DNA of 19,562 bases from a bacterium (GTDB taxonomy: Bacteria > Hydrothermota > Tepidihabitantia > Tepidihabitantales > Tepidihabitantaceae). A program made the position numbers and the translations under genes. The notes beneath the pieces are model-generated. The model saw only the letters and a list, made by a program, of their open reading frames with translations. It did not search any database and had not been told where the DNA came from. How positions within the stretch are numbered: position 1 is the first letter of the stretch; every line of letters begins with the position of its first letter. The stretch lies in assembly GCA_046485285.1 (NCBI GenBank), contig JAWOHE010000096.1:1-19562 (forward strand), read 5' to 3'. Positions 1-19,562 of the stretch are shown piece by piece.

Positions 1-127
1 GATCCGGGTGTTTCCGAACGAAGCGTCCTGCTTGCGACTGGTTACCGCCCACGCGATGGAGCAGTCGGCCGAGTGGGCCGGTCAGCCCCAGTACCTCGAT
101 ATGAGTCAGTGCGAAGACGAATCGTGA
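1..127 (+). mobile_element. IS256-family (Mutator-type) transposase, C-terminal fragment cut by window start
   Basis: Frame from nt 2 translates IRVFPNEASCLRLVTAHAMEQSAEWAGQPQYLDMSQCEDES* (TGA 125-127), matching the IS256 C-terminal pattern (I/V)FPNxxSxxRL...ExxxEW. Too short for the ORF track. Confidence 0.85.
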
Positions 128-149
128 AGACAGACAGCGGCACGGCTCA

Positions 150-175
150 TTTTGCAGACAATTCGGCACTTGACC
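150..175 (+). repeat. Probable right terminal inverted repeat of the IS256-family element
   Basis: TTTTGCAGACAATTCGGCACTTGACC starts 22 nt after the transposase stop and ends in CC (GG on the other strand), like IS256-family ends. The partner IR is outside the window. Confidence 0.65.
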
Positions 176-285
176 GGAGGGGGTAAATTCAGAGGTGAAT
201 GAAGTGCTGATTTTTCAACCAATTATGGCGATTCTTTGATTGGCCGGGCCGTTAGTTTCTACTAACATAGGTTATAGATAGTAAT

Positions 286-597
286 GTGAAGGTGGCGGGC
301 TCTAGCCCTGGAGAGACGGTTGCGCCGGGTGCGGCGTTACGCAGGTTGCGGCTTCGGGGCGGGCTGAGCCTCGTCGAGCTGGCGCACCTGATGGGCCGGA
401 AGCCGGGCTTCTACTCGCACCTCAGCCGGCTTGAGCGCGGCCGGTTGCGGCATTCTTCGCTCGGGCTGATTGCCGATTACCTTCGGGCTTGCCCGCGCGT
501 TGCGCGCAGGCGGGCCTGCGGGATGTCGTTCGGAGAGCTGGCGTCGGTGCTGGACCGGTACGCCGGCGGTCGGTGCGGGAGAGCCGGGTCCTTGTGA
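286..597 (+). CDS. XRE/Cro-C1-type helix-turn-helix protein, possibly degenerate or truncated
   Basis: GAALRRLRLRGGLSLVELAHLMG...HLSRLERG...SLGLIADYLRAC fits the HTH_XRE pattern. GTG start, no clear SD. Contains a 27-nt insertion and a possible frameshift near 560-570. Confidence 0.65.
   Translation: MKVAGSSPGETVAPGAALRRLRLRGGLSLVELAHLMGRKPGFYSHLSRLERGRLRHSSLGLIADYLRACPRVARRRACGMSFGELASVLDRYAGGRCGRAGSL
488..514. repeat. 27-nt palindromic (hairpin) element inserted in frame in the HTH gene
   Basis: CTTGCCCGCGCG-TTG-CGCGCAGGCGGG forms a 12-position stem (1 mismatch, 2 G-U). Removing it restores ...YLRACGMSF... Confidence 0.6.
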
Positions 598-887
598 CTG
601 CGACAGCCGGGCGCGGCGAGCGCGGGCAATCGGCTGAGTTGCTGAGCCGCGGGCCGGTTTCTTTCCCGGCTGACTGACGATTCGGCGTTAGTCTTCCGGT
701 CCGGCGGCATCTAACAGATGACGGTTGGGCGACGAAGCGAGGAGAGGTCGGAACACGAAAATGCGGAGTTGAGGAGGGGGGATCCCGGTCAGGATGAGGA
801 CGAGGCGGGCGGCTTACCGGCCGCGATGGACTGGGGTGGAAAGGGATCTCTTCACTGTGGTCGACTGGCAACGGCGTATACCCGGAA

Positions 888-919
888 ACCCCGGGAGGCG
901 CCGGTGCGCCTCCCGGGGT
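888..919 (-). terminator. Hairpin terminator of the CoA-transferase/ACAD operon
   Basis: Perfect 14-bp stem ACCCCGGGAGGCGC-CGGT-GCGCCTCCCGGGGT, 23 nt beyond the ACAD stop at 943. The U tail on the minus strand is short. Confidence 0.75.
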
Positions 920-942
920 GATGTGATGCGGTCGGCCGGGCG

Positions 943-2085
<1,143 letters not shown>

Positions 2086-2093
2086 CGGTCCTC

Positions 2094-3230
2094 CTATTCT
2101 CCTGAAGCGATGTCCCTGAGAACTTCCTTGGCGATGATCATCCGCATTACCTCGGACGTGCCCTCGCCGATCTCGCCGAGCTTGGCGTCACGCAGGATGC
2201 GGCTGGCGTCGAGGTCCGGGGTCAGCGCCGGCCAGCCGATGACATCGATGGCCGTGCCCGCGGCGCGGACCGCGACCTCGGAGGCGTAGAGCTTGGCAAA
2301 GGCGCATTCCTTGTCGGCCCGGATGTCGGCGTCTTTGTACTGGGCGGCGTTGTAGACGAGCAGGCGGGCCGCCTCGACCTCCATCGCCACGTCGGCAAGC
2401 CGGGCCGAGGCCAGCTGCGAGAGCTTCCGGCCGCAGCCGGCGGCCCAGCGGGCGAGGACATCGAGTGCGCCCTGGGCCATCCCGAGGCAGAAGGCGCCGA
2501 TCGAGATGCGGCCGCCGTCGAGGGTCTCCATGAAGATGCGGTAGCCCTCGTACTCCCGGCCGAGGACGCTGTCGAGCGGGACGAGCATGTCCTCGAAGGC
2601 GAGCTCGACGGTGTTCGAGCCGCGCAGGCCGAGCTTGTTCTCCTCGGAGGCAACGCTGAACCCGGGCGTCTTCGTCTCGACGATGAAGCAGGTGACGCCC
2701 TTCCTGCCGAGCGAGCGGTCGAGGCTGGCCGCGACGATGACCGTACCGGCGTGCGAGGCCGAGGTGATGAAGCGTTTCGAGCCGTTGATGACATAGCCCT
2801 TGTCGGTCTTCCTCGCCGTGGTCTCGACCGCGGCGGCGTCCGACCCGGCGTTGGGCTCGGTCAGCCCAAAGGAGCCGAGGTATTCGCCCCGGGCGAGACG
2901 CGGGATGTACTTTCCCTTCTGTTCCTTCGTGCCGAACTTGTAGATCGGGTAGGTGCCGAGCGAGGTATGGGCGGCGATGGTGATGCCGGTCGAGGCACAG
3001 GCGCGGGAGATTTCCTCGACCGCGACCGCGTAGGACAGGTAGTCCAGCCCCATCCCGCCCAGTTCCTTCGGCCAGGGGATGCCGAGATAGCCGCGCTCGG
3101 CCATCGCCCGGACGTTGTCGCCGACGAACCCGCCTTGCAGGTCGCACTCGCGCGCGCCGACAGCGACGATGTCGCGGGCGAAGGCCCTGAGCTCGGCCCG
3201 GAAGTCAAGGTGTTGCTTCGAGAGTATCAC
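2094..3230 (-). CDS. Acyl-CoA dehydrogenase family protein with degenerate cross-subunit FAD motifs, 378 aa
   Basis: FGLTEPNAGSDA, NGSKRFITS and IGEGTSEV present; R-x-QFG and GGYGY absent. GTG start 8 nt after the upstream stop. Confidence 0.92.
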   Translation of the reverse strand: MILSKQHLDFRAELRAFARDIVAVGARECDLQGGFVGDNVRAMAERGYLGIPWPKELGGMGLDYLSYAVAVEEISRACASTGITIAAHTSLGTYPIYKFGTKEQKGKYIPRLARGEYLGSFGLTEPNAGSDAAAVETTARKTDKGYVINGSKRFITSASHAGTVIVAASLDRSLGRKGVTCFIVETKTPGFSVASEENKLGLRGSNTVELAFEDMLVPLDSVLGREYEGYRIFMETLDGGRISIGAFCLGMAQGALDVLARWAAGCGRKLSQLASARLADVAMEVEAARLLVYNAAQYKDADIRADKECAFAKLYASEVAVRAAGTAIDVIGWPALTPDLDASRILRDAKLGEIGEGTSEVMRMIIAKEVLRDIASGE

Positions 3231-3238
3231 GCTTGCCC

Positions 3239-4003
3239 CTAGATGTAGTAGTGGTCCGGGTCGATTTCGTCCCGGAGGAGTCCGAGTTCCTTGTCGGTCG
3301 GTTCGGGGTTGACCCCGACCTTGTCCGCCACCAGCAGTTCGAAGCCGGTCGCCGCGACGACCTGCTCCGCGGTCACACCGGGATGGACCGCGATGAGCCG
3401 CATCCGCTTCGATTCCGGTTCGAAGTCGAGGAGCGCGAGGTTGGTGACGACCCGGTACGGCCCGGTGTCCGGCGGGAGGCCGGCCTGCTCGCGCGCGCCC
3501 GGGCCGGCGAGGTAGCCGGGGGTGGTTATGAAGTCGACCTTGGGCATGAAGCGTTTCGCGTCGTGCTGGCGCATTATGATGATAGTCTTCCAGCAGAACG
3601 AGCCGACATCGTTGGCGCCGCCGGAGCCGGGCAGGCGGACCTTGGGCGGCCAGTACCTGCCGATGACGGTGGTGTTGAGGTTACCGTAGGCGTCGATCTG
3701 CGCGCCGCCGAGAAAGCCGTACTCGATGAAGCCGCGCTGGGCGGTCTCCATCACGTCGCATATCCCGGAGGCCGCGACGGCCCGGTGGAAGGTGCGCGAG
3801 TCGCCGACGCCGAGCGGGAGCTTCTCGAGGCTTGCGCCGGTGCCGCCGAATTCGAAGATCGAGACCAGGTCCGGCGCGTGGGTGCGCTTGGCGAGCGCGG
3901 CGGCGAGCATCGGGATGCCGGTGCCGACGAAGGCGGTCGTCCGGTCGCACATCAGCTTCGAGGCAAGGCAGATGAGGAATTCGGTTTCGTTGTAGCCTGC
4001 CAT
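3239..4003 (-). CDS. Family I CoA-transferase beta subunit (glutaconate/3-oxoadipate CoA-transferase B-like), 254 aa
   Basis: Likely start MAGYNETEFL at ATG 4003-4001, overlapping the alpha-subunit stop (TGATG). Motifs FVGTGIP, IFEFGG (catalytic Glu position), GFLGGAQIDAYGNLN, RLPGSGGAND. Confidence 0.93.
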   Translation of the reverse strand: MAGYNETEFLICLASKLMCDRTTAFVGTGIPMLAAALAKRTHAPDLVSIFEFGGTGASLEKLPLGVGDSRTFHRAVAASGICDVMETAQRGFIEYGFLGGAQIDAYGNLNTTVIGRYWPPKVRLPGSGGANDVGSFCWKTIIIMRQHDAKRFMPKVDFITTPGYLAGPGAREQAGLPPDTGPYRVVTNLALLDFEPESKRMRLIAVHPGVTAEQVVAATGFELLVADKVGVNPEPTDKELGLLRDEIDPDHYYI

Positions 4004-4974
4004 CAGCGTCCCCCGATCTCGGATTCGAGCCGGCGCAGGCGGTCGGCGCCGACGAGTTTGACGTAGGCGGCGTGGTCCTTGCAGCCGTAGACCCACTTGT
4101 CGAGGTAGGCCTTTGTCTTGTCCGGGTCCTTCGAGTCGGCGAGGAACTGCTGGAGGTGTTCGCCATCGCGCCAGTAGCGGTAGCACATCTCGCCGGGGTG
4201 CGAGCCGTACTTTGCCTCGACGACCGCGTCGACGAGGTAGTAGGGGATTACGGTATTCTCGGGGTACTGCCTGATTTCATCGGTCGTGACGATCTCCTCG
4301 GCCGAGATGATGAGCTTCTTCGAGGCGCGGGCCATCTCGTGGGCGAAGCCGGAGATGCCCTCGACCCGGCAGTTGCCGTACTTGTCTGCCTTGTGGACGT
4401 GAATCAGCCCGACGTCGAGGAACAGCGCCGGGACGAGGCAGACCGGCTTGCCGGTGAACGGGTCGGTGACGACCTTCGCCGCCGAGTACTTCAGCGTGTC
4501 GGTGCCGAGCATCGAGCGGACCGGGATGAACGGTACGCCCATCGCCGCGGCCTTGAACCGCCAGGTGATGCCGGCGTTGGACCATTCGGCGGTCTTCACC
4601 CGGCCGGACTCGACTGCGCGACGCAGGCACGAGGATATGCCGTAGACCTCCCAGGCGATGTAGGTGATGTCGAGGGTGTCGACGAGGTCGGCGGCGAGCA
4701 GGAGGTCGATTTCGTGGATGCCCTGGCCGGCGACGCGGAGGTGTTTCCTGTCCTGGCGGACGACTTCCCGGACCAGCGACATCGGGGCGCGGACGGTTCC
4801 GTAGAGCTCGGTGCCGAGGTAGTCACCGTCCCGGACGAACCGGCTGACCGCCTCCTGTTCCGACACGACCTTGTCGACCATGCCCGTGTTCTTCCCAGTG
4901 CGGACCCACTCGCGGAAACCGTCCGGGTCTGGCGGCTGGAAGAGCTCGCCGATTCCGGACTCGATAACTTCCAT
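4003..4974 (-). CDS. Family I CoA-transferase alpha subunit (GctA-like), 323 aa
   Basis: EAVSRFVRDGD, RFKAAAMGVPFIP, DVGLIHVHKADKYGN, IISAEEIV, VDAVV...GSHP. GAGGAGG SD. Confidence 0.93.
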   Translation of the reverse strand: MEVIESGIGELFQPPDPDGFREWVRTGKNTGMVDKVVSEQEAVSRFVRDGDYLGTELYGTVRAPMSLVREVVRQDRKHLRVAGQGIHEIDLLLAADLVDTLDITYIAWEVYGISSCLRRAVESGRVKTAEWSNAGITWRFKAAAMGVPFIPVRSMLGTDTLKYSAAKVVTDPFTGKPVCLVPALFLDVGLIHVHKADKYGNCRVEGISGFAHEMARASKKLIISAEEIVTTDEIRQYPENTVIPYYLVDAVVEAKYGSHPGEMCYRYWRDGEHLQQFLADSKDPDKTKAYLDKWVYGCKDHAAYVKLVGADRLRRLESEIGGR

Positions 4975-5074
4975 CAGCTTCCTCCTCGAGATGGTTGCGC
5001 GGTCAAAGGGTTCGAGGGTACGAGGGCGCAGGGCCGAGGCCCGCGCGGCTCTGCGGTTCTGCGCTTCCGGGTGA

Positions 5075-5102
5075 ATGTTAGGTCGGGTGGCGGCGATGTC
5101 AA
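5075..5102 (-). promoter_or_regulatory. sigma70-like promoter of the CoA-transferase operon
   Basis: Minus strand TTGACA-N16-TAACAT. Confidence 0.7.
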
Positions 5103-5130
5103 CCGCGCCGGCGGCTCGGTGCGATTCGCT

Positions 5131-5158
5131 TTGACCCCCGGCCCGGGGCGTGTATATT
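5131..5158 (+). promoter_or_regulatory. sigma70-like promoter of the tdh operon
   Basis: TTGACC-N16-TATATT, back-to-back with the divergent promoter. SD AAAGGAG precedes ATG 5203. Confidence 0.7.
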
Positions 5159-5202
5159 AGTCGTCAATACCACACCGGGCAGACTCGAAAGGAGCAGTCA
5201 GG

Positions 5203-6183
5203 ATGACCGCGAAGCGCGAAATCAGGAAGATCCTCGTTACCGGCGCCGTCGGCCAGATCGGCTCGGAGCTGACTCTGGCCCTGCGCCGCAAGTTCGGCGC
5301 CGACAACGTCGTCGCGACCGGGCGGAAGACCGCGCCGAGCGAGGAGCTGAAGAACTCCGGCCCGTTCTACTTCATCGACGTCGGCAAGCGTGAGACGCTC
5401 GAGGAGGTCGTCAGGAAGCACGATATCGACACGATCGTCCACATGGCCGCGATCCTGTCCGCGGTCGGCGAGAAGAACCCGATGCTCGCCTGGGACGTCA
5501 ACGTAAACGGGCTCATCACCGTCCTCGAGTGTGCCCGCGAGCACGAGATGGCCCAGGTACTCGTGCCGAGCTCGATCGCGGTGTTCGGGCCCGAGACGCC
5601 GCGCGACAACACGCCCAATGACACCATCCTCAAGCCCCGGACGATGTACGGCGTCTCGAAGGTCGCGGGCGAACTCCTCGGTGACTACTACTTCCACCGC
5701 TACGGCCTCGACGTCCGCGGCCTGCGCTACCCGGGCATCATCAGCCACGAAACCCCGCCCGGCGGTGGCACCACCGACTTCGCGGTGGCGATTTACTACG
5801 AAGCAGTCAGGCAGAACCGTTACAGCTGTTTCGTTCGCGCCGACACGCGGCTGCCGATGATGTACATGCCGGACTGTATCAAGGCGACGATCGACCTGAT
5901 GCTAGCCGACGCCGGCAGGCTCAAGCACCATTGCGACTTCAACGTCGGCTCGATGAGCTTCGCGGCCGGCGAGCTCGCGGCGAGCATCGCCCGGTACATG
6001 CCCGGTTTCGAGTGCACTTACGAGCCTGACTTCCGTCAGAAGATCGCCGACTCGTGGCCGATGTCGGTCGATGATTCGGCGGCGCGGGCGGAGTGGGGCT
6101 GGCGGCCCGAGTACGACCTCGACCGGATGACCCGCGACATGCTTGAGAATCTCAAGCGGAAGCACGCGGCCGGTAGAATCTGA
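5203..6183 (+). CDS. tdh: L-threonine 3-dehydrogenase, SDR/NAD-dependent epimerase type, 326 aa
   Basis: ILVTGAVGQIGSEL, HMAAILSAVGE, PSSIAVFG, YGVSK (YxxxK), PGGGTTDFAV and LPMMYMPD are hallmarks of SDR-type ThrDH. Confidence 0.88.
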   Translation: MTAKREIRKILVTGAVGQIGSELTLALRRKFGADNVVATGRKTAPSEELKNSGPFYFIDVGKRETLEEVVRKHDIDTIVHMAAILSAVGEKNPMLAWDVNVNGLITVLECAREHEMAQVLVPSSIAVFGPETPRDNTPNDTILKPRTMYGVSKVAGELLGDYYFHRYGLDVRGLRYPGIISHETPPGGGTTDFAVAIYYEAVRQNRYSCFVRADTRLPMMYMPDCIKATIDLMLADAGRLKHHCDFNVGSMSFAAGELAASIARYMPGFECTYEPDFRQKIADSWPMSVDDSAARAEWGWRPEYDLDRMTRDMLENLKRKHAAGRI

Positions 6184-6195
6184 GCGGCAGGCGAG

Positions 6196-6675
6196 ATGCT
6201 GTACTTCGGACGCAAGGACTTGGCCAACTTCCTCTATCCGGACCGGATCTTCTTCGGCGAGGGGCGCGGCGAGTTCGGGATCTGCTTGCACCTGCCGCTC
6301 AAGAACCACATGGCCGGCTCGGCGCCGATGGAGGACTATCTAGTGATGCTCGGGGTGGCCAACAACCTCGTCGAGTTCGTTACCCAACTTCGGCAAGTCA
6401 AGGGACCGGAGCTCTGGGACTACGACGTCGAGAAGGCGTCCGAGCACTTCGAGGTCTGTGGCGACAATCCCAACTCCAGCGGTATCATCCTCTACGACAA
6501 GAACTACAGTGCGGGGCCGAAAATCCAGATCTTCCTCGACAAGACCTTCGGCTCGAACGAGGTCTCGATCCGCTGGAAGAATCAGATGATCGGCGACGAC
6601 AAGCTGCTTGGCGACTACGAGCGCTATCTCAAGGAGGCGCTGCGGGGTGATAGCTTGAGCGGCGATCGGGACTAG
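6196..6675 (+). CDS. Hypothetical soluble protein, 159 aa
   Basis: Strong GC3 codon bias, normal amino-acid composition, 12-13 nt gaps to both neighbours. No family recognised. Confidence 0.8.
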   Translation: MLYFGRKDLANFLYPDRIFFGEGRGEFGICLHLPLKNHMAGSAPMEDYLVMLGVANNLVEFVTQLRQVKGPELWDYDVEKASEHFEVCGDNPNSSGIILYDKNYSAGPKIQIFLDKTFGSNEVSIRWKNQMIGDDKLLGDYERYLKEALRGDSLSGDRD

Positions 6676-6688
6676 AACGGACCGTTGG

Positions 6689-7348
6689 ATGATAGTCCTG
6701 CGCGATGTCATCCGGGATCCGGAGGTCGTCACGCTGATCCGCGAGTCGGACCGCCAACTCGAGACACTTGGCTACACCGAGCACGGTGAGCGGCACTGCC
6801 GACTCGTCGCCAAGAATGCCCGGCAGGTGCTTCTGGAGCTGGACCAGGGCGAGCGGCCGGCGGAACTGGCTGCGATCGCCGGGTACCTTCATGACATTGG
6901 CAACGCGGTCAATCGCGGTCAGCACGAGCGGACAAGCGCGCTCCTCGCGCGCGATGTCCTGCTGAGGCTGAGGATGAGTTATGCCGAGGTCGCCCGGGTG
7001 ATGGGGGCGGTCGGCAACCACCACGAGGAGGGCGGCAACCCGGTGTCCGAGGTCTCGGCGGCACTGATTATCGCCGACAAGGCCGACGTCCACCGCTCGC
7101 GCGTCCGCAATCCCGCGCTCGTCAGGTTCGACATCCACGACCGGGTCAACTACGCAGTGCGCAGTTCGTCGTTGCACGTCGACCGCGAGGAGCGGACGAT
7201 CGCCTTCCGCCTCCGCGTCGACACCAGCATCGCGCCGGTGATGGAGTACTTCGAGATCTTCATGTCGAGGATGATGATCTCGCGCCGGGCCGCGGACTTC
7301 CTGAACTGCCGCTACGAACTCGACATCAACGGCAGCCGGATGGTCTGA
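6689..7348 (+). CDS. HD-domain metal-dependent phosphohydrolase, 219 aa
   Basis: GYTEHGERH...YLHDIGN...GNHHE...IIADKAD gives the H...HD...H...D metal-ligand pattern. Confidence 0.9.
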   Translation: MIVLRDVIRDPEVVTLIRESDRQLETLGYTEHGERHCRLVAKNARQVLLELDQGERPAELAAIAGYLHDIGNAVNRGQHERTSALLARDVLLRLRMSYAEVARVMGAVGNHHEEGGNPVSEVSAALIIADKADVHRSRVRNPALVRFDIHDRVNYAVRSSSLHVDREERTIAFRLRVDTSIAPVMEYFEIFMSRMMISRRAADFLNCRYELDINGSRMV

Positions 7349-7370
7349 GTCCGGTCGCGGCCGCGTTTCA

Positions 7371-7398
7371 TTGACAGTCCCGGGCGCGCGGGTAAGAT
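7371..7398 (+). promoter_or_regulatory. sigma70-like promoter of mlaEFD, probably giving a leaderless mRNA
   Basis: TTGACA-N16-TAAGAT. The -10 overlaps ATG 7397 and lies 7 nt before in-frame GTG 7406. Confidence 0.7.
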
Positions 7399-7405
7399 GG
7401 CGGCA

Positions 7406-8143
7406 GTGAAGTTGCTCTCCGTGCCGCTGCGCTTCCTGGGGTTCCTGGCGCGGAGCGTCGTCATCCCCTGGGACCTGCGCCGGACCTTGCCGCGCCTCAG
7501 CGAGCAGTTATTCCGGCAGGGGGTTTCGGCGCTGCCGATCGTGCTGGTCTCCGGGGTGTTTGTCGGCCTGACGACAGCGGTCCAGACCTCCTACCAGCTG
7601 ATGGGCGTCGTGCCGAAGTACTTTGTCGGGATGGGCGTCGGCCGGCTGGTGCTCATCGAGTTGGCGCCGGTCTTCACTGCTTTCGTCGTCGCCGGCCGTT
7701 CGGCGTCGTCGATTGCGGCCGAGATCGGCTCGATGCAGGTCTCCGAACAGGTGGATGCGCTGACGGTGATGGGCGTGAATCCCTACCGCTACCTATGCCT
7801 GCCGCGGATCGTGGCACTCGCGGCCGCGTTGCCGCTCCTCGTTGTGGTAATGGAGGTGGTTGCGGTACTGGTTGCGCTGGCGATATCGGTCAGCGCGCTC
7901 GACGTCTCTGCCCACACCTTCAGTTATGGCCTGACCCGATTCTTCGAGGCCCGCGACTTCTTCGGCGGGATGGGCAAGGCCGCGCTGTTCGGGCTGGTCA
8001 TCGGGACAAGCGGTTGTTTCGCCGGCCTCGAGGTCCGGGGTGGCGCAGAGGACGTCGGCCGCGCGACGACCCGGGCGGTCGTGACCGCGTCTGCGTTGAT
8101 CCTGGGCTTGAACCTCGTCGCGGCCTTCCTGTTTTTCAGCTGA
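7406..8143 (+). CDS. mlaE: MlaE-family ABC permease (MCE system), 245 aa
   Basis: IELAPVFTAFVVAGRSASSIAAEIGSMQVSEQVDAL...PRI, GGAEDVGRATTRAVV. Start moved from 7397 to GTG 7406 on promoter geometry. Confidence 0.92.
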   Translation: MKLLSVPLRFLGFLARSVVIPWDLRRTLPRLSEQLFRQGVSALPIVLVSGVFVGLTTAVQTSYQLMGVVPKYFVGMGVGRLVLIELAPVFTAFVVAGRSASSIAAEIGSMQVSEQVDALTVMGVNPYRYLCLPRIVALAAALPLLVVVMEVVAVLVALAISVSALDVSAHTFSYGLTRFFEARDFFGGMGKAALFGLVIGTSGCFAGLEVRGGAEDVGRATTRAVVTASALILGLNLVAAFLFFS

Positions 8144-8841
8144 TGATACGGGTCACCGGGGTCTGGAAGCGGTTTGATGACCGACCCGTGCTGAGGGGGG
8201 TGGACCTTGAGGTGCCGGACGGAGAGGCCGTTGTCATCCTTGGCGCGTCGGGCATCGGCAAGTCGGTACTGCTCAGGGTGATAGCCGGGCTTCTACCGGC
8301 CGACTCAGGAACGGTCAGCTATGACGGCTGTCCGCTGAGCTTCGGTCTGCTCGCCGCCGGTCATCCGGCGTTCGGACAAATCGGCTACGTCTTCCAGGGC
8401 GGGGCGCTGTTCGACTCGTTGACGGTCTACGATAATGTCGCGCTGCCGCTCAGGGAGACGCGTCGGCTGACCGCGCCGGAGGTGCGGGCGCGGGTGCGTT
8501 CGGCGCTCGCGCGGACCGGGATGGTCGACTGCGAAAGGCTGATGCCGGCCGAGCTCTCGGGCGGCATGACCCGGCTGGTCGCGATTGCCCGGGCGCTCGC
8601 GGCCGACCCGAAGTACGTCTTCTACGACGAGCCGACGACCGGGCTCGACCCGGTGATGCGCGGTCGGGTTCTCGAACTCATCGTCGGACTCCGCCGCGTC
8701 GAGGGGATGACGAGCGTCATCGTCACTCACGACCTTGCCGCGGCCGAGCAGCTGGCGGACAGGATTCAGATGTTGCGCGAAGGCAGGCTCGTGTCGCTCG
8801 AGGGCGCGAGAAGGGAGCATTATGAACCGCAGGGTGCGTGA
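8143..8841 (+). CDS. mlaF: MlaF/Mkl-type ABC ATPase, 232 aa
   Basis: Start ATG 8143 (TGATG overlap with mlaE). Walker A GASGIGKS, VFQGGALFDSLTV, LSGGM, Walker B FYDEPTTGLDP, VTHD. Confidence 0.92.
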   Translation: MIRVTGVWKRFDDRPVLRGVDLEVPDGEAVVILGASGIGKSVLLRVIAGLLPADSGTVSYDGCPLSFGLLAAGHPAFGQIGYVFQGGALFDSLTVYDNVALPLRETRRLTAPEVRARVRSALARTGMVDCERLMPAELSGGMTRLVAIARALAADPKYVFYDEPTTGLDPVMRGRVLELIVGLRRVEGMTSVIVTHDLAAAEQLADRIQMLREGRLVSLEGARREHYEPQGA

Positions 8842-9580
8842 CTGGCTGGTCGTGGCCTTCGTGGTCCTGGGTATCGGGCTGGTCGTGCTGGCCTATGCCT
8901 GGTTCTCAGGGCGTATCGACGGCGGCAGGTACCGCCGGGTGGCAATCCTGTTCCCGGACGTGACCGGGCTCCGGGTCGGCGACCCGGTCGAGGTGCTCGG
9001 CCTGCCAAGCGGGCGGGTCGCCCGACTGGCACTCGATGAGGGCCAGGTCCGGTGCGAGGCGCTGGTCGACCGGCGGGTGGCGCTCACGGTCGATACGCGG
9101 TTCGCAATCCGGTCGGTGAGCTATCTGGGGAGCGACCGCTACCTGATGGTTACGCTCGGGTCCGGACCGACGGCTGGCGGCGAGCACTCATTCGAGGGGG
9201 TCAATGAGGCGCTGGATCTCGAGGAGACGTTCCTGCGGTTGGACCGGATGATGGCCCGCCTTGACCCGGAGGAACTGGTTGTCGAACTGCGCCAGGCCGG
9301 CCGGGAGATACTGGGCGCGGTGAGCGCCGAGCTGGACCGGCTCAATACCGGGCTGGCCGGGCTCAACTCCGGGTTCGTCGGCACGGCGGTCGAGCTCAGG
9401 GCGATGGCCGGCCGGCTCGACAGCATCGGCCGGCTCTTCGAGGACTCGTCCACCGCCGGTCGGCTGCTGTCCTCGGACGAGTTGTACCAGGAACTGCGCG
9501 CCACCAACCTGGAGCTTCGGGTCCTGCTTGCGGACGTGAGGCAGAACCCGGGGCGCTACCTCCGGCTGAGCCTGTTCTAG
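8822..9580 (+). CDS. mlaD: MlaD/MCE-domain protein with helical C-terminal region, 252 aa
   Basis: Start MNRRVRDW at 8822, N-terminal TM helix, FPDVTGLRVGDPVEVLGLPSGRV MCE motif, C-terminal DVRQNPGRYL. Confidence 0.9.
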   Translation: MNRRVRDWLVVAFVVLGIGLVVLAYAWFSGRIDGGRYRRVAILFPDVTGLRVGDPVEVLGLPSGRVARLALDEGQVRCEALVDRRVALTVDTRFAIRSVSYLGSDRYLMVTLGSGPTAGGEHSFEGVNEALDLEETFLRLDRMMARLDPEELVVELRQAGREILGAVSAELDRLNTGLAGLNSGFVGTAVELRAMAGRLDSIGRLFEDSSTAGRLLSSDELYQELRATNLELRVLLADVRQNPGRYLRLSLF

Positions 9581-10245
9581 TCCGCGCCTGCCGGGACAGG
9601 CACAAGGCTGAGTTCACGAGCGGAGACCTCCGCCGCAAGGTTGAGCCCTCAACAGCCGCCGGTGCCGGACCCGAAGGCCTCGTAGCTGATCCGGACCGCT
9701 CGGACGTCGTCGGGCTTGATACCGGGGAGGCCGGACCGTAGCGCTTCGGCGACGTCGAGCTCGAGGTCGAGCCAGGCGCCGGGTTCTTCGACCCGGATCA
9801 CCTGCTTGGTGGCAGAACTCACGACTGCGATGGCGGGCGAGCGAAGTTGCCAGCGGGTTTCACCGAGTTCGCGGCCATCGTCGCTGAGCCAGCCGAGTAC
9901 GACCGCGGCGCTCGCGTGGTAGTCAGGGCGGCTGCTCTGGGCCGCGAACCTGGCACGGGTATGGAATGTCACCCGCTGGTCCGGAAGCGCGACGACCTGG
10001 ACCAGCCGGGCCCAGCCGCACATCGACTTCCGCACGGATACCCCGCCGTCTGGCAGTGACAGGAGCTCGGCCCGGCCGTCGTAGTTGCGGGTATCGCGTT
10101 GCCAACCGGAATCAAGAGGGGCGGCAAAGTTGCTGTTGATTAGGTGCTGTCGCACAGGCGGGGCGGCACTCGCTGGACCCGGTCCGCAGGACGCTGCCAG
10201 CATGAAGATCAGGCTCGCAGCCGAAATCGGTCTCTGGATTCTCAC
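9577..10245 (-). CDS. Putative exported (lipo)selenoprotein of unknown family, 222 aa, with GGC-U-G motif (UGA at 9651-9649)
   Basis: GTG start 10245 gives signal VRIQRPISAASLIFMLAAS-C (lipobox-like). The in-frame TGA after Cys is followed by a SECIS-like hairpin and 23 more codons (GLNLAAEVSARELSLVPVPAGAD) to TAG 9579-9577. The CDS itself is well supported; Sec read-through is inferred. Confidence 0.72.
9604..9651 (-). promoter_or_regulatory. Bacterial SECIS-like element
   Basis: mRNA UGA-GGGCUCAACCUU-GCG-GCGGA-GGUC-UCCGC-U-CGU-GAACUC-AGCCUU. The apical GGUC loop begins 20 nt after UGA with the same AGGUCU tip as the E. coli fdhF SECIS; lower stem AGGGCU/AGCCUU. Confidence 0.7.
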
Positions 10246-10282
10246 GTGGCCGATTCGATACCCCTCGGCCCGATGAGGTTCC

Positions 10283-11038
10283 TCAGGTCGCGTCCCGAAA
10301 ACGGACAAGGCGCTCGAAGCTGTCTATCTCGAGGGACGCGCCGCCGACGAGCACGCCGTCGACGTCCGGAGCTGCCATCAGTGTGTCGGCATTGTCGGGT
10401 TTCACGCTTCCGCCGTAGAGTATGCGGACCCGTACCGCGAGCTCGGAGGTGAACCGTTCGGCAAGCCACCCGCGGATGAGAGCGTGTACCTCGCCAGCCT
10501 GCTCCGGCGTGGCGGTGCGCCCGGTGCCGATGGCCCAGACCGGCTCGTAGGCGACGACGAAGTCCTCGTCTGCATTCACCGCGGCCAGCCCGGCGGTCAG
10601 CTGGCGTTCGACAATGGCCCGGGTTATCCCGGCATCGCGTTCGTTGAGCGTCTCGCCGGCACACAGCACCGGCACAAGCCCGGCGTCGAGCGCGGCCCGG
10701 ACCTTGCGCCCGCAGTCATCATCCCGCTCGCCGAATACGTGGCGGCGTTCGGAGTGCCCGACGAGCACGTGGCTGCAGCCAAGGTCGACGAGAAACGAAG
10801 CCGCGATCTCACCGGTGAACGCTCCCTTAGGTGCCCAGTGCAGGTTCTGGCCCCCGCAGCCGATGGCGGTACGGCCCAGCTCCTCGATGACCGCGGGCAG
10901 GGCGGTGAAAGGCGGGAAGACGAGGATATCGCGGCCGCGGACGTCGGCGAGCCGGACCCGGAGCTGGATCGCGAACTTGCGGGCTTCGCCGGGCGCGAGG
11001 TGCATCTTCCAGTTGCCGGCGATCAGCGGGGTGCGCAT
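10283..11038 (-). CDS. tpiA: Triosephosphate isomerase
   Basis: IAGNWKM, GAFTGE, VGHSERR, AYEPVWAIGTG, ILYGGSVK, DGVLVGGASL. Confidence 0.98.
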   Translation of the reverse strand: MRTPLIAGNWKMHLAPGEARKFAIQLRVRLADVRGRDILVFPPFTALPAVIEELGRTAIGCGGQNLHWAPKGAFTGEIAASFLVDLGCSHVLVGHSERRHVFGERDDDCGRKVRAALDAGLVPVLCAGETLNERDAGITRAIVERQLTAGLAAVNADEDFVVAYEPVWAIGTGRTATPEQAGEVHALIRGWLAERFTSELAVRVRILYGGSVKPDNADTLMAAPDVDGVLVGGASLEIDSFERLVRFRDAT

Positions 11039-11041
11039 GAG

Positions 11042-12253
11042 TCAGTCGGCTCTGGCCAGAGCCTCGATGCCTGGCAGTTTGCGGCCCTCCAGGAACTCGA
11101 GGCAGGCGCCACCACCGGTCGAGGCGTGGCTGACCTTGCCGAGGAGGTCCCACTTCGCGAGGCAGGCGAGAGTGTCGCCGCCCCCGACGACCGTGGTCGC
11201 TCCTGCCTCGGTTGCGCTGGCGATTGCCCGGGCGACAGCCTCGCTGCCGCGGGCGTAGGCGTCCCGCTCGAAGACGCCCATCGGGCCGGCCCATACGACA
11301 GTCCGTGCCCGGGTGATGGCGTCGGCGTAGATCCGGGCGGTGGCCGGGCCGATGTCAACTCCGATACTCGTCTCCGGGATGGCGCCGGCCGGGACGACTC
11401 GCGCCGCCGCGGTGTCATCGAGGCTGTGGGTGACCACGACGTCGGCGGGCAGGACCAGCTTCGGGTCGGCGGCCAGCCGGCCGGCGGTCTCGACTAAATC
11501 GGTCTCTCGGAGGCTCCGGCCGATACCTCGGCCCTGGGCCAGCAGGAAGCTGAACATCAATCCACCGCCGACGAGCAGGTGATCGACGCTGGCGAGCAGG
11601 TTGCCGATAACCGCAGCCTTGTCTGACACCTTGGCCCCGCCGATGACCGCGACAAACGGACGTTCGGGGTCTCCGATGACGCGGCTCAGGTAGTCGATTT
11701 CTTTCTCCATCAGGAGCCCGGCCGCGGGCCGCTCGAAACGCCCGGGCACGCCGACGGTCGAGGCGTGGGTGCGGTGTGCCGTACCGAAGGCGTCGTTGAC
11801 GTACCGGTCGGCGAGGGCCGCGAGCGCATCGGCAAAGGCAGGCTCGTTGGCTTCCTCGCCGACGTGGAAGCGCAGGTTCTCGAGCAGGATTGCCGACCCC
11901 GGCGGCGCGGCAGCGACGAACATCTCGGTTTCCGGCCCGATGCAGTTGGATGCGAAGAGCACCTTGCGGCCCAGTAGCTTTGCCAGCCGGTCAGCAACCG
12001 GGCGGAGGCTGAGCTTCGGGTTCGGCTTGCCCTTTGGTTTGCCGAGATGTGAGGCGATGACCGCGGTCGCGCCCCGGTCGAGCAGGAGGTTGAGCGTCGG
12101 CAGGGAGGCACGGATGCGGGCGTCGCTGGCGATGCTGCCGTCCCTGGCGAACGGGACATTGAAGTCAACCCGGACAAAAACCCGCTTGCCCTGGACGTCG
12201 AGACGCCGGACCGACAACTTGCCGGAGGAGCTGCCCGGACGCTCTGCGCTCAC
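11042..12253 (-). CDS. pgk: Phosphoglycerate kinase
   Basis: RVDFNVP, SHLGKP, LLENLRF, VNDAFGTAHR, GGAKVSDK, GPMGVFE, GGGDT, STGGGACLEFLEG. GTG start overlaps the gap TGA. Confidence 0.98.
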   Translation of the reverse strand: MSAERPGSSSGKLSVRRLDVQGKRVFVRVDFNVPFARDGSIASDARIRASLPTLNLLLDRGATAVIASHLGKPKGKPNPKLSLRPVADRLAKLLGRKVLFASNCIGPETEMFVAAAPPGSAILLENLRFHVGEEANEPAFADALAALADRYVNDAFGTAHRTHASTVGVPGRFERPAAGLLMEKEIDYLSRVIGDPERPFVAVIGGAKVSDKAAVIGNLLASVDHLLVGGGLMFSFLLAQGRGIGRSLRETDLVETAGRLAADPKLVLPADVVVTHSLDDTAAARVVPAGAIPETSIGVDIGPATARIYADAITRARTVVWAGPMGVFERDAYARGSEAVARAIASATEAGATTVVGGGDTLACLAKWDLLGKVSHASTGGGACLEFLEGRKLPGIEALARAD

Positions 12254-13257
12254 AGCTTGCTGGCGATGAGCCGGACCATGTCAATGAGCCGGCACGCGTA
12301 GCCGTATTCGTTGTCGTACCAGGAGAACGCCTTGACGAGGTTACCGTCGACGACCGCAGTGAGGCCGGCATCGAGGATCGAGCTGTGCGGGTTGCCGACC
12401 ATGTCTACTGAAACGAGCGGGTCGGCGCAGTACTGGAGCACGCCTTTGAGCGCGCCGGCGGAGGCGTCCCTGAACGCGAGGTTGACCGCCTCGACCGTCG
12501 TCGATCTCTCAACCGTGCAGCTGAAGTCAACGATCGAGACGTCGGGTGTCGGCACGCGGATGGCAAGTCCGTCGACCTTGCCGGCGAGTTCGGGGAAGAT
12601 GACGCCAATGAGCTTGGCCGCGCCGGTCGTGGTCGGGATCATCGACAGCGCTGCGGCGCGGGCGCGGCGCAGGTCCGAGTGAGGCAGGTCGAGAATCCGC
12701 TGGTCGCCGGTGTAGGCGTGGATGGTCGTCATGTAGGCCTTGAGGATCTTGAAGTTCTCGTGGATGACCTTTGCGACCGGCACGACGCAGTTGGTCGTGC
12801 AGGAGGCATTGGAGATGATGTGGTCTCGTTCCGGGTCGTAGGTCTCGTGGTTGATGCCGAAGACAAAGGACCGGATGTCCGTACCCTTGGCCGGCGCGGA
12901 GATGATGACCTTACTGGCACCGGCGTCGAGGTGACCCTGTGCTTTCTCGCGCGAGCGAAAGATCCCGGTGCACTCGAGGACAACTTCAACGCCGAGTTCC
13001 TTCCAGGGCAGCTCGGCCGGGTTCTTGACCGCGGTCACCCGGGCGGCCTGCCCCTTGATCACGATCTCGCTTTCGGTGTGGCTGACCTCGGCCGGGAAGG
13101 TGCCGTGGACAGAGTCATACTTGAACAAGTGGGCAAGTGTCTTCGCGTCGGTCAGGTCGTTCACGCCGACGAGTCGGAGCGACGGGTCGGCGGCCGCGCG
13201 CCGCGCCGCCAGCCTGCCGATGCGGCCGAAGCCGTTAATGGCGAATTTGACGGGCAC
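12250..13257 (-). CDS. gap: Type I glyceraldehyde-3-phosphate dehydrogenase
   Basis: INGFGRIGR, KYDSVHG, SNASCTTNC, WYDNEYGY. VNDLT and LDLPH are consistent with NAD specificity. AAGGAGG SD. Confidence 0.98.
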   Translation of the reverse strand: MPVKFAINGFGRIGRLAARRAAADPSLRLVGVNDLTDAKTLAHLFKYDSVHGTFPAEVSHTESEIVIKGQAARVTAVKNPAELPWKELGVEVVLECTGIFRSREKAQGHLDAGASKVIISAPAKGTDIRSFVFGINHETYDPERDHIISNASCTTNCVVPVAKVIHENFKILKAYMTTIHAYTGDQRILDLPHSDLRRARAAALSMIPTTTGAAKLIGVIFPELAGKVDGLAIRVPTPDVSIVDFSCTVERSTTVEAVNLAFRDASAGALKGVLQYCADPLVSVDMVGNPHSSILDAGLTAVVDGNLVKAFSWYDNEYGYACRLIDMVRLIASKL

Positions 13258-13308
13258 GTTTCCTCCTTGGTGGCTTGCTTTGCGGAAGAGGAGTCAGGCT
13301 CCAGAAAG

Positions 13309-13336
13309 AGGATATTGTGCGGCCCGGCCAAGTCAA
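13309..13336 (-). promoter_or_regulatory. sigma70-like promoter of the gap operon
   Basis: Minus strand TTGACT-N16-TATCCT. Confidence 0.65.
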
Positions 13337-13348
13337 GCGGCGGCCGGC

Positions 13349-13376
13349 TTGACAGCGGCCCGTGACCGGCAAGAAT
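13349..13376 (+). promoter_or_regulatory. sigma70-like promoter, probably giving a leaderless mRNA
   Basis: TTGACA-N16-AAGAAT, with in-frame ATG 13384 exactly 7 nt after the -10. Confidence 0.6.
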
Positions 13377-13383
13377 GGGAGTC

Positions 13384-14253
13384 ATGATGGTCAATCGCCA
13401 GCCAGTAACCGCCACTGCCCGGCAGGGGATCCCGGCCCCGGGCCGGTCGTCTTCGGCTATTCTCCTGGGTATCCTGCTTGCGGCCGGGTGCGGCGGGACC
13501 GCGACGGTACGGCCTATGCCGGTCGAGGCGGAGCTGGCGCCCGCCCGATCGTTGACACTGGGCGCGCCGGCGGTCGCGCTCTGCGCTGACGAAGGCCGGC
13601 TGCTCGTGCTCGAGGCGTCCGGCAACCGTGTGCTACGGCTCGACTCGACGCTCGCGCCTGCGGACACGGTGCCGCTGACCGAGCGGCTAGTCGGGCCGGC
13701 TGGTATCGCGGCGGACCGGTTCTACGTCTATGTCCACGACGACCGCACTCTCTACCGCCTTCCCAAGCGGGACCCGGTGCTCGCCGGGTGGCTGCAGGGA
13801 GTGCGGGTCGCCGGGCTGGCGGTCTTCGCACCCGGCGAGATGCTGGTCAGCGACGCCGAGCGGGCGACGGTATGGCTCAAGACACTCTTCGGGGAGAGCC
13901 GGCGATTCCTCGATGCGCTCGAACTGCCGCGGCCCGGTGCGCTGGCCGTCCTGCCCGACGGGATGTTCGCGGCGCTGAGCGGCGGCAGCCTGCTCGTCCG
14001 GTTCAACCGGGCCGGCATCGTGTCGTCCCGCCAGCCGCTTGCGGACACCGTCAACCTGATGGCTGCCGATGGCTCAGGCCGGCTCGTCCTCGCGCGTGCG
14101 GGCCGACCGGAGCTGACCGTCATCGAGCCGGACGGCAGGAGCCGGCGCTTCCGGCTTGCCGGCGAGCCGGCGCCTTCCGGGCTTGCCGTTCTGCCGGGTC
14201 GGGCGGTCGTGCTGGACCGCGACGCGCGCGTGATTTCCTATCCGTTGCCCTGA
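13384..14253 (+). CDS. Putative lipoprotein with NHL/beta-propeller-like repeats, about 289 aa
   Basis: Lipobox ILLAAG-C; repeated blades such as GRLLVLEASGNRVLRLD, PAGIAADRFYVYV, PGALAVLPDG, PSGLAVLPGRAVVLD. The start could be 13375, 13384 or 13387. Confidence 0.75.
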   Translation: MMVNRQPVTATARQGIPAPGRSSSAILLGILLAAGCGGTATVRPMPVEAELAPARSLTLGAPAVALCADEGRLLVLEASGNRVLRLDSTLAPADTVPLTERLVGPAGIAADRFYVYVHDDRTLYRLPKRDPVLAGWLQGVRVAGLAVFAPGEMLVSDAERATVWLKTLFGESRRFLDALELPRPGALAVLPDGMFAALSGGSLLVRFNRAGIVSSRQPLADTVNLMAADGSGRLVLARAGRPELTVIEPDGRSRRFRLAGEPAPSGLAVLPGRAVVLDRDARVISYPLP

Positions 14254-17200
14254 CCGCGAGGAGGAACCCCGACCGGGGACCCGGGAGAGGCAGGATCAAC
14301 CACCAGGGCACGAGGAGGGTCGAGTCTGCGGGGCCAGGACCCTGGGATTCCCGGTCTTCGTTTCTTCGTATCTTTCTCGGCTTCGTCCTGCTTGTTGTGC
14401 TGGCGTCCGCGGCGGATGGGTCGGCGCGGTCAAGGGCGGCCGATATCTTCCTGGCGGACGGCTTCCGTTCGGTCTATCCGGTCCGGCTCGGGCTGGCGCT
14501 GCCCGGGACCGACTCGGTCGAGCTCGACGGCCGACCGCTCGGGCCGGGCGAGTACATCTTTGACTACGAGCGCGGGCTCCTGCTGCTGTCAAGGCGGCCG
14601 CCCCGCTGGACGGTCATACGGGTCAGTTCAGAGGTCCTGCCGGTCCGGGTCCGGCCCGAGTACCGGCGCTATGAGGCCCGGCCGTTCGTCCCGGCGGCGC
14701 CGGGAGCGCCGGACGCCCTGCCTGTTTCTGCGCCCGACGCCGACCGGGGCGAGCTCGTGATAGGGGGCAGCAAGACAATCGGGGTCGTTGTCGGCGGTGC
14801 CGAGGGTTCCGGACTCAACCAGGCGACCCGGCTGGCGGTCGATGGCACCATCGAGGGCGTGCGGATTGACGCCGAGCTCTCGGACCAGAGCTCGCCGATA
14901 CCGCCCGAGGGCACGACCCTGGCACTGGATGAGCTCGACGTCATCAGGATCGACCTCTCCGGCCCGGGCTGGCAGGGACGCTTTGGTGACCTCGATCTTC
15001 GCCTGCCGACGACCGGGTTCGGAACGCTGGAGCGGCGGGCAATCGGCGGTCTCGTCAGCGCCGAGCTCGGGCCGGCCGGGGCGCGTGTCGGCTACGCCCG
15101 ACCGCGCGGGCGGGTCGGCCGTGCGGTCATTGCCGGCCGGAACGGGGTCCAGGGGCCGTATGTCCTTGCGCCCGACGGCCGCAGCGCGACCCTGGTCGCT
15201 GGCAGTGAAGAGGTGTACCTTGACGGCCACCGGATGACTCGCGGCTGGGATGCCGACTACGTCATCGACTACGCGGGCGGCGAACTCTCGTTCACCAGTC
15301 GGCACGTCATCGACCGGTTCTCGCGCATCGAGGCAATCTACCAGTACACCCTTGACGCGTGGGAGCGTGAGAACGTCACCGGCGGCGCGCAGTTCGCGGG
15401 GGGTGGCTTCAGGGTCGGCGCGGACTACTTCCGCGAGGGCGACGAGCCGGACCGGGGCGGCCGGTACGAACTGACCGGCCCGGAGCGTGAGTACCTGGCG
15501 TCGATCGGCGCGGATACCGTCCGGGCCTGGCTCGACGGCGGGACCCGGGTCGGCGATAGCTCCGGCTCCTATGTCCTTGATGGCGGTGCCTACCGGTACG
15601 TCGGGGAGGGGCGGGGCGATTACCGGGTTCTTTTCACCCTGGTCGGCGACTCACTCGGAGACTATGTCTTCGATGATACGCTTGGTGCCCATCGCCACGT
15701 TGGAGACGGGCGGGGCGAGTATGTCTCGAAGTATCGCGTCGAACTCCCTGTCCGGAGCGAACTTGGCGCAGTCGAGCTCGGCTATGAGGCAGGCGGGTTC
15801 CGGACCGGGCTGTCCGGAATCGGCCGTCGGAATGTCGCCAACCTGTTTGCACCGGGTGGTGGTGCCGTGCTCGATGGCGCGATCGCGGGCCGGGCCGGCT
15901 GGGATTCGGACCGGGTCGAACTGGGCTGGCGCGGCCGTGCGCTCGCGCCCGGGTTCAGCTTCCCGGGTGGCGACTCACTGGTTGACCTCGAGTACCGCTG
16001 GAACGGGGTCAGGCCGGAGCAGGCACGGACGCTCAACGAGTTCGCCGGTACGTACCGGCCCCGGGAGTGGCTTGAAGCCGGGGCGGACCTTGGCTGGCTG
16101 GGGACTGAGGTCGACAGCCTTTTCTTTCGCGGGCTGGGCCGGCTCAGGGTCGGGCCGGCGATCCTTGACGGCGGCCGGGTCAGGACCGAGACGCGGGCCG
16201 GGGTCGAAGTCCGGCCGGACTTCGGCCGGTTCCGGCCCCGCGCGGGCTGGCGCCAGGCGTGGGCGCGGGCGACCGGGCGCCGCACGCTTGAGGCCGGGCT
16301 GGGAGTGTCGCCGGTCGCCGGGCTCGAACTCGACGCCGGGTACCGCGACATCCGTGCGGACACGGCGGAAACGGGCGGGGTGCTCGCCACCCACGAGACC
16401 GGCGGGGTCGGTGAGTTCCAACTTTCCTGGCAACCGGGCGACTGGCTCCGGGCTTCTGGTCGGGCCGCCCGCCAGGCGCGACATTACCCGGCCAGCGCGC
16501 TTGACAACTGGCAGAGCTGGCTGACCGGCGTGAACATTGTCGCCCTGCCGAGGCCGGGCCTGCGCCTGTCCGGCGACCTCCAGCAGTCGCGCCGGCTCGT
16601 CCAGCTCCGGGATGAGTTCTTCCGCTATGTCGGGCCGGGTGAGGGCGACTACAGCCGCGACACGCTCACCGGCCGGTACTACCTCGACCCGAATGGACCG
16701 TACGAGCGGGTCGTCGCGGCCCGCGGCCGTTTCGTGCCAGCGGACGAAATCGCGCTCAACCTGTCGGGCGACTGGTCGACCTGGCGACCGCTCGGGCTGA
16801 CCGGGACCCTGAGCCGACTCGACGTCAGCGACTCGGTTCCGCTCCGGCAGGCCTCGAACCACAACCTGCGCGCGACGTTCCGGGCGCTCGAGCCGGTGGT
16901 CACCGCCTGGTTCACCGCCAGTGGCGGCACGACGCTCGACCGGACTTTGGTGCGGAGCGGCCAGCTGGCCCGGCGCGGCCGGTACCGCGCCGAGTTCCAG
17001 TCCGTCCGGGTCCCGGCAGTTGAGCTGCGGGCACGGGTTGAACTCGGCGAGGACAGCCGCGAGGACGCCGCGGGCCGGCTCGACTACATCGAACGCTCGC
17101 GCGCTGTCGGGCTCGAACCGGTCATCGGCCGGCGCCTGCGGCTCGAGGTCGAGGCCGGGTTCGAGCACTCGACGATTGCCGAACCGGTGCTGTACCCGGA

Positions 17201-17495
17201 GCTGGGCGAGTTCGCGCTGGTCGCGCTCAGCGCCGCGGTCGGGCGCGGCTGGAGCTTCGGCGAGCGCTGGCGGCTCCGCGCGCGGGGCGGGGTAACGAGG
17301 CGCACTGCTTCGGTCGCGGACCTGCCGTTCGACGTCGCGCTGACCCGGCCGACGGGATGGACCCCGGAAGCCCTGCTCGACCTGTCCCACGTCTTCAGCG
17401 AGGCGCTGACCCTGGCCGCGCGCTACGACTACCGCGACCGGCCCGACCGCGACGCGGACCACCGTGTCTCGGCCGAGCTGCGCGCGTACTTCTAG
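14250..17495 (+). CDS. Large outer-membrane beta-barrel-type protein (about 1080 aa), start uncertain
   Basis: Hydrophobic signal FLRIFLGFVLLVVLASA, amphipathic beta strands, C-terminal AELRAYF (terminal Phe), and two V-x-LDG...Y-x-x-DY-x-x-G modules. The track's start at 13788 overlaps the upstream gene; CTG 14250 is the first in-frame candidate at the gene junction. Confidence 0.8.
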   Translation: MTARRNPDRGPGRGRINHQGTRRVESAGPGPWDSRSSFLRIFLGFVLLVVLASAADGSARSRAADIFLADGFRSVYPVRLGLALPGTDSVELDGRPLGPGEYIFDYERGLLLLSRRPPRWTVIRVSSEVLPVRVRPEYRRYEARPFVPAAPGAPDALPVSAPDADRGELVIGGSKTIGVVVGGAEGSGLNQATRLAVDGTIEGVRIDAELSDQSSPIPPEGTTLALDELDVIRIDLSGPGWQGRFGDLDLRLPTTGFGTLERRAIGGLVSAELGPAGARVGYARPRGRVGRAVIAGRNGVQGPYVLAPDGRSATLVAGSEEVYLDGHRMTRGWDADYVIDYAGGELSFTSRHVIDRFSRIEAIYQYTLDAWERENVTGGAQFAGGGFRVGADYFREGDEPDRGGRYELTGPEREYLASIGADTVRAWLDGGTRVGDSSGSYVLDGGAYRYVGEGRGDYRVLFTLVGDSLGDYVFDDTLGAHRHVGDGRGEYVSKYRVELPVRSELGAVELGYEAGGFRTGLSGIGRRNVANLFAPGGGAVLDGAIAGRAGWDSDRVELGWRGRALAPGFSFPGGDSLVDLEYRWNGVRPEQARTLNEFAGTYRPREWLEAGADLGWLGTEVDSLFFRGLGRLRVGPAILDGGRVRTETRAGVEVRPDFGRFRPRAGWRQAWARATGRRTLEAGLGVSPVAGLELDAGYRDIRADTAETGGVLATHETGGVGEFQLSWQPGDWLRASGRAARQARHYPASALDNWQSWLTGVNIVALPRPGLRLSGDLQQSRRLVQLRDEFFRYVGPGEGDYSRDTLTGRYYLDPNGPYERVVAARGRFVPADEIALNLSGDWSTWRPLGLTGTLSRLDVSDSVPLRQASNHNLRATFRALEPVVTAWFTASGGTTLDRTLVRSGQLARRGRYRAEFQSVRVPAVELRARVELGEDSREDAAGRLDYIERSRAVGLEPVIGRRLRLEVEAGFEHSTIAEPVLYPELGEFALVALSAAVGRGWSFGERWRLRARGGVTRRTASVADLPFDVALTRPTGWTPEALLDLSHVFSEALTLAARYDYRDRPDRDADHRVSAELRAYF

Positions 17496-17524
17496 GCGCT
17501 CGGCGCCGTCCCGCGCGCGGCGGG

Positions 17525-17552
17525 GCCGGTTCGCGAAGGGGCGCGAACCGGC
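17525..17552. terminator. Perfect 11-bp hairpin between convergent units
   Basis: GCCGGTTCGCG-AAGGGG-CGCGAACCGGC, 29 nt after the OMP stop. No strong U tract. Confidence 0.55.
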
Positions 17553-17562
17553 AGGTGTTTCC

Positions 17563-17676
17563 TCACGGCGCGGACCAGGCCACTTCTCCCCGTTCGTCGA
17601 GGAACGTCAGCTTCGGACCGTCATCATCCAGGTTCAGCCCGGCGCGGCGGCGCGGCCGGACTGCGGCGGGCAGGCG
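17563..17676 (-). pseudogene. Orphan 3' gene remnant
   Basis: Translates ...RAGLNLDDDGPKLTFLDERGEVAWSAP* with host-like codon usage. Bounded upstream by an in-frame TGA, with no plausible start ahead of the conserved-looking part. Confidence 0.5.
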
Positions 17677-17849
17677 TCAAGCGGGCGGGAACTCCCCGGG
17701 CACCGCACCGGGCAGGGCACGTCCCGGGCGGCCGGGATGGTCCCCCGGACGGTCGCCCGGATAGCGCACCGGGCAGGCGCCGGGTTAGCGGCCCGGATGG
17801 GCGTCAGGGCCCTGTCCTCACCGGCCGCCGAGAGCCGGGCCGGGATTGA

Positions 17850-19262
17850 CTAGCTGGTGAGCAGCAGCTTGTGGCGGACTGAATGCGGGCCGGATTCGAC
17901 CCGCAGGAAGTAGGTCCCGGCCCGAAGGCCCCGGGTGCCGAGGTACCCGCCCCGGGTCTCGACACCGCTCACGACCCTGCCGGTCACATCGAGCACGCTC
18001 ACGACCGCGGTCTCGGGCAACCCGACCAGCCGCACGCTCGCCCCGACCCGTGCCACCGACGGCTCGACCGAAACTGCGGCCAGTCGCCGCCGCTCCCGTT
18101 CGGCGACGCCTGGCGTTCCATACGCCCAGACCTCGATCCCGTGGTCATACTCGAAGATGAGTTCGTTGCGGCCGTCGGCGTCGATGTCGTGGATGGTGAT
18201 GAGGTCGCCCTCCGCCCCGTGTTGCCACCAGAGGTAGAACGAGTCGTTGCCGGCGCACTTGAACACCAGCACGTGGCCGCCCGAGCTGGCGACCAGCTCA
18301 GGGACGGAATCGCCGTCGAGGTCGCCGACCGCGAGCCGACCGACGCCCCACATGCCGCCGCCCGGCATCGTCGCCTGCCAGACGCGCTCGAACGCGCCGA
18401 TCCCGGTCGCCTCGTACATCATCAACCCCCCGCCCTCCCCGTCCGTTGCGCCGAAGAACACCTCCGGCCTGCCGTCCCGGTCAATGTCCGGGCCCGCGGC
18501 CGCCCCGGTCACCCGGCCGTTCCAGCCCGGGGCAGCCAGTTCCGCGTAGACGCAGACGAACGAGTCGTCGGCAACCGACTCCCAGATCGATAGCCAGCCG
18601 TTCCAATCACCACCGCACAATTCGGGCCGGCCGTCACCATCGAGGTCGTCGGTGATGCAGACCTGTTGAGTGGGCGATACGAACGTGTCCGGGTCAACCT
18701 CGACGACAAGCGTGGCGATGGAATCGTAGCGGTTGCCGCCCCGGTATTCGAAGAGCACCCGTGCGAGCTCACCGATCGGCGCCGATATCTCGGACAACGA
18801 ATCGCCGTCGAGGTCGTGAATCGCACAGGGCAGGGCGAAGGTCAATCCCCTCAGCACCGAATCGGCCCAGACGAGCGAGTCGGGGAATCGACCGGCATCC
18901 CGAGCCTTGTACAACGCCGGCCCGTTGTAACAGGGGTCGGCGTAGAACTGGACCAGAAGTTCATCCCTGCCGTCGCCATCCGCGTCGGCGAGAAACCAGG
19001 GGTGGCCGAACGCGCCCGGGACGCAGAGCGTGTCGAAGCGATTCCCGGCCCGATGCTCGTATATCAACAGCCGGTCCGTGCTCCAGTCGTACGTATGCAG
19101 CTCAGGGCGACCGTTGCGGTTTGCGTCTCCCGGGACCAAGGCACTGTATCCGGTCGCCGGCCCGAGCCGGGCGAGTAGCCGCATCTCCGCGGTGTCGGGC
19201 GGGGCGCCCGGGCCGCGTACCGGTGCGGCCGCTAGCACGACGGCGATAAGCAGCCCGCACAT
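17850..19262 (-). CDS. Secreted FG-GAP/VCBS-repeat protein with T9SS type A C-terminal sorting domain, 470 aa
   Basis: Signal MCGLLIAVVLAA; seven D-x-[DN]-x-[DN]-x-x-x-E repeats (e.g. DADGDGRDE, DLDGDGRPE); C-terminal VLDVTGRVV...LRAGTYFLRV...KLLL. The track's TTG start at 19301 is the -35 box. Confidence 0.88.
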   Translation of the reverse strand: MCGLLIAVVLAAAPVRGPGAPPDTAEMRLLARLGPATGYSALVPGDANRNGRPELHTYDWSTDRLLIYEHRAGNRFDTLCVPGAFGHPWFLADADGDGRDELLVQFYADPCYNGPALYKARDAGRFPDSLVWADSVLRGLTFALPCAIHDLDGDSLSEISAPIGELARVLFEYRGGNRYDSIATLVVEVDPDTFVSPTQQVCITDDLDGDGRPELCGGDWNGWLSIWESVADDSFVCVYAELAAPGWNGRVTGAAAGPDIDRDGRPEVFFGATDGEGGGLMMYEATGIGAFERVWQATMPGGGMWGVGRLAVGDLDGDSVPELVASSGGHVLVFKCAGNDSFYLWWQHGAEGDLITIHDIDADGRNELIFEYDHGIEVWAYGTPGVAERERRRLAAVSVEPSVARVGASVRLVGLPETAVVSVLDVTGRVVSGVETRGGYLGTRGLRAGTYFLRVESGPHSVRHKLLLTS

Positions 19263-19273
19263 AGCGTCTTGAC

Positions 19274-19301
19274 AGAATAGTCCGCGACAGGCCCGGGTCA
19301 A
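19274..19301 (-). promoter_or_regulatory. sigma70-like promoter of the T9SS cargo gene
   Basis: Minus strand TTGACC-N16-TATTCT, 11 nt before ATG 19262. No SD. Confidence 0.65.
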
Positions 19302-19401
19302 CGGCAGACGACCGGAGCGCTTCGAGTCGCATCGGGTACCCCACCCCCACCTGCCTTCCCCCAGCGGCCCCGGGGGTCCGAGTTCAGTACATTGGTAACA
19401 C

Positions 19402-19426
19402 TTTATTATCAGGACATGGGTTACAC
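19402..19426 (+). repeat. Probable left terminal inverted repeat of the IS481-family element
   Basis: TTTATTATCAGGACATGGGTTACAC in an AT-rich patch just before the transposase. The core resembles IS481-group ends as I recall them, but it begins TTT rather than the usual TGT. Confidence 0.5.
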
Positions 19427-19451
19427 TGTTTGATGAAAGAGAGGTATGACC

Positions 19452-19562
19452 ATGTCCTGGATCGAGAACCGGTTCCAGCGTCTTCGCGCCGAGTTTGTGA
19501 TGGTGGCGAGAGAGTCCGACGCGTGTATGAAGCGGGTCTGCAGCGAGTTCGGCATCAGCCGG
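19452..19562 (+). mobile_element. IS481-family transposase, N-terminal fragment cut by window end
   Basis: MSWIENRFQRLRAEFVMVARESDACMKRVCSEFGISR matches the IS481-type N-terminal HTH pattern M-x-W...R-x-EFV...C-x-x-FGISR. GAGGT SD at 19441-19445. Confidence 0.8.

Follow-up and report, generated by a model that had tools for sequence, protein, structure and literature searches.

The window, which is the whole stretch of 19,562 nucleotides of bacterial DNA analyzed here, carries on its reverse strand a table-11 open reading frame at 9649..10308, whose last residues are ...FGSGTGGC, followed by a TGA codon at 9651-9649. The original prediction regarded this end as only apparent and the TGA as a codon for selenocysteine (Sec). 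The reading frame does end in this way in the sequence, and reading through the TGA adds 23 residues, GLNLAAEVSARELSLVPVPAGAD, of which the peptide ELSLVPVPAGAD is a part, up to a TAG codon at 9579-9577. The putative complete selenoprotein gene extends over 9577..10245 on the reverse strand, with a GTG start at 10245-10243 and 222 codons including Sec199. Its TAG is located in the palindrome CTAG at 9577-9580, where it interlocks, as had been described, with the TAG of a convergent mlaD-like open reading frame at 8735..9580 on the forward strand.

From the GTG codon at 10245, the N-terminus reads MRIQRPISAASLIFMLAAS-C20. A putative signal peptide with the lipobox-like end LAAS-Cys20 (10186..10245, reverse strand) was read from this sequence, and the AlphaFold2 model has a helix at residues 8-18, followed by a low-confidence linker. 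Besides C20 and C198, the protein contains one more cysteine, in KSMC76GW, which the original prediction had also pointed out. The codon of Cys76 (10018..10020, reverse strand) lies in a K-x-x-C-G motif, and this residue is a candidate third member of a Cys/Sec center. Cys198 (TGT, 9654-9652) and Sec199 (TGA, 9651-9649) occupy 9649..9654 on the same strand and are followed by Gly200, which is invariant in the comparison of homologues. The post-Sec extension of 23 codons (9580..9648, reverse strand) would encode the last β-strand of the protein and the SECIS element on the same bases, as indicated by AlphaFold2, VIA, and conservation.

The gene just upstream, tpiA, is closed by a TGA. When the neighbors were compared at 19 other loci of the family, tpiA was found upstream at two of them, and the convergent mlaD adjoins the gene at eight and lies about 1 kb away at a ninth, all of these belonging to closer relatives. 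An operon or a functional link to tpiA or mlaD was therefore rejected, and the arrangement is read as inherited synteny.

[quoted passage not shown]

The read-through product was aligned end to end with 18 orthologues (29-54% identity), in all of which the TGA stands in the same column; at the DNA level, the column is kept in 20 of 20 aligned rows. In the alignment of 19 sequences, C198, U199, and G200 are invariant (19/19), as are A205 and V207, and conservation reaches 90% or more at L201, E206, and A209. The consensus of the orthologues after the TGA is G-L-x3-A-E-V-S-A-[R/D]-x-[V/I]-x-L. Of the three observations that the original prediction had named as counter-evidence, two are homologues ending at this position with TAA or TAG and a lack of conservation after the UGA. 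Neither was made, as the 18 orthologues and the sampled paralogues keep the TGA and the invariant residues G200, A205, and V207 lie beyond it. The hairpin described below uses the same bases as the peptide A-E-V-S-A, which confounds the conservation of the latter.

A match to the family was obtained in 53 of 61 related genomes. By hand count, 132 of the 143 match rows contain exactly one TGA, one contains a TAG, and ten, all ending before query position 199, contain no TGA. Nine of these ten rows were re-read: in six, the TGA lies just past the match, and of the other three, one carries Cys, another lacks both Cys and Sec, and the third is spurious. A Sec-loop TGA was present in 63 of the 67 loci read through. 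Similarity past the UGA, which had been expected in related genomes, was found in the long paralogues, where the frame remains open for about 110 to 556 codons after the TGA, mostly to a T9SS sorting domain.

The RNA sequence that immediately follows the UGA is GGGCUCAACCUUGCGGCGGA-GGUC-UCCGCUCGU, and the GGUC loop begins 20 nt past the UGA. RNAalifold and covariation place the SECIS apical hairpin at 9619..9634 (reverse strand), with a 6-bp stem GGCGGA/UCCGCU and the GGUC tetraloop at 9628-9625. In the minimum free-energy fold of the window's own sequence, the stem is longer, at about 9616-9637, and a lower AGGGCU/AGCCUU stem is also present. This single-sequence fold is unexceptional (z = +0.41; a fold as good or better is reached by 128 of 200 shuffles), so that the hairpin of the window alone proves nothing, and its support is given by the comparative data.

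Every orthologue has a hairpin of 5-7 bp with a GGUC tetraloop 20 nt past the UGA, and RNAalifold applied to the aligned loci returned exactly the apical helix and no other. Over 20 aligned loci, 96.7% of the cells of the 6-pair helix are paired, compared to 22-60% in slid controls, and none of 500 shuffles attained the observed pairing. Double changes occur in four of the six pairs; pair 27-36 shows all four Watson-Crick types (GC 13, AU 3, CG 3, and UA 1) at synonymous codon positions. A covarying hairpin in the homologues had been proposed as a check on the prediction and is what the alignment contains. The lower stem, which formed the other part of the SECIS claim, did not survive the comparison: only 59% of its cells are paired across homologues, and it was rejected as a conserved SECIS feature.

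The hairpin is also a property of the wider family. Of 63 family genes, 57 have its GGUC form at +17, +20, or +23 nt from the UGA, and its position moves in 3-nt steps with the loop length; in five of the six remaining genes, the hairpin at this site is capped by an AGUU or GGUU loop. All five paralogues in the same genome have the GGUC hairpin. The SECIS pattern GC-N-GA-GGUC-UC-N'-GC lies within the A-E-V-S-A codons, and a single DNA pattern gave 62 matches, 61 of which are true family genes. In the proposed mechanism, the hairpin would be written in the A-E-V-S-A codons, where the third base of Ala pairs and covaries with the third base of Ser, and the decoding of UGA199 would be directed by this minimal fdhF-like SECIS, consisting of a stem of 5-7 bp and a GGUC tetraloop starting at 20 nt.

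The prototype, the SECIS of E. coli fdhF, is likewise an intragenic hairpin immediately 3' of the UGA; here, the apical loop is located 17-23 nt on. The tip of the fdhF element is AGGUCU, and the present family likewise has a G-U-containing GGUC tetraloop closed by A-U. Unlike in the fdhF type, only the apical stem of 5-7 bp is conserved here, with no lower helix and no bulged U, and the hairpin is tied to conserved β-strand codons. Nor does any Rfam model match, as the Rfam search returned no SECIS family and its sole match was mir-1225 (E = 7). The SECIS of selD in the same genome, inspected as a control, does not obviously share the GGUC hairpin.

Decoding of the TGA codon

The check for the Sec machinery in the genome, which had been suggested with the prediction and whose absence from a complete genome was the third observation named as counter-evidence, gave all four components. 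The host genome (88% complete) contains selA (537.7 bits), selB (357.5 bits), a selD with one in-frame TGA, i.e., a Sec-containing selD, and a tRNA-Sec (73 bits), which ARAGORN reports as tRNA-SeC with anticodon tca (UCA). In the related genomes, selA was found in 57 of 61; it was not found in G025 (92% complete) or G058 (76% complete), though both carry TGA-containing family genes.

Few parts of the protein are as well conserved as the residues after the TGA, and the hairpin covaries at synonymous sites; both argue against an ordinary stop after Cys198, in which case the hairpin would be a GC-rich structure formed by chance or a terminator serving mlaD as well. Such a stop would agree with the gene callers, which end the gene at the TGA, with the unexceptional single-sequence fold, and with the confident model of the shortened form, and 23 stop-free codons are unremarkable in DNA of 69% GC. 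A true stop, however, would drift among TAA, TAG, and TGA, whereas the count given above is 132 TGA in 143 matches, and the frame of the paralogues runs on for hundreds of codons in the longest cases (about 110 to 556), mostly to the T9SS sorting domain. The window sequence has no run of U 3' of the hairpin, as opposed to what a terminator would have. Termination at this codon is thus very improbable.

Even less credible is that the TGA specifies one of the standard amino acids (Trp or Gly, as in genetic codes 4 and 25) or is passed by near-cognate read-through: the protein record of the database homologue P0024 does have Trp-Glu in place of Cys-Sec, but TGA is the commonest closing stop of the host genome (1548 of 2590, or 60%, of stop-to-stop frames of at least 300 codons) and also closes tpiA, each family gene has one TGA, always in the same column, a dedicated hairpin follows it in a genome with the full Sec machinery, and homologues have at this position Cys, the usual replacement of Sec.

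Judging from these sequence data, the host SelA, SelB, SelD, and tRNA-Sec(UCA) almost certainly decode UGA199 as selenocysteine. The gene at 9577-10245 (reverse strand) very probably encodes an exported selenoprotein of 222 residues, with a predicted CBM-like fold and a SECIS-directed Sec199, and not a protein of 198 residues.

Predicted fold, export, and gene family

The AlphaFold2 model of the full read-through product is a CBM-like β-sandwich (pLDDT 92.0, pTM 0.86), in which the post-Sec residues form the strand E203-216, with block pLDDT values of 96 and 93. The 198-residue form gave a pLDDT of 91.5 and a pTM of 0.83, where the sole change is the shortening of strand 92-104 to 93-99. Since the shorter form is modeled almost as confidently, structure prediction alone does not require the extension, and the proposed test, in which a model lacking the last 24 residues is set against the full one, does not discriminate between the two forms.

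Foldseek gave 158 matches at E ≤ 0.001, starting from 7e-7, the best being the Fbs1 sugar-binding domain and CBM11/16/61. VIA gave Z values of 13.5 to 10.4 against lectin and CBM domains, covering model residues 33..217-222; the top matches are 5w6h_A (Z 13.5, rmsd 2.3, 137 aligned), 8xmz_A (12.4), 4d0q (12.1), and 2zey_A (11.1), and the sequence identity to the matched structures is 7-20%. The original prediction of a jelly-roll/galactose-binding-like sandwich with the post-Sec segment as a strand was returned, at the level of the model, by AlphaFold2, Foldseek, and VIA. The mature protein would accordingly be modeled as a carbohydrate-binding-module/galactose-binding-like β-sandwich, with Cys198-Sec199-Gly200 in the loop that joins the penultimate strand to the final one, the latter being formed by the post-Sec residues. 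The same predicted fold is that of CBM16, CBM11, CBM61, the hyaluronan- and porphyran-binding modules, Fbs1, and the lectin domains of phage tailspikes. In contrast to the present protein, none of the listed structural matches is described as a selenoprotein, and sugar binding here would be a suggestion of the predicted fold. The start of the protein, L-x-N-G-x-F-E ... G-W, and its end, A-D-D-[IV]-S-L, resemble CBM4/9-type modules.

The original prediction described the protein as a lipoprotein. The lipobox consensus that closes a signal peptide is [LVI][ASTVI][GAS]-C, and in the L-A-A-S-C20 of the window, the residue at -3 is Ala, not Leu. As read from the alignment, all orthologues have a hydrophobic N-terminus, which ends with Cys in some, including clear lipoboxes (L-T-A-C, V-L-A-C, and L-F-S-C), and in others with an Ala-rich end of the signal-peptidase-I type. 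The LAAS-C20 end of the window protein is lipobox-like and may mark it as a lipoprotein, but a Cys-containing end is not a feature of all orthologues.

The host genome contains six genes of the family, i.e., this one and five paralogues, and the number of copies per genome ranges from 1 to 9, with up to 9 matches in one relative. Four of the five paralogues match TIGR04183 (Por_Secre_tail), two of them with scores that exceed the curated cut-off. For the fifth, C58, the sole match is to Pfam FlgD_ig and falls below the cut-off, and its match to the T9SS tail is weak. The T9SS type A sorting domain is absent from the window protein, which ends 23 residues after Sec. Within a large family, the window gene is the short form that stands alone; the other members carry the same Sec-bearing module at the N-terminus of a multidomain protein, for the most part one with a T9SS C-terminal sorting domain. 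The family occurs in several uncultivated FCB lineages, namely WOR-3, Eisenbacteria, Krumholzibacteriota, and Cloacimonadota.

Gene callers shorten the protein, as the original prediction had anticipated: the best 19 of 324 matches in a database of 1.84 billion representatives stop at the Cys that precedes Sec or a few residues from it, and a word-index protein search returned four gene calls, all of them shortened forms. The protein is also unlike recognized families. It matched no Pfam family at E ≤ 1 and no NCBIfam family, and hence no curated CBM or metal-binding model, and the best match of a PDB sequence search was an unrelated protein (E = 0.047). Table 1 of PMC13188914 (2026), with 119 selenoprotein families, lists nothing similar, and a full-text literature search for CBM-like or T9SS-secreted selenoprotein families and for selenoproteins of WOR-3 or Eisenbacteria gave no description of either. 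As far as sequences can indicate, the existence of a large cell-surface selenoprotein family that is absent from Table 1 of PMC13188914 is strongly supported.

Possible roles of the selenocysteine residue

The residues accompanying Sec vary across the family. C76 is conserved in 17 of 18 sequences (at least 90%); in L037, it is replaced and an extra Cys appears four residues after Sec, and in P0024, C76, Cys198, and Sec199 are all lost. Most paralogues are without the vicinal Cys, and the partner Cys in paralogues takes the form UxxC, CxxU, CUxxxC, or a distal 'STCWP' Cys aligned with Tyr109; some subfamilies have G-C-U-x-G-H-C or G-U-G-G-G-H. Cys or another residue occupies the Sec position in P0047, P0104 (= L143), P0046, and P0068, where P0047 reads HS-C-GDGWAEV compared to NGT-U-GGGWAEV in a Sec form. 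The Cys that had been expected at the UGA position in some homologues was thus found, e.g., in P0047 and L143; within the short Cys-Sec subfamily, no Cys replacing Sec was observed. The homologues P0070, P0095, P0145, and L144 have neither Cys nor Sec, and the non-Sec P0135 and P0147 have at the place of Sec a small Cys-x4-Cys loop of a kind frequent in non-Sec homologues.

In animal thioredoxin reductase (GCUG-COOH), as here, a Gly-rich turn holds adjacent Cys and Sec followed by Gly. The differences are that 23 residues follow Cys-Sec-Gly in the present protein, that it has no flavoprotein domain, and that it is exported. Vicinal Cys-Sec is also shared with the bacterial 'CU' families in Table 1 of PMC13188914 (SaoC, SaoL, HgcA, MbdU, KCU-star, and Csac_0668), but the window protein matches none of their NCBIfam or Pfam models.

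In the reading that we consider to have at best about an even chance, Sec and a nearby Cys would form an extracytoplasmic center, either a redox-active selenenylsulfide or a soft-ligand site, which would act on whatever the lectin-like scaffold binds. The partner of Sec199 in the window protein would be Cys198 together with Cys76, and residue patterns suggest that Cys76 or Tyr109 may lie near Sec199. A further idea, an internal (seleno)ester involving the invariant Gln83, was dropped, as homologues with neither Cys nor Sec conserve this Gln equally well.

A different role of Sec, as a soft-metal or metalloid site (e.g., for Cu(I), Ni, Hg, or As species), with neighboring Cys and His in the last loop, is rather doubtful. 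It would account for the paralogues that group Cys, Sec, His, and Cys (G-C-U-x-G-H-C) or Sec and His (G-U-G-G-G-H), and the joint loss of Cys76, Cys198, and Sec199 in P0024 is as expected of one ligand set. Most of the vicinal 'CU' families cataloged in Table 1 of PMC13188914 are, moreover, related to metals or organometals (SaoL, HgcA, SaoC, MbdU, and a 2Fe-2S protein). However, the subfamily of the window has no conserved His, the partner residues vary by subfamily, which is unusual for one metal geometry, and neither a conserved metal-related neighbor gene nor a metal-binding Pfam or NCBIfam match was found.

It is somewhat less probable still that Sec is structural, with a selenenylsulfide that staples the last loop or the last strand onto the sandwich and survives strongly reducing, sulfidic surroundings, where secreted proteins would lose their disulfides to reduction. 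The redox potential of an Se-S bond is lower than that of an S-S bond. One or more Cys are available in nearly every Sec form (vicinal, at +3, -3, or +4, or the 'STCWP' Cys aligned with Tyr109), the proteins are exported, and the Cys-x4-Cys loop of P0135 and P0147 is at the same place; these points are consistent with a staple. Its partner would be expected to be fixed, however, and the partner position shifts among subfamilies; a vicinal Cys-Sec ring is strained and typical of catalytic centers such as that of thioredoxin reductase. The existence of homologues without Cys and Sec (P0070, P0095, P0145, and L144) indicates that the fold does not need an Se-S bond.

Returning to the extracytoplasmic Sec center, we tentatively suggest, as a possibility well short of even, that the module is a 'seleno-CBM', i.e., a surface binding domain whose selenol, with a movable resolving Cys, may covalently capture or reduce an extracellular chalcogen or metal. 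Candidate substrates would be, e.g., polysulfide, elemental sulfur, or selenium or arsenic species, and the module would be placed N-terminally in many type IX-secreted proteins.

According to Table 1 of PMC13188914, most cataloged prokaryotic selenoproteins are thioredoxin-fold or metal-cofactor enzymes. The present family differs from most of them in its predicted lectin/CBM-like fold, its export mostly by type IX secretion, its multiple copies, and its spread over several uncultivated lineages. Because public gene calls stop at the Sec codon, the annotation of surface proteins and selenoproteins in these phyla is systematically incomplete, and the small, easily recognized SECIS pattern provides a practical handle for re-annotation and metaproteomic confirmation. 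The natural series of variants on one scaffold (CU, UxxC, CxxU, CUxxxC, Cys-only, and Cys-free) bears on the contribution of Sec outside the cytoplasm. If the seleno-CBM reading is true, it would be chiefly for this family, with its 1-9 copies per genome, that WOR-3, Eisenbacteria, and related bacteria retain the Sec machinery.

Reading frame and conservation of the in-frame TGA

The gene lies on the reverse strand from a GTG at 10245 to a TAG at 9579-9577, with an in-frame TGA at 9651-9649 after ...FGSGTGGC. Reading through this TGA gives a protein of 222 residues, in which Cys198-Sec199-Gly200 is followed by LNLAAEVSARELSLVPVPAGAD. The palindrome CTAG at 9577-9580 is the overlap of its stop and the last stop of the mla operon, that of the convergent mlaD-like ORF (8735..9580). 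The original prediction of an apparent end at FGSGTGGC-TGA and of the interlocked stops is borne out in the sequence. The mlaE-, mlaF- and mlaD-like ABC transporter operon, named from reading its translations, occupies 7397-9580 (+), and tpiA (10283-11038, -), whose own stop is TGA, and pgk (11042-12253, -) lie upstream of the selenoprotein gene. In a comparison with 19 other loci, which covered only the MlaD-like ORF of the operon, convergent mlaD adjoins in 8 and lies about 1 kb off in a ninth, all closer relatives, and tpiA is upstream in 2, also among closer relatives; we read this neighbourhood as inherited synteny.

The read-through protein was searched against six-frame translations of 61 whole genomes, and matches were obtained in 53 (41 of the 46 high-quality genomes). 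A hand count of the 143 match rows gave exactly one TGA in 132, none in 10 and a TAG in 1. All 10 TGA-free rows stop short of query residue 199. One, an N-terminal fragment where a contig ends, was left out of re-reading; among the other nine, a TGA stands just past the match in six (the genome's own paralogue on contig C44 and loci L131, L135, L140, L141 and L142), L143 has Cys, L144 has neither Cys nor Sec, and L146 is spurious.

The best 20 loci (L018-L037) were translated with TGA as U. In the alignment of the window protein with 18 orthologues (19 sequences), where identity to the window protein is 29-54%, C198, U199, G200, A205 and V207 are invariant and L201, E206 and A209 nearly so; the segment past the "stop" is therefore among the best-conserved parts of the protein. 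As had been anticipated, similarity runs on past the UGA, with TGA kept in the same column. The real stop of the orthologues, 16-27 codons past this "stop", is TAG or TAA, and TGA three times.

Fifteen profile hits running past the Sec position were fetched, plus the long protein P0026. The expected Cys at the UGA position occurs in the database proteins P0047 (HS-C-GDGWAEV versus NGT-U-GGGWAEV), P0104, P0046 and P0068; P0135 and P0147 carry small Cys-x4-Cys loops, and P0070, P0095, P0142 and P0145 have neither Cys nor Sec. In P0024, an apparent orthologue of the stand-alone short form, Cys76, Cys198 and Sec199 are jointly replaced by Arg, Trp and Glu, and the remainder is kept, including A-E-V-F-A; its Trp may be a TGA translated under another code. 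In P0026 (2727 aa) three Sec-free copies of the module stand in tandem, all with the ending ...GETQATATGDFDDISL, and Kelch-like and fibronectin-like repeats come after them; the module therefore also occurs as a simple repeat apart from selenoproteins.

The SECIS hairpin and the decoding machinery

The RNA 3' of the UGA reads GCGGCGGA-GGUC-UCCGCUCGU, where the loop begins 20 nt after the UGA. The single-sequence fold has z = +0.41, and 128 of 200 shuffles are at least as good; the window by itself, at about 69% GC, cannot decide on the Sec reading. The stem GC-N-GA / UC-N'-GC over GGUC is present in all 20 DNA rows, for which RNAalifold returned precisely the 6-pair apical helix and no other. 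Paired cells amount to 96.7% in this helix versus 22-60% with the 3' side slid by 1-3 columns, compensatory double changes occur in 4 of the 6 pairs, and none of 500 shuffles reached the observed pairing value. Pair 27-36, which takes the states GC (13), AU (3), CG (3) and UA (1), joins the last base of the Ala codon (GCN) to that of the Ser codon (UCN) in A-E-V-S-A, indicating that synonymous sites covary and the stem is kept. The predicted GGUC hairpin thus stands with a covarying apical stem; the lower stem AGGGCU/AGCCUU, with only 59% of cells paired, is not a conserved feature.

In a wider sample, 63 of 67 loci have the Sec-loop TGA, and in 57 of these 63 a stem of 4 bp or more is capped by a GGUC tetraloop that begins 17, 20 or 23 nt past the UGA, the hairpin moving in codon steps with the peptide loop length. 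Five of the other six have a hairpin at the same place with an AGUU loop (L105, L113, L120, L134) or a GGUU loop (L133), and one differs. This suggests that the real tetraloop requirement is N-G-U-Y, where the central G-U is kept and the flanking loop bases change. No Rfam family matches the hairpin.

The assembly (2.34 Mb, 88% complete) was searched for the Sec machinery, and all predicted components are present: selA (537.7 bits), selB (357.5 bits), selD adjoining selB, and tRNA-Sec (73 bits; called by ARAGORN as tRNA-SeC, anticodon tca). The organism is able to make selenoproteins. A general reassignment of TGA is dismissed, since TGA is the commonest closing stop in this genome (1548 of 2590 stop-to-stop frames of at least 300 codons). 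Decoding would follow the ordinary bacterial route, with SelB and Sec-tRNA recruited by the intragenic hairpin, which would be a minimal element inside the codons of the last beta-strand.

The selD gene (contig C37, 9674-12542; loci L002 and L007) has one in-frame TGA itself, in the motif ...SCAG-U-ASKLGK. It follows selB immediately, in the same orientation, and the two look like a selB-selD pair; the GGUC hairpin is not obvious in the RNA downstream of its TGA. Among the relatives, selA was found in 57 of 61. Two genomes in which it was not found, G025 (92% complete) and G058 (76% complete), have 5 and 3 TGA-containing family genes, respectively, and the absence is probably an assembly gap.

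Predicted fold and family members

AlphaFold2, applied to the 19-sequence alignment, gave a beta-sandwich (pLDDT 92.0, pTM 0.86), in which residues 203-216, past Sec, make up one long strand; confidence drops a little in the Cys-Sec loop (193-202). The best Foldseek matches were the Fbs1 sugar-binding domain, CBM11, CBM61, CBM16 and phage tailspike lectin domains. VIA gave Z values of 13.5 to 5w6h_A (rmsd 2.3, 137 aligned), 12.4 to 8xmz_A, 12.1 to 4d0q and 11.1 to 2zey_A; these alignments span model residues 33 to 217-222, so that the shared fold takes in the post-Sec strand. The proposed jelly-roll-like sandwich, with its last strand supplied by the extension, is therefore also what the models predict. 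The 198-residue form was modelled nearly as well (pLDDT 91.5, pTM 0.83), with only strand 92-104 shortened; the comparison does not discriminate between the forms. Over the module, searches of Pfam, NCBIfam and PDB sequences gave no match. Export is a family feature as proposed, but lipoprotein character is not, the lipobox-like Cys20 being present in some orthologues only.

An HMM search of the assembly's six-frame translation found exactly six family members, all with TGA. The five others, of 301-656 residues, each have a signal peptide and the module at the N-terminus, and all five have the GGUC hairpin. Four match the type IX secretion type A sorting domain TIGR04183, plus FlgD_ig-like Pfam hits; the sole match of the fifth (contig C58) is Pfam FlgD_ig, below cut-off. 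Two paralogues, of 609 and 301 residues, stand in tandem on one strand (contig C44, 21593-24410; locus L098); both have a single Sec codon and a T9SS tail.

A DNA pattern of the Cys-Sec codons and hairpin was searched in public contigs and gave 62 matches in 58 contigs, 61 of them inside family genes (17 short forms, and 44 long or cut by the locus end); the long forms extend up to 556 codons past Sec. The remaining match, L062, is a chance hit outside the family. By record title the contigs are candidate division WOR-3 (16), Eisenbacteria/Eiseniibacteriota (7), Krumholzibacteriota (1), Cloacimonadota (1), "Deltaproteobacteria" (1, the chance hit), plain "bacterium" (2) and "uncultured bacterium" (30). 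Among 1.84 billion representatives, a profile search picked out 324 proteins at E <= 0.001, and the best 19 of these end at, or a few residues from, the Cys before Sec, meaning that gene callers truncate them at this point.

In long paralogues, such as L097:1264-3231 (-) and L099:445-2367 (-), a central region of about 350 residues separates the T9SS tail from the Sec module. It is conserved among paralogues and the database hits P0073 and P0145 (motif ...FEWLDI..G..L...DDQTV...LP..F.F.FYG......SVCSNGW...) and matches nothing in Pfam or NCBIfam at E <= 0.01.

Putative role of Sec and standing of the family

Sec is constant in the family, and its Cys partners move between subfamilies. The partners in the window's subfamily are the vicinal Cys198 and Cys76; L037, which lacks Cys76, has C-U-x3-C, and other patterns are U-G-G-C, C-T-G-U and G-C-U-x-G-H-C. 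The distal "STCWP" Cys aligns with Tyr109, invariant in the window's subfamily. Thiol/selenol redox enzymes show such an arrangement, in which the nucleophile is constant and the resolving Cys varies. Because of this resemblance, the favoured reading of the residue patterns is that Sec may form an exposed redox-active selenenylsulfide centre, to which we give slightly less than an even chance. That Sec is part of a soft-metal site is unlikely, and a reduction-resistant structural Se-S staple is a little less probable again.

Table 1 of a 2026 review (PMC13188914) gives 119 prokaryotic selenoprotein families with Pfam/NCBIfam identifiers; no CBM-like or T9SS-cargo family is among them, and the window protein has no match in the Pfam/NCBIfam libraries used for them. 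Full-text literature searches turned up no description; the supplementary tables of deep-Sep (PMC12013277) and BSepDB (PMC13326102) may bear on novelty. On the comparative evidence, these genes form a genuine new family of selenoproteins with ordinary decoding; the family is unusual in its predicted fold, its location and its copy number.
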